From positions 1 through 35,322 of the forward strand of contig CANQNZ010000001.1 in assembly GCA_947625365.1 (NCBI GenBank): DNA of 35,322 bases, read 5' to 3'. The position numbers and the translations under genes were made by a program. The notes under the pieces are model-generated. The model ran no database searches, was not told the origin of the DNA, and saw nothing but the letters and a program-made list of their open reading frames with translations. The stretch comes from an uncultured Bacilli bacterium (GTDB lineage: Bacteria > Bacillota_I > Bacilli_A > RF39 > UBA660). Positions 1 to 35,322 of the stretch are shown here, in pieces (the first letter of the stretch is position 1; every line of letters begins with the position of its first letter).

Positions 1-1284
1 TATAATGTCGTATTGAATAAAAGTAAAAGCTCTAATCTAGATGATAATCATGTCAAAGTAACAACAGGGGCAGTACCTAAATTACTTTCTAACACAGAAA
101 CTACACCAACTAATACAAGTAGCGGACAAGTACCAAGTGGATATACAGATGGAAATTCAAATATAATAAGTAAAAGTTTTGTAGGACCAAATGAAACAAA
201 GAAAGTAAAGGTAAAAACATGGATGGATAACGCAACAACAACTGCAGAAGGACAAAATAAAACATTTAATTATAAAATCTCGATTGAGACAATAGCTACA
301 AGTCAAACCCCAGAGCTAGAAAGTGTAAATATTTTAGGAAAAAATTATCCAGTAATAGCCGCCACACCAGATTTTACAAAAGGCTTTCCAAATTCATCCA
401 CAACTGATGATGATAAAAAGAACCTAAGCGGACTGTACCAATCATACGATGATGATGGCGATACATATTATTTTAGAGGAGCAGTTGAAGATAATTATGT
501 CGAATTTGCTGGAAAGACTTGGAGGATATTGCGAATAAATGGAGATGGAACAATAAGATTAATACTGAATGAAAATTTAACCGAAACAAAAGCATTTAAT
601 ACAACATATCAAGGATACCAGTATGTTGGCTATACACGAGATAATAGCTCATCTTGTACAAATGCAAACCCATGTAAAAGTACATATAGTTTAAGTAATA
701 ACTCATTTACTATGACACCAGACGGAACACCAAGTGATATAAAAAATTATTTGGAAAATTGGTATCAGGAGAGCTTGGCTCGAACAGAGGTAAATGGAAA
801 AAAAGCTGATGAATATATAACAACTACGACTTTTTGTAATGATACATCATATGGCTCAGGAACTGAGGATACAGGAACACTTTATTATGGAGCATATAAA
901 AGAATAGCAACAAATAAGAAACCAAGCTTGGAATGCCCAGACCCATATAAGAAGGATAATAGTGAATTAAGAACTTATGGAGGAGTATATAAATTAAAAA
1001 TAGGACTTATAAATGGAGACGAATTAAATATGGGAGGGTACTCATGGAGCTCTCCATATGCAACAGCAGAAAACTACTTGAGACATACATCATGGTATTG
1101 GACTCTGTCGCCTCATAATGCTAATACATCTAACGCCTTTGTACTTTTTGCTAGTAGTGTCGGTCGCGTCGACTACAGCTACGTCAATCTTAATGTTGGC
1201 GTCGCCCCAGTTATCAATCTGTCAACTGGTACACTGTCCACTAGCGGAGATGGAACATCTGGTTCGCCATTTAAAATAAATTAG
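1..1284 (+). CDS. Secreted/surface protein, probably 5'-truncated by the window edge; C-terminal region resembles a DUF6273-type domain
   Basis: The frame is open from base 1, with no stop before the TTG at 13, so the CDS probably begins upstream of the window. The protein is Thr/Ser/Asn-rich. Motifs KTWRILRINGDGTIRLI, SWYWTLSP and VGVAPVINL recall the WRVL...WWLRSP...GVRPAL pattern of DUF6273-like domains (from memory, not searched). TAG stop at 1282-1284. Confidence 0.5.
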   Translation, partial: YNVVLNKSKSSNLDDNHVKVTTGAVPKLLSNTETTPTNTSSGQVPSGYTDGNSNIISKSFVGPNETKKVKVKTWMDNATTTAEGQNKTFNYKISIETIATSQTPELESVNILGKNYPVIAATPDFTKGFPNSSTTDDDKKNLSGLYQSYDDDGDTYYFRGAVEDNYVEFAGKTWRILRINGDGTIRLILNENLTETKAFNTTYQGYQYVGYTRDNSSSCTNANPCKSTYSLSNNSFTMTPDGTPSDIKNYLENWYQESLARTEVNGKKADEYITTTTFCNDTSYGSGTEDTGTLYYGAYKRIATNKKPSLECPDPYKKDNSELRTYGGVYKLKIGLINGDELNMGGYSWSSPYATAENYLRHTSWYWTLSPHNANTSNAFVLFASSVGRVDYSYVNLNVGVAPVINLSTGTLSTSGDGTSGSPFKIN

Positions 1285-1286
1285 GT

Positions 1287-1306
1287 ATAAACGCGAAAGC
1301 GTTTAT
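1287..1306 (+). terminator. Putative hairpin terminator after the surface-protein gene
   Basis: ATAAACGC-gaaa-GCGTTTAT forms an 8-bp stem with a GAAA tetraloop just after the stop codon. The downstream tract is AT-rich but is not a clean U-run. Confidence 0.45.
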
Positions 1307-1463
1307 ATATAGATAAGTCAAAGAAACTTTTTATTGTTACACTTCGTTATATAATAAAAATGTATTCCTATTATTATTCTTTGACTGGAAAGAGGTAATA
1401 GATTTATCTCTTTTTTAGTTAAAAAAATTAATTTAAGTGATATAATTAAATTAGAATAGGAAG

Positions 1464-4400
1464 ATGAACATGATAATAAAAGATGGAAATAAAGCAGTAA
1501 GTGATGTGGCCTATTATTTTAGTGAACTAGCAGCTATCTACCCAATTACTCCTTCTTCACCGATGGCTAGTAATGTGGATAATTTAGCTAGTGAGCAGGC
1601 GAAGAATCTTTTTAATGATACGGTTAAGGTAGTGGAAATGCAAAGTGAAGCAGGGGCAGCAGGTAGTTTGCATGGAGCTTTAATTAGCGGGTCTTTAGCT
1701 ACTACTTTTACGTCTAGCCAAGGTCTTTTATTGATGATACCAAATATGTACAAAATCGCCGGCGAAATGTTACCAGCCGTAATTCATGTTGCATCAAGAA
1801 GTATTGCCACGCATGCTTTATCAATTTATGGCGACCATCAGGATATATATGCCACCAGACAGACTGGCTTTTGTATGTTATCATCATCTTCAGTTGAAGA
1901 TAGTCAATATATGGCCGCTGTAGCTCACTTAGCAGCTATTGAAAGTTCGTTACCTTTTTTACATTTTTTTGATGGATTTCGCACAAGTCATGAAATAAAC
2001 AGCATAGAAGAAATAGATTTGGAAAAAATTGGTAAGTTATTCAATAAAGAAAAAGTTAATGAATTTCGTAAACGTATGTTAAATGTCGGAAATAATATTC
2101 AAAAAGGAATGTCTGAGGGAGAAGATATTTATTTTTCTTCTACAGAGGCACGTAATAATAGTTATAGCGCAGTAGCTGGTATAGTAAATAATTATATGCA
2201 AGAGATAAATGCTATTGCTGCTACTAATTATGCGCCTTTTAATTACTATGGTGATGAGCAAGCCACTAATATAATTATAGCCATGGGTAGTGTATGTGAT
2301 ACTATACGTCTTGTGGTTGATAATGAAAATAAAAAGGGTAAAAAATATGGAATGATAGAAGTTCATTTATATCGTCCGTTTAGTGTTGAACATTTAAAAA
2401 ATGTTTTGCCAGAAAGTGTTTGTAATATTGCTGTTTTAGATAGAACTAAAGAGTTTGGGGCTCCCCATGAACCATTATGCTTAGACGTTATCAGCGCTTT
2501 AGGTGACCTTCCTCTTAATATTGTCGGAGGACGTTATGGTCTAGCTAGTAAAAATACGACTCCAGCTGATATTAAAAGTGTCTTTAATATGTTAGAAGGA
2601 CCTTTACAAGATAATTTTACCATTGGTATTAATGATGATGTTACACACTTAAGTTTGAAACCAGTTAGTTATCATTTAGATATGCCCGCTCAAGAAATTA
2701 TTATTTATGGTTATGGTTCAGATGGTATGGTTAGTGCTAGTAAGGATTTACTAAATATTGTTGCTAAGACTAAAGAAAAGTATGTTCAAGGTTATTTTGA
2801 ATATGACTCAAAAAAAAGTGGGGGCGTAACTAAATCTCATTTACGTATTGGTAGTAAACCTTTAAAAGCCCCATTTTATATAAGTAATCCTTTATGTGTT
2901 GTAATAAGTAAAGAAGAATATTTATTTACTTTTGATACTATTTCTAATATTAAAGAAAATGGTTTAGTTATTTTAAATTCATCTTTTGAAGGTGATTTAA
3001 ATGATTATTTACCTGATGCTTTTAAAAAAGTATTAAGTGAAAAAAAAGCACATTTAATTGTCATTGATGCTAATAGTTTAGCTCATAAATATGAGTTAGA
3101 TGGTAAAATAAGCAAGATAATGGAGTTAGTTATTTTAGAAGTTTTAGGAGTTGCAAAAGCTAGTGAATTATTAGAGAAAAATATTATTAAGAAGTTTAAA
3201 ACTAAAGGGGAAGAAATAGTAGAAAGAAATATTAAGGCATTAGAAGAAGTTAAGGCTAATGTTAAGATAATTAAGCAACGCTTTACTTATGATGGTAAAA
3301 CACAAGAAGAAAAACTTAATGTTCGTGATTTAATTAATGCTCGCAGGGCAGATAAGTTAAAGGTAAGTGATTTGCTTGCCTATAAAGATGGAACTTTTAG
3401 TTGTGAAACAAATAATAGTCGTTTGAAAATTTCCAAACGCATTCCTAAATGGTTAAAAGAAAATTGTATCGAATGTGGAATGTGCTCCCTAATTTGTCCG
3501 CATGGTGTTATTAGACCTTTTATAACTGATGATGATAATCCTAAGTTTTTAATCGCTGTCAATGCGGAAAAATGTACGGGATGTGGTTTGTGTATGGAAG
3601 CATGTCCTGGTAAAAATGGAGTAAAAGCTTTAACATGGCAAGCTAATACGCAAAATGGTAAGCCAATTGAAGTGTTATTTGACAAACATGAAAATGTTTC
3701 TAATTTAAATAAATATACGATAAAAGGTAGTCAACTTTTAAAACCACGTTTTGCCTATAGTGGTGCTTGTGCAGGTTGTGGACAAACTGCATATATTAAA
3801 CTTTTGACGCAACTTTTTCAAGATGATTTAATTATTGCTAATGCTACAGGTTGTTCTAGTATTTATGGAGGTAGCGTGCCTGTTACTCCTTATAGTATTC
3901 CGTGGGCTAATAGTTTGTTTGAAGATAATGCGGAATTTGGCTATGGAATGTATTTATCTTATAAAAATTTACGCAAACGAGTAGAGCAGATTATGGAAAA
4001 GACTATGGATAAAGTAGATAGTAAGATAAAAGAAGATTATCATAAATGGTTAGATAATAAAAATGATTATGCTATAACTAGAGCAGTTAAAGAAAGTTTA
4101 GCAAGCAAAAAGATACCTAAAGAATTAAAAGAATTAATTAATTATATTCCTTCTCGTAGTATTTGGTGTATAGGTGGAGATGGTTGGGCATACGATATTG
4201 GCTTTAGTGGTATCGACCATATTTTATCAAGTAATGAAAATATTAATATTTTAGTTTTAGATACCGAAGTTTATTCTAATACAGGTGGGCAAGCCAGTAA
4301 GGCTTCATCTTTGGCTCAAGTCGCTGAATTTGCTGAATTAGGTAAAAAGACCGTGAAAAAAGACTTATTTAAAATAGCTATGTGTTATCCTAATGTCTAT

Positions 4401-4784
4401 GTTGCGAGCATATGTTTAGGAGCCAACCCTATGCAAACTATTAAAGCTTTTAAAGAAGCCTATGAACATCAAGGACCTTCTATTATAATTGCATATGCAC
4501 CATGTGTTGAACAAGGCATTAAAAATGGAATGAAATGTTCTTTAACAGAACAAAAAAAATTAATTGAATGTGGTTATGAAATTTTAATGCGTTATAAAGA
4601 TGATAAATTAATAATAGATAGTAGCACGCCCGATTTTACAAAATATGAAGAGGTTTTACTAGGGGAAGTACGTTTTAAGGCTTTAAAGATAAAAAATAAA
4701 AAACAAGCAGATGAACTACTTGCTTTAAATAAAAAGTACGCTATTAAACGTTATAATTATTATCAAGATTTAGCTAATAAATAA
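1464..4784 (+). CDS. nifJ: Pyruvate:ferredoxin (flavodoxin) oxidoreductase, single-chain PFOR
   Basis: 1106-aa ORF. Two 4Fe-4S ferredoxin motifs are present: CIECGMCSLICPHG and CTGCGLCMEACPG. TPP-binding motif GGDGWAYDIGFSGIDH. N-terminal DGNKAVSDVAYYFSE is typical of PFOR. An alternative ATG at 1470 has better spacing from the AGGAAG Shine-Dalgarno sequence. Confidence 0.95.
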   Translation: MNMIIKDGNKAVSDVAYYFSELAAIYPITPSSPMASNVDNLASEQAKNLFNDTVKVVEMQSEAGAAGSLHGALISGSLATTFTSSQGLLLMIPNMYKIAGEMLPAVIHVASRSIATHALSIYGDHQDIYATRQTGFCMLSSSSVEDSQYMAAVAHLAAIESSLPFLHFFDGFRTSHEINSIEEIDLEKIGKLFNKEKVNEFRKRMLNVGNNIQKGMSEGEDIYFSSTEARNNSYSAVAGIVNNYMQEINAIAATNYAPFNYYGDEQATNIIIAMGSVCDTIRLVVDNENKKGKKYGMIEVHLYRPFSVEHLKNVLPESVCNIAVLDRTKEFGAPHEPLCLDVISALGDLPLNIVGGRYGLASKNTTPADIKSVFNMLEGPLQDNFTIGINDDVTHLSLKPVSYHLDMPAQEIIIYGYGSDGMVSASKDLLNIVAKTKEKYVQGYFEYDSKKSGGVTKSHLRIGSKPLKAPFYISNPLCVVISKEEYLFTFDTISNIKENGLVILNSSFEGDLNDYLPDAFKKVLSEKKAHLIVIDANSLAHKYELDGKISKIMELVILEVLGVAKASELLEKNIIKKFKTKGEEIVERNIKALEEVKANVKIIKQRFTYDGKTQEEKLNVRDLINARRADKLKVSDLLAYKDGTFSCETNNSRLKISKRIPKWLKENCIECGMCSLICPHGVIRPFITDDDNPKFLIAVNAEKCTGCGLCMEACPGKNGVKALTWQANTQNGKPIEVLFDKHENVSNLNKYTIKGSQLLKPRFAYSGACAGCGQTAYIKLLTQLFQDDLIIANATGCSSIYGGSVPVTPYSIPWANSLFEDNAEFGYGMYLSYKNLRKRVEQIMEKTMDKVDSKIKEDYHKWLDNKNDYAITRAVKESLASKKIPKELKELINYIPSRSIWCIGGDGWAYDIGFSGIDHILSSNENINILVLDTEVYSNTGGQASKASSLAQVAEFAELGKKTVKKDLFKIAMCYPNVYVASICLGANPMQTIKAFKEAYEHQGPSIIIAYAPCVEQGIKNGMKCSLTEQKKLIECGYEILMRYKDDKLIIDSSTPDFTKYEEVLLGEVRFKALKIKNKKQADELLALNKKYAIKRYNYYQDLANK

Positions 4785-4896
4785 AAAAGGAAGTTGCCCC
4801 CCTGAAGAGCAACTTCAAAAGAATAAAAAGGGGTTGGCTAGTGTGATACTAGCACCAATTCGCCTTTGGTGAATTGGTGATTAATATACTAATTGA

Positions 4897-4927
4897 AAAG
4901 GTGTTTTTTGTCAACACTTTTTTTAAA
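4897..4927. terminator. Bidirectional rho-independent terminator between nifJ and the convergent receiver-like gene
   Basis: AAAAGGTGTT-ttttgtc-AACACTTTTT forms a stem flanked by an A-run upstream and a T-run downstream, so it can act as a terminator on either strand. Confidence 0.7.
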
Positions 4928-4945
4928 TTTTTTAAAATTAATTTT

Positions 4946-5368
4946 TTATTTTCGAACTAAATAAGCTTTTCCGGAATTTATTTGGGTAATTAAAGATGAA
5001 ATTAATCCTCTAAGTTCTTCTTTGTTATTAGTTTGATTAATTATTGGATAGCCAGAATATAGCAAAGTATTTAACTCTTCATCTGTTGCTTGCATAGCAG
5101 AATAGATAATAGTTGGTATGTGAACTTCTTTTGCAATTAAACTTTCTACTAATCTTAAACCAATTTTATCATTATAAATATTAGGGTTTGATAAAGATAA
5201 AGAAACATCTAAATCTAAACATATAAAATCATATGTATCATTATCTATGCTTTTTTCAGCATCAACAACATTTTTAACTGTAGTTATATCATGCACTTCA
5301 TTAATATATAAAGTTGATATTATTTCACCAATCTTATAATAACTATCAGAAACGACTAAAGCTTTCAT
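4946..5368 (-). CDS. Stand-alone CheY-like receiver-fold protein (degenerate)
   Basis: 140 aa. The pattern fits a receiver fold: beta1 MKALVVSD, beta3 with a candidate acceptor Asp (DFICLDLDV), and beta4 PTIIYSA. The conserved Lys-Pro of beta5 is not evident and there is no output domain. Confidence 0.35.
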   Translation of the reverse strand: MKALVVSDSYYKIGEIISTLYINEVHDITTVKNVVDAEKSIDNDTYDFICLDLDVSLSLSNPNIYNDKIGLRLVESLIAKEVHIPTIIYSAMQATDEELNTLLYSGYPIINQTNNKEELRGLISSLITQINSGKAYLVRK

Positions 5369-5479
5369 AATATAATAGCTCCTTTCAGCTCCAATATCAT
5401 ACCTTAAAATTTCTAAAAATACAACATAAAATCGTTAGACAAATAAATGTTTGTGTTATATAATTAAGATGGTGTTAAA

Positions 5480-7468
5480 ATGGAGATAGAAAATTTAAAA
5501 GGAGTAGGTCCTAAAACTTTAGATGCTTTACATAAATTAGAAATCTATAATATTAATGATTTATTATCATATTATCCATTTCGTTATCAAGTTTTAAAAC
5601 CAGAAGTTTTAGATAATAGCGATAATGTAAAGACTATTGTAGGTAAAGTAGAAAGTGCACCTAGAGTTATATTTATTAAAAGAAATTTAAATCGTTTAGC
5701 TTTTCGATTTATAACTGAAGGAAAGATAATAAATGTATCTATTTTTAATCGTGGCTTTTTAAAAGATAAAATTCAAATAGGCTCAGATTTAACTTTGATA
5801 GGTAAATATAATAGTAAAACTAATAACTTTGCAGCTAGTGATATTCGTTTATTTAAATTAGAAGAAACACTGATAGAACCTAAATATCATTTAATTAAAG
5901 AAATGAAATCAAATTTATTTTCTAAATTAATGGGGCAAGCTTTAAATAGTAATGAACCAGTAGTGGATTATATTCCTTTATATTTAAATAAAACTTATAA
6001 ATTTTTATCTAAATGGGAGGCATTAAAAGAAATTCATCATCCTACTAATCTTACCTTGTTAAAAAAAGCTAAACTAAAATTTATATATGAAGAATTATTT
6101 ATATTTATGTTTAAAATAAATTATTTAAAATATAAAAAATCTTTAGAACATGATTTTTTGAAAAGAACGAATAAAGAAAAAGAAGTATTAGATTTTACTA
6201 AGAATTTACCTTTTTCTTTAACTAAAGATCAAGAAAAGGCTACTCAGGATATTTTAAATGATTATATTGCGCCCAAAAGAATGAACCGCTTAGTTTTAGG
6301 TGATGTAGGAAGTGGTAAAACAATTGTAGCTTTTATTGCTATTTATGCTAATTATTTAGATAATTATCAAAGTGTTCTTATGGCGCCAACGGAGATTTTA
6401 GCAAAACAACATTATGAAAATATAATTAAAATAATGGCAAATTATGATATTAAAGTAAAACTTTTAATTGGTAGCATGAAAAAGAAGGAAAAACAGCAAA
6501 TTTTAGAGGAAGTAAAAGAGCAGAAAATTGATGTTTTAATTGGAACCCATGCGGTTTTGAATGAAAATTTGGTTTTTGCTAATTTAGGATTAGTAATAAC
6601 GGATGAACAACATCGTTTTGGAGTTAATCAAAGAAGTAGCTTGCAAAATAAAGGACAAAAAGTTGATGTTATTTATTTAAGTGCAACGCCTATTCCTCGT
6701 ACGTATGCTTTAACTTTATATGGGGATATGGATACTTCTTTAATTAAAAGTAAACCTAAAGGACGCCGGCAAGTTATAACTGATATAAAAAAAGAAAGCG
6801 AGCTTAAAGAAGTATTACAAGCAATTTTAACGCAGATAAAATTAGGACATCAGATTTATGTTGTTGCTCCTTCTATTTTAGATAATGAAGATAATGAACT
6901 GGAAAACGTAAATTCTTTAAAAGAAAAATTTAATCAAGCCTTTAAAGGATTAATTAAAATAGGGGTTTTACATGGGAAGCAAAAACCGGCGGAAAAAGAA
7001 AAGATTATGCAAGATTTTGCAGAAAACAAATATAATATTTTAATCTCCACTACAGTTATTGAAGTAGGTATTGATGTCGCTAATGCGACAATGATGGTAG
7101 TCTTTAATGCGGAGCGTTTTGGCCTTGCTACTTTGCACCAGTTAAGAGGGAGAGTAGGACGAAGCAATTTAGATAGTTATTGCTATTTAATAAGTAATTA
7201 TGAAAAAGAAAGATTGCAAGTATTAAAAGAAAGTAATGATGGTTTTTATATTAGTCAAAAAGATTTTGAATTGCGAGGAGAAGGAGATTTATTTGGTTCT
7301 AAACAAAGTGGAGATATGAGTTTTAAAATTGCTAATTTACAAAGGGATTATAAGATTTTATTGCAAGTAAAAAAGGACTCTTTAGAATATTTACAGGAAT
7401 TATTAAAAGGAAATACGCATAGTTCTTATTACGACCAAATAATTAAGAAAATAGATTTTATTGATTAA
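5480..7468 (+). CDS. recG: ATP-dependent DNA helicase RecG
   Basis: 662 aa. Walker A GDVGSGKT, DEQH box (ITDEQHRFG), helicase motif VI QLRGRVGRS, and an N-terminal wedge-domain region. Confidence 0.93.
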   Translation: MEIENLKGVGPKTLDALHKLEIYNINDLLSYYPFRYQVLKPEVLDNSDNVKTIVGKVESAPRVIFIKRNLNRLAFRFITEGKIINVSIFNRGFLKDKIQIGSDLTLIGKYNSKTNNFAASDIRLFKLEETLIEPKYHLIKEMKSNLFSKLMGQALNSNEPVVDYIPLYLNKTYKFLSKWEALKEIHHPTNLTLLKKAKLKFIYEELFIFMFKINYLKYKKSLEHDFLKRTNKEKEVLDFTKNLPFSLTKDQEKATQDILNDYIAPKRMNRLVLGDVGSGKTIVAFIAIYANYLDNYQSVLMAPTEILAKQHYENIIKIMANYDIKVKLLIGSMKKKEKQQILEEVKEQKIDVLIGTHAVLNENLVFANLGLVITDEQHRFGVNQRSSLQNKGQKVDVIYLSATPIPRTYALTLYGDMDTSLIKSKPKGRRQVITDIKKESELKEVLQAILTQIKLGHQIYVVAPSILDNEDNELENVNSLKEKFNQAFKGLIKIGVLHGKQKPAEKEKIMQDFAENKYNILISTTVIEVGIDVANATMMVVFNAERFGLATLHQLRGRVGRSNLDSYCYLISNYEKERLQVLKESNDGFYISQKDFELRGEGDLFGSKQSGDMSFKIANLQRDYKILLQVKKDSLEYLQELLKGNTHSSYYDQIIKKIDFID

Positions 7469-7500
7469 TTGTATTATAATTTAATTAGGGGATGATACTA

Positions 7501-8166
7501 ATGGATAGACGATTAATAAAAAAAGAAGCTTGGGATTTAACTAAAGAGAAGTTTTTAGATTTATGGAAAGTGTTAATTATTAACATGGCTATATCATGTG
7601 CATATATGGTGTTATTTAATTATGGACTTAAGGGAGTAAATGAAAACTTAACATCAGCGCTTGCTATGGTATATAATTTAATAACAATTCCTTTCTCATT
7701 TGGTTTAAATAAATATTTCTTAGCGTGTGCTCGCCGAGAAAAAGCAAGTATTAAAGATTTACTGTATTATTATCGCCATAATATTATTGAGACTATTGTT
7801 TTATCAATGATTTTAAGTTTAGGTTATAATATTGGGTTAATTTTATATATTTTTCCTGCTGTTTTAATGTATTTATTTGTATCAATGTCTGAAAATTGTT
7901 TGATTGATGGAACTAGTAATCCTATTGATGCTTTATCGCAAAGCTGTAAATTAATGAAAGGGTATAAATGGGATTATTTAAATTTTTTAATTAGTTATTT
8001 ATTATGGTTCTTTTTAGGAATTGTAACAATGGGGCTTGCTTTTATTTGGGTATTACCTTATTTTACAATGTCTCAAAAGATTTATTATTTGAAATTAAAA
8101 GAAATAAAGAGTCCAAAAAAGGAAAAGAAGAAAAGTAAGGCTAAATTTAAAAAGACTGAAAAATAA
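7501..8166 (+). CDS. Multi-pass membrane protein, DUF975-like
   Basis: Several hydrophobic helices and a Lys-rich C-terminal tail. The overall layout resembles DUF975 integral membrane proteins (from memory). The ATG at 7501 lies 9 nt after the AGGGGA Shine-Dalgarno sequence, whereas the ATG at 7492 abuts it. Confidence 0.45.
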   Translation: MDRRLIKKEAWDLTKEKFLDLWKVLIINMAISCAYMVLFNYGLKGVNENLTSALAMVYNLITIPFSFGLNKYFLACARREKASIKDLLYYYRHNIIETIVLSMILSLGYNIGLILYIFPAVLMYLFVSMSENCLIDGTSNPIDALSQSCKLMKGYKWDYLNFLISYLLWFFLGIVTMGLAFIWVLPYFTMSQKIYYLKLKEIKSPKKEKKKSKAKFKKTEK

Positions 8167-8176
8167 TAGGAAGTAT

Positions 8177-8641
8177 ATGAATGTAGTAAAGTTAGAAAAA
8201 GAAAATAATATTAATTTTCTAGATATATTTTATAAAACTCATTGGCAAGCTGAAGTAAGAAATTTTTTAAATGAATTTTGGCAGCTTAATCCTGGTGCTC
8301 TTAATATAGGGGTTTATTTTCATGATACCAGTATTTCTATTGAAGCAGAAAGTGGCGGGATTATAGAAGATATTTTGAAAATTCGCTTGCATGGTTTTTC
8401 TCGTAAGGGGCGAATTTTAGCCTTAAAATTTATTTATGGCAGTCTTTTATATTTACAGATAAATTATCAAAATAAAGTTATCTATTTTTGCAATGTAGAA
8501 GTGCGAAATAGACTTTGGGGTAAGTTTAAATATTCTAATGAAGAATTCGAAAAAGTAATGGAGCGCTATATTAATCTTTTAAGTTATTGGCCCAAAGATG
8601 AAAATATTGTTAATAAAAAGTTGTTAAAATTATATAAATAG
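8177..8641 (+). CDS. Hypothetical protein (154 aa)
   Basis: Intact ORF in a genome rich in stop codons. AGGAAG Shine-Dalgarno sequence upstream. No recognisable motif. Confidence 0.55.
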   Translation: MNVVKLEKENNINFLDIFYKTHWQAEVRNFLNEFWQLNPGALNIGVYFHDTSISIEAESGGIIEDILKIRLHGFSRKGRILALKFIYGSLLYLQINYQNKVIYFCNVEVRNRLWGKFKYSNEEFEKVMERYINLLSYWPKDENIVNKKLLKLYK

Positions 8642-8669
8642 TGGTATTATAAATGGCGGAGGGTTTTAT

Positions 8670-11096
8670 ATGGGAAAGAATAAAAGCAGAGAAAAAGTAA
8701 GTGTTAAACAAATTTTAGGGACAGCGTTACAATATTTTAATGACGTAGACCAGATTGATTTAAATATGTTTGTGGCTGATATAAAGCAAACTAAACAATT
8801 TTTAATAGTTGATGAGTTAGAAGAAGATAAGCAGTTATCTAAAGTTATTTCTCATAAAGATGATAAAATAGTCTTTTCTAAAAACAAGAAAAGGAAAGAA
8901 ATTTTAGAAAAAAATATTCCTAGTAGTTTATATAGTTTTTTTAAGAAAAGATATTTCTCTCGTCCTTGGAATGGTTATAATCACGAGGAACGTAAAAACT
9001 ATAATATGACAAAGGAAAAAGAGAAAATCAAAGGATGCAGTAATATTTTGGTAATATCGAATAATAAAGATGATTATCAAGTTTTAAAAGAATATGGTTT
9101 TGAACGTATTGATTATGTACCAACTTTGATAGATTTAGAAAGATTAGTTCGTAGTGAGGAAAATCTTCTTAATCAATATAATGTGATAGTATTTGGTAAA
9201 GAATATTTTAATAAAGATTTTACGAAACATTTTCAATCTTTTAAAAGCTACTCAATTTTAAAGGCAATTTATGAGGATGCTAAAAGTGATTTTATAAATA
9301 TTGGTATATTAGAAAATGCCGAGGATAAGCTAAATCTTTATATGCAAAATAATATATTAAATTTTTCTTGGACTACAGGATTAGTTTCGGAAAAAGATGC
9401 GGTAAGTAAAATTGCGGATAATTTAGTAGCAAATAAAGTATTAGCTAAAAAAAGAGAATATTCACCAATAAAAAAAGAGACCAAACAAACGAAAATTCCG
9501 ATTAAAAATCGTGAGATTAAAGTTTTAGTTTTAGGTGATAATTTAGATTATAAAAATGATTTTCAAAAGCAAACTGGACTTGATGTAACATGTCGTTTTG
9601 ATACTAATATTAATTTATTATTAGCGAGTGGGCAGTATGATATTATTATCGCTAGTCAAAAACGTTTAGATAAGGTTAGAGAGCTTCAAGATGTTATTAT
9701 GGAGCAATGTCTTTTAGCCAAAAGACCTTTAAGTTTGTTTTTAGCTTATGATGCGCAGAATATTATGATGCCAGAGTTTGATGAAAACATTTTAGGCCAA
9801 CGCGTAAATTTTAAATATCTATGGTTTGGACAAATAGGCAAAAATTTAAATCCTAAAACTACTGATTATTATGAGCATAGTTATAAATTTTTAAGAAAAC
9901 AGTGGCAAAGAATTGATTATTCAAAGGCTTTTCAGCAACAGTTAGCTGAGGTAGCTAGCGTGGAAAACTTATTAAAAGAAACAGTTCGTATTTATAACGC
10001 CGGTCTTTTGCGAGCTAACCTTGGCATGCTACAAGAAAAATTATTTGCTCCACCAAGAATTGCTGCACACGAGTTTTTAAAAATAGAAAGAACTTCTAAA
10101 ATAGAAAAAGAAATTACTTTAGCGCAGGTAGATAAATTGAAAGAAAAGATAGCTTTAAGAGCTTTAACGGGCTTAAAATCTTATGATTATCAAAATGAGC
10201 GATATCCATATGAGGGTGTTATAATATGTAAGCATGTAAGTGAGCAAGAAGAAAATTTAGCAGTTTTAAAGTTAGATGGACCAGATGGTTATGAGCCTTG
10301 TGTTATAATCGAAAAGGGCGGCCAAACTTATTTCATTGGTACGCCAGAGCAAAGAGGGTATTTGACCGAAGTGCTAAAACAAACTGATAAAAAACAAACG
10401 ATAAATAAACCAGCAAAAGTAATTAAAACAACACCTATCATAAAAGAGCCTTTAGTAGAAAAAGAAATGCCTTTACAAGAAGCAATAGATAACATAAAAG
10501 ATTATGAAAGAATGTTACATTTTAACAAGGTAGGTTTATTAGCTCGTTTGCAAGGAAAAAGAAAAGATAAATTAGCCGAAGAAAAACTATATTTAACTAG
10601 AAAAAATCAATTATATCAGGTTGCAACTTTTGACTTTGATAAAATATATGATTTTATGGCCGAAGTTCTTAGCCGAATGACTAATGAAGACTTTATTATT
10701 TTAAATTATAATATGGTAACTTGGAATTATCCTTTTATAAATCCAAGCTTTCCGATGCCAACTATTCAATCTGTAAAAATTTTAACTAGTGAGCATGAAG
10801 CAAAGGAAATTAATAAAGTAATAGAAGATTTTAATTATTCTATAAATTCTTTAGAAGCAATAAAAATGTATCCTCATATTGGTTTAATTTATAGCGATAA
10901 ATTATTAATCTTTGATTTTAATAAAGTAAATATTTTAACAGATTTAACTAGCAGTTATCCAAAGCTAAAACCTTATTTAGAGCAGTTAATTAATGTTCGT
11001 TTAGAAAATCCAGAAATAAGCGAAGATGAAGCTTATAATAAAGTGTTAGAAACAAAGTTATCACAAGAAGTAAAAAGAGTGAGACAAATGGATTAG
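8670..11096 (+). CDS. Large hypothetical protein (808 aa), no recognised catalytic motif
   Basis: GGAGGG Shine-Dalgarno sequence 7 nt upstream of the ATG. 2.4-kb uninterrupted ORF. No signal peptide, transmembrane segment, P-loop or metal-binding motif was seen by eye. Confidence 0.6.
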   Translation: MGKNKSREKVSVKQILGTALQYFNDVDQIDLNMFVADIKQTKQFLIVDELEEDKQLSKVISHKDDKIVFSKNKKRKEILEKNIPSSLYSFFKKRYFSRPWNGYNHEERKNYNMTKEKEKIKGCSNILVISNNKDDYQVLKEYGFERIDYVPTLIDLERLVRSEENLLNQYNVIVFGKEYFNKDFTKHFQSFKSYSILKAIYEDAKSDFINIGILENAEDKLNLYMQNNILNFSWTTGLVSEKDAVSKIADNLVANKVLAKKREYSPIKKETKQTKIPIKNREIKVLVLGDNLDYKNDFQKQTGLDVTCRFDTNINLLLASGQYDIIIASQKRLDKVRELQDVIMEQCLLAKRPLSLFLAYDAQNIMMPEFDENILGQRVNFKYLWFGQIGKNLNPKTTDYYEHSYKFLRKQWQRIDYSKAFQQQLAEVASVENLLKETVRIYNAGLLRANLGMLQEKLFAPPRIAAHEFLKIERTSKIEKEITLAQVDKLKEKIALRALTGLKSYDYQNERYPYEGVIICKHVSEQEENLAVLKLDGPDGYEPCVIIEKGGQTYFIGTPEQRGYLTEVLKQTDKKQTINKPAKVIKTTPIIKEPLVEKEMPLQEAIDNIKDYERMLHFNKVGLLARLQGKRKDKLAEEKLYLTRKNQLYQVATFDFDKIYDFMAEVLSRMTNEDFIILNYNMVTWNYPFINPSFPMPTIQSVKILTSEHEAKEINKVIEDFNYSINSLEAIKMYPHIGLIYSDKLLIFDFNKVNILTDLTSSYPKLKPYLEQLINVRLENPEISEDEAYNKVLETKLSQEVKRVRQMD

Positions 11097-11162
11097 TCTG
11101 CTCTTTTTGTTTTCGACAAGTTATTTTCCTTACTTAAGTTATATTACTTTTGAGGGATAAAG

Positions 11163-11336
11163 ATGAAAGTTAAAATATTTGATGAAAATCATGAAAAAGA
11201 TTTAGAAAATTCTGTAAATATGTTTCTTAGCAATTTAAATGGTGATATAATAGATATCAAGTATCAAGTATCTATATCTATTTTTGGTGAAGAACAAATA
11301 TATTGTTTTTCAGCTATGATAATATATAGTGAGTAA
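11163..11336 (+). CDS. cse60: Sporulation protein Cse60-like small protein (57 aa); not in the supplied ORF track
   Basis: Translation: MKVKIFDENHEKDLENSVNMFLSNLNGDIIDIKYQVSISIFGEEQIYCFSAMIIYSE. It matches the remembered Cse60/YteV pattern (VKLFDEEHEKDLE..VN.FL....IIDIKYQV). It lies directly upstream of a YtgP/SpoVB-family gene. Confidence 0.7.
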   Translation: MKVKIFDENHEKDLENSVNMFLSNLNGDIIDIKYQVSISIFGEEQIYCFSAMIIYSE

Positions 11337-11348
11337 GTAGGGATATAT

Positions 11349-12998
11349 GTGAAAAAAAATTCTTTTTTAGAAGGAAGTTTTATAGCAACAGCAGCCATTA
11401 TATTTGTAAAAATTTTAGGTATGCTTTATGTTATTCCGTTTTATGCCACAGTAGGTGTGCAAGGAGCTAGTCTATATGCTTATGCTTATACTATTTATAA
11501 TATTTTCTTAGATATTGCTTCTGCTGGACTACCTATTGCAATTTCTAAATTAATCAATGAATATAATACTTTAGGAAAAAAAGAAGCTAAAGTGCGAGCG
11601 TATAGGATTGGTACTAAAATTGTTGGTATTCTATCCGTTATTTCTTTCCTAATTGTTTTCTTTTTTGCTAAGTCCATTGCAATAGCTATTTTAGGAGATT
11701 TACAAGGGGGAAACACCATTGCCGATGTTACTTTAGTTATAAGGTGTGTTTCTTTTGCTATTTTGGTTATTCCTTATCTAGCTGTTTCTAAAGGTTATTT
11801 ACAAGGGCATCATTACATTAAGCCTCCCTCAGTTAGTCAAGTTTTAGAACAATTAGTCAGAGTAGCAGTATTATTAGGGGGTTCATATCTTACCATTAAA
11901 ATTTTAAATCTTAAAGTTTCTATTGGCGTAGGTATATCTTTATTTGGGGCTTTAGCAGGAGGAATAGTCGCTTATTTATATATTAGGTCCAAAATAAACC
12001 ATAATAAAGAGAAGTTAGATTTAAAGGAAAGCTTACCTAAAGATGATGTTACTAACAAAGAAATAGTCAAAAAAATATTTGGTTATGCTATTCCGTTTAT
12101 TATTATCGATACAGCAGTGAGTATTTATCATTTTATTGATATGGTTTTAATTATACGTACTTTAAATTATCTAGGTTATAGTGCTGTAAATGTTGAGATG
12201 ATTACTAGTTCAATTGTAACGTATGCACCAAAAATAAATATGATAATTTCTTCACTAGCCACTGGTATGTCCGTTAGTTTAATACCGACGATTGTGTCAT
12301 CTTTTGTCAAGAAAGATTGGCAAGATGTTAATAGTAAACTTAATAAAGCATTACAAATCATATTAATTATTTCACTACCTATGGCCGTAGGGATTTCCCT
12401 TTTAGCAAGGCCAGTTTGGTCTCTATTTTATAACGTAAATAATTTTGGTTTCACTATATTAACTTTAAGTATATTTACAGCTATTTTGACAAATGCTTTT
12501 GTTATTACAAGTTCAGTTTTACAAGGCCTTAACAAATTTAAAACGGTTTACATAAGTACTATCTCTGGCTTTGCAGCCAATGCTTTATTAGATGTACCGC
12601 TAATGTTATTATTTCATCGTTTAAATCTGCCGGCTTATTACGGAGCTATCATTGCTACTATGTTAGGTTACCTATTAACAATATTTATCACTTTATTTAC
12701 ACTACATAAAAAAGAAAATCTGAATTATATGTCAACTTTAAAAAATATAGGCAAATCTTTAGTGCCTTTAGGAGCAATGATAATATTAGTAATTATTCTT
12801 AAACTAATTATTCCATTTAATTTAGCAAGTAAATTAAGTTGTGTAATCTATATTGCTATAATTGCTCTTTTGGGGGCAATAACCTATTTATTTATTGCTT
12901 ATAAAATGCATATATTACAAGATGTTTTCGGACAAGAATTTATAAATACAATCATTAAAAAACTTACTCTAGGTAGAGTAAATCTTTCTAAACATTAA
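11349..12998 (+). CDS. MOP-superfamily flippase (MurJ/YtgP/SpoVB family, putative lipid II or polysaccharide flippase)
   Basis: 549 aa with about 14 hydrophobic helices. The N-terminus FLEGSFIATAAIIFVKILGMLYVIPF is typical of the SpoVB/YtgP family. GTG start. Confidence 0.8.
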   Translation: MKKNSFLEGSFIATAAIIFVKILGMLYVIPFYATVGVQGASLYAYAYTIYNIFLDIASAGLPIAISKLINEYNTLGKKEAKVRAYRIGTKIVGILSVISFLIVFFFAKSIAIAILGDLQGGNTIADVTLVIRCVSFAILVIPYLAVSKGYLQGHHYIKPPSVSQVLEQLVRVAVLLGGSYLTIKILNLKVSIGVGISLFGALAGGIVAYLYIRSKINHNKEKLDLKESLPKDDVTNKEIVKKIFGYAIPFIIIDTAVSIYHFIDMVLIIRTLNYLGYSAVNVEMITSSIVTYAPKINMIISSLATGMSVSLIPTIVSSFVKKDWQDVNSKLNKALQIILIISLPMAVGISLLARPVWSLFYNVNNFGFTILTLSIFTAILTNAFVITSSVLQGLNKFKTVYISTISGFAANALLDVPLMLLFHRLNLPAYYGAIIATMLGYLLTIFITLFTLHKKENLNYMSTLKNIGKSLVPLGAMIILVIILKLIIPFNLASKLSCVIYIAIIALLGAITYLFIAYKMHILQDVFGQEFINTIIKKLTLGRVNLSKH

Positions 12999-13315
12999 AG
13001 CATATACATATTTGAACTAATGTTAACTTCATCGTTAGAAGTAGAACTACTAACCATATTTTCTAATTTAGAAATACGGTTTTCTAGTTTTTGCATTTGA
13101 CGTTCTAAGCGAGCTATTTTGTTATCATAATCATTATTTATATTGGGGTATGTATTAAATGGAATATCAGGCCCTGCATAAAAATTATTAGAATTGGAAA
13201 CAGCTTGATAAGGCATAGCTCCGTTAGGAAATGCCCCGTTAGGCCCCATCATATTTGGGGCAAACGATGAAGACATGTGTGAACTTTCAAAAAAAGTATT
13301 GCGGTCTTTTTTCAT
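12995..13315 (-). CDS. Hypothetical small protein with an N/P/G/M-rich N-terminal half and a C-terminal coiled coil
   Basis: Strong GGGAGGAA Shine-Dalgarno sequence upstream on the minus strand. Heptad-like KIARLERQMQKLENRISKLENMV. Its stop codon overlaps the flippase stop within TTAA. Confidence 0.6.
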   Translation of the reverse strand: MKKDRNTFFESSHMSSSFAPNMMGPNGAFPNGAMPYQAVSNSNNFYAGPDIPFNTYPNINNDYDNKIARLERQMQKLENRISKLENMVSSSTSNDEVNISSNMYML

Positions 13316-13385
13316 AAAAGATTCCTCCCTTTTCAGTAAATAGTATATGACTAAATTTAAAGAAGTTTCAAAGGAGTGAAGAAAA

Positions 13386-14015
13386 ATGCGGCTTCGTAAT
13401 GTTAAAAATGCTAAAGAAATATTAGATAATTGTGATTTTTTAATAAAAAATCCGCAGGATTATAAAGGTCAATATCAAAAGCTTTTTGAAAATAATAATC
13501 CTATTTGTTTAGAAATAGGGATGGGTAAAGGAGCTTTTATTAGGCAAATGGCTATGCATCACCCCGAAATTAATTTTATCGGCATGGAAAAAATGAGTAG
13601 CATTCTGGCGCGAGCTATTGAGCATTTAACTCCCTATAATCTTCCTAATGTCAAAGTAATTAGAGCTGATGCTTTACTGCTTCCTGATATTTTTTCTAAA
13701 GAAATTACGACTATTTATTTAAATTTTTCTGACCCATGGCCTAAGGCAAGGCATGCTAAAAGAAGATTAACTTCCGAAATTTTCTTAAAAGCTTACGATG
13801 GTGTTTTTAAAGATACTAAAACTATAATTCAAAAAACTGATAATGATGCTCTTTTTGAAAGCAGTATTATATCTTTAAGTTCATATGGTTATAAAATCGA
13901 AGATATATCTTTAGATTTACATCAAACAGATAAAGAAAATTATCAAACGGAGTATGAAGAAAAATTTGCTGCTCAGAATATTAAAATTAACTATTTAAAA
14001 GCTAGTAAGAGGTAG
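13386..14015 (+). CDS. trmB: tRNA (guanine46-N7)-methyltransferase TrmB
   Basis: 209 aa. SAM-binding motif LEIGMGKG and the family signature FSDPWPKARHAKRRL. AAGGAG Shine-Dalgarno sequence. Confidence 0.93.
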   Translation: MRLRNVKNAKEILDNCDFLIKNPQDYKGQYQKLFENNNPICLEIGMGKGAFIRQMAMHHPEINFIGMEKMSSILARAIEHLTPYNLPNVKVIRADALLLPDIFSKEITTIYLNFSDPWPKARHAKRRLTSEIFLKAYDGVFKDTKTIIQKTDNDALFESSIISLSSYGYKIEDISLDLHQTDKENYQTEYEEKFAAQNIKINYLKASKR

Positions 14016-14024
14016 GGAATTTAG

Positions 14025-14591
14025 GTGATTACAACTTTCGACTATTATAATTATAGTTTAGAGGAAATAAAAGCAATTGAAGATGAGAAGTTACGTACAG
14101 AAATTTTAGAATTATTAAAAAATGATTTAGCTTTATATAAAAGAACTAATATTTTTTATAATACTTTTAGTGAAAATAAACCAATAATTAATATTATTAT
14201 GAAAATTGAAAGATTTTATGAGGAAAATACAAGTACTTATTTTGCACCAGGCGATATATGTTTTTTCTATCCTATTATCAAAGAACTTAAAGCCGCGAAA
14301 AAGCATTATTCGGATATTTCTAAAGCTGTAATTACCAAAGGGTCTTATTATTATAGATATACCTTTAGAATTTTTAACAAAACTAAAAATGCCTCTTATA
14401 TTTTATATAACCCTCTTAAGATTTGTTTAGATGAAATAGATTATCTGCCTATGAATATTTCCCAATTTGATAATTTTAGTCTTTCTTTAAATCAGGCTTA
14501 TGAACAGAGTCTAGATAAATTTTATGAAATTAGTGCTAATTTAGGGCAAGATGATTTAGATGTTCGAAAAATACGTAATCGCCGAAAATAA
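14025..14591 (+). CDS. Hypothetical protein (188 aa)
   Basis: GTG start preceded by AGGTAGGGA. Intact ORF. No recognised motif. Confidence 0.5.
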   Translation: MITTFDYYNYSLEEIKAIEDEKLRTEILELLKNDLALYKRTNIFYNTFSENKPIINIIMKIERFYEENTSTYFAPGDICFFYPIIKELKAAKKHYSDISKAVITKGSYYYRYTFRIFNKTKNASYILYNPLKICLDEIDYLPMNISQFDNFSLSLNQAYEQSLDKFYEISANLGQDDLDVRKIRNRRK

Positions 14592-14646
14592 TTTACTATT
14601 CAATATTAGACGTGATATAATTTTATTTGAAAGTCGAGGAAAACCT

Positions 14647-15315
14647 ATGAAGAAGTTAGTCTTTGCTCTTTTGGCTTTAGTATTTTTAACTGGTTGTACT
14701 AATATAAATAATCTTTCAATCTCACAGATAGTATCGACTAGTTTAGAAAATCAAAGCAAATTAAGTAATCAATATCGGACTGGTTATAAGTATTACTTAC
14801 CAAGAGGACTAAGTGTTGTTAGTCAAAGTGATTACAATGAGAAACTTAATACAGATAGATATACTTACTATTTATATGTCGATATTATAAGTTATTATAA
14901 TAAAGTAGATAATGAATTTAATCCTGTAGCAAAAGCCTATTATTCGAAGGAAATAAAAGGTAAAAATAAGTATGGTTACTTACAAATTAGAAGAATAAAT
15001 GATAAATATTTAGTTGAAATAATGTATAATTATGCTAAAATAGAAGTAATAGTAAAGCCGAGTGATTTAAATATTACTGTGGCTAATGCTATAACCATTT
15101 TAAATTCAATTCAATATAATAAAGATATAATTGAAAATGTAATGGGAAAAAATGTGTTAAAAAATAAGGAAACAGAAATAAATATTTTTGAAAGTAAGAA
15201 AACCGATAGTAATACAATTTTGTACAAAGAAATTTATGGACAATATGATGATAGCAAAGAAACTCACGATTCAGATTTAATAAAGGAAGGTGTAGAAAGT
15301 GGGACTACTAAGTAA
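14647..15315 (+). CDS. Lipoprotein (hypothetical)
   Basis: MKKLVFALLALVFLTGCTN contains a classic lipobox (LTGC). The ATG at 14647 follows GAGGAAA. The track start at 14560 would add a non-signal extension overlapping the upstream gene. Confidence 0.7.
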   Translation: MKKLVFALLALVFLTGCTNINNLSISQIVSTSLENQSKLSNQYRTGYKYYLPRGLSVVSQSDYNEKLNTDRYTYYLYVDIISYYNKVDNEFNPVAKAYYSKEIKGKNKYGYLQIRRINDKYLVEIMYNYAKIEVIVKPSDLNITVANAITILNSIQYNKDIIENVMGKNVLKNKETEINIFESKKTDSNTILYKEIYGQYDDSKETHDSDLIKEGVESGTTK

Positions 15316-16123
15316 GATAAAGAATGTGCTTTTTGAAGAAGAAGAAATAGAAATACCGGTTTATAAAAAAGAACCAGAAAAAAAAGAAGAGCCAGTAAGA
15401 GTAGTGCGTAAGCCAATAGAACCAAAAATAAAAAAAGAGGAAGCCCCTAGGGAAAAAGTGGAAGTTTCTGCACCAAGAGAGAAAATTGAAGTAAAAGAAG
15501 ATAATGAAAGAGAGACTTTTAAAACTGAACCAACTTTTCAATTCCCCGTATTTGATGAAGATGAGTTTAATGAGCCTCCTAAAAAAACGGTGAAAGTAAA
15601 TCATGATAGACCAAAAAATAATCATAAGAAAATTGATTTTGGCCGATTTGATACTCCCGCAAAACCGAAAGAAGAACCAAAAAGATTTGTTCCTTCCCCA
15701 GTTATTTCTCCAGTTTTTGGCGTTTTAGATAAAAATTATGTTAAAAAAGATTTGAAACCTAAAAAAGAAAATGTAAAAGAAAAAGTTGTTAGTGTGGATG
15801 ATGTTCGCAAGAAAGCTTATGGGACTTTAGAAGACCAAATTGAAAGTACTTTTGATGAACCAGTTAAACAATTTTATGAAGAAAAGCCTTCTAAAACAAT
15901 CAATGATTTATTAATTGATGCTGCTAATGAAGAAATACCAATCGAAGATGTAGAAGTTAATGATATAGAAGTATCAGAAGAAGAAATAAACGAAACTTCA
16001 TCATTAGAAGTTTTAGATGAAATAAAAAAAGATGTGGATAAAAGTAGTTTGGAAGATACTTTAGAAAGTGATTTATTTAATCTAATTGATTCGATGTATA
16101 CAAGTAAGGAGGATGAAAAATAA
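15299..16123 (+). CDS. K/E/P-rich, probably disordered protein with an N-terminal amphipathic helix
   Basis: GTG start after GGAAGGTG. N-terminus MGLLSKIKNVLFEEEE. Long KKEEP/PREK low-complexity region and an acidic C-terminus. Confidence 0.55.
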   Translation: MGLLSKIKNVLFEEEEIEIPVYKKEPEKKEEPVRVVRKPIEPKIKKEEAPREKVEVSAPREKIEVKEDNERETFKTEPTFQFPVFDEDEFNEPPKKTVKVNHDRPKNNHKKIDFGRFDTPAKPKEEPKRFVPSPVISPVFGVLDKNYVKKDLKPKKENVKEKVVSVDDVRKKAYGTLEDQIESTFDEPVKQFYEEKPSKTINDLLIDAANEEIPIEDVEVNDIEVSEEEINETSSLEVLDEIKKDVDKSSLEDTLESDLFNLIDSMYTSKEDEK

Positions 16124-16425
16124 TGTACTTTTTACAAGATTTTTTACCAATAATTATTTATATTTTATTAATAATATTATTAGTTGTTGGCATAATATTA
16201 GGTATAAAGGCTATTACTGCTTTAGGAAAAGTGGAAAAAGTTGTCGATGATGTTAATAAAAAGGTGGAGTCATTAAATAGTTTTTTTAGTATTATTGATT
16301 TTACCACAGATAAAATCGTTTCCTTAAGTGATAAAGTAATAGATGTAATATCTCTAGCCTTTTCTAAATTATTTAGTCATAAAAAGAAAATAAAGAAAAC
16401 AAAAGTGAAGGAGGACGAAGAATAA
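16123..16425 (+). CDS. DUF948-like small membrane protein (YtxG-like)
   Basis: One N-terminal transmembrane helix followed by a helical region. Its start overlaps the upstream stop (ATAATG). It is followed by a YtxH-like gene, as in the Bacillus ytxGH arrangement (from memory). Confidence 0.5.
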   Translation: MYFLQDFLPIIIYILLIILLVVGIILGIKAITALGKVEKVVDDVNKKVESLNSFFSIIDFTTDKIVSLSDKVIDVISLAFSKLFSHKKKIKKTKVKEDEE

Positions 16426-16868
16426 TGGGAAAAAAAGGATTAGGAAAATTTTTAACAGGGGCAGCTATTGGAGGAGCTTTAGGAGTTTTATTTGCTCCGA
16501 AAAAAGGTAGTGAGTCTAGAAAAGATTTAAAAGATAAGGCATCACAATTAGCAGGTAAAGTTAAAAATGCTGACTATAAAGAAATTAAAAAAGAAATTGA
16601 AGACAAAATTGCTAATTTAAAAAAAGAAGTAGCCGATTTAGATAAAGAAAAGGCTTTAACTATTGCTAAAGATAAAGCATCAAAGTTAAAAAAACAAGCT
16701 AATGATATTGTAGCATTAGCTATTGAAAAAGGAACTCCTGTTTTAGAAAAGACAGCTCAAGAGGCTAAAGAAGCTACTATTAAAGTCTTAAATGCTACAA
16801 TTAAAAAGTTAGAAAACGATAAAAAAGAAACACCTAAAAAAACTACTAAAACTACTAGTAAAAAATAG
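16425..16868 (+). CDS. YtxH-domain general-stress-type protein
   Basis: N-terminus GKFLTGAAIGGALGVLFAPKKGSESRKDLKDKA is the typical YtxH signature. The rest is a Lys-rich helical region. Confidence 0.75.
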   Translation: MGKKGLGKFLTGAAIGGALGVLFAPKKGSESRKDLKDKASQLAGKVKNADYKEIKKEIEDKIANLKKEVADLDKEKALTIAKDKASKLKKQANDIVALAIEKGTPVLEKTAQEAKEATIKVLNATIKKLENDKKETPKKTTKTTSKK

Positions 16869-16931
16869 TAGTTTTTTTTGACAAAAGAGGCTTTAAATGA
16901 TATTATTTATTTAAATAAGGAGCATACGAAT

Positions 16932-19073
16932 ATGAAGATGACAAAAAAACAAAATATTATAATAAGTATTGTGTTTGTAGTTTTAGTAATTATTGGAACA
17001 GTAAGTATTTCGGTATTTTCACGTAATATTCGAGAATCTTATGCTTTAAATTTACGTATTAATAGTGTCAGAGTTGTTAATGGTTCAGATGTTATTAATA
17101 TTAGTGCTTCTAGTTCATCACCTATAGTTGGTTATTATGTTGGAACAGCAAATAACGTTAATAGTGCTACTTATTTTCCCGCTTTAAATAAAAATTCATA
17201 TAATATTAGTTTAATTAATGGCACCTACCATGTTTGGGTTAAAGATGGGACAGGAGCTATAGCCCAATATAATCAAACTATTACTATTTCTAATTCATGT
17301 TCAAGTGCTTATGTTTCTAATGCTAAAGGTAATGGTACTTCTCGTCATTGTTACTATACAGCCGATGGAAAATATTTAGAAGAAACTAAATCTGAACAAT
17401 TAGTAACATGTGCTAGTGGTTATAAAAGAGATGAAAGCAAAACAACAATTACTGAAGATACTTGTACGAGTCTTTCTCCTTCGACTATTGGGGCAATGGG
17501 ACTATCTAAAAAAGTTTGTACAAAAGTATGGACTTATGCGTGCGTTCCTACAGGTGGAGCATCTGGGGATGGGTTAAGTGTAGTTAGTGCTACAACTTCT
17601 AATGAATGGACAAATGGTAATAAGGAAATTGTTGTTACTAGTAAAAAAGGTTCTAGTGAAATAGCAGGATATTATATTTCTACCAATTCTAATAAACCTG
17701 ATGGTGGAGCAAGTTGGAACGGTTCAAATTCTACGACTTGGACTACTTCACAAGGAGCAGGAACCTATTATATATGGGTTAAAGATGCCCAAGGTAATAT
17801 CAGCAGTAATTATAAATCAGTTACCGTATCTAAAATTGAAACTACTGCTCCTCATATTGACTCTGTAATTCCTTCATCAGTTAATAAAAATTTAACTATT
17901 AATGCTTCCGATGAAGGGGGAAGTGGGGTAGCAGGCTATTATATTAGTACAGAAAATGCGGCGCCAACTCTTTCTTCTGATTGGAATAATACAAATGAAA
18001 CATCTTATACAATTGATAAACCGGCGGGAACCTATTATATATGGGTTAAAGATGCTGCGGGAAATATTAGTACTAGTAAAACAGCAAATATTGCCGAATC
18101 GTCTACTACCGATAATAACTTGTTAGCATCCCTTAGTATTAAAAATATGGAAATATCTCCAGCTTTTGATGCTAATGTGACCGAATATACTGCAAATGCT
18201 AGTGTATCTAAAGCTGTTATAGATGCTACTTTACAAGATAGTAATGCTTCATTTGTTAAAAAATATGGTCCAAGAACTGTGAATTTAAAAAGTGGCGTTA
18301 ATAATATCGTTATTAAGGTTAAAAGTGCTTTAGGCAATGTTAAGGAATATACAATAAAAGTTACATATAATGGTAAAGCTTCTAATAGAGCTAGTGCTCG
18401 CTTAAAGTCTTTATCTTTAAATAGTGGTAATTTAACATTTGATCCTGATATAACGGAATATAGAATGTATGTTCCTCGCAGTTTGGAAAAATTAGAAGTA
18501 GAGGCAGTAGCCGAAGATAGCAATGCTGAGGTTAAAATAGAAAATCCCGAAAGCTTGCAAATAGGTGATAATAAAGTAACAATTACTGTTACAGGAACAG
18601 ATGGTACTTCTACAATATATACTTTAAATATTATTAGAAAAGAAACAGACCAAGTTTCTACTAATAACTATTTAAAAGAGTTAATCATAACAGGATATGA
18701 TATTAAATTTGATAAAGATGTTTTAGAATACGCCATTGCTTTAGGTAATAGAACTTATTTAAATGTTAATGCCTATGCGGAAGATAGTAATGCGGAAGTA
18801 ACAATTGATAATACTAAATATTTAACTAAAGATAGTGTTGTTCATGTTATGGTAAGAGCCGAAGATGGTAGTGCTAGAATTTATTCTATCGCCTTAAATA
18901 AAAGCAGGATAACGGTATGGCAAATAATATTAATTATTATTGGTTCAATTATCTTATTATTAGTAATTGCATACTTTGTCTTAAAACTTATGGGATATAC
19001 TGTTTATATTAACTTTGGCGTTATTAAAGATTTCTTCTTAAACTTATTTAGAAGAAATAAAGATGATGATTAG
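16932..19073 (+). CDS. Cell-surface protein with three Ig-like repeats and three cadherin-like beta-sandwich repeats; TM segments at both N and C termini
   Basis: AAGGAG lies 9 nt before the ATG at 16932. N-terminal TM segment IIISIVFVVLVIIGTVSISVF. Repeat motifs GTYHVWVKDGTGAI, GTYYIWVKDAQGNIS and GTYYIWVKDAAGNIS. Three units of the type L.SLS.....ISPAFD..V.EY...V match the cadherin-like beta-sandwich pattern. C-terminal TM segment WQIILIIIGSIILLLVIAYFVL. Confidence 0.75.
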   Translation: MKMTKKQNIIISIVFVVLVIIGTVSISVFSRNIRESYALNLRINSVRVVNGSDVINISASSSSPIVGYYVGTANNVNSATYFPALNKNSYNISLINGTYHVWVKDGTGAIAQYNQTITISNSCSSAYVSNAKGNGTSRHCYYTADGKYLEETKSEQLVTCASGYKRDESKTTITEDTCTSLSPSTIGAMGLSKKVCTKVWTYACVPTGGASGDGLSVVSATTSNEWTNGNKEIVVTSKKGSSEIAGYYISTNSNKPDGGASWNGSNSTTWTTSQGAGTYYIWVKDAQGNISSNYKSVTVSKIETTAPHIDSVIPSSVNKNLTINASDEGGSGVAGYYISTENAAPTLSSDWNNTNETSYTIDKPAGTYYIWVKDAAGNISTSKTANIAESSTTDNNLLASLSIKNMEISPAFDANVTEYTANASVSKAVIDATLQDSNASFVKKYGPRTVNLKSGVNNIVIKVKSALGNVKEYTIKVTYNGKASNRASARLKSLSLNSGNLTFDPDITEYRMYVPRSLEKLEVEAVAEDSNAEVKIENPESLQIGDNKVTITVTGTDGTSTIYTLNIIRKETDQVSTNNYLKELIITGYDIKFDKDVLEYAIALGNRTYLNVNAYAEDSNAEVTIDNTKYLTKDSVVHVMVRAEDGSARIYSIALNKSRITVWQIILIIIGSIILLLVIAYFVLKLMGYTVYINFGVIKDFFLNLFRRNKDDD

Positions 19074-19075
19074 TT

Positions 19076-19098
19076 AAGAGTTCTAAATGAACTCTTTT
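19076..19098 (+). terminator. Rho-independent terminator of the surface-protein gene
   Basis: AAGAGTTC-taaat-GAACTCTT forms an 8-bp stem that runs into TTTT. Confidence 0.7.
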
Positions 19099-19108
19099 CA
19101 TATGGAAA

Positions 19109-19130
19109 TAAAAAAACCGTATTAACGGTT
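19109..19130 (-). terminator. Rho-independent terminator of the minus-strand secreted-protein gene
   Basis: On the minus strand, AACCGT-taat-ACGGTT is followed by TTTTTTT. The stem overlaps the stop codon. Confidence 0.65.
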
Positions 19131-20637
19131 AAAGTGATTTTTTTAAATATATTTCTAAATTAATAAAACCTATTAAAGATAATAATTGCAGAATAGTGTA
19201 TGTAATTACACGGTCAGAAGTTTGAGGATTTGCTACATCTTGAGAAACATTATTTTGGGTATTATTTGGTTCAGAAATAGTTGTTTCTGGGTCTGGTGGG
19301 GTTTCTGTATCCTCCGTTTTTTCTGGTTGAGTACTGCTTGAATATGGTAGTTTTTCAAATGAAATTTCAATGCTTGTATCTTGGGTTATATGTTCTAATA
19401 TTAACGTGCCTTCTATAACTTCACTAGTTTTATCTTCTCCATTAACAATTATTGATTGAATTTTATAACCATAATTGGGATATATTTTAATGATTATATC
19501 TTCACCATGTTTTATTTGAGAGGAATTAGAGTTCACTGTACCACCAGGACCTACATTAATATCTATATTATATAATATTGGTTTAATATCAATGCCTTCA
19601 GTGCCTTCAATATTTGTTGCTGATTCTATTGTACCACTACTTGTATTGTCAATACGACCTTCTTTGTTATCAATAGTACCAGTATTTTTTATAGAGCCAT
19701 TATTAGTTATTGTTCCTTTATTAGTAACAGTTACTCCTTCCGGAATAGTCAAACTAGCACCATCTTCAACAGTTAAACTGCCTGTTATTTCCAAATCTTG
19801 ATTAAGAGTAGCATTACCTTTAACAATTCCATTTCCATGTTCATCAAAAATAATACCATTAAATCCTTCAGCATTTAAATTTCTCATATCACTTTCGGTA
19901 TAGACTATGGCATTACCATTACCTTCTAAAACGACTTGACTTTGCTCTTCGGAATCGGTTATTGCATAACCTAAAACATCTGTATGAATATTACCGCCAT
20001 TTAATGTAATTGTACCTTCGGGAGTATAAACTGGTGGTTCATGCTCCTTACTACAATAACCATTACCTATTCCTGAACTATATTTTCCATCATAACTTGT
20101 ATAAATATTACCACCGTTAATTACAATATTACCAAAAGGATAATTATATATACTACCGATTACAGCTCCCAAACATACTGAGCCAGAATTATCAACCGAA
20201 GCAAATAAAGAGCCATCGCCATTAATTTCTAAGGAAGTATTTTTAGGAACTTTAATAGTTGAAGATTCTTGTCCAGCTTTTAAAGTATTTTCGCCAATTA
20301 GGTTAAGAATAACACTACTACCATCTTGTAAATCAATGGTATTCTTCCAACCGCCTTCAGTTGTATCCGCTTTATAATTATTTAATGTTATTGTTACATT
20401 AGCATTTTCATTAATAATAATTCGGTATTTTTGAGCATCTCCTCTTAATTCTACATTCGCATTATTTGATAAAATTATTTTATTATCCTCATAGCTAATT
20501 TCATAATTAGTTCCTTTAATTAAGGCATCGGTACCAGTAATGTTGTTAAAATCATTTTCATCAGCTTTAACATTTATAATTGGAATTAGCAGCATTATGA
20601 AGGTTAGTAAAAAGAAATTTTTCCCTATTTTTTTCAT
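19129..20637 (-). CDS. Secreted, C-terminally anchored surface protein (beta-helix-like repeats plus one InlB-B-repeat-like module)
   Basis: Signal peptide MKKIGKNFFLLTFIMLLIPIINVKA. Repeated N/G/T-rich beta-strand periodicity. The module GPGGTVNSNSSQIKHGEDIIIKIYPNYGYKIQSIIVNGEDKT resembles a bacterial Ig/B-repeat. Pro/Thr/Glu linker followed by a C-terminal hydrophobic anchor. Confidence 0.6.
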   Translation of the reverse strand: MKKIGKNFFLLTFIMLLIPIINVKADENDFNNITGTDALIKGTNYEISYEDNKIILSNNANVELRGDAQKYRIIINENANVTITLNNYKADTTEGGWKNTIDLQDGSSVILNLIGENTLKAGQESSTIKVPKNTSLEINGDGSLFASVDNSGSVCLGAVIGSIYNYPFGNIVINGGNIYTSYDGKYSSGIGNGYCSKEHEPPVYTPEGTITLNGGNIHTDVLGYAITDSEEQSQVVLEGNGNAIVYTESDMRNLNAEGFNGIIFDEHGNGIVKGNATLNQDLEITGSLTVEDGASLTIPEGVTVTNKGTITNNGSIKNTGTIDNKEGRIDNTSSGTIESATNIEGTEGIDIKPILYNIDINVGPGGTVNSNSSQIKHGEDIIIKIYPNYGYKIQSIIVNGEDKTSEVIEGTLILEHITQDTSIEISFEKLPYSSSTQPEKTEDTETPPDPETTISEPNNTQNNVSQDVANPQTSDRVITYTILQLLSLIGFINLEIYLKKSL

Positions 20638-20717
20638 TAATTACTTACTCCTTTTCAATTTATTTATTATATTAATTTAAAGAATAGAAAATGTCAATTA
20701 TATAATAAATCTTTTAT

Positions 20718-20746
20718 TTGACATAAACTGTAAATTTAAATATAAT
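20718..20746 (+). promoter_or_regulatory. Sigma-A type promoter for the ABC transporter gene
   Basis: Consensus TTGACA (20718-20723), a 17-nt spacer, then TATAAT (20741-20746). Confidence 0.65.
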
Positions 20747-20823
20747 AAAAACGTAATTTTTAATGAAATTATGTAAATATTTAGCTATAGCGAATATTTT
20801 ATAATAGAAGGAGTATGGCATTT

Positions 20824-23265
20824 ATGTTAAGATTAGAGAATATTCAGAAAAGCTATAAAGTAGGAAACAATAAACAACATGTTTTAAAAGGCATAAGTAT
20901 TGATTTTCGTGATAATGAATTTGTTTCTATTTTAGGGCAAAGTGGTAGTGGTAAAACAACACTTTTAAATATCATAGGTGGTTTGGACCATTACGATAGT
21001 GGAAACTTAGTAATAGAAGGGGTTTCAACTAAACAATATAAAGATAAAGATTGGGATAGTTATCGTAATCATCGAGTTGGTTTTATCTTTCAAAGTTATA
21101 ACTTAATTTCCCATCAAACAATTTTGGCTAACGTGGAGCTGGCTTTAACTTTATCAGGTATTCCTAAAAAAGAAAGAAGAGAAAAAGCCATTGAGGCTTT
21201 AACTAAAGTAGGTTTAAAAGAACATATTAATAAAAGACCTAATCAACTTTCTGGTGGGCAAATGCAAAGAGTTTCTATTGCTCGTGCACTAGTAAATAAT
21301 CCAGATATTATTTTAGCCGATGAACCAACTGGTGCTTTAGATTCTCATACAAGTGTTCAAATTATGAATATCTTAAAAGAAATTGCTGAAGATAAATTAG
21401 TTATTATGGTTACGCATAACCCAGAACTTGCTCATGAGTATTCAACGCGAATAATTGAATTAAAAGATGGAAAAATTTTAGATGATTCAAGTCCTTATAA
21501 TGAAAAAGAGGAAAAGAAAAAAAGTATAGAAGGGGATAAAACTCCAAAAACTTCTATGTCATTTTTAGCTTCATTAAGTTTATCATTTAATAACTTGATG
21601 ACAAAAAAAGGTAGAACCTTCTTAACAGCATTTGCGGGAAGTATGGGTATTATTGGTATTGCTTTAATCTTAGCTTTATCAAATGGTGTATCAGGATTTG
21701 TTTCTTACCGTGAAAAAGAATCTTTACAAAATTTCCCTTTAACAGTAGAAGAAGAAGCTTTCAATGTTTCTACATATTTAACAGATGGATTATTTGGTAA
21801 AGATGATGATAAATGTCCCGATAATAAATTATGTTCTAAAGACGATATAAATAGTGAAGTACAATCTCTTACTAATGATATTGTTAAACAAAATAATATG
21901 GAAGAATTTAAAAAATATGTTGATGAAACTAAAGGATTTAAAGAATATGCTTCCCAAATTCAATATTCATATAATTTAGATTTACAAATTTATTCAACGA
22001 AAAATGATAACTATGTCAGAGTAAATCCTAATAGTTTTAATCTTTTAACTATTGCAAATGTTAAGGATACATCTGGAGAGCTTGCTGGATATATTGATAC
22101 GGAACCACAACCAATATTTACCGAATTATTAGAAAGTGATGATAATGATGATAGTAAATATGAGGTATTAGCGGGACATTATCCTAAAAATTATAATGAA
22201 CTTGTTTTAATTGTTGATGAAAATGGTGTTATTCCAGACTCTGTTTTATACGGTTTAGATATTAAAGACCGTAATCAAATAAATGAAGTATTAGGAAAAG
22301 ATAAAAAAATAAAAGCTACTAAATATAATTATGATGATATTTTAAATACTTCATATAAATTAGTGTTAAATACTGATTATTATAAAAAAGTAGGAGGAGT
22401 ATATCGCGATTACTCTAGTGATAATAATTATATGAAAAACATCATTGATAATGGTGTTGATATGACAATCGTTGGTATTGTTAAAGTAAAAGGCTCTGCT
22501 GACCAAGAAAATTTAGTTGGTTACAAACATTCGTTAGTTGATTATGTCATTGAAAATGTTGCTAAAACTGATATTTATAGAGAGCAAACAGAAAATAAAG
22601 ATATAAATGTTTTAACAGGCTTACCTTTTGATAATGAAACTAATAATTATGAAAGTGTTTGTAAAACTCTTGGAATAGTTGATGTTAATAAACCAAATAA
22701 AATTAGTTTTTATCCAAAAGATTTTGAATCAAAAGATAAAATTGTAGAGTTGATGGATAAATATAATAAAAAACAAGAAAAAGCTGGACATAAAGAAAAT
22801 GTTATTTCTTATACTGACTTATTAAAAACTTTAATTAGTAGTATTACTTCTGTAGTTAATATTATTACTTATGTCTTAATTGCTTTTGTTGCCATTAGTT
22901 TAATTGTATCAAGTATTATGATAGCTATAATTACGCATATAAGTGTTCTAGAAAGAACTAAAGAAATCGGTATTTTAAGAGCTATTGGTGCTAGTAAGAA
23001 AGACGTTAAACGAGTATTTAGAGCCGAAACTATAATCGAAGGTTTTGTGGCAGGTGTAATGGGCGTAATAATGTGTATATTAGTATCATTTGTAATTAAT
23101 AAAGTAGTAGCTCACTTTATGAGCTATGATAATATTGCTCATTTACCATTATTAAGTGCTGTACTACTAATTGCTTTAAGTACTTTACTTACTGTTTTGG
23201 CTGGACGAAGACCATCTAAGATGGCAAGTAAAAAAGACCCAGTAGAAGCATTAAGAACAGAATAA
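20824..23265 (+). CDS. Fused ABC transporter ATP-binding/permease protein, MacB/FtsX type
   Basis: Walker [10 protein letters not shown], signature LSGGQMQR, Walker [14 protein letters not shown] large extracytoplasmic domain lies between TM1 and the C-terminal FtsX-like helices. The ATG at 20824 lies 10 nt after GAAGGAG, whereas the ATG at 20815 abuts the Shine-Dalgarno sequence. Confidence 0.9.
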
Positions 23266-23272
23266 TAATTAG

Positions 23273-23306
23273 AAAGTAAACTAAAAAAATAGGTTTACTT
23301 TTTTTG
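23273..23306 (+). terminator. Rho-independent terminator of the ABC transporter gene
   Basis: AAAGTAAAC-loop-GTTTACTTT stem followed by a T-run. Confidence 0.7.
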
Positions 23307-23366
23307 TTATTGACTTTTGATGTGCTTAATGATTAAATAAATAGTAATTTGAAAGGATTAGTTAAA

Positions 23367-24170
23367 ATGTTAATATATAATGAAGGTCAAACTTTAGATA
23401 CTAAAGAAATGAAATTATTAGGTGGAAATGGCGAAGGCATATTTTATGCCGGGGAAAGTGTAATAAAAGTTTACGATGATGCTCCTAAAAAGAGGTTATT
23501 AGATGAAAATGATGTTAATTATTTAGCTAAAATAAAAACATTAAGAATATTACTTCCTAAAAATCCTATTTATGTTATGGAAAATGGCCAGAAAATATTT
23601 AAAGGGTACGCTCGTCATCAATATATTCAAAATTGTATACCTTTAAGTGCAATGTGGGAAACATTACCAGAAAAATTAGAAGAAGAAGGAAAATATATAG
23701 AAGAGGATGTGGAAATATTAACGGAAAATAATGTGAAATTACATGATTTAGCGGTTAGAGATAATCTTTTATATAATGGTAATCTATACTTTTGTGACCC
23801 AAGCACTTTTACAATAAATAGTGATACTAAAGTGACAAACAATAATAAGGAAGAATTAAAAGAGGCTTTACATTATCATTTGATTTTATTAGGAACAAAT
23901 CCCGAATATTTAGAAGAAGAGTTAGCAAAAATGACCGGGATAGATTATCAACTGTCAGAAGATTTTTATAACTTTTTATTAAATGTTTATGGTAGTGTTT
24001 ATGATATGATAAGTGACTATAGTTATTTTGAATATTTAAATGATATATTAGAGTATTATGGTTCAATTGAAAATTATAAATTAGAACTTTTAGAAAAAGC
24101 GATAGAGGATAGTCGATATTCTAGATATAGCTTTGAAGTTGAAACTTTAGAAAGAATATTACATCGTTAA
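23367..24170 (+). CDS. Protein-kinase-like fold protein (hypothetical); its 3' end is the duplicated attachment-like sequence
   Basis: GNGEGIFYAGESVIKVY resembles a Gly-loop plus VAIK-type Lys. KLHDLAVRDNLLYNGNLYFCDPS resembles an HxD....N catalytic loop followed by a DFG-equivalent Asp. The ATG at 23367 lies 10 nt after GAAAGGA. Confidence 0.4.
   Translation: MLIYNEGQTLDTKEMKLLGGNGEGIFYAGESVIKVYDDAPKKRLLDENDVNYLAKIKTLRILLPKNPIYVMENGQKIFKGYARHQYIQNCIPLSAMWETLPEKLEEEGKYIEEDVEILTENNVKLHDLAVRDNLLYNGNLYFCDPSTFTINSDTKVTNNNKEELKEALHYHLILLGTNPEYLEEELAKMTGIDYQLSEDFYNFLLNVYGSVYDMISDYSYFEYLNDILEYYGSIENYKLELLEKAIEDSRYSRYSFEVETLERILHR
24113..24170 (+). repeat. Direct repeat, left copy (attL-like), 58 bp, forming the last 19 codons plus stop of the kinase-like gene
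   Basis: tcgatattctagatatagctttgaagttgaaaCtttagaaagaatattacatcgttaa is identical to 26450-26507 except for C/T at 24145/26482. Confidence 0.9.
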
Positions 24171-24187
24171 TATTTTTTTTAATACAA

Positions 24188-24220
24188 AATGTTGATTTTT
24201 TCAACATTAATGCATATAAT
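24188..24220 (+). promoter_or_regulatory. Cassette promoter with an overlapping palindromic candidate operator
   Basis: TTGATT (24192-24197), a 17-nt spacer, then TATAAT (24215-24220). A perfect inverted repeat AATGTTGA-ttttt-TCAACATT (24188-24208) covers the -35 element. Confidence 0.6.
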
Positions 24221-24251
24221 ATAAATGACTTTATACGTTGAGGTGGTGTAT

Positions 24252-24593
24252 ATGAAAGAGTTAAATTATAAAAAAATAGGGGAACGGTTAAGAAAACTTA
24301 GAAAATATATGGGCTTAACTCAAAGACAAGTTGCTGAGATTTTGAATGTAGGTAGAGATGCAATTTTAAGAATTGAAAAAGGAGAACGCAAGATTGATTT
24401 GCAAGAATTAATGAGTTTTTCAAAATTGTATAATATAAGTATGGATGAATTAACAGCTGAAGAACATGCTATAAATAGTAGTAATGTTATTTTTGCTAGG
24501 GGATTTAATGAATTAAGTGAAAAGGATAAAAAAGAAATTATTAGTTTAATTGAGTATAAGAATATATTAAAGTCACAAAATAAGGATGACTAA
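24252..24593 (+). CDS. XRE-family helix-turn-helix transcriptional regulator
   Basis: IGERLRKLRKYMGLTQRQVAEILNVGRDAILRIEKGERKIDLQELMSFSKLYNISMDEL is a canonical HTH_3/Cro-C1 fold sequence. The ATG at 24252 follows GAGGTGG. Confidence 0.9.
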   Translation: MKELNYKKIGERLRKLRKYMGLTQRQVAEILNVGRDAILRIEKGERKIDLQELMSFSKLYNISMDELTAEEHAINSSNVIFARGFNELSEKDKKEIISLIEYKNILKSQNKDD

Positions 24594-24594
24594 T

Positions 24595-25992
24595 ATGACA
24601 CCAGAAGATTTAGCCAAAAGAGAATTAGATAAGCTAAAGAAAAGTGGCAAATTAACTTTTCCGATAGACCCCTTTAAAATCCTTCATAATGCTGGTGTAT
24701 ACGTTGTATTAAAAAGTTTTGAAAATTTAGATGGTATTATCATTAATGATGAAGATAACTGTACAATTGTAGGTATTAATTCAAACAGCGGATGGCAAAG
24801 ACAAAGATTTACTGCAGCACATGAGTATTGTCACTTTATAAAAGATTTGAATAAAGAAATTGGAATAACTGACTATATTGAGTGCTTAAAAAAATCAAAT
24901 AAAAAAATTGAAAAATATGCAAACGATTTTGCTGGCTATTTACTTATGCCTACTGACGAATTAAGGACCGTATGTGAACAATACAAAAATAAAAATGGTT
25001 TTATTGATTTTGAAAGCATTACAATTATAGCTGAATATTTTGGTGTTAGCTTTAATTCTTGTTTGAATAGAATTGCTTATGGCTTAAATTTAATAAATGG
25101 TGATATTTCTTATGCATCATTAAGACAAAGAATGAAGGAGTATGGAGTATCAGCAAAAAGACAAGAATTAATAGAAAATAAAATTGATAGCACGTTGCTA
25201 TCTAATGTTGTAAGTTCCATGAGTTTTGCTATGATGGATATTAATAAGTATACTGGTCAAAAGTTTTTGCAAAATTATATTTATAATGATAATAAACTTG
25301 AAGGGGTAGTAATTGATAGGAAACAACTTAATTACATACTTGCCGATTTAAATTTTAATGGCACTGATAGTCAATTTTTTGAAAATGATAGAGAAGAAAT
25401 AGTAATGACACTTGGTAATTTAGAATTACAACGATATGTAATTAACACCAAAGATAACATTTTATTTAGAAACTGTGGACAATTACATTCATTATTATTT
25501 AAATATGTTCCATATCCTGATGATAATGGTAAGTATAGGGATGAAACGGCATTATTAAAAAGAGGTACTATACAACCAGTTCCATATTATGAGATAAATG
25601 ATAGAATTAATGCTCTTGATGAAGAATTACAATTTTTTATGGAAAATATAGAACAATATGAAATAGGAGAGTATATAGAGCAAGTGGCATATTTCACATA
25701 TAAGTTTATTGTTATTCATCCATTTAGAGATGGCAATGGACGTATATCAAGAGCTATAATGAATTGGCTTTTAAGCAAGAAGAAAATCCCTCCAATTTAT
25801 ATTGAACAAAAATGTAGAAAAGAATATTATGATGCATTATCAAAAATAGATTTAGAAGAGAATCCGGTTCCATTTATTATGTTTATTGAAAAAAGAATAA
25901 TTCATACAATGATGGAATTGCATAAATATTTATTTGTCGATGAGATAGATGAAGAAGAAATAAATGAGGAGGCTGAAGTTAATGAAAATTAA
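24595..25992 (+). CDS. ImmA/IrrE-family zinc metallopeptidase fused to a C-terminal Fic (AMPylase) domain
   Basis: HEYCH (nt 24820-24834) together with EKYANDFAGYLLMP matches the COG2856/Peptidase_M78 pattern. HPFRDGNGRISR (nt 25717-25752) is a complete Fic motif HxFx(D/E)GNGRxxR. The start at 24595 lies 2 nt after the XRE stop and 8 nt after AAGGA; an alternative ATG at 24586 exists. Confidence 0.85.
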   Translation: MTPEDLAKRELDKLKKSGKLTFPIDPFKILHNAGVYVVLKSFENLDGIIINDEDNCTIVGINSNSGWQRQRFTAAHEYCHFIKDLNKEIGITDYIECLKKSNKKIEKYANDFAGYLLMPTDELRTVCEQYKNKNGFIDFESITIIAEYFGVSFNSCLNRIAYGLNLINGDISYASLRQRMKEYGVSAKRQELIENKIDSTLLSNVVSSMSFAMMDINKYTGQKFLQNYIYNDNKLEGVVIDRKQLNYILADLNFNGTDSQFFENDREEIVMTLGNLELQRYVINTKDNILFRNCGQLHSLLFKYVPYPDDNGKYRDETALLKRGTIQPVPYYEINDRINALDEELQFFMENIEQYEIGEYIEQVAYFTYKFIVIHPFRDGNGRISRAIMNWLLSKKKIPPIYIEQKCRKEYYDALSKIDLEENPVPFIMFIEKRIIHTMMELHKYLFVDEIDEEEINEEAEVNEN

Positions 25993-26401
25993 TAAGTGGC
26001 CTAGAAATAATTATACAGGCCCAGGAGGCGGACTATATACAGGCCCAGGAGGTGGATTATATACGGGTCCAGGAGGTGGTGCATCTACAGGCCCAGGAGG
26101 TGGATTATATACAGGTCCAGGAGGTGGATTATATACAGGCCCGGGAGGCGGACTATATACAGGCCCAGGAGGTGGATTATAAACAGGTCCGGGAGGTGGA
26201 TTATATACGGGTCCAGGAGGTGGACTATATACAGGTCCAGGAGGTGGATTATACACCGGTCCAAGTGGCGGAGCATATAATGGCCCGGGAGAATCATATA
26301 TGAGTAATATTCCGCCATGGCCAGTATTTGTAAAAGAATTAGAAAAAAGAGGTTATAAAAAAGAGGCAGATTTAATTAAAAAATATCATAAATGTGATTA
26401 G
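25982..26401 (+). pseudogene. Gly/Pro/Tyr-rich repeat protein (YTGPGGGL x11) with a 40-aa non-repeat C-terminal tail; reading frame interrupted by one in-frame TAA at 26180-26182
   Basis: GAGGAGG Shine-Dalgarno sequence 8 nt upstream. The ATG at 25982 overlaps the Fic gene stop by 11 nt. The same frame continues after the TAA through four more repeat units to ...[30 protein letters not shown] and a TAG at 26399-26401. As written, it yields a 66-aa product. Confidence 0.6.
26012..26275 (+). repeat. Tandem 24-nt coding repeat, 11 units (plus a degenerate 12th)
   Basis: Unit consensus tatacaggYccaggaggtggaYta. Units 2 and 7 are identical, as are units 5 and 10. Local GC is about 50%, against about 30% in the flanks. 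Confidence 0.95.
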
Positions 26402-26449
26402 AAAATGTTGTTATCATTAATCTTTTTATGTTGTAATAATCAAGAGTAA

Positions 26450-26507
26450 TCGATATTCTAGATATAGCTTTGAAGTTGAAATTTTAGAAAGAATATTACA
26501 TCGTTAA
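26450..26507 (+). repeat. Direct repeat, right copy (attR-like); orphan 3' fragment of the kinase-like gene
   Basis: 57/58 match to 24113-24170. In the cognate frame, the nearest upstream in-frame stop is at 26418-26420 and there is no start codon. Confidence 0.9.
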
Positions 26508-26513
26508 AAAAGA

Positions 26514-26542
26514 TTGAATATTTAGCTTTTATCGCATATAAT
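26514..26542 (+). promoter_or_regulatory. Sigma-A type promoter of the leuS leader
   Basis: TTGAAT (26514-26519), a 17-nt spacer, then TATAAT (26537-26542). Confidence 0.65.
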
Positions 26543-26548
26543 ATAGAC

Positions 26549-26741
26549 AAGCGATGAAAAAAGAGTAGTAGAATAAGAATTATTTTTAGAAAGCTAGTGG
26601 TTGATGAAAACTAGTAATAAGATTATTTGAACTTGCTTTTGGATGTGATGGGTCATCTCCCTTATGGATTTTAAGCTAGTAATACTAGGAACTTTAGGTG
26701 GTACCACGTTTAAATACGTCCTTTAGAGGATGTGTTTTTTT
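26549..26741 (+). promoter_or_regulatory. T-box riboswitch leader (tRNA-Leu responsive)
   Basis: Stem I elements GCGATGA...AGAGTAGTA, an AGAAAG bulge, and distal stem CTAGT-ggttgatgaaa-ACTAG. Candidate specifier GAA-CUU-G, with CUU (Leu) at 26632-26634. Conserved T-box sequence AGGTGGTACCACG at 26696-26708. Terminator ACGTCCT-ttag-AGGATGT plus a U-run at 26716-26741. Confidence 0.8.
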
Positions 26742-26760
26742 ATTAGAAAGAGGTTTTATA

Positions 26761-27153
26761 ATGTTATATAATTTAATATTTTTTCTAATTTTATTTGTTA
26801 TAGCTTGGATTATTTTTTCGCTCATTAATAGAGCTAAAATAAATACTAATAAGAAATACCAGATGGCGGAGGTAAAATATTTAATTAGTCGTTTTACTAT
26901 TGATAAAAAGAAAATAGATTATAAGAAGCTTATTAGATTAATTAATATAGCTAATGCTTTTATTATTTCTTTTGTTTGTACAATAATATCCGTACTACCA
27001 TTAAAGTTCTTATGGCAAATGTTAATTGGTTTTGTTTTATTATTTGTTTTAATGTTTTTATGTTATGAATTATTAGGAATATATGCAGTAAAGAAAGGTT
27101 GGAAGAAAAATGGAAAGAGATTATCAAAAAATAGAGAAAAAGTGGCAAAATAG
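26761..27153 (+). CDS. Small three-TM membrane protein (130 aa) lying between the T-box and leuS
   Basis: AGAAAGAGG Shine-Dalgarno sequence 5 nt before the ATG at 26761. Three hydrophobic helices and a Lys-rich tail. Its 3' end overlaps the leuS start by 44 nt in another frame. The track start at 26698 would lie inside the T-box terminator. Confidence 0.55.
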   Translation: MLYNLIFFLILFVIAWIIFSLINRAKINTNKKYQMAEVKYLISRFTIDKKKIDYKKLIRLINIANAFIISFVCTIISVLPLKFLWQMLIGFVLLFVLMFLCYELLGIYAVKKGWKKNGKRLSKNREKVAK

Positions 27154-29926
27154 ATGGGAAGAAAAGGGAGTTTTTAAAGCTATTAATGGTAGTGATAAAC
27201 CACCATATTATATATTAGTAGAATTTCCTTATCCATCAGGTTCTGGTTTGCATGTTGGGCATGTTCGTAGTTATACTGCCCAAGATGCTTTAGCACGAAT
27301 GAAAAGAATGCAAGGGTATAATGTGTTATATCCTATGGGTTGGGACGCTTTTGGAGCTCCAGCGGAAGGGTATGCAATAAAAAATCATATTCATCCTAAA
27401 CAAGCAGTTAAAGAAAATATAGCAACTTTTAAAAAGCAAATGCAATCTTTAGGATTTTCCTTTGATTGGGACCGAGAATTTTCAACTACTGACCCGGAAT
27501 ATTATAAATGGACTCAGTGGCAATTTTTACAATTTTATAAACATGGAATGGCTTATAAGGAAAAAGTGCCAGTAAATTGGTGCGATACATGTAAAACTGT
27601 TTTATCAAATGAAGATGCCGCTGGGGGTGTTTGTGAACGCTGTGGCAATAAAGTTGTTCAAAAAGAAAAATCACAGTGGATGCTTAAAATGGCTAGTTAT
27701 TCAGAGGATTTACTTAAAGGCTTAGATGATACTAACTTTGCCGAAAAAGTAAAACTAGGTCAAATTAACTGGATAGGTAAATCTGTGGGAGCTCATGTTG
27801 ATTTTAAAATAGCAGGTCATGATTTAACCTTTACAGTTTTTACAACGAGATGTGATACTTTATATGGTGCGACTTACTGCGTTTTAGCGCCAGAACATGA
27901 TTATGTTGATATTATTACAACTCCTGATAAAAAAGCAGAAGTCGAGGCGTATAAAAAAGCTTGTGCTTTAAAAAATGATTTAGAAAGAACCGAATTGAAT
28001 AAAGAAAAGACAGGTGTATTTACAGGAGCATATGCAATTAATCCTGTTAATAATAAAGAAATTCCTATTTATATAAGTGATTATGTTTTGGCTACTTATG
28101 GAACGGGAGCTATTATGGCAGTTCCGGCTCATGATGACCGAGACTATGAATTTGCCCAAAAATTTAATATTCCTATTATTCAAGTATTAGAAGAAGTTAC
28201 AGGCACTCCTCATGATAAAGAAGAAAAGAAAAATTCTATTGTTGCGGTAGTTTATGATGAAAAAGAAAATAAATATCTGACTTTAAATTGGGGTAAAAAA
28301 GGTGGTCGCTTATTTATTGGAGGCACTATAAAAGAGGGAGAAACACCACTGGAGTGTGCGCAAAGAGAAATTGCTGAAGAAACAGGTTTTACTTCTTTAG
28401 AGTTTGTAAAAGAATTACCGAAAATAAATCATCATTATTATGCTTATAATAAAGATAAATATTTTAATATTGAAAGTACTGGTTTCTTCTTTAAATTAAA
28501 AGCTAAGAAGCAAGTTGATTTAAATTTAGATGATGATGAAGATTTTAAAGCCGAATGGGTAAGTGAAGATGTTATCTTAAAAGAAGTTAAAGATGAGTTG
28601 CATATGAAAACATATGAATATGCGAAAAATCCAGGAGCTATGACTGGTGATGGTATTCATATTAATTCTGAGCAGTTAAATGGTTTAAATAAAGAAGAAG
28701 CTATAAATAAAATGATTGCTTGGCTTGAGAAAAATCATTGTGGTAAAAAACAAGTAAATTATAAAATGCGCGATTGGATATTCTCTCGTCAAAGATTTTG
28801 GGGGGAACCAATCCCAATGATACATTGTGAAAAATGTGGTTGGGTGCCAATGGATGAAAAAGATTTACCTTTGCTTCTTCCTGATGTGGCTGAGTATGAA
28901 CCAACTGATACAGGCGAAAGTCCTTTGGCTAAAATAACTGATTGGGTAAATACAACTTGTCCAAAATGCGGCGCTCCTGCTAAAAGAGAGACGGATACTA
29001 TGCCTAACTGGGCTGGTTCTTCATGGTATTTCTTAAGATTTATGGATGCTCATAATGATAAAGAATTTGCTTCAATGGATGCAATGAAATATTGGCAAAG
29101 AGTTGATTGGTATAACGGCGGAATGGAACATACGGCTCGTCACTTGCTTTATGCGCGTTTTTGGGTACAATTTCTATATAATATTGGCTTAGTTCCAAAT
29201 AAAGAAATGATTTGGACTAGAGTTTCTCACGGCATGGTTTTAGGTTCTAACAATGAAAAAATGAGTAAATCAAAAGGAAATGTTATTAATCCTGACGATA
29301 TAGTAAAAGAGTATGGCGCCGATACGTTACGTTTATATGAAATGTTTATGGGAAACTATGAACAGGATGCACCATGGAGTACTGACTCTTTAAAAGGCTG
29401 TAAACGTTTTATTGATAAAATCATAAGATTAAAAGATAAGGTTAATGATAAAACCGGTTACAGTAAGGATTTAGAAGCAATAATTCATAAAAGTATTAAA
29501 AAAGTAGAATACGATTTAACACACATGGCTTATAATACAGCTGTTTCGACTCTAATGATTTTAGCTAATGCATATGATGAAAAAGCTGAGCTTACTAAAG
29601 ATGAGTATCATTTATTATTAACATTATTAAATCCAATAGCTCCACATATAACTGAAGAGCTAAACGAAGAATTAGGTTATAAACCATTGACTGAAGAAGC
29701 ATGGCCGAAATACGATGAAGCTAAGCTTATAGATAGCGAAGTAGGAATAGCTATTTCAATAAATGGTAAATTACGTAATACTATTAAAGTACCTATAGAT
29801 AGTTCTAAAGAAACATTAGAAAATTTAGCTAAAAATGATGAAAAAATTCAAAAATATTTAGAAGGTAAAGAGATAGTTAAAGTTATTGTTGTACCTAATA
29901 AAATTGTTAATATAGTAGTAAAATAA
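27110..29926 (+). CDS. leuS: Leucyl-tRNA synthetase carrying an inserted Nudix-hydrolase domain
   Basis: HVGH (the HIGH motif) and KMSKS are present, along with WIGKSVGAHV, VFTTRCDT, GTGAIMAVPAHDDRDYEFA and RDWIFSRQRFWGEPIP. At 938 aa it is longer than the ~800 aa typical of Bacillus-type LeuS. The excess is a ~150-aa block (residues ~361-509) containing GGTIKEGETPLECAQREIAEETGF. Confidence 0.95.
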   Translation: MERDYQKIEKKWQNRWEEKGVFKAINGSDKPPYYILVEFPYPSGSGLHVGHVRSYTAQDALARMKRMQGYNVLYPMGWDAFGAPAEGYAIKNHIHPKQAVKENIATFKKQMQSLGFSFDWDREFSTTDPEYYKWTQWQFLQFYKHGMAYKEKVPVNWCDTCKTVLSNEDAAGGVCERCGNKVVQKEKSQWMLKMASYSEDLLKGLDDTNFAEKVKLGQINWIGKSVGAHVDFKIAGHDLTFTVFTTRCDTLYGATYCVLAPEHDYVDIITTPDKKAEVEAYKKACALKNDLERTELNKEKTGVFTGAYAINPVNNKEIPIYISDYVLATYGTGAIMAVPAHDDRDYEFAQKFNIPIIQVLEEVTGTPHDKEEKKNSIVAVVYDEKENKYLTLNWGKKGGRLFIGGTIKEGETPLECAQREIAEETGFTSLEFVKELPKINHHYYAYNKDKYFNIESTGFFFKLKAKKQVDLNLDDDEDFKAEWVSEDVILKEVKDELHMKTYEYAKNPGAMTGDGIHINSEQLNGLNKEEAINKMIAWLEKNHCGKKQVNYKMRDWIFSRQRFWGEPIPMIHCEKCGWVPMDEKDLPLLLPDVAEYEPTDTGESPLAKITDWVNTTCPKCGAPAKRETDTMPNWAGSSWYFLRFMDAHNDKEFASMDAMKYWQRVDWYNGGMEHTARHLLYARFWVQFLYNIGLVPNKEMIWTRVSHGMVLGSNNEKMSKSKGNVINPDDIVKEYGADTLRLYEMFMGNYEQDAPWSTDSLKGCKRFIDKIIRLKDKVNDKTGYSKDLEAIIHKSIKKVEYDLTHMAYNTAVSTLMILANAYDEKAELTKDEYHLLLTLLNPIAPHITEELNEELGYKPLTEEAWPKYDEAKLIDSEVGIAISINGKLRNTIKVPIDSSKETLENLAKNDEKIQKYLEGKEIVKVIVVPNKIVNIVVK

Positions 29927-29946
29927 CACCTTAGGGTGTTTTTTTG
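29925..29946 (+). terminator. Rho-independent terminator of leuS
   Basis: AACACC-ttag-GGTGTT followed by TTTTTTT. It overlaps the stop codon. Confidence 0.75.
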
Positions 29947-30017
29947 TGAACATATTATATTCATACATTCCAAAAATGTTCCTCTTACATACAATAAAAT
30001 TAGAAAGAGGGAATGAA

Positions 30018-30917
30018 ATGGAAAAAGCTTATTTTCCTATGAAATATTATAACTTAACTCAAGGTTATTTAAATAGTAGCACTCATCAAGGGACGTACGC
30101 TTTAGATACAGCGGGAAAAGATACTGGCAAAGATGAAATTTATGCTCCATTTTCTTGTAAAGTAACCAAAAAATATGTTAAAGCTGGGCATGCTTATACG
30201 GTTTGGCTTACAAGTTTAAATAAAGTTTTATGTGCTAATGGAAAAGAAGAATATTTAACTATGATGATAGTTCATCCTGAAGATATTAACAAGTTGCAAG
30301 TCGGCCAAGAATTTAAACAAGGACAGCTAGTTTGTCACGAAGGCAAGACCGGTAATGCATCTGGTAATCATTTGCATATGGAAATTGGAATAGGAACATG
30401 TGGTTGGCATAAAAATTCTCAAGGCATTTACATGATAGATAATGCTGTAAAGCCGGAAGAATATTTATTTTTAAAAAATGATACTATTGTAAAAAATGAT
30501 ATTTATAAAAATACTAAATATACTTTTAAGAAAGAAAGTGAACCAATATCAACTACTAATATTTTATATACAACAAGTGATTTAAATGAAAGAACAGGCC
30601 CGGGTACTAATTATTCAATAGTTAATAGTCTTTTAAAAAACACGGCTGTTAAAGTTTATGAAACAAAAGGAACTTGGGCGAGAATTGAACAAGGGATTTG
30701 GGTTAGCAATAATTTTTTAACAAAAACTAAACCGGCGAACCATTATAAGAGTATGGAAGTTTATAACTGTCAAACGTTAAATGTTCGTAAAAATTACAAT
30801 AATGGCGCAATTGTGGGGACGCTTCCAGTTAATGCGGTAGTTACAGTGATAGAAGTAAAAAATAATTGGACACGTATTGGACAAAATAGATGGGTTTATA
30901 ACGCTTATTTAAAATAA
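30018..30917 (+). CDS. M23-family peptidoglycan peptidase with two C-terminal SH3b-like domains, no signal peptide
   Basis: GNASGNHLHMEIG is the M23 HxH motif. Two ~65-aa repeats match SH3_3-type wall-binding modules: LNERTGPGTNYSIV...TWARIEQGIWVSNNFL and LNVRKNYNNGAIVG...NWTRIGQNRWVYNAYL. The ATG at 30018 follows AGAAAGAGGG, whereas the track start at 29946 lies inside the leuS terminator. Confidence 0.75.
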   Translation: MEKAYFPMKYYNLTQGYLNSSTHQGTYALDTAGKDTGKDEIYAPFSCKVTKKYVKAGHAYTVWLTSLNKVLCANGKEEYLTMMIVHPEDINKLQVGQEFKQGQLVCHEGKTGNASGNHLHMEIGIGTCGWHKNSQGIYMIDNAVKPEEYLFLKNDTIVKNDIYKNTKYTFKKESEPISTTNILYTTSDLNERTGPGTNYSIVNSLLKNTAVKVYETKGTWARIEQGIWVSNNFLTKTKPANHYKSMEVYNCQTLNVRKNYNNGAIVGTLPVNAVVTVIEVKNNWTRIGQNRWVYNAYLK

Positions 30918-30976
30918 ATATTGCATAAAACAATTTTAGAAGTGCTATAATATTTTTGGAAAGGAAGTGTTAAAAA

Positions 30977-31390
30977 ATGTTGTACCCAAGAAAACGTAAT
31001 TTCGATTTATTTGATGGTTTTGATGACTTTTGGGATTTTCCTAAAGAAAAAAATATCATGAGAACTGATATTAAAGATAAAGATAATCATTATTTAATCG
31101 AAATTGATTTACCAGGTTATGAAAAAAACGACATTCAAATTGAAGTAGAAGACGGTTATTTAACGGTAACAGCTTCTAAAAATGAAAACAGCGAAGACAA
31201 AGAAGAAGGCCGTTTTGTTCGTAAAGAAAGATACTTTGGCAAATGTTCTCGTAGCTTTTATGTCGGAAAAGATATTCAAACTGAAGATGTTAGCGCTTCT
31301 TTTAAAAATGGTACTTTAAAGTTAAACGTTCCGAAAAAAGACGAGAAAAAAGAATTACCAGAAAAGAAATATGTTGAAATTAGTGACTAA
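30977..31390 (+). CDS. Small heat-shock protein, Hsp20/alpha-crystallin family
   Basis: 137 aa. The alpha-crystallin core is DIKDKDNHYLIEIDLPGYEKNDIQIEVEDGYLTVTA...FKNGTLKLNVPK. Confidence 0.9.
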   Translation: MLYPRKRNFDLFDGFDDFWDFPKEKNIMRTDIKDKDNHYLIEIDLPGYEKNDIQIEVEDGYLTVTASKNENSEDKEEGRFVRKERYFGKCSRSFYVGKDIQTEDVSASFKNGTLKLNVPKKDEKKELPEKKYVEISD

Positions 31391-31403
31391 TTAGTCACTT
31401 TTT
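31382..31403 (+). terminator. Rho-independent terminator of hsp20
   Basis: Perfect palindrome AGTGACTAATTAGTCACT followed by TTTTT. It includes the stop codon. Confidence 0.7.
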
Positions 31404-31472
31404 CTTTGCCCAAAATTAGGAATATTTTTAAGCATGTGATATAATTTAGATGTAAAAATTTAAAAAATAATA

Positions 31473-31501
31473 TTGACATGTGTATTAAATACGCATATAA
31501 T
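31473..31501 (+). promoter_or_regulatory. Sigma-A consensus promoter of the Nudix-regulator operon
   Basis: TTGACA (31473-31478), a 17-nt spacer, then TATAAT (31496-31501). The spacer contains the inverted repeat GTATT-a-AATAC. Confidence 0.7.
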
Positions 31502-31516
31502 AGAATTGCGAGGTGG

Positions 31517-32194
31517 ATGGAATTGGAGGTTAATAACCCGCTATATAAAAATCAGGGAATACATGTTATTTCTAGTATTTTTACAGTTTCTAATGGAGAA
31601 GTTAAAGTGCTTTTAATCAAAAGAAAAAATAATCCCTATAATAATATGTGGGCATTAGTAGGAGGCGCTTTATATAATAATGAAGAATTAGAAGCGGGCA
31701 TGAAAAGAGAAATAAAAGAAAAAAGCGGTATTGATAATATTGAACTTTATTTTTCTGGAGTTTTTGGTAAAGTACATCGCTCACCGGTGATGAGAATGGT
31801 GGCCACGTCTTTTATCGGTGTAATTGATAAAGATAAAGTAGAAGTTATGAAAGAAACTTTAAAAACATCAAATGCTGATTGGTTTTCAATTACAAACATT
31901 CCAAATCTTGCTTATGACCATAACGAAATACTTAATCAAGCTTTAGAAACTTTAAGAGAAAAAATAGGTTATACTGATATTTTAAAGTCGCTTTTTCCTA
32001 ATGGTTTTACCCTTCCGGAAGTGCAAAGAACTTACGAGATAATTTTAGGTAAAGAATTTGACCGAAGAAATTTTCGTAAGAAGCTTTTAAATTCGGGAAT
32101 GATAAGTGACACTAATAAAACAGTGGTTTTTAAGGGTAATAAACCGGCGAAACTTTATAAGTTTAATGCTATCCAAAATAAAAATGTATTTTAA
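31517..32194 (+). CDS. NrtR-like protein: N-terminal Nudix domain plus C-terminal winged-helix DNA-binding domain
   Basis: Slightly degenerate Nudix box GGALYNNEELEAGMKREIKEKSGI. The C-terminal segment FTLPEVQRTYEILGKEFDRRNFRKKLL is typical of the NrtR wHTH. The track ATG at 31478 lies inside the promoter -35 element. The start is ATG 31517 or TTG 31523, after AGGTGG. Confidence 0.7.
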   Translation: MELEVNNPLYKNQGIHVISSIFTVSNGEVKVLLIKRKNNPYNNMWALVGGALYNNEELEAGMKREIKEKSGIDNIELYFSGVFGKVHRSPVMRMVATSFIGVIDKDKVEVMKETLKTSNADWFSITNIPNLAYDHNEILNQALETLREKIGYTDILKSLFPNGFTLPEVQRTYEIILGKEFDRRNFRKKLLNSGMISDTNKTVVFKGNKPAKLYKFNAIQNKNVF

Positions 32195-32248
32195 GTACAT
32201 TTTTAAAAACATCTACTAAGCGTAAAAAATACACTTATGGAGGTTTAA

Positions 32249-33667
32249 ATGAAAAGTAAACAAACTTTAGGGGTAAAAAAGGTTGATACACATGCAGAAG
32301 AAAATTTTGAATTAGAAAAAAAGTATATTTTTAGCTCTGGTAATATTCAAGATAATTTTGACATTGTAGCTAAAACTTTACATTTAAAAAATCCTAAGCA
32401 AGTAGAAAATTATGACATATATTATGATTTTGAAGACACTTTAGAAGCTTTTAGAATAGCGGTACGAAAAAGAGAATGTGATGGTAAAACAGAGTGGACG
32501 ATTAAAAGACCTGTTTCAGATATAACTTCTGGTTCTAAACGATTTGAAAAAAATTTTTCTAGCGAAGATGATGTATTAAAGTTTCTAAAGGAGAATTTAA
32601 ATATTTCCATTAGTAAGTTAGAACCAAAAATAATTTTAAAAACAAATAGGACTAAATATATTAAAAAGTTAGAAAATGGAACATTGGAAATTTCTTTTGA
32701 CATTACTACTTTTGAAGCTAATAATCAAAACTATCCCGCTAATTATATGATAGAATGTGAACTTATTAGTGGTAATGAGCAAAGCTTAGAAGTTATTAAC
32801 GAAAAATTAGAAAAGTTGCCATTTATTAAACCATCTTTCCAATCAAAAAAAGAAATAGCTTTAGAAAAGGTAAATCTTTCGCAAGAAAAAGCGCAAAAAA
32901 ATATTGATGAAAATATAAAACGCTTTTTCATTACTTCGCCTGAGTATTATGAAAAACTTTTAATTCTTCATCATAAAAAAGAAGAGATTAAAGCTTTAAA
33001 AGAAAAGTATGGTCGTTTGGAAAAACCGATAATTGTTACAGTTAGTGGAACACCTCGTGCAGGTAAAACGACGTGTATAGATAATTTATTTGAATTTTTA
33101 AAAAAGGCTGATTTAGAAACAAAATGTTTAGATGAGCCAGCGGGAATTGTATATGCGACCTTAAAAAATAAAGCCGAAAAAGCTAAATTATTAGAAGACA
33201 GAGTAGGTTTTGTTGATACGCAGTATAAAATAGGGCAAGAATATATAAATAAAAATGCCCATAATGAAGTTATTTTATGCGATAGAGGAGTATTTGATAC
33301 TTTCATTTGGTATGATATGTATTATAATAAAGGTATGATGTCTAAAGAACGTTATGAGCAATTTTTAAAGCTAATGGAAACAGATGGTAATTTTATTAAT
33401 TATTTTTATGGATTATATTGTCAAGCTGATGAAGCAATGCGCCGTGATTATTTAAACTCTTTATCCATAGAGCCAAGAACAACAATGACCTATGATAATA
33501 TTTTTAGCTATAATGCTTCTTTAATGCGTATGCTTCCTTTGATTAAGCAAAAGGCATCTGTTTCAGAATTAATAAATACAACTAATATTGGGAGAATGGA
33601 TGCTTCTTATATGATTGCTGCTCAAGTTTTAGACGATGTGAAAAAAATTTACTCTAAAAGGATGTGA
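32249..33667 (+). CDS. Fusion protein: N-terminal CYTH (triphosphate tunnel metalloenzyme) domain plus C-terminal P-loop nucleoside/nucleotide-kinase-like domain
   Basis: ExExK signature FELEKKY near the N-terminus, with a beta-rich ~190-aa region. Walker A VSGTPRAGKTT, followed by LDEPAG and CDRGVFDTFIW, which resemble the dNK/dNMP-kinase motifs E-P and DR. GGAGG Shine-Dalgarno sequence. Confidence 0.6.
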   Translation: MKSKQTLGVKKVDTHAEENFELEKKYIFSSGNIQDNFDIVAKTLHLKNPKQVENYDIYYDFEDTLEAFRIAVRKRECDGKTEWTIKRPVSDITSGSKRFEKNFSSEDDVLKFLKENLNISISKLEPKIILKTNRTKYIKKLENGTLEISFDITTFEANNQNYPANYMIECELISGNEQSLEVINEKLEKLPFIKPSFQSKKEIALEKVNLSQEKAQKNIDENIKRFFITSPEYYEKLLILHHKKEEIKALKEKYGRLEKPIIVTVSGTPRAGKTTCIDNLFEFLKKADLETKCLDEPAGIVYATLKNKAEKAKLLEDRVGFVDTQYKIGQEYINKNAHNEVILCDRGVFDTFIWYDMYYNKGMMSKERYEQFLKLMETDGNFINYFYGLYCQADEAMRRDYLNSLSIEPRTTMTYDNIFSYNASLMRMLPLIKQKASVSELINTTNIGRMDASYMIAAQVLDDVKKIYSKRM

Positions 33668-34134
33668 TTACTTTGTATTTTGTACAAAAAATAAAAGATT
33701 TAATTAAAGATAATGAAACTATTATTTTTGTAGATATGGATGGTGTCATAGCCGAATATGGATTTAAAGAAAAGCTAGATTTTCGAGAAAAACGACCATT
33801 AAAAAGTAATATTGAAGTTTTAAAACAAATCGCTAAATTTCCAAATGTAACATTACATATTCTTTCTATCTGCCGCCAAGATAGTCAAATTGCTGATAAA
33901 AACTATTGGTTAGATATCCATGCGCCATTTTTTAAAGAACGAACTATTATATCTAAAGAAAGTTACCCTAATAAAGCATCTAAAGAGTTAAAATTAGCTT
34001 ACTTGCAAAAATTTAAACAAGAAAATCCTAATGTTAAGTTAATTTTGATTGATGATGATAATGGTGTTTTAAAATATATTTGGGAGAATTTAGAAGGAAT
34101 TAAATTAATTCAAGATTCTTCTTTAATAGATTAA
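33664..34134 (+). CDS. HAD-superfamily 5'(3')-deoxyribonucleotidase-like protein (NT5C family)
   Basis: HAD motif I FVDMDGVIAEY (DxDxV) and motif IV LIDDDNG. At 156 aa, the size and pattern fit NT5C/YorS-type nucleotidases. The GTG start overlaps the upstream TGA (GTGA). Confidence 0.65.
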   Translation: MITLYFVQKIKDLIKDNETIIFVDMDGVIAEYGFKEKLDFREKRPLKSNIEVLKQIAKFPNVTLHILSICRQDSQIADKNYWLDIHAPFFKERTIISKESYPNKASKELKLAYLQKFKQENPNVKLILIDDDNGVLKYIWENLEGIKLIQDSSLID

Positions 34135-34137
34135 AAT

Positions 34138-34175
34138 AAAAAAGGTATTAGAAAATTCAATTCTAGTACCTTTTA
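34138..34175. terminator. Bidirectional rho-independent terminator between convergent genes
   Basis: GGTATTAGAA-aattcaa-TTCTAGTACC forms a stem with one G-U pair. An A-run lies upstream and a T-run downstream. Confidence 0.7.
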
Positions 34176-35099
34176 TTAATTCATTTTTTGATATTTTCTT
34201 TCCATATAAACTTTACCAGTATTATAGGTTTGATTATTACTAAATTCCATAAAACTCATAAAGCATGGATAGAATAGATTAAAATTCTCTATTATCCCTG
34301 TACATTCTTGAAAAGTTGTTAAAGGACCATTAACTATTAATTTATCATTCCTATTTTTAAAGGTATTTCTTTCATTTTTTGGAAATAATTGTTTATTTGG
34401 AGCTATTAATCCTCTGGTTGAATTCCACATTTCATACAAAATAGGAGGAACGCAACCATTATGCATATGTCCTGATATTAAATAATTAAACTCTGATAAT
34501 TCTTGGGCTATTTTTTCATCAGTTAAACACACTGGTGAATGAATTAAAGCCAAATTTAATTTATCCTGAGGAAGGTTTGTTAATAGACCTTTTAAATTTT
34601 GTAATTCATTTAATAATTTATTACTATCTTCTTCTCTAGAGCCAGCAGGGTGATAATAAGCAAATGATTGGGTAATTCCTACAACATTTACATTCTCATC
34701 TTCATATTTAGCATTATTTAATAATCTAACATTATTTAAAGAATTAATGTTATCTAATAAATTTTGGTCTAGATAATATTCCCAATGACCATCACTATTT
34801 TTATAATAGTAATCATGGGAACCTAAAGAAATTAAAGTTTTACTAACATTGCCTAATTGCTCTAACCAATTTAGCAAGCGATTTCTTTCGCTTTCATCTT
34901 GTACTAAATTAGTATAGTCAATAATATCTCCTGGAAATAAGATATAATTTAAGTTTTCTTTCTTTAAATAATTTAAAATACTAGATAATTTTTTATCACT
35001 TATCTTATAACTAAAGTGTAAGTCACTTATAATGGCAAATTTTAAAGTGACTGGATTATTTCTATATATCTTATAATTAGTTGTATGAAATAATTTCAT
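34176..35099 (-). CDS. Calcineurin-like metallophosphoesterase
   Basis: Metallophosphoesterase motifs in the canonical order: ISDLHF (DxH), PGDIIDY (GDxxD), GSHD (GNHD-like), and GHMHNG (GHxH). AAGGGGGA Shine-Dalgarno sequence on the minus strand. Confidence 0.85.
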   Translation of the reverse strand: MKLFHTTNYKIYRNNPVTLKFAIISDLHFSYKISDKKLSSILNYLKKENLNYILFPGDIIDYTNLVQDESERNRLLNWLEQLGNVSKTLISLGSHDYYYKNSDGHWEYYLDQNLLDNINSLNNVRLLNNAKYEDENVNVVGITQSFAYYHPAGSREEDSNKLLNELQNLKGLLTNLPQDKLNLALIHSPVCLTDEKIAQELSEFNYLISGHMHNGCVPPILYEMWNSTRGLIAPNKQLFPKNERNTFKNRNDKLIVNGPLTTFQECTGIIENFNLFYPCFMSFMEFSNNQTYNTGKVYMERKYQKMN

Positions 35100-35246
35100 A
35101 AAAAATCCCCCTTTGTTTTTAATGACTTTTATACTATCATTTTTTTACTAAATTGTAAAGAGGTTATCTAAGTGAGATAGTTTTCTTATTTACTTATAAT
35201 TTATATTTAACTTTTATTAAATTAATGTTATAATACTTTTGTTGTT

Positions 35247-35322
35247 TGCCCCATAGCCAAGTGGTAAGGCATCAGGCTCTGAACCTGACATTCCGTTAGT
35301 TCGAATCTAACTGGGGCAGCCA
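35247..35322 (+). tRNA. tRNA-Gln (anticodon CUG), CCA-encoded, ending at the window edge
   Basis: Acceptor stem UGCCCCA/UGGGGCA plus GCCA. D arm GCC-AAGUGGUAA-GGC. Anticodon stem UCAGG/CCUGA with loop CU-CUG-AA. T arm GUUAG-UUCGAAU-CUAAC. It closely resembles Firmicutes tRNA-Gln. An extended -10 element TGTTATAAT lies upstream. Confidence 0.85.

Follow-up and report, generated by a model that had tools for sequence, protein, structure and literature searches.

Organization of the cassette

The window, the whole 35,322-nucleotide stretch of DNA that was analyzed, contains a module of about 2.3 kb with three genes coding for an XRE-family protein, an M78-Fic fusion and a Gly-rich repeat protein, bracketed by direct repeats (Table 1). 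It is inserted precisely at the boundary between a kinase-like gene, past its stop codon, and the T-box promoter of leuS. Its own promoter was located by a promoter scan at 24192-24220 (TTGATT-17-TATAAT), and the operator palindrome at this position forms a DNA hairpin of -6.2 kcal/mol.

Table 1. Features of the cassette and its insertion site, in window coordinates
Feature	Position	Strand	Evidence or remark
Target gene, kinase-like, 267 aa	23367..24170	+	ORF; homologues; motifs; model
Direct repeat copy 1	24113..24170	+	last 19 codons and TAA of the 23367-24170 ORF, contiguous with the gene
Left arm of inserted element, 17 nt	24171..24187	+	resembles L041 left flank; absent from empty site L001
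Palindromic operator AATGTTGATTTTTTCAACATT	24188..24220	+	overlaps cassette promoter; at left end of every cassette copy
XRE-family HTH repressor, CapH-like	24237..24593	+	Pfam HTH_3 8.4e-13; PADLOC capH 8.4e-12
M78/ImmA-type (CapP-like) metallopeptidase-Fic fusion	24586..25992	+	Pfam Peptidase_M78 2.3e-14, Fic 2e-14
Gly-rich repeat protein gene	25964..26401	+	GPGGGLYT, 24-nt units, ~11 copies; no domain match
Right tail of inserted element	26402..26446	+	first ~27 nt common only to L023
Direct repeat copy 2	26450..26507	+	orphan 3'-end fragment, no start codon
Native downstream unit	26514..27153	+	promoter, T-box leader, membrane ORF; gene order as in L001, L002, L004
leuS-unit promoter	26514-26542	+	-35 TTGAAT at 26514; drives T-box leader and leuS
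T-box leader	26546-26726	+	Rfam 94.5 bits vs gathering score 93
Conserved 130-aa membrane ORF	26761-27153	+	overlaps leuS start (27110)

The M78-Fic translation shows both the HEYCH and the HPFRDGNGR motifs and, in addition to its Pfam domains, matches PADLOC capP (8.9e-26), PDC-S04 and SoFic. The two domains are fused in a single protein of 465-468 amino acids in every homologue of at least 440 amino acids, and the dN/dS of the gene (0.05-0.18) indicates purifying selection. The Gly-rich gene is broken in the window by an in-frame TAA at 26180-26182, and is intact (131-150 amino acids) in most other loci where it is present at full length. The Gly-rich repeat protein is also carried on small plasmids and ICE-like regions, its gene being the sole match in a plasmid blastn search of the region. 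A phage blastn search with the region gave no match, and the M78-Fic fusion was not found in viral contig scans.

The pairing of an XRE HTH repressor with an M78 (COG2856) HExxH metallopeptidase encoded alongside it is shared with CapH/CapP, ImmR/ImmA and DdrO/IrrE, as are the palindromic operator over the promoter and the association with mobile elements or defense. In these systems the protease controls a separate operon; in CapH/CapP it is a stand-alone protein acting on a separate immune operon, with cleavage set off by ssDNA or DNA damage. The cassette instead joins protease and Fic effector in a single polypeptide and has the Gly-rich repeat gene as its third member, and both cleavage and trigger are putative. 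The canonical HPFx(D/E)GN(G/K)R motif is common to the Fic/Doc toxins and the single-gene Fic defense proteins (SoFic and the PADLOC candidate PDC-S04), from which the cassette protein differs by its N-terminal M78 domain and by Fic scores far under the NCBIfam equivalog cut-offs (for SoFic, 30.9 bits where 550 are required). By homology, the XRE protein would repress the operon at the palindromic operator (candidate binding sequence AATGTTGAnTTTTTCAACATT), the M78 domain would lift repression upon a stress or phage signal, as in CapH/CapP and ImmR/ImmA, and the fused Fic domain would then modify a host target with a toxin- or defense-like outcome. This putative functional model, a reading of domain homology only, is supported by the Pfam and PADLOC matches, the conserved operator and the purifying selection on the M78-Fic gene. 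The cassette is a testable candidate toxin or defense module, and the combination of a CapH/CapP-like switch-Fic fusion with a plasmid-associated Gly-rich protein is abundant in gut Bacilli metagenomes.

Insertion site and flanking repeats

The label kinase-like is a fair one for the predicted fold of the upstream gene product, which has only four homologues among 5.8 billion proteins, all at 58% identity or less, and no Pfam or NCBIfam match. The PDB matches of its AlphaFold model (pLDDT 77.8) are protein kinases only (Foldseek probability ~1, TM ~0.4), and the GxGxxG..AxK-like, DLxxxN and FCD motifs are kept among the homologues.

The two repeat copies differ by a single C/T mismatch over 58 bp, as initially annotated, and the repeat can be extended to 61 bp with two mismatches (24110-24170 against 26447-26507). 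Exactly two copies of the 58-mer occur in the window against 0.00 expected from 100 dinucleotide-preserving shuffles, and it was found in none of the 49 other loci compared nor in the viral collection searched. Copy 2 is indeed a startless orphan fragment and ends 6 nt upstream of the -35 hexamer TTGAAT (26514). That the segment is an insertion is borne out by empty sites in L001 and L004/L005, where the kinase-like stop codon is directly followed by the AAAAGATTGAAT...TATAAT T-box promoter; these loci are distant relatives of the kinase-like gene, not same-species genomes. Copy 2 and the downstream promoter meet at the ancestral junction, which is also present at L001 and L004, and ~51 bp of L001 aligns with both repeat copies in the window. 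The only other occupant of the site is an unrelated 498-aa ORF in L002, for which no flanking repeat was found. A larger integrase-bearing element at this position, as the initial annotation would lead one to expect, is absent from the four related loci. The cassette also proved to be without a recombinase: none of the ORFs of at least 90 amino acids on the 35-kb contig has a domain of a recombinase or transposase, and tblastn with the integrase of the cassette family gave no match in the window.

In the window, AAAATGTTG stands at either end of the cassette (24180-24188 and 26402-26410), a possible sign of a specific site. A role as recombination core was rejected because the right-end copy is not conserved among sister copies, and for the same reason the sequence is more likely to be an operator half-site. 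The repeats and tail are no more prone to folding than shuffled sequences (z -0.3 to +0.8) and show no special hairpin structure. An integron cassette or other hairpin-dependent mechanism was ruled out, the repeats being unstructured and no attC hairpin being present at the cassette end.

Relatives of the cassette and their junctions

Copies of the cassette with 84.8-91.3% nucleotide identity over 2.2 kb (L009, L011, L013, L015-L023 and L024-L049) occupy no fewer than nine further chromosomal contexts among uncultured gut Bacilli. The housekeeping genes recG and PFOR share only ~66% identity between the window and L018, and this disparity with the 85-91% of the cassette marks it, on sequence comparison, as accessory and horizontally mobile, in agreement with the initial annotation.

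A convergent tyrosine integrase adjoins the cassette in many genomes. Full-length versions occur only in L018 (11824-12933) and L028, and those at other loci are truncated by differing amounts; no conjugation or mobilization genes were seen with the cassettes. Around the intact-integrase copies L018 and L028 no att repeat rises above shuffles, a lone 13-mer repeat being discounted as low-complexity sequence within a gene, and a displaced DUF7695 gene end was looked for downstream of the integrase-linked copies and not found. L013 looks like a model case of element decay: it has a direct repeat of 14 bp (covering the upstream stop codon in L013/L037), perfect 14-bp inverted repeats and an integrase remnant. 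The L013 inverted-repeat motif AATGCAACTTTTTA is absent from the window and, the L013/L014/L037 group aside, from all other loci except L040. The cassette would descend from a family often tied to a tyrosine integrase, in which the integrase decays and the cassette is kept.

One clade without an integrase unites the window copy with L009, L023 and L041; each member lies at a different site, and the clade has no integrase remnant. Both junctions are visible at three of the four sites, where the flanking repeats measure 58 bp (window), 137 bp at 97.8% identity (L009/L010) and 15 bp (L023), with simulated chance occurrences of 0/1000, 0/1000 and 3/1000. At each site the repeat covers or touches the stop codon of the gene upstream, and these genes are unrelated to one another; homologous upstream genes, which would permit homologous targeting, were ruled out by blastp. 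The element ends are ragged, with left arms of 17, 5 or ~0 nt and right tails of about 46, 27 or ~6 nt, and the right junction of L009 contains a 10-bp microhomology, ATTAGAAAAT. Since each site has a repeat of different length and sequence, derived from its own local gene, and the element has no uniform ends, these repeats are better described as target duplications than as conserved att sites.

It is extremely unlikely that these arrangements arose in metagenome assembly by a multi-context repeat being misthreaded into the kinase-like/leuS junction. The window is an entire MAG contig and the cassette does break assemblies elsewhere, many contigs of 2.2-2.5 kb containing the cassette alone, but 1-2 bases distinguish the repeat copies from each other, they are linked to the cassette by unique sequence in the arm and the tail, and the analogous 137-bp arrangement is present in two separate assemblies (L009 and L010) that differ in repeat-unit number.

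Origin of the flanking repeats

Where a gene 3' end is directly repeated, an att site is the usual interpretation. Cis-mobilizable elements (CIMEs) are remnants of ICEs or IMEs that have decayed; they were first described for ICESt1/ICESt3, at the 3' end of fda in Streptococcus thermophilus. Under the definition in PMC5704250, the cassette resembles a CIME in lacking integration and transfer genes of its own, in direct repeats that include a gene 3' end, the classic signature, and in having relatives that adjoin a tyrosine integrase, among which L013/L037 is a convincing decayed element. A true CIME would mean that a tyrosine-recombinase element entered the kinase-like 3' end, that the 58-mers are its attL and attR, and that integrase and arms were later lost, leaving a remnant mobilizable in trans. 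This origin is unlikely: the repeats differ in sequence and length at every clade site and always match the local gene, no conserved att arms are present, the window lacks the left arm and inverted repeats found in integrase-linked copies, and the intact-integrase loci are without any flanking repeat. The contig holds no integrase and the four related loci no integrase-bearing occupant, no cognate integrase-bearing element is known here, and no attL/attR pair matches an integrase-bearing relative at the same target. The initial reading as a CIME is thus partly supported, in that the cassette is mobile, apparently decayed and has integrase-bearing kin, whereas the att-site mechanism is not supported. 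Its corollary, that the element carries the target 3' end as attP identity and regenerates the gene from its own sequence, is likewise not supported, because none of the 49 other loci has the 58-mer and the sister repeats come from unrelated genes. On the other side, L013, L022 and L023 have repeats of 14-15 bp, a size that would suit the core site of a tyrosine recombinase.

On balance it is somewhat probable that the segment ~24171-26446 was acquired horizontally as a copy, lacking a recombinase, of a three-gene cassette that is widespread, and that its target was duplicated by host, non-site-specific recombination, the 58-bp repeats being, as part of the same explanation and with the same modest confidence, a duplication of the insertion target and not the conserved att sites of a site-specific system. 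Copy 2 with the promoter would represent the original junction and copy 1 would keep the upstream gene whole, this gene being intact because the insertion duplicated its 3' end. Joining may have proceeded by microhomology or illegitimate joining of a cassette-bearing fragment. It may instead have involved a circle carrying a local gene end from aberrant, lambda-dgal-like excision, followed by a Campbell-type RecA crossover, which would give an integrase-less element flanked by neighbor-gene repeats, as here. The latter route predicts microhomology at an internal junction, which is present in L009, but requires a precursor element at the same site, and no trace of an earlier occupant was observed. 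Insertions by illegitimate recombination delete target DNA more often than they duplicate it, and to our knowledge the process is not documented as typically leaving duplications of 58-137 bp. In gene-dense genomes, the only surviving insertions would be those that spare both the upstream 3' end and the downstream promoter, and a duplication spares both.

Long, variable-length direct repeats derived from target DNA are also made by IS1549 and IS1634, which yield repeats of 8-514 bp by an unexplained mechanism (PMC2266710). A dedicated trans-acting enzyme of this or a novel kind, maybe tied to the cassette proteins, would fit the varying repeat lengths (15, 58 and 137 bp) at the three independent sites within a single clade, and also the position of the insertions, always just beyond a stop codon. 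It is nevertheless very unlikely, since IS1634 and IS1549 have a DDE transposase and defined ends whereas the cassette has neither, with no transposase on the contig, no terminal inverted repeats, ends that vary between copies and repeats devoid of special hairpin structure (z ~0). Distinctly unlikely as well is an undescribed mode of mobility by which the integrase-free lineage would spread, landing right after stop codons and making target duplications of 15-137 bp, possibly via a trans-acting or cassette-encoded activity such as that of the Gly-rich repeat protein.

With target duplication by host recombination as the preferred reading, the cassette appears to be a mobile island of a fairly ordinary, decayed type that stands out by its kind of flanking repeat, and to have outlived its integrase while still moving between genomes. 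A repeated gene 3' end can accordingly be no more than a duplicated target flanking a small cassette of selfish or defensive nature, and the variable repeats offer a natural system for the spread and loss of recombinase-less islets in gene-dense genomes. In the window, the 58-bp repeats would also permit precise RecA-mediated loss of the cassette.

The kinase-like/leuS junction and its repeat

The cassette lies between the kinase-like gene and leuS, bracketed by two copies of a 58-bp sequence that differ by a single C/T substitution, as described in the initial annotation; extending the repeat to 61 bp gives two differences. Only these two copies are present in the window, with 0 expected in shuffled sequence, and the absence of the 58-mer from 49 other loci and from a viral collection indicates that it is not a dispersed repeat. 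A folding check found no hairpin structure in the repeats.

Features of the kinase-like/leuS region in window coordinates
Feature	Coordinates	Description
Kinase-like gene	23367-24170	ORF; 3′ end is repeat copy 1
Repeat copy 1	24113-24170	Last 19 codons and stop of ORF 23367-24170
Putative palindromic operator AATGTTGATTTTTTCAACATT and overlapping promoter TTGATT-17-TATAAT	24188-24220	Precedes operon
XRE repressor	24237-24593	HTH_3 8.4e-13; PADLOC capH 8.4e-12
M78 peptidase-Fic fusion	24586-25992	Peptidase_M78 2.3e-14; Fic 2e-14; capP 8.9e-26; PDC-S04/SoFic matches
Gly-rich repeat gene	25964-26401	About eleven 24-nt units encoding GPGGGLYT
Repeat copy 2	26450-26507	Lacks start codon; ends 6 nt before the TTGAAT-17-TATAAT promoter
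Promoter TTGAAT-17-TATAAT	26514-26542	Followed by T-box leader, small membrane ORF and leuS
T-box leader	26546-26726	94.5 bits
Conserved membrane-protein ORF	26761-27153	~130 amino acids; between T-box leader and leuS, overlapping leuS start

The kinase-like protein has no family match in profile searches, and a search of 5.8 billion proteins gave just four homologues (40-58% identity). Protein kinases are the sole resemblance of its structure model and the kinase motifs are kept among the homologues, so the label it was originally given is acceptable.

The empty site sought by the initial annotation is seen in loci carrying a homologue of the kinase-like gene (L001 and L004/L005), where the window's series of promoter, T-box, small ORF and leuS comes directly after the stop codon of the homologue. 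Alignment of the window with L001 splits into two parts, 23526-24162 and 26449-27200, which overlap by ~51 bp on L001, with one L001 stretch matching both repeat copies. This double match is the mark of a target duplication, and it is copy 2 that retains the ancestral junction with the promoter. At the same junction in a further locus, L002, there is an unrelated 2.2-kb insert with a 498-amino acid ORF (5181-7380), and the site therefore tolerates insertions; the ORF has no family match, and no repeat was found flanking the insert. In L002 a promoter-like sequence of 33 bp is, in addition, duplicated in tandem (5188-5253). The layout of T-box, ~130-amino acid membrane ORF (no family match) and overlap with the leuS start is the same in L001, L002 and L004. 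The leuS product (27110-29926, 938 amino acids) has a NUDIX domain at residues 376-492, inserted after the editing-domain segment, which is present in the L002 orthologue and absent from the 804-amino acid L004 orthologue.

Contents and spread of the cassette

No recombinase or transposase domain occurs in any ORF of at least 90 amino acids on the whole 35-kb contig, in agreement with the original description of the cassette. The M78-Fic fusion has both HEYCH and HPFRDGNGR motifs and its gene is under purifying selection (dN/dS 0.05-0.18). By homology, and with the CapH/CapP literature as a guide, the XRE protein would repress at the operator, the M78 domain would lift repression upon a signal and the Fic domain may be a toxin or defence effector. 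In the Gly-rich repeat gene of the window an in-frame TAA at 26180-26182 (TAT in neighbouring units) cuts the protein to 72 amino acids with loss of the conserved C-terminal domain, reflecting pseudogenisation or else a misassembly inside the repeats; the gene is intact in most other loci containing its full length. Together with its C-terminal domain it is also present on plasmids of Enterococcus, Clostridium perfringens, Aerococcus, Acinetobacter and Bacillus, being placed between YdcP and FtsK/MobT genes in C. perfringens, and the 2.4-kb Weissella plasmid pJY33 contains only rep and this gene. It was not found in a phage collection.

The cassette DNA (window ~24171-24186 to 26405) shares 84.8-91.3% identity with copies in numerous other chromosomal settings (including L009/L010/L016, L011, L013, L015-L023, L024-L039 and L040-L049), whereas housekeeping genes in common are only ~66% identical, which supports the proposal that it is accessory and mobile. 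Its base composition does not stand out, consistent with exchange between related gut Bacilli of low GC content. Close homologues of M78-Fic number 889 proteins at E ≤0.001, many on cassette-only contigs of ~2.3 kb. Many cassette-bearing metagenomic contigs are just 2.1-2.5 kb, and the longest contig in one protein cluster of 689 members is 2369 bp, which suggests that assemblies break at the cassette boundaries because the cassette has several contexts per sample. The two cassette-bearing contigs examined (L040 and L041) have no terminal overlap that would indicate circularity. In L017 (1-4800) the cassette adjoins phage-like genes (repeated tail-fibre-like ORFs, a holin-like ORF and a 334-amino acid amidase-like ORF) and may also ride on a prophage end.

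Integrase-linked copies

Downstream of the cassette, most loci have a terminator hairpin and a tyrosine integrase (PF00589, 3.9e-28) in convergent orientation, and the suggested kinship with integrase-bearing elements is thereby upheld. Downstream of recG, a gene encoding a DUF7695 zinc ribbon precedes most of these copies. The integrase-linked copies have ~45 nt of left arm in common, located ahead of the operator. A full-length integrase is confined to L018 and L028, around which no flanking repeats were found; elsewhere it is 5′-truncated to varying extents, often beside restriction-modification genes or an IS. The integrase, truncated or intact, is followed in L015, L019 and L028 by restriction-modification genes, DNA methyltransferases, IS fragments or a 670-amino acid unknown protein, making the place resemble a hot spot for defence islands. 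A clean, complete decayed element (L013 7399-10219, equal to L037 5411-8231) consists of the cassette plus the frameshifted remains of an integrase, with a 14-bp direct repeat TATTAACAAATAAA across the stop codon of a 911-amino acid upstream gene and, immediately internal to this repeat, perfect inverted repeats of 14 bp AATGCAACTTTTTA. In L024 (1-570) the integrase-linked left arm, with the last ~30 nt of the DUF7695 gene, is joined through 16 identical bp TTATGAAGACTTATCT to a sigma-factor-like gene, and looks like a product of short-homology recombination.

Origin of the 58-bp repeat

In trees built from the cassette DNA and from the Fic protein, the window groups with L023, L009 and L041 in a clade of 91-93% DNA identity with no integrase and a different site for each member, the upstream genes being mutually unrelated. 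The window repeat ends at the stop codon of the upstream gene (simulated chance 0/1000), that of L009/L010 (137 bp, copies 97.8% identical) extends to 13 nt beyond the stop codon (0/1000), and that of L023 (15 bp, with an rplU leader downstream) lies across it (3/1000); the right junction of L041 is beyond the contig end. The element ends are not fixed, with a left arm of 17, 5 or ~0 nt and a right tail of 46, 27 or ~6 nt, and the L009 right junction falls in a 10-bp microhomology ATTAGAAAAT. Taken together, the differing target repeats, the ragged ends and the absence of arms speak against att sites recognised by a site-specific recombinase, and also against a transposase with defined ends. 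Compared with the CIME definition on att sites (PMC5704250), a genuine CIME with attL and attR is thus unlikely: the initial conclusion holds for an accessory, mobile module akin to integrase-bearing elements and fails for the att-site mechanism. A trans-acting enzyme producing long duplications of variable length, as IS1634 and IS1549 do (PMC2266710), is a still more doubtful explanation. An assembly artefact is hardly credible, given that the repeat copies differ in bases and that matching architecture is found in two separate assemblies, L009 and L010.

On balance, the cassette was probably joined to the chromosome by non-site-specific host recombination, with the 58-bp repeat as the resulting target duplication. 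This could have happened in one of two ways: a fragment bearing the cassette was joined illegitimately or through microhomology, or a circle carrying the gene end after an aberrant excision entered by Campbell crossover. In compact genomes the only survivors would be insertions that leave the end of the upstream gene and the promoter downstream intact, a filter that would leave insertions just past stop codons, with duplication and not deletion. The repeat copies are ~2% apart compared with a synonymous divergence of 0.27 between the window and L023, so the insertion is younger than the clade, yet not brand new.

Follow-up and report, generated by a model that had tools for sequence, protein, structure and literature searches.

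A mobile cassette of gut Bacilli encoding an XRE repressor, an M78 peptidase-Fic fusion and an accompanying repeat protein

Introduction

XRE/M78 switches (CapH/CapP, ImmR/ImmA and RosmerTA) and Fic toxins (SoFic, Doc and FicT) are known separately. CapP cleaves the repressor CapH (bioRxiv 10.1101/2022.04.27.489752; 10.64898/2026.05.16.725639), RosmerTA and SoFic protect their hosts from phages (bioRxiv 10.1101/2022.05.11.491447), SoFic is toxic and AMPylates EF-Tu (PMC12249575; bioRxiv 10.64898/2026.07.09.737422), and three-component COG2856-Xre-toxin systems were predicted by Makarova and colleagues in 2009 (PMC2701414). In a 35,322-nt stretch of DNA from an uncultured Bacilli bacterium (GCA_947625365.1, CANQNZ010000001.1:1-35322; hereafter the window), an initial annotation made from the sequence alone pointed to a three-gene cassette consisting of an XRE repressor gene (gene 1), a gene for an M78 (ImmA/IrrE-type) peptidase fused to a Fic domain (gene 2) and a gene for a repeat protein (gene 3, G3). 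These known parts are wired differently here, with sensor protease and effector sharing a single polypeptide that has no domain of the usual sensor type. What might such a cassette do, and is G3 part of its mechanism? The locus further raises the questions of how an M78 peptidase lacking a GAF domain is triggered and whether repressor cleavage also switches on the attached Fic domain. With a sizeable fusion family, a compact size of ~2.2 kb and movement between uncultured human-gut Bacilli, the cassette offers a tractable test case.

Results and Discussion

Organization of the cassette

The three genes are co-directional and share a single promoter (Table 1). The 11-nt overlap described between gene 2 and G3, whose start is the ATG at 25982, is present; the gap between genes 1 and 2 measures 1 nt, not the 2 nt first reported.

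Table 1. Features of the cassette and its borders (positions counted from the first nucleotide of the window)
Feature	Position	Strand	Basis or remark
Resident 273-aa ORF	23349-24170		Its 3' end, stop codon included, is the left direct repeat
Left copy of 61-nt direct repeat	24110-24170	+	59/61 identical to 26447-26507; marks the insertion target
Palindrome, presumed XRE operator	24188-24208	.	Perfect AATGTTGA-N5-TCAACATT; overlaps the -35 box
Sigma-70-like promoter of the operon	24192-24220	+	TTGATT-17-TATAAT, 10/12 matches
Gene 1, XRE/CapH-like helix-turn-helix repressor, 113 aa	24252-24593	+	Pfam HTH_3, PADLOC capH
Gene 2, M78-Fic fusion, 465 aa	24595-25992	+	Pfam, PADLOC, alignment, PDB profile, structure model
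HEYCH peptidase motif	24820-24834		
DNKLEG inhibitory motif	25288-25305		
Fic motif HPFRDGNGRISR	25717-25752		Residues 375-386; matches HxFx(D/E)GNGRxxR
Gene 3 (G3), YxGPGGG[LMA]-repeat protein, 139 codons, stop-interrupted	25982-26401	+	Relatives' copies
Tandem array encoding YTGPGGGL, 10.5 copies of a 24-nt unit	26012-26263	+	TRF score 357
In-frame TAA (TAT-to-TAA)	26180-26182	+	Cuts G3 after 66 residues; unique to the window copy
Right copy of 61-nt direct repeat (target duplication)	26447-26507	+	59/61 identical to the left copy

Gene 2 encodes an M78 peptidase fused to a Fic domain

Our bioinformatic analysis of the gene 2 product divides it into an M78 part (residues ~1-165), a helical linker and a FICD-like Fic part (residues ~217-450). 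Pfam Peptidase_M78 matches residues 58-163 (2.3e-14) and Pfam Fic matches residues 299-396 (2e-14); with the HTH_3 match of gene 1 (7.6e-13), profile searches thus recovered all three domains named in the initial annotation, which had also rightly read intact ImmA/IrrE and Fic motifs in one 465-aa protein. Across 47 homologues of 50-91% identity, the invariant positions include H76, E77 and H80 of the HEYCH motif and the further peptidase residues E106 and C97, as well as the Fic motif residues from H375 to R386 (its H, P, F, G, N, G and R) and D232, N233 and E236 of the DNKLEG motif, in which G237 is nearly invariant.

Among defence models, the best PADLOC match of gene 2 is capP (9.1e-26), the match ending at position 151 of the 242 of the profile; for the Fic part, the matches are PDC-S04, a candidate defence family (8e-20), and SoFic (1.4e-15). 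With the NCBIfam SoFic model NF046030 the score was 30.9 bits (cut-off 550), and coverage was limited to residues 363-439. Genes 1 and 2 match RmrA weakly (1e-8 to 1e-10), and no RmrT match was found in the cassette with PADLOC. The AlphaFold2 model of gene 2 (pLDDT 87, pTM 0.84) agrees with this division: Foldseek paired the C-terminal half with FICD (7.6e-10), BT_2513 and CdFic (target TM-score 0.75), and the N-terminal half with CapP (7t5t) in an alignment 184 columns long, the target having 278 residues. Neither the capP profile match nor the Foldseek alignment extends over a GAF domain, and by the Pfam and PDB-profile matches the residues from ~217 onward belong to the Fic part. Since the GAF domain, and hence the single-stranded-DNA groove, is absent, the trigger of CapP is not transferable to gene 2.

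The regulatory state of the Fic domain, which had been left unclear, can now be assigned. In a PDB-sequence profile search the Fic part matched FICD (5e-20) with YDNKLEG aligned to the inhibitory TVAIEG of the human protein, and because of this alignment and the invariant Glu the domain is placed in class II, predicted to be auto-inhibited in cis through a variant motif with Asp instead of Ser/Thr in first position.

At 90% identity the fusion family falls into 889 clusters or more, a minimum because scoring was confined to the 8000 candidates with the most words in common; at E values up to 1e-30, clustering at 50% identity gives 59 representatives, of which about 30 are full-length. A scan of IMG/VR contigs with the fusion alignment found no relative, and GenBank phages hold no full-length fusion, their partial matches being to the separate domains and none covering 80% of the protein. 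Gene 2 is frameshifted in the related loci L016 and L046, truncated at its 5' end in L015 and reduced to the first ~130 codons in L018; it is therefore dispensable.

The repressor gene and its control region

Gene 1 matches PADLOC capH (7.2e-12), its residues 6-108 falling on positions 4-97 of the 103-position profile. A gene for an XRE-family repressor with a C-terminal oligomerisation region thus adjoins one for an M78 peptidase, the arrangement by which CapH/CapP pairs are recognised. As the initial annotation anticipated for fusions of this kind, the XRE gene lies directly upstream of the fusion in every locus whose DNA includes the upstream region. The single consensus-like promoter it had described is the top-scoring sigma-70-like site of the region and is also kept in L001, L002 and L004. 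The window contains a single match to the palindrome pattern, where 0.05 would be expected by chance, and a pattern search of the whole window found no further operator copies. Its core, ATGTTGA-N5-TCAACAT, occurs exactly once per locus at 35 related loci, which include both cassette alleles, always at the same relative position upstream of the XRE gene.

The window carries an integrase-less copy of a mobile islet

The cassette is horizontally mobile among gut Bacilli. Its DNA is ~88% identical between gut Bacilli genomes, compared with ~67-69% for the flanking core genes, and it occupies different loci in different genomes. In the window the resident leuS promoter and T-box leader directly follow the right copy of the direct repeat, and a related empty site exists at L112. 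The 61-nt direct repeat that brackets the module had been missed by the earlier reader. In relatives the full islet measures ~3.9 kb and is composed of DUF7695 (a zinc-ribbon gene), XRE, M78-Fic, G3 and a convergent tyrosine integrase gene (7815-8924 in L008), with no excisionase, replication, transfer, phage or conjugation genes found in it. The window copy, a cassette of ~2.2 kb, has no integrase gene, and we conclude that it is an integrase-less copy of a small integrative islet moving among reduced-genome gut Bacilli. The initial annotation had named the immunity region of an ordinary prophage or ICE as one finding that would overturn its reading; relatives do carry the module on an integrative element, which is this ~3.9-kb islet and is devoid of phage and conjugation genes, so the module is no such immunity region.

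Within a backbone of 80-98% identity, XRE and M78-Fic stand out as one divergent block (53-76% at the nucleotide level), and have thus been swapped as a unit. By the same comparison G3 is inherited with the integrase backbone and not with XRE and Fic. A single att site for all copies was considered and rejected, as the integrase-less copies sit between duplications of whatever local sequence they occupy, and these duplications differ in length (61, 137, 28 and ~14 nt). Rfam scans of L008 (4500-9300) and L004 (5000-8200) found no tRNA or small-RNA integration target and no T-box. L004 differs from the window in having no T-box and in its upstream gene. The G+C content of the module (~27%) is like that of the flanks, only the Gly/Pro repeat being richer, so base composition is uninformative on foreign origin.

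Restriction or Abi genes are frequent neighbours of the islet and adjoin the cassette in at least four genomes (AbiEi/AbiEii with GmrSD; HsdR; Dam methylase with DpnII and GmrSD; HsdM), which bears out the proposed link to defence neighbourhoods; the flanks of the window itself are housekeeping genes with no defence island. On a phage-like plasmid of Bacillus pumilus, a 28%-identical fusion is located between the lysis cassette and the integrase gene.

Proposed function of the repressor and the fusion protein

The best reading of the cassette is a new variant of the CapH/CapP-, RosmerTA- and SoFic-type systems. We propose that XRE and M78-Fic constitute a self-repressed, protease-triggered toxin module for abortive infection or element addiction, most likely acting by stress- or phage-triggered growth arrest, a proposal to which we give about an even chance of being right. 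From the domain identities, the conserved catalytic residues and operator, the joint inheritance of XRE and M78-Fic, the mobility and the defence neighbours, we infer repressor cleavage, its trigger, AMPylation with its target and the resulting phenotype as follows. XRE would bind the palindrome over the -35 box and hold the operon low. A stress or infection cue, which by analogy may be DNA damage or single-stranded DNA even though gene 2 has no GAF sensor, would activate the peptidase domain, and XRE would be cleaved. Loss of XRE would derepress the operon and may release the enzyme too, while the inhibitory Glu of the Fic domain would keep it off until the protein accumulates or changes its oligomeric state. 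The active Fic domain would then AMPylate an essential host protein or a phage protein, and growth would stop. With capH and capP as best matches in the defence library, the original suggestion that a switch which cleaves its repressor is coupled to an AMPylating effector is a fair reading.

The inhibitory-Glu state in FICD and SoFic favours de-AMPylation. Because the Glu is invariant among the fusion homologues, the Fic domain may regulate reversibly and not be a toxin at all. The module may also control the element itself, since the integrase gene adjoins it in the full form. Carried further, XRE/M78 would be the islet's own immunity or induction switch for excision or transfer, like ImmR/ImmA of ICEBs1 or cI/ImmA of phages, with Fic as a passenger. 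XRE/M78 pairs are the classical switches of integrative elements (PMC2701414), the relatives' module sits inside a ~3.9-kb element with a tyrosine integrase, and PHROG repressor and metalloprotease families match genes 1 and 2. Such a switch would nevertheless have nothing to control, the islet having no excisionase, replication or transfer genes and only DUF7695 and G3 besides; the integrase gene is convergent and outside the operon, and XRE and M78-Fic stay intact in many copies in which it is truncated or gone, the window included. A passenger would also sit poorly with the invariant Fic catalytic motif, the B. pumilus element carries the fusion as cargo besides its own separate ImmA and HTH genes, and the viral collections yielded no fusion relative (IMG/VR contigs) or no full-length one (GenBank phages). 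We regard the islet-switch reading as improbable and retain that of a protease-triggered toxin module.

The proposed toxin module shares traits with several known systems. Like CapH/CapP, the regulators of CBASS and other immune operons (to which IrrE/DdrO and ImmA/ImmR are related), it pairs an XRE protein with an HExxH M78 peptidase that has a further Glu ~30 residues downstream, places a palindromic operator at the promoter and has capH and capP as its best PADLOC matches; the zinc-site spacing of H76, H80 and E106 matches that of H97, H101 and E128 in CapP, and gene 2 has a conserved Cys in the loop that carries the cysteine switch in CapP. It differs in that gene 2 has no GAF domain, and therefore no interdomain groove for single-stranded DNA, and in that CapH/CapP stands divergently upstream of a separate immune operon, whereas here an autoregulated set of genes all points the same way and the effector is part of the peptidase polypeptide. 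RosmerTA and the COG2856-Xre-toxin systems share the HTH, M78 and toxin-like parts, the mobility and the occurrence in defence islands; in RosmerTA, however, RmrA is an HTH-M78 fusion with RmrT as a separate toxin, whereas here the HTH protein is separate and M78 is fused to Fic, and the RmrA match of the cassette (1e-10) contrasts with 3.7e-119 for a true RmrA at L108.

With SoFic the module has in common a Fic AMPylase with a cis inhibitory helix, defence contexts and a small gene downstream, but gene 2 falls far below the SoFic cut-off (30.9 against 550 bits) and has M78 in place of the other SoFic domains, and the 47-aa AS1 is unrelated to G3 in size and composition. FICD/HYPE, CdFic and BT_2513 are the nearest solved relatives of the Fic half by profile (5e-20) and fold, and the inhibitory Glu aligns with E234 of FICD; gene 2 differs from FICD in having no TPR or membrane anchor, in the Asp that opens its inhibitory motif and in its N-terminal peptidase. 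Finally, ICEBs1 and Gram-positive temperate phages likewise bring XRE, M78 and a tyrosine integrase together on one integrative element (ImmR/ImmA-int), while in the islet the integrase gene is convergent and not co-transcribed, excisionase, conjugation and phage genes are absent, and the peptidase carries Fic.

G3 is a separate mobile-element gene

The YTGPGGGL frame of G3 is coding, because the differences between repeat copies fall mainly at third codon positions (13, compared with 4 and 2 at the others). The frame is not open to 26401 as had been assumed: the in-frame TAA, overlooked before, falls exactly on the TAT of a repeat unit. Eleven repeat positions exist as described, but only nine of them are Tyr-Thr, the other two being Ser-Thr and stop-Thr. 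All other full-length copies, at 34 loci among L001-L051, are free of the stop, so the window copy would be either a pseudogene or the product of a sequencing error.

The evenly spaced Tyr-Thr dipeptides had led to the proposal that G3 is a dedicated substrate, decoy or antitoxin of the Fic enzyme, and several observations agree with it: G3 overlaps gene 2, it lies downstream in ~39 of the 43 loci (window included) whose DNA extends that far, an aromatic residue is kept in nearly all repeat units, and the SoFic defence gene has the small downstream antitoxin AS1 (PMC12249575). The presumed acceptor Thr is, however, variable within the clade (K, A, E, D, V or S), the repeat number ranges from 1 to 12, and the (S/T)xxxE(G/N) motif is absent from G3. 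Where XRE and Fic fall to 52-58% identity, G3 keeps 91-94% and hence does not co-vary with Fic; it is missing beside intact fusion genes at L004, L014, L044 and L048 and is also absent from the B. pumilus locus, and the window joins a nonsense-mutated G3 to an intact Fic gene. Homologues also occur without any Fic gene: Weissella pJY33 carries only G3 and Rep, Clostridium perfringens pJIR4150 has G3 between YdcP and FtsK/MobT genes, and others adjoin a TIR protein gene or follow RosmerTA. A role as Fic partner is accordingly very unlikely. G3 might instead be tied to the XRE/M78 switch, as its regulated output or as a bait or modulator of the peptidase, and be a third part shared with other XRE/M78 modules. 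On the same strand it follows XRE/M78 in three independent architectures, namely the islet, the RosmerTA locus L108 (RmrT, RmrA, then G3) and the Acinetobacter baumannii plasmid p3DB053 (XRE, ImmA, a 48-aa ORF, then G3). Against this, the link is seen in three of ~14 distinct contexts, a small sample not drawn at random, and the others have no XRE/M78 gene; signal peptides in some homologues also fit poorly with a cytoplasmic peptidase as partner. This second role seems to us doubtful. We conclude that G3 is a mobile-element gene in its own right, which travels with the integrase backbone, is no Fic-specific partner and is inactivated in the window copy.

G3 belongs to a broad, unnamed and unannotated family of mobile-element proteins, with at least 782 homologues. 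The family is found on plasmids of Enterococcus, Clostridium, Bacillus and Acinetobacter and also in defence islands; phages gave no match, no curated model in Pfam, NCBIfam, PHROGs or PADLOC matches G3, and a full-text literature search for the repeat sequence found no paper. Being so widespread on plasmids without name or annotation, it is worth naming. More speculatively, and with rather low probability in our estimate, G3 may define an unrecognised phylum-spanning family that could serve as a common third part of toxin or defence modules under XRE/M78 control. Its members might be baits that sense a factor of the phage, effectors under regulation or anti-defence proteins made upon entry of the element into a new cell. 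If so, G3 and the peptidase-Fic fusion would together constitute a three-part immune or addiction switch of a new type. In the AlphaFold2 model of G3, which is of low confidence (pLDDT 53), the repeats are disordered; an N-terminal WPRxxY strand clasps a C-terminal unit of SNIPPWP plus two helices, both of these ends being conserved, and the (Y/S)TGPxGG repeats form a disordered loop of variable length between them.

Organization of the cassette

The cassette opens with one promoter-like site followed by three co-directional reading frames, encoding an XRE repressor (gene 1), an M78-Fic fusion (gene 2) and a YTGPGGGL-repeat protein (gene 3). The palindrome pattern overlapping the promoter occurs once in the window, against 0.05 occurrences expected by chance. 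The motifs quoted in the initial annotation lie where it had placed them, and Pfam profiles match the three domains it had named, although genes 1 and 2 are separated by 1 nt rather than 2 nt. Because differences between the repeat copies of gene 3 fall mainly at third codon positions (13, against 4 and 2 at the others), YTGPGGGL is the coding frame. An in-frame TAA (26180-26182) replaces the TAT of the repeat unit, so the 11 Tyr-Thr dipeptides counted previously are in fact 9 Tyr-Thr, one Ser-Thr and one stop-Thr. Since gene 3 is stop-free in all 34 other loci with a full-length copy, that of the window is either a pseudogene or carries a sequencing error.

Coordinates of features in the window and in loci of other genomes and plasmids (L numbers)
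Feature	Locus	Position	Details
Palindrome	Window	24188-24208	Perfect, AATGTTGA-N5-TCAACATT; overlaps promoter
Cassette promoter	Window	24192-24220	TTGATT-17-TATAAT; top-scoring site in region
Gene 1	Window	24252-24593	113 aa, XRE-type helix-turn-helix; HTH_3 7.6e-13
Gene 2	Window	24595-25992	465 aa; Peptidase_M78 2.3e-14 (residues 58-163); Fic 2e-14 (residues 299-396)
Gene 3	Window	25982 (start)	11-nt overlap with gene 2; 10.5 copies of 24-nt unit
Resident leuS promoter	Window	26514-26542	TTGAAT-17-TATAAT; directly downstream of insertion
T-box leader	Window	26546-26726	94.5 bits; directly downstream of insertion
Target duplication	Window	24110-24170 and 26447-26507	61 nt
Target duplication	L006	5458-5593 and 7779-7915	137 nt
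Target duplication	L014	5549-5576 and 7475-7502	28 nt
Target duplication	L017	about 5577-5590 and 7833-7846	about 14 nt
Zinc-ribbon gene	L008	5358-5552	64 aa, CxxC...CxC; DUF7695 1.4e-27
Tyrosine integrase	L008		369 aa, convergent; PHROG integrase 4.9e-56
Gene 3 homologue	L106	343-609	
Gene 3 homologue	L103	3782-4120	
Gene 3 homologue	L104	3833-4123	
Gene 3 homologue	L115	2704-3138	
Gene 3 homologue	L114	2668-3126	

The XRE regulator and the M78-Fic fusion

The M78-Fic family comprises at least 889 clusters at 90% identity, and its full-length members all carry the same two Pfam domains. Among 50%-identity representatives, searched exhaustively, 59 proteins matched at E values up to 1e-30, and about 30 of the 150 matches listed span both domains, at 25-52% identity. 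One source labels a member 'ImmA / fido', so this uncharacterised architecture is already visible in databases. Peptidase residues H76, E77, H80, E106 and C97, the Fic motif, and D232, N233 and E236 are invariant in 47 homologues. The association with XRE noted initially is borne out at every locus that includes upstream DNA, down to 43% fusion identity, and each of 35 loci has exactly one copy of the palindrome core.

The AlphaFold2 model of gene 2 is confident (pLDDT 87, pTM 0.84). By profile, the Fic half is nearest to human FICD (E 5e-20), whose inhibitory TVAIEG aligns with YDNKLEG; Foldseek retrieved FICD, BT_2513 and CdFic for this half, and for the peptidase half CapP (7t5t). The profile and fold matches to FICD, together with the alignment of DNKLEG, identify a class II Fic domain that is auto-inhibited in cis and has a canonical AMPylation motif. 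DNKLEG had been picked out as the closest match to the inhibitory motif, with the regulatory state left unclear; the motif is upheld, and the domain is now assigned to class II. Further matches of the Fic half are to SoFic and to PDC-S04, a candidate defence family.

A distant full-length fusion (28% identity, 95% coverage) is encoded on the Bacillus pumilus plasmid NZ_CP154914.1 (L107, 3615-5350), preceded by a 111-aa ORF and flanked by a phage lysis cassette and an integrase; this phage-like plasmid also carries its own ImmA and HTH genes.

Insertion, mobility and mosaic inheritance

The cassette is mobile, and it reached its place in the window by insertion. The 2.2-kb module shares about 88% DNA identity with the copies in L001 and L002, whereas for the pyruvate:ferredoxin oxidoreductase and recG genes of those genomes the identity to the window's copies falls to 67-69%, and chromosomal location differs between copies. 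The close relatives were all recovered from genome bins of uncultured gut Bacilli, 'Mollicutes' or Erysipelotrichaceae, one of which is a closed 1.54-Mb chromosome.

In the window, the cassette is flanked by housekeeping genes and enclosed by a direct repeat (59/61 identical) that is the 3' end of an upstream 273-aa ORF (23349-24170). In a relative (L112) the leuS promoter and T-box leader come immediately after the homologous ORF, and this locus, lacking the module, represents an empty site. The 273-aa ORF has no match in Pfam, NCBIfam, PHROG or PADLOC and only four relatives in a search of 5.8 billion proteins; it is an orphan gene with a duplicated 3' end. No terminator is predicted after gene 3 in the window, so cassette transcripts may run on into the T-box leader. 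The T-box and leuS are separated by a small membrane-protein ORF (within 26698-27153) that overlaps the start of leuS, and a tRNA-Gln (CTG) gene (35247-35322) occupies the extreme end of the window. Several cassette copies have an aminoacyl-tRNA synthetase gene a few kb or less downstream: leuS in the window (27110) and L004 (7810), pheS in L001 (9850) and thrS in L002 (11302). This proximity may be no more than a consequence of how densely housekeeping genes are packed in such small genomes.

Copies without an integrase lie between direct duplications of the target sequence at each insertion site, with a few mismatches between the two repeats. Because targets and lengths differ from copy to copy, the duplications fit neither a fixed-length transposase duplication nor a single att site. 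The right junction of L006 falls on the 10-nt microhomology ATTAGAAAAT.

The full element is seen in L008, where a shared segment of roughly 3.9 kb (about 5063 to 8929) contains, in order, a DUF7695 zinc-ribbon gene, XRE, M78-Fic, gene 3 and a convergent tyrosine integrase. The DUF7695 gene, which has its own promoter-like site, lies just upstream of the XRE promoter; it is present in 19 loci and missing from the window. The integrase is truncated or only a remnant in most copies. No excisionase, replication, conjugation or phage genes were found in the element, which speaks against the ordinary prophage or ICE considered initially. The element often lies in defence islands, adjoining AbiEi/AbiEii with GmrSD (L016), HsdR (L015), Dam methylase with DpnII and GmrSD (L010) or HsdM (L005). 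It decays as well as spreads, since gene 2 is disrupted in some genomes (L015, 6001-7359; L016 and L046, 6001-7388; L018, 6001-6396) by 5'-truncation, by frameshift or by loss of all but the first ~130 codons.

Comparison of L008 (5063-8929) with L043 (5085-8875) revealed 85-90% identity in the zinc-ribbon region and 80-98% in the gene 3 and integrase stretch, against only 53-76% in the XRE-to-Fic block, the identity changing abruptly just ahead of the promoter and where gene 3 begins. The proteins of the divergent allele are 58% (XRE) and 52% (Fic) identical to the window's, against 94% for the gene 3 C-terminus (query from L001) and 83-93% for the integrase relative to that of L008. Such a divergent block inside a conserved backbone of DUF7695 gene, gene 3 and integrase marks XRE and M78-Fic as a matched pair set apart from gene 3, and points to cassette exchange between two alleles with a common operator.

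Proposed function and relation to known systems

From the domains observed, their conservation, the operator, and the co-inheritance and mobility of the genes, we propose, at about an even chance, that the cassette encodes a toxin or abortive-infection module that represses itself and is triggered by its protease. The analogy is with CapH/CapP, ImmR/ImmA, RosmerTA and Fic toxins such as SoFic: XRE would occupy the operator until a triggering cue activates the peptidase; cleavage of XRE would derepress the operon, and the Fic domain, freed from auto-inhibition, would modify an essential target to give the phenotype. The main rival is that the XRE/M78 pair regulates the islet itself. This explanation is weakened because the element holds no gene that the pair could control, the integrase gene runs convergently, both XRE and M78 are retained where the integrase has decayed, and the B. 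pumilus fusion is carried as cargo beside that element's own ImmA and HTH genes.

All parts of the proposed toxin or abortive-infection module are of known kinds, and three-component COG2856-Xre-toxin systems have been predicted by Makarova and colleagues (PMC2701414). The best PADLOC matches are capH (7e-12) and capP (9e-26), the latter restricted to profile positions 7-151 of 242. CapP consists of peptidase, HTH and GAF domains and binds ssDNA between peptidase and GAF (10.64898/2026.05.16.725639); the GAF sensor half is therefore absent from gene 2, with Fic in its place. In the alignment, C97 falls in the loop that carries the CapP cysteine switch but is offset by a few residues, and only by analogy might it serve as such a switch. 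SoFic, a toxic protein that AMPylates EF-Tu, is encoded upstream of a small antitoxin (PMC12249575; 10.64898/2026.07.09.737422), and phage defence has been shown for RosmerTA and SoFic (10.1101/2022.05.11.491447). The module departs in some defining features from CapH/CapP, RosmerTA and SoFic alike: an M78-Fic fusion with a separate XRE and without GAF is outside the architectures of these systems tested here.

The gene 3 family

The most novel part of the module is the unnamed gene 3 family. Our search yielded at least 782 proteins from Bacillota, Actinomycetota, Armatimonadota and Acinetobacter, some with signal peptides, that share a common plan: WPR(N/D)xY, (Y/S)TGPxGG(L/M/A) repeats, PYxSNIPPWPxFVxELExRG and a short helical tail. 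No model in Pfam, NCBIfam, PHROG or PADLOC matches gene 3, and a full-text literature search found the repeat sequence in no paper. Plasmids from cultured strains of Weissella, Clostridium perfringens, Enterococcus faecium, Aerococcus, Bacillus and Acinetobacter carry homologues, with 'hypothetical protein' as their only annotation.

Gene 3 had been proposed as a dedicated Fic substrate, decoy or antitoxin-like partner. Within the clade, however, the repeat number lies between 1 and 12, Tyr is followed by T, K, A, E, D, V or S, and gene 3 is absent from four loci with the fusion gene (L004, L014, L044 and L048). Family members also occur without Fic: with Rep only on the 2.4-kb Weissella cibaria plasmid pJY33 (L106), between YdcP genes and FtsK/MobT on Clostridium perfringens pJIR4150, between IS elements on Enterococcus faecium plasmids, and on single contigs directly before a TIR protein, after a 392-aa unknown protein near DRT2, or with a DUF4062 protein on one side and a type ISP restriction enzyme on the other. 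This variation, the absences and the Fic-less contexts, together with inheritance with the backbone, argue that gene 3 is not a dedicated Fic substrate or partner. A looser link to XRE/M78 switches is possible, in a small sample. In L108, a homologue follows a RosmerTA pair on the same strand (RmrT 9e-26, RmrA 3.7e-119), and on Acinetobacter baumannii p3DB053 one follows XRE, ImmA and a 48-aa ORF, also on the same strand. In the Acinetobacter junii copy the repeat is shifted to STGPYGG(L/M). In the AlphaFold2 model of gene 3 the repeats are disordered and an N-terminal strand pairs with a strand preceding two confident C-terminal helices, an arrangement suggestive of a small clasp that closes a variable-length loop.

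What the first reader, a model, noticed from the sequence alone, without database searches (positions are those of the whole stretch)
28190..28636. Nudix hydrolase domain inserted into leucyl-tRNA synthetase
Seen in sequence: about 150 residues (~361-509) lie between the conserved blocks AHDDRDYEFAQKFNIPIIQV and TGDGIHINSEQLNGL. In the Bacillus-type LeuS I recall, these blocks are separated by only about 8-10 residues. The insert contains a perfect Nudix box GX5EX7REUXEEXGU (GGTIKEGETPLECAQREIAEETGF, nt 28319-28390) with flanking beta-strand-like sequence. The insert accounts for the protein being 938 aa instead of about 800. Established knowledge: aminoacyl-tRNA synthetases produce Ap4A and related dinucleoside polyphosphates as side products, and many Nudix enzymes hydrolyse Ap4A and other NDP-X compounds. 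Inference: the insert may be a built-in hydrolase that clears dinucleoside polyphosphates or another adenylate-derived by-product, or a regulatory nucleotide-binding module. It sits at the junction where the CP1 editing domain returns to the catalytic core. The editing-site motif also reads TTRCDT rather than the usual TTRPDT. I am not aware of a described LeuS-Nudix chimera.
Basis: partly seen in the sequence, partly recalled or inferred. Interest (0 to 1): 0.7.

Follow-up and report, generated by a model that had tools for sequence, protein, structure and literature searches.

The report
Nudix hydrolase nested inside leucyl-tRNA synthetase
The leucyl-tRNA synthetase of this uncultured gut bacterium carries a complete, apparently active Nudix pyrophosphatase domain inside its proofreading domain, an arrangement that turns out to be widespread in two reduced-genome bacterial groups, is undescribed in the papers I could search, and is of unknown function.

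Summary
The 938-aa LeuS (27110..29926, +) has 148 residues (aa 366-513, nt 28205-28648) where Thermus LeuRS has a 13-residue loop. The insert matches Pfam NUDIX (E 1.6e-14) with a perfect Nudix box. It is predicted to fold confidently as a Nudix domain (pLDDT about 90).

It lies inside the CP1 editing domain, not at the junction with the catalytic core. It is not an artefact. All 80 loci returned from a scan of species-representative genomes (278 matching stretches) are gut Bacilli MAGs, one assigned to order RF39, and all encode the same fusion. The catalytic residues are invariant in 74/74 full-length orthologues, and the insert is as conserved as the catalytic core.

Distant LeuRS, including two Patescibacteria (CPR) enzymes, carry one to three such domains at several sites around CP1. 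Some genomes encode a free-standing CP1-like+Nudix protein, in three loci directly upstream of an insert-less LeuS.

The domain resembles NudH/RppH/Ap4A-hydrolase and Dcp2-type Nudix enzymes. It has the tyrosine linked to diadenosine-polyphosphate activity and is acidic. The best guess is a dinucleoside-polyphosphate or nucleotide pyrophosphatase using CP1 as scaffold (confidence about 0.4). The split variants weaken obligatory cis-coupling to the synthetic site. I found no published description.

The parts
27110..29926 (+). leuS ORF, 938 aa: bacterial-type leucyl-tRNA synthetase with a nested Nudix domain
   Evidence: ORF list. TIGR00396 scores 978 bits against a cut-off of 548. PDB phmmer to T. 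thermophilus LeuRS gives E 2.6e-218. The AF2 model matches LeuRS structures with TM 0.81-0.83, normalised to the target.
27251..27262 (+). HIGH signature (HVGH, aa 48-51) of the class I catalytic core
   Evidence: Motif search in the translation.
27767..28204 (+). CP1 editing domain, N-terminal part (aa 220-365). It includes the conserved AHDDRDY segment, with D345 at aa 340-346.
   Evidence: PF13603 E 1.4e-61, aa 220-373 = profile positions 2-152 of 185. Motif positions. P339, H341 and D345 are invariant across the fusions, free-standing proteins and other LeuS fragments in alignment A2.
27842..27859 (+). Thr-rich editing motif TTRCDT (aa 245-250), a variant of the usual TTRPDT
   Evidence: T, T, R, D and T are invariant in 74 orthologues. 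Position 248 is Cys in 63 and Pro in 11.
28205..28648 (+). The insert (aa 366-513): 148 residues replacing a 13-residue CP1 surface loop (Tt LeuRS 367-379)
   Evidence: Alignment to 1h3n. pLDDT of 10-residue blocks is 86-96 in the full-length model. The insert modelled alone has pLDDT 90.7 and pTM 0.85.
28235..28585 (+). Nudix domain as delimited by Pfam (aa 376-492)
   Evidence: PF00293 E 1.6e-14. Foldseek against PDB gives Nudix folds at probability 1.00.
28322..28390 (+). Nudix box GTIKEGETPLECAQREIAEETGF (aa 405-427)
   Evidence: G405, E411, R419, E420, E423, E424 and G426 are invariant in 74/74 full-length orthologues.
28430..28453 (+). X-loop motif HHYYAYNK (aa 441-448), with Tyr 16 and 17 residues after the box
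   Evidence: H441, H442 and Y443 are invariant. A [YF][YF]A..(H/N)K motif is seen across the listed LeuRS-nested and free-standing relatives. 44 of 51 domains have Tyr at +15 to +19.
28649..28744 (+). CP1 editing domain, C-terminal part (aa 514-545), before the linker strand back to the core
   Evidence: Alignment to Tt 380 onwards. Model secondary structure: strand 515-517, helix 528-541, strand 545-551.
29258..29272 (+). KMSKS signature (aa 717-721)
   Evidence: Motif search and alignment to Tt KMSKS.
26698..27153 (+). Small predicted membrane protein ORF immediately upstream, overlapping the leuS start. It is syntenic in related genomes.
   Evidence: 36% identity, E 1e-15, to the ORF upstream of the CP1-Nudix gene in L001. 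No Pfam hit.

Best explanation
SHOWN
- The gene is a bacterial-type LeuRS with intact HIGH and KMSKS signatures and CP1 Thr-rich and Asp motifs, so it is probably the housekeeping enzyme.
- Its CP1 editing domain carries a complete Nudix domain with all catalytic residues in a surface loop.
- This nested domain is under purifying selection as strong as on the catalytic core.
- Nudix plus CP1 behaves as a separable module. It occurs within LeuRS, as here, or as a free-standing CP1-like+Nudix protein.

INFERRED
- The Nudix is an active Mg2+-dependent pyrophosphohydrolase of the NudH/RppH/asymmetric-Ap4A-hydrolase type.
- Its most likely substrates are adenine-containing dinucleoside polyphosphates (Ap4A and relatives, which aminoacyl-tRNA synthetases make as side products) or a closely related nucleotide.
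- CP1 serves mainly as a structural platform, and possibly as an adenosine-binding one.
- Attachment to LeuRS guarantees stoichiometric co-expression in small genomes. It is not required for catalysis.
For: Identity and fold:
- Pfam NUDIX E 1.6e-14, perfect box.
- AF2 pLDDT about 90 for the insert, alone and in context.
- Foldseek finds the Nudix fold at probability 1.00.

Selection:
- The seven defining box residues are invariant in 74/74 orthologues.
- Mean identity of the insert is 0.70, against 0.73-0.77 for the cores and 0.56 for the C-terminal domain.

Subtype:
- Best TM-scores are to the A. aeolicus Ap4A hydrolase 3i7u (0.73/0.80) and T. thermophilus Ap6A hydrolase 1vc8 (0.68/0.78).
- Many E. 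coli RppH entries, including one bound to Ap4A, and CT771 also match.
- The best single-sequence PDB hit is CT771, which I recall as an asymmetric Ap4A hydrolase.
- The nearest free-standing relatives always match RppH models best.
- Tyr at +16/+17 lies in the X-loop, the position correlated with ApnA activity (PMC5389931).
- The ADP-ribose Pro and the NADH SQPWPFPxS motif are absent (read from the sequence).
- The domain is acidic, net charge about -8 and pI 5.0 in 74 orthologues. This fits a small-molecule substrate better than direct RNA binding.

Modularity:
- The free-standing proteins keep the Nudix at 62-68% identity, the same as orthologous fusions at 63-68%.
- Their CP1 part is shortened and has lost the Thr-rich motif.
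Against: - No biochemical data exist.
- Nudix substrate classes are poorly predictable from sequence or fold. The Foldseek E-values of very different Nudix enzymes are all about 1e-7.
- All NCBIfam equivalog cut-offs are missed by far, for example RppH at 32.5 bits against a cut-off of 118.
- The profile search puts Dcp2, an RNA-decapping enzyme, first at E 2.5e-8.
- The same subfamily is nested in RNase PH and in an IleRS-like enzyme. These two points hint at an RNA or tRNA-end substrate instead.
- From my own knowledge, LeuRS is not among the strongest Ap4A producers.
- The Nudix is grafted on the mobile editing domain, not next to the adenylate-forming site.
- I could not inspect model coordinates, so the orientation of the Nudix active site is unknown.
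Confidence: 0.4

Rival explanations
1. Hitch-hiking housekeeping Nudix. The domain is a general house-cleaning or other nucleotide pyrophosphatase with no mechanistic link to leucylation or editing. It is nested into abundant essential enzymes of reduced genomes simply as a permissive, co-expressed location. The substrate is not ApnA.
For: - The same Nudix subfamily is nested at several different sites of LeuRS: before CP1, after CP1, within the C-terminal core, in one to three copies.
- It also occurs in an IleRS-like enzyme, RNase PH and a GNAT/M17 peptidase protein.
- It occurs free-standing at about 150-190 aa.
- The fusion-bearing lineages identified are RF39 and Patescibacteria, which I know as reduced-genome groups.
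- Split variants show the LeuRS body is dispensable.
Against: - 102 of the best 150 representative clusters found with the Nudix profile are LeuRS-linked, although the profile was built from LeuRS inserts.
- The free-standing versions retain a CP1 remnant with the invariant VPxH...D segment rather than shedding it.
- In three loci the gene stays directly upstream of leuS.
- Together these argue for a specific CP1/LeuRS connection.
Confidence: 0.25
2. tRNA/RNA-end-directed Nudix. CP1, which binds the tRNA 3'-terminal A76, delivers the acceptor end of tRNALeu. The Nudix then removes a pyrophosphate-linked group from an RNA end. Candidates are a 3'-pyrophosphate installed by toxSAS toxins, or a 5'-triphosphate, NAD or Np4A cap. 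This would be a repair or decapping activity working in cis or in trans.
For: - The profile search of PDB ranks the Dcp2 catalytic domain first, E 2.5e-8 over nearly the whole domain.
- RppH is among the best structural and family matches.
- The host proteins of this Nudix subfamily include three enzymes that handle the tRNA 3' end: LeuRS CP1, an IleRS-like enzyme and RNase PH.
- The free-standing proteins keep the CP1 segment containing D345.
- tRNA CCA-end pyrophosphorylation is an established toxin mechanism (bioRxiv 10.1101/2021.04.30.441581 and PMC11559606).
Against: - The Nudix domain is strongly acidic, which is unfavourable for RNA binding on its own.
- In the commonest free-standing form the CP1 Thr-rich motif and the GTG segment of the A76 pocket are lost.
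- There is no evidence on tRNA ends in these organisms.
- The geometry was not examined.
Confidence: 0.15
3. Non-catalytic module. The Nudix fold acts as a nucleotide sensor that regulates LeuRS, or as an extra tRNA- or protein-binding surface. Other Nudix-fold proteins have non-enzymatic roles.
For: - Non-enzymatic Nudix proteins exist (PMC5389931).
- A few distant LeuRS-Nudix representatives lack a strict box: P0311, P0324, P0338, P0375.
- The N-terminal linker VLEEVTG is highly conserved and is modelled as a strand, suggesting rigid packing on CP1.
Against: - All catalytic and metal-binding Glu/Arg residues are invariant in 74/74 orthologues.
- They are retained in most distant fusions and in the free-standing proteins. 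This is hard to explain without catalysis.
Confidence: 0.08
4. Artefact: an assembly chimera or mis-joined contig.
For: None found.
Against: - The same uninterrupted ORF of about 936 aa is present in 80 loci from independent MAG projects covering rabbit, chicken, ruminant, mouse and human gut.
- All of the best 120 protein clusters carry the Nudix domain.
- Insert GC (0.297) and GC3 (0.162) match the rest of the gene (0.331 and 0.194).
Confidence: 0.01

Closest known systems
Bacterial leucyl-tRNA synthetase (T. thermophilus 1H3N/2BYT/2BTE, E. coli 4AQ7/4ARC)
   Same: - Full catalytic core with HIGH and KMSKS.
- CP1 editing domain with the Thr-rich motif and D345.
- Anticodon-binding and C-terminal domains.
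- 730 bits by phmmer; TM 0.81-0.82 normalised to the target.
   Different: - 148 residues forming a Nudix domain replace a 13-residue CP1 loop. No solved LeuRS among the matches has this.
- The motif reads TTRCDT rather than TTRPDT.
- No stretch aligns to Tt residues about 594-637. From my own knowledge that is the leucine-specific domain.
NudH/RppH and asymmetric ApnA hydrolases (E. coli RppH 4S2X/7SP3, C. trachomatis CT771 4ILQ, A. aeolicus Ap4A hydrolase 3I7U, T. thermophilus Ndx1 1VC8)
   Same: - Nudix fold and complete Nudix box.
- Aromatic Tyr about 16-18 residues after the box.
- Best structural TM-scores and best NCBIfam family matches.
   Different: - Sequence identity is only 14-22%.
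- Scores are far below every equivalog cut-off.
- The domain is nested inside another domain instead of free-standing.
- It is acidic.
- It has its own conserved motif (HHYYAYNK, generalised as [YF][YF]A..(H/N)K) and an acidic LDxDE loop.
Dcp2 catalytic Nudix domain (yeast 2JVB/4KG4)
   Same: Best profile-to-sequence match in PDB, E 2.5e-8, aligned over profile positions 14-132.
   Different: - Dcp2 is a eukaryotic mRNA-decapping enzyme that, from my own knowledge, works with a regulatory domain and Dcp1.
- No such partners are present here.
- The match is 37 bits only.
Aminoacyl-tRNA synthetases with an added catalytic domain, and free-standing editing-domain paralogues (IleRS with a GNAT domain, NCBIfam NF040702; AlaX and YbaK/ProX trans-editing proteins)
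   Same: - A class Ia synthetase that has acquired a whole accessory enzyme domain. NF040702 appears in the hit list.
- An editing-domain-derived protein exists as a separate gene. AlaX and YbaK are cited from established knowledge.
   Different: - The accessory domain here is a Nudix nested within CP1.
- The free-standing CP1-like proteins have mostly lost the Thr-rich editing motif, so they are unlikely to be trans-editing deacylases.
Mollicutes LeuRS with degenerate or missing CP1 (Mycoplasma mobile 3ZIU)
   Same: - Related low-GC Bacilli lineage, with variation of the CP1 editing motif.
- TTRCDT here; TTCIET in the insert-less LeuS of L001, L003 and L086.
- 3ZIU is among the PDB hits.
   Different: The window enzyme keeps a full CP1 with T245, T246, T250 and D345. 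It has gained a domain rather than lost one.

Membership tests
Bacterial-type leucyl-tRNA synthetase (TIGR00396 leuS_bact) | Whole-protein score above the curated cut-off | tested here: met
   978.4 bits against a cut-off of 548.4.
Bacterial-type leucyl-tRNA synthetase (TIGR00396 leuS_bact) | Class I HIGH and KMSKS signatures | tested here: met
   HVGH at aa 48-51 and KMSKS at aa 717-721.
Bacterial-type leucyl-tRNA synthetase (TIGR00396 leuS_bact) | CP1 editing domain with the Thr-rich motif and the conserved Asp (E. coli D345) | tested here: met
   PF13603 E 1.4e-61. TTRCDT at aa 245-250 and AHDDRDY at aa 340-346. The proline is replaced by Cys in 63/74 orthologues.
Bacterial-type leucyl-tRNA synthetase (TIGR00396 leuS_bact) | Leucylation of tRNALeu and hydrolytic editing activity | not testable with these tools
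   Needs enzyme assays.
Nudix hydrolase superfamily (PF00293) | Nudix box GX5EX7REUXEEXGU | tested here: met
   GTIKEGETPLECAQREIAEETGF at aa 405-427. Key residues are invariant in 74/74 orthologues.
Nudix hydrolase superfamily (PF00293) | Profile score above Pfam gathering threshold | tested here: met
   54.5 bits (58.7 for the insert alone) against 21.1.
Nudix hydrolase superfamily (PF00293) | Alpha/beta/alpha Nudix fold | tested here: met
   Prediction only. AF2 pLDDT 90.7 and pTM 0.85. Foldseek probability 1.00 to many Nudix structures, TM up to 0.80.
Nudix hydrolase superfamily (PF00293) | Mg2+/Mn2+-dependent pyrophosphohydrolase activity | not testable with these tools
   Needs enzyme assays.
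ApnA (diadenosine polyphosphate) hydrolase subgroup of Nudix | Tyr in the X-loop about 16-18 residues after the Nudix box | tested here: met
   Y443 and Y444 lie at +16 and +17, and Y443 is invariant. The signature is as summarised in PMC5389931.
ApnA (diadenosine polyphosphate) hydrolase subgroup of Nudix | Hydrolysis of Ap4A or ApnA | not testable with these tools
   Needs enzyme assays.
RNA pyrophosphohydrolase RppH (NCBIfam PRK00714 models) | Score above the equivalog cut-off | tested here: not met
   32.5 bits against a cut-off of 118. The nearest free-standing relatives score 20-42 bits against 116-259. This is resemblance only, not membership.
ADP-ribose pyrophosphatase subgroup | Pro about 16 residues after the Nudix box | tested here: not met
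   No Pro at +14 to +17. The nearest is P437 at +10.
NADH diphosphatase (NudC) subgroup | SQPWPFPxS motif after the box | tested here: not met
   Absent from the insert sequence (read directly).
Free-standing trans-editing proteins (for the related CP1-Nudix genes in L001, L003, L086) | Intact editing active site (Thr-rich motif plus conserved Asp) | tested here: not met
   The motif reads VKEVDT in the P0009 type, and ERPEL, ERLET or TREEL in others. The D345 equivalent is kept.

The most novel reading that the evidence does not exclude
CP1+Nudix is a previously unrecognised two-domain tRNA-end surveillance module. A tRNA-3'-end-binding host domain (LeuRS or IleRS CP1, or RNase PH) presents the acceptor end. 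The nested Nudix removes pyrophosphate-linked lesions or caps, for example toxSAS-installed 3'-pyrophosphate or 5'-ppp/Np4A/NAD caps. It would work in cis within LeuRS or in trans as a free-standing protein, in RF39 and CPR bacteria.
Probability: 0.12. Interest if true: 0.85.

Novelty: new variant of a known kind. Interest (0 to 1): 0.62.

Why it matters
Bacterial aminoacyl-tRNA synthetases rarely carry a second complete enzyme. Here an intact pyrophosphatase sits inside the proofreading domain of an essential synthetase.

It is conserved across a gut lineage that includes RF39 (80 loci checked). Distant versions, including two Patescibacteria enzymes, carry up to three copies and come in eight full-length architectures. 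Naturally split versions also exist.

This provides a natural, genetically tractable link between tRNA charging or editing and nucleotide chemistry (Ap4A, alarmones or RNA ends). That link has long been discussed for synthetases, but without a dedicated built-in hydrolase.

The fused and split forms are ready-made controls for experiments. The insert also changes the CP1 domain, which is a drug target (benzoxaboroles), in abundant uncultured gut bacteria.

Tried and rejected
1. Assembly chimera. Rejected: 80 independent loci and all of the best 120 protein clusters share the architecture, and composition is uniform.

2. A known LeuRS-specific insertion without a Nudix fold. Rejected by Pfam, AF2 and Foldseek.

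3. A close free-standing Nudix ancestor. The word-indexed search with the insert alone returned only fragments of the same family. The exhaustive profile search found free-standing relatives only at E of about 1e-20 or weaker, apart from one 154-aa sequence (P0253, E 7.5e-33) that could be a fragment. None reaches an NCBIfam equivalog cut-off.

4. The short 276-284-aa hits as artefacts of TGA=Trp recoding of a full LeuS. Rejected for L001, L003 and L086, where they are complete genes translating in the standard code (table 11), each followed by a ribosome-binding site and a full 806-aa LeuS. One other locus (L084) does use TGA=Trp, but there too the gene is complete at 300 aa.

5. A defence-system Nudix. 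PADLOC gives only a weak hit confined to the box.

6. Literature. The CP1-hairpin paper (PMC4138327) and the beta-grasp review (PMC1949818) proved irrelevant to this insert.

7. Geometry. I could not obtain model coordinates or PAE. The position of the Nudix active site relative to the editing pocket, the synthetic site and the tRNA path is therefore untested.

8. Genome-wide questions could not be addressed with contig-level data. These include whether this is the only LeuS, and whether rppH, apaH or nudH are present elsewhere in the genome.


Full report
**Observation**

The window contains one long ORF at 27110..29926 (+) of 938 aa. It is a bacterial-type leucyl-tRNA synthetase.
- TIGR00396 scores 978 bits against a cut-off of 548.
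- phmmer against PDB gives E 2.6e-218 to T. thermophilus LeuRS.
- HIGH (HVGH, aa 48-51) and KMSKS (aa 717-721) are present.

The finding's coordinates are exact. aa 361-509 correspond to nt 28190-28636, and the quoted 24-mer is aa 404-427 (nt 28319-28390). The strict 23-residue Nudix box begins at G405.

Pfam NUDIX (PF00293) matches aa 376-492 with E 1.6e-14 and 54.5 bits (gathering cut-off 21.1). On the excised segment it scores E 7.8e-16.

**Where the insert sits**

The residue-level alignment to T. thermophilus LeuRS runs aa 6-365 = Tt 7-366 and resumes at aa 514 = Tt 380. So 148 residues (aa 366-513, nt 28205-28648) replace a 13-residue loop.

The Pfam editing-domain model PF13603 is interrupted at about position 152 of 185. 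About 32 more CP1 residues follow the insert. In the model these form strand 515-517 and helix 528-541, before strand 545-551 returns to the core.

Structure predictions:
- An AlphaFold2 model of the whole protein has mean pLDDT 84.6. The 10-residue blocks covering the insert score 86-96.
- The body superposes on solved LeuRS (2BTE, 4AQ7) with TM 0.81-0.82, normalised to the target.
- Modelled alone, the insert has pLDDT 90.7 and pTM 0.85, with the expected strand/helix order of a Nudix fold.
- Foldseek matches Nudix hydrolases at probability 1.00.

**Not an artefact, and under selection**

All of the best 120 protein clusters found with the full-length query (71-100% identity, mostly about 926-940 aa, with one 1101-aa exception) carry PF00293. 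Their only names are 'class I tRNA ligase family protein' or 'leucyl-tRNA synthetase'.

A scan of one genome per GTDB species found 278 stretches encoding a relative. The 80 loci returned are all uncultured gut MAGs, mostly labelled Bacilli, from rabbit, chicken, ruminants, mouse and human. Each carries the Nudix box inside one long LeuS ORF, allowing for seven ORFs cut by contig ends.

One of them, Candidatus Faecenecus gallistercoris, is assigned to GTDB order RF39 (PMC8035907).

In 74 full-length orthologues:
- G405, E411, R419, E420, E423, E424 and G426 are invariant.
- Mean identity to the window is 0.70 for the insert, 0.73-0.77 for the two core segments, and 0.56 for the C-terminal domain.
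- TTRCDT has Cys in 63 and Pro in 11.

Base composition of the insert equals that of the rest of the gene.

**The phenomenon is much wider**

I ran an exhaustive HMM search of 1.84 billion representative proteins with a profile of the insert. It gave 1039 hits at E <= 1e-3 and 179 at E <= 1e-10.

I mapped window LeuS segments onto the best 150 representatives. Of these, 102 are LeuRS-linked. 29 full-length LeuRS clusters fall into eight architectures:
- the window's order, N-core, CP1, Nudix, C-core, anticodon domain (20 clusters, plus one more in which the short C-terminal CP1 segment was also detected);
- two tandem Nudix domains after CP1;
- one Nudix before CP1;
- one before and one after CP1;
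- two before CP1;
- a further copy within the C-terminal core.

One 1140-aa protein (P0243) has three Pfam Nudix stretches. These proteins are 38-48% identical to the window enzyme, often aligned end to end through the insert. Most keep a strict Nudix box.

Two have informative names: LeuRS of Candidatus Moranbacteria GW2011_GWF1_34_10, and leucine--tRNA ligase of a Patescibacteria group bacterium. So LeuRS-nested Nudix domains occur both in the gut Bacilli lineage that includes RF39 and in CPR/Patescibacteria.

**Natural split forms**

The first homologue search also found a family of 276-284-aa proteins carrying PF13603 and PF00293.

In MAGs GCA_947626095.1 and GCA_947625535.1, and in a third contig, this gene lies 14-16 nt upstream of a complete 806-aa LeuS. 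A ribosome-binding site lies between the two genes. The 806-aa LeuS has an uninterrupted CP1 and no Nudix. The small membrane-protein ORF upstream is syntenic with window 26698..27153.

The free-standing protein corresponds exactly to window aa 230-543, that is, CP1 plus Nudix (50% identity).

Region by region:

| Region compared with the window | Identity |
|---|---|
| Nudix of the free-standing proteins | 62-68% |
| Nudix of orthologous fusions | 63-68% |
| N- and C-terminal cores of the neighbouring insert-less LeuS | 82% and 91% |
| CP1 of the neighbouring insert-less LeuS | 44-48% |
| CP1 of ordinary fused orthologues | 73-82% |

The CP1 part of the free-standing protein has a gap of about 26 residues relative to the window CP1, and its Thr-rich motif reads VKEVDT. 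The insert-less LeuS has the motif TTCIET.

Other divergent clusters of 273-308-aa CP1-like+Nudix proteins show the same pattern. Their box is intact, and the motif is degenerate as ERPEL, ERLET or TREEL. One such gene lies in an organism that reads TGA as Trp, next to a second Nudix gene and a gene with a weak ASCH-domain hit.

The segment VPxH...D, which includes the equivalent of E. coli D345, is invariant in all forms.

I infer three things:
- The Nudix activity is what is selected.
- It does not need covalent linkage to the synthetic core.
- It stays associated with a CP1 scaffold, and in the three loci examined it stays next to leuS.

Whether fusion or fission came first is unresolved.

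**What kind of Nudix**

Single-sequence PDB search:
- C. trachomatis CT771, E 6e-5. I recall this protein as an asymmetric Ap4A hydrolase.
- T. thermophilus ADP-ribose pyrophosphatase, E 1e-4.
- Dcp2, E about 7e-4.
- A lupin Ap4A hydrolase, E 1.4e-3.

The profile search puts the Dcp2 catalytic domain first, E 2.5e-8 over positions 14-132, followed by CT771 and NudB.

NCBIfam gives RppH and NudB as the best models, but far below cut-off (32 bits against 103-118). Ten of the nearest free-standing relatives all match RppH models best, again well below cut-off.

In the Foldseek search:
- The highest TM-scores are to the A. aeolicus Ap4A hydrolase 3I7U (0.73/0.80) and T. thermophilus Ap6A hydrolase Ndx1 (0.68/0.78).
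- Many E. coli RppH entries score 0.67-0.70.
- E-values of very different Nudix enzymes all cluster near 1e-7.

Downstream of the box the family has a conserved [YF][YF]A..(H/N)K motif. In the window this is HHYYAYNK, with Y443 and Y444 at +16 and +17. 44 of 51 domains examined have Tyr at +15 to +19. A Tyr at this X-loop position is the signature associated with diadenosine-polyphosphate hydrolases. The Pro of ADP-ribose pyrophosphatases and the SQPWPFPxS motif of NADH diphosphatases mark other classes (PMC5389931). Both are absent here (and direct reading of the sequence).

The insert is acidic in all 74 orthologues, with median net charge -8 and pI 5.0.

**Mechanism**

Shown:
- an intact, conserved, autonomously folding Nudix domain nested in CP1 of a LeuRS that is probably the housekeeping enzyme;
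- separability of CP1+Nudix from the LeuRS body.

Inferred, at confidence about 0.4:
- The domain is an active pyrophosphohydrolase of the NudH/RppH/Ap4A-hydrolase type.
- It acts on dinucleoside polyphosphates or a related adenine nucleotide.
- CP1 is its platform, and the fusion ensures co-expression.

It drops the claim that proximity to the adenylate-forming site is essential, because the split forms lack that site.

Rivals:
- (a) A hitch-hiking house-cleaning Nudix with another substrate (0.25). Support comes from the variety of insertion sites and host proteins: an IleRS-like enzyme that also carries a histidine-phosphatase domain, RNase PH, and a GNAT/M17 protein.
- (b) An RNA or tRNA-end-directed activity (0.15). 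Support comes from the Dcp2 and RppH resemblance, and from the fact that LeuRS CP1, IleRS CP1 and RNase PH all handle the tRNA 3' end. Removal of a toxSAS-installed 3'-pyrophosphate would be one concrete possibility (bioRxiv 10.1101/2021.04.30.441581 and PMC11559606). The acidic surface and the degenerate A76 pocket in the commonest split form argue against it.
- (c) A non-catalytic sensor or binding module (0.08). The invariant catalytic residues contradict this.
- (d) An artefact (about 0).

**Comparison with the known, and novelty**

The protein is a member of bacterial LeuRS and of the Nudix superfamily. It resembles, but does not qualify as, RppH or any other defined Nudix equivalog.

Full-text searches found no description of a LeuRS-Nudix protein. 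The queries were leucyl-tRNA synthetase or LeuRS with Nudix, Nudix with aminoacyl-tRNA synthetase and fusion, and CP1 with insertion and Nudix. A comprehensive Nudix review never mentions a tRNA synthetase.

The sequences are already in public databases under generic names, so the architecture is visible to automated annotation. It appears unstudied. I rate it a new variant of a known kind: a synthetase with an accessory enzyme domain.

**Limits**
- There is no biochemistry.
- I had no access to model coordinates or PAE, so the geometry relative to the editing and synthetic sites and the tRNA path is unknown.
- Only 80 of the 278 matching stretches could be inspected.
- Taxonomy of most distant representatives is unknown.
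- Contig-level data cannot show whether this is the only LeuS, or which other Nudix, ApaH or RppH genes these genomes hold.

Noticed in passing
L001:6001-6855, L003:6001-6831, L086:5001-5855 (each followed by an 806-aa leuS): A free-standing 276-284-aa CP1-like+Nudix gene lies 14-16 nt upstream of an insert-less LeuS. Its Nudix is as conserved as in the fusions. Its CP1 part is shortened and has lost the Thr-rich motif.
   Followed up: yes
L001:6870-9290 (also L003 and L086): The insert-less LeuS of these genomes has cores 82-91% identical to the window enzyme, but a CP1 only 44-48% identical, with editing motif TTCIET. This suggests CP1 replacement or accelerated evolution, and possibly altered editing.
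   Followed up: partly
Proteins P0279, P0306, P0312 (from the representative search, no locus): The same Nudix subfamily is nested in other enzymes. These are an IleRS-like class I synthetase that also carries a histidine-phosphatase domain, an RNase PH with the Nudix between its two domains, and a GNAT-Nudix-GNAT-M17 peptidase protein.
   Followed up: partly
Proteins P0239, P0243, P0252, P0256, P0257, P0262, P0276, P0307, P0371: LeuRS variants of 988-1183 aa carry one to three Nudix domains before CP1, after CP1 or within the C-terminal core. P0239, which shares 62-71% identity with the window enzyme, has two tandem Nudix domains of different subtypes.
   Followed up: partly
L084:1269-2969: A contig from an organism that reads TGA as Trp. 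It encodes a 300-aa free-standing CP1-Nudix protein, followed by an overlapping second Nudix gene and a gene with a weak ASCH-domain hit.
   Followed up: partly
window 31478-34134: A second, unrelated Nudix gene lies 1.5 kb downstream of leuS. It is an NrtR-like Nudix plus winged-helix regulator. It is followed by a CYTH+AAA_28 protein and a weak NT5C-like ORF, which looks like a nucleotide or NAD-related cluster.
   Followed up: no
window 26012-26263: A 24-bp tandem repeat of 10.5 copies (85% matches). ORFs are open on both strands, with PPPGPVY repeats on the minus strand. It lies about 0.4 kb upstream of the small membrane ORF that precedes leuS.
   Followed up: no
window 24225-25992: An HTH regulator gene is followed by a 468-aa protein that combines an IrrE/M78 peptidase domain with a Fic/DOC domain. 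The pair looks like a toxin-antitoxin or mobile-element regulator.
   Followed up: no
window 29258-29290 region (aa 717-727): No stretch of the window LeuS aligns to T. thermophilus residues about 594-637. From my own knowledge that region is the leucine-specific domain, which is also reduced in some Mollicutes enzymes.
   Followed up: no
window 28355-28357 (C416) and 27851-27853 (C248): Two Cys residues not seen at the aligned positions of most distant relatives. C416 in the Nudix helix is invariant in 74/74 orthologues and in the free-standing proteins, while most distant LeuRS-Nudix domains listed have Ala there. C248 gives the TTRCDT motif. Their significance is unknown.
   Followed up: no
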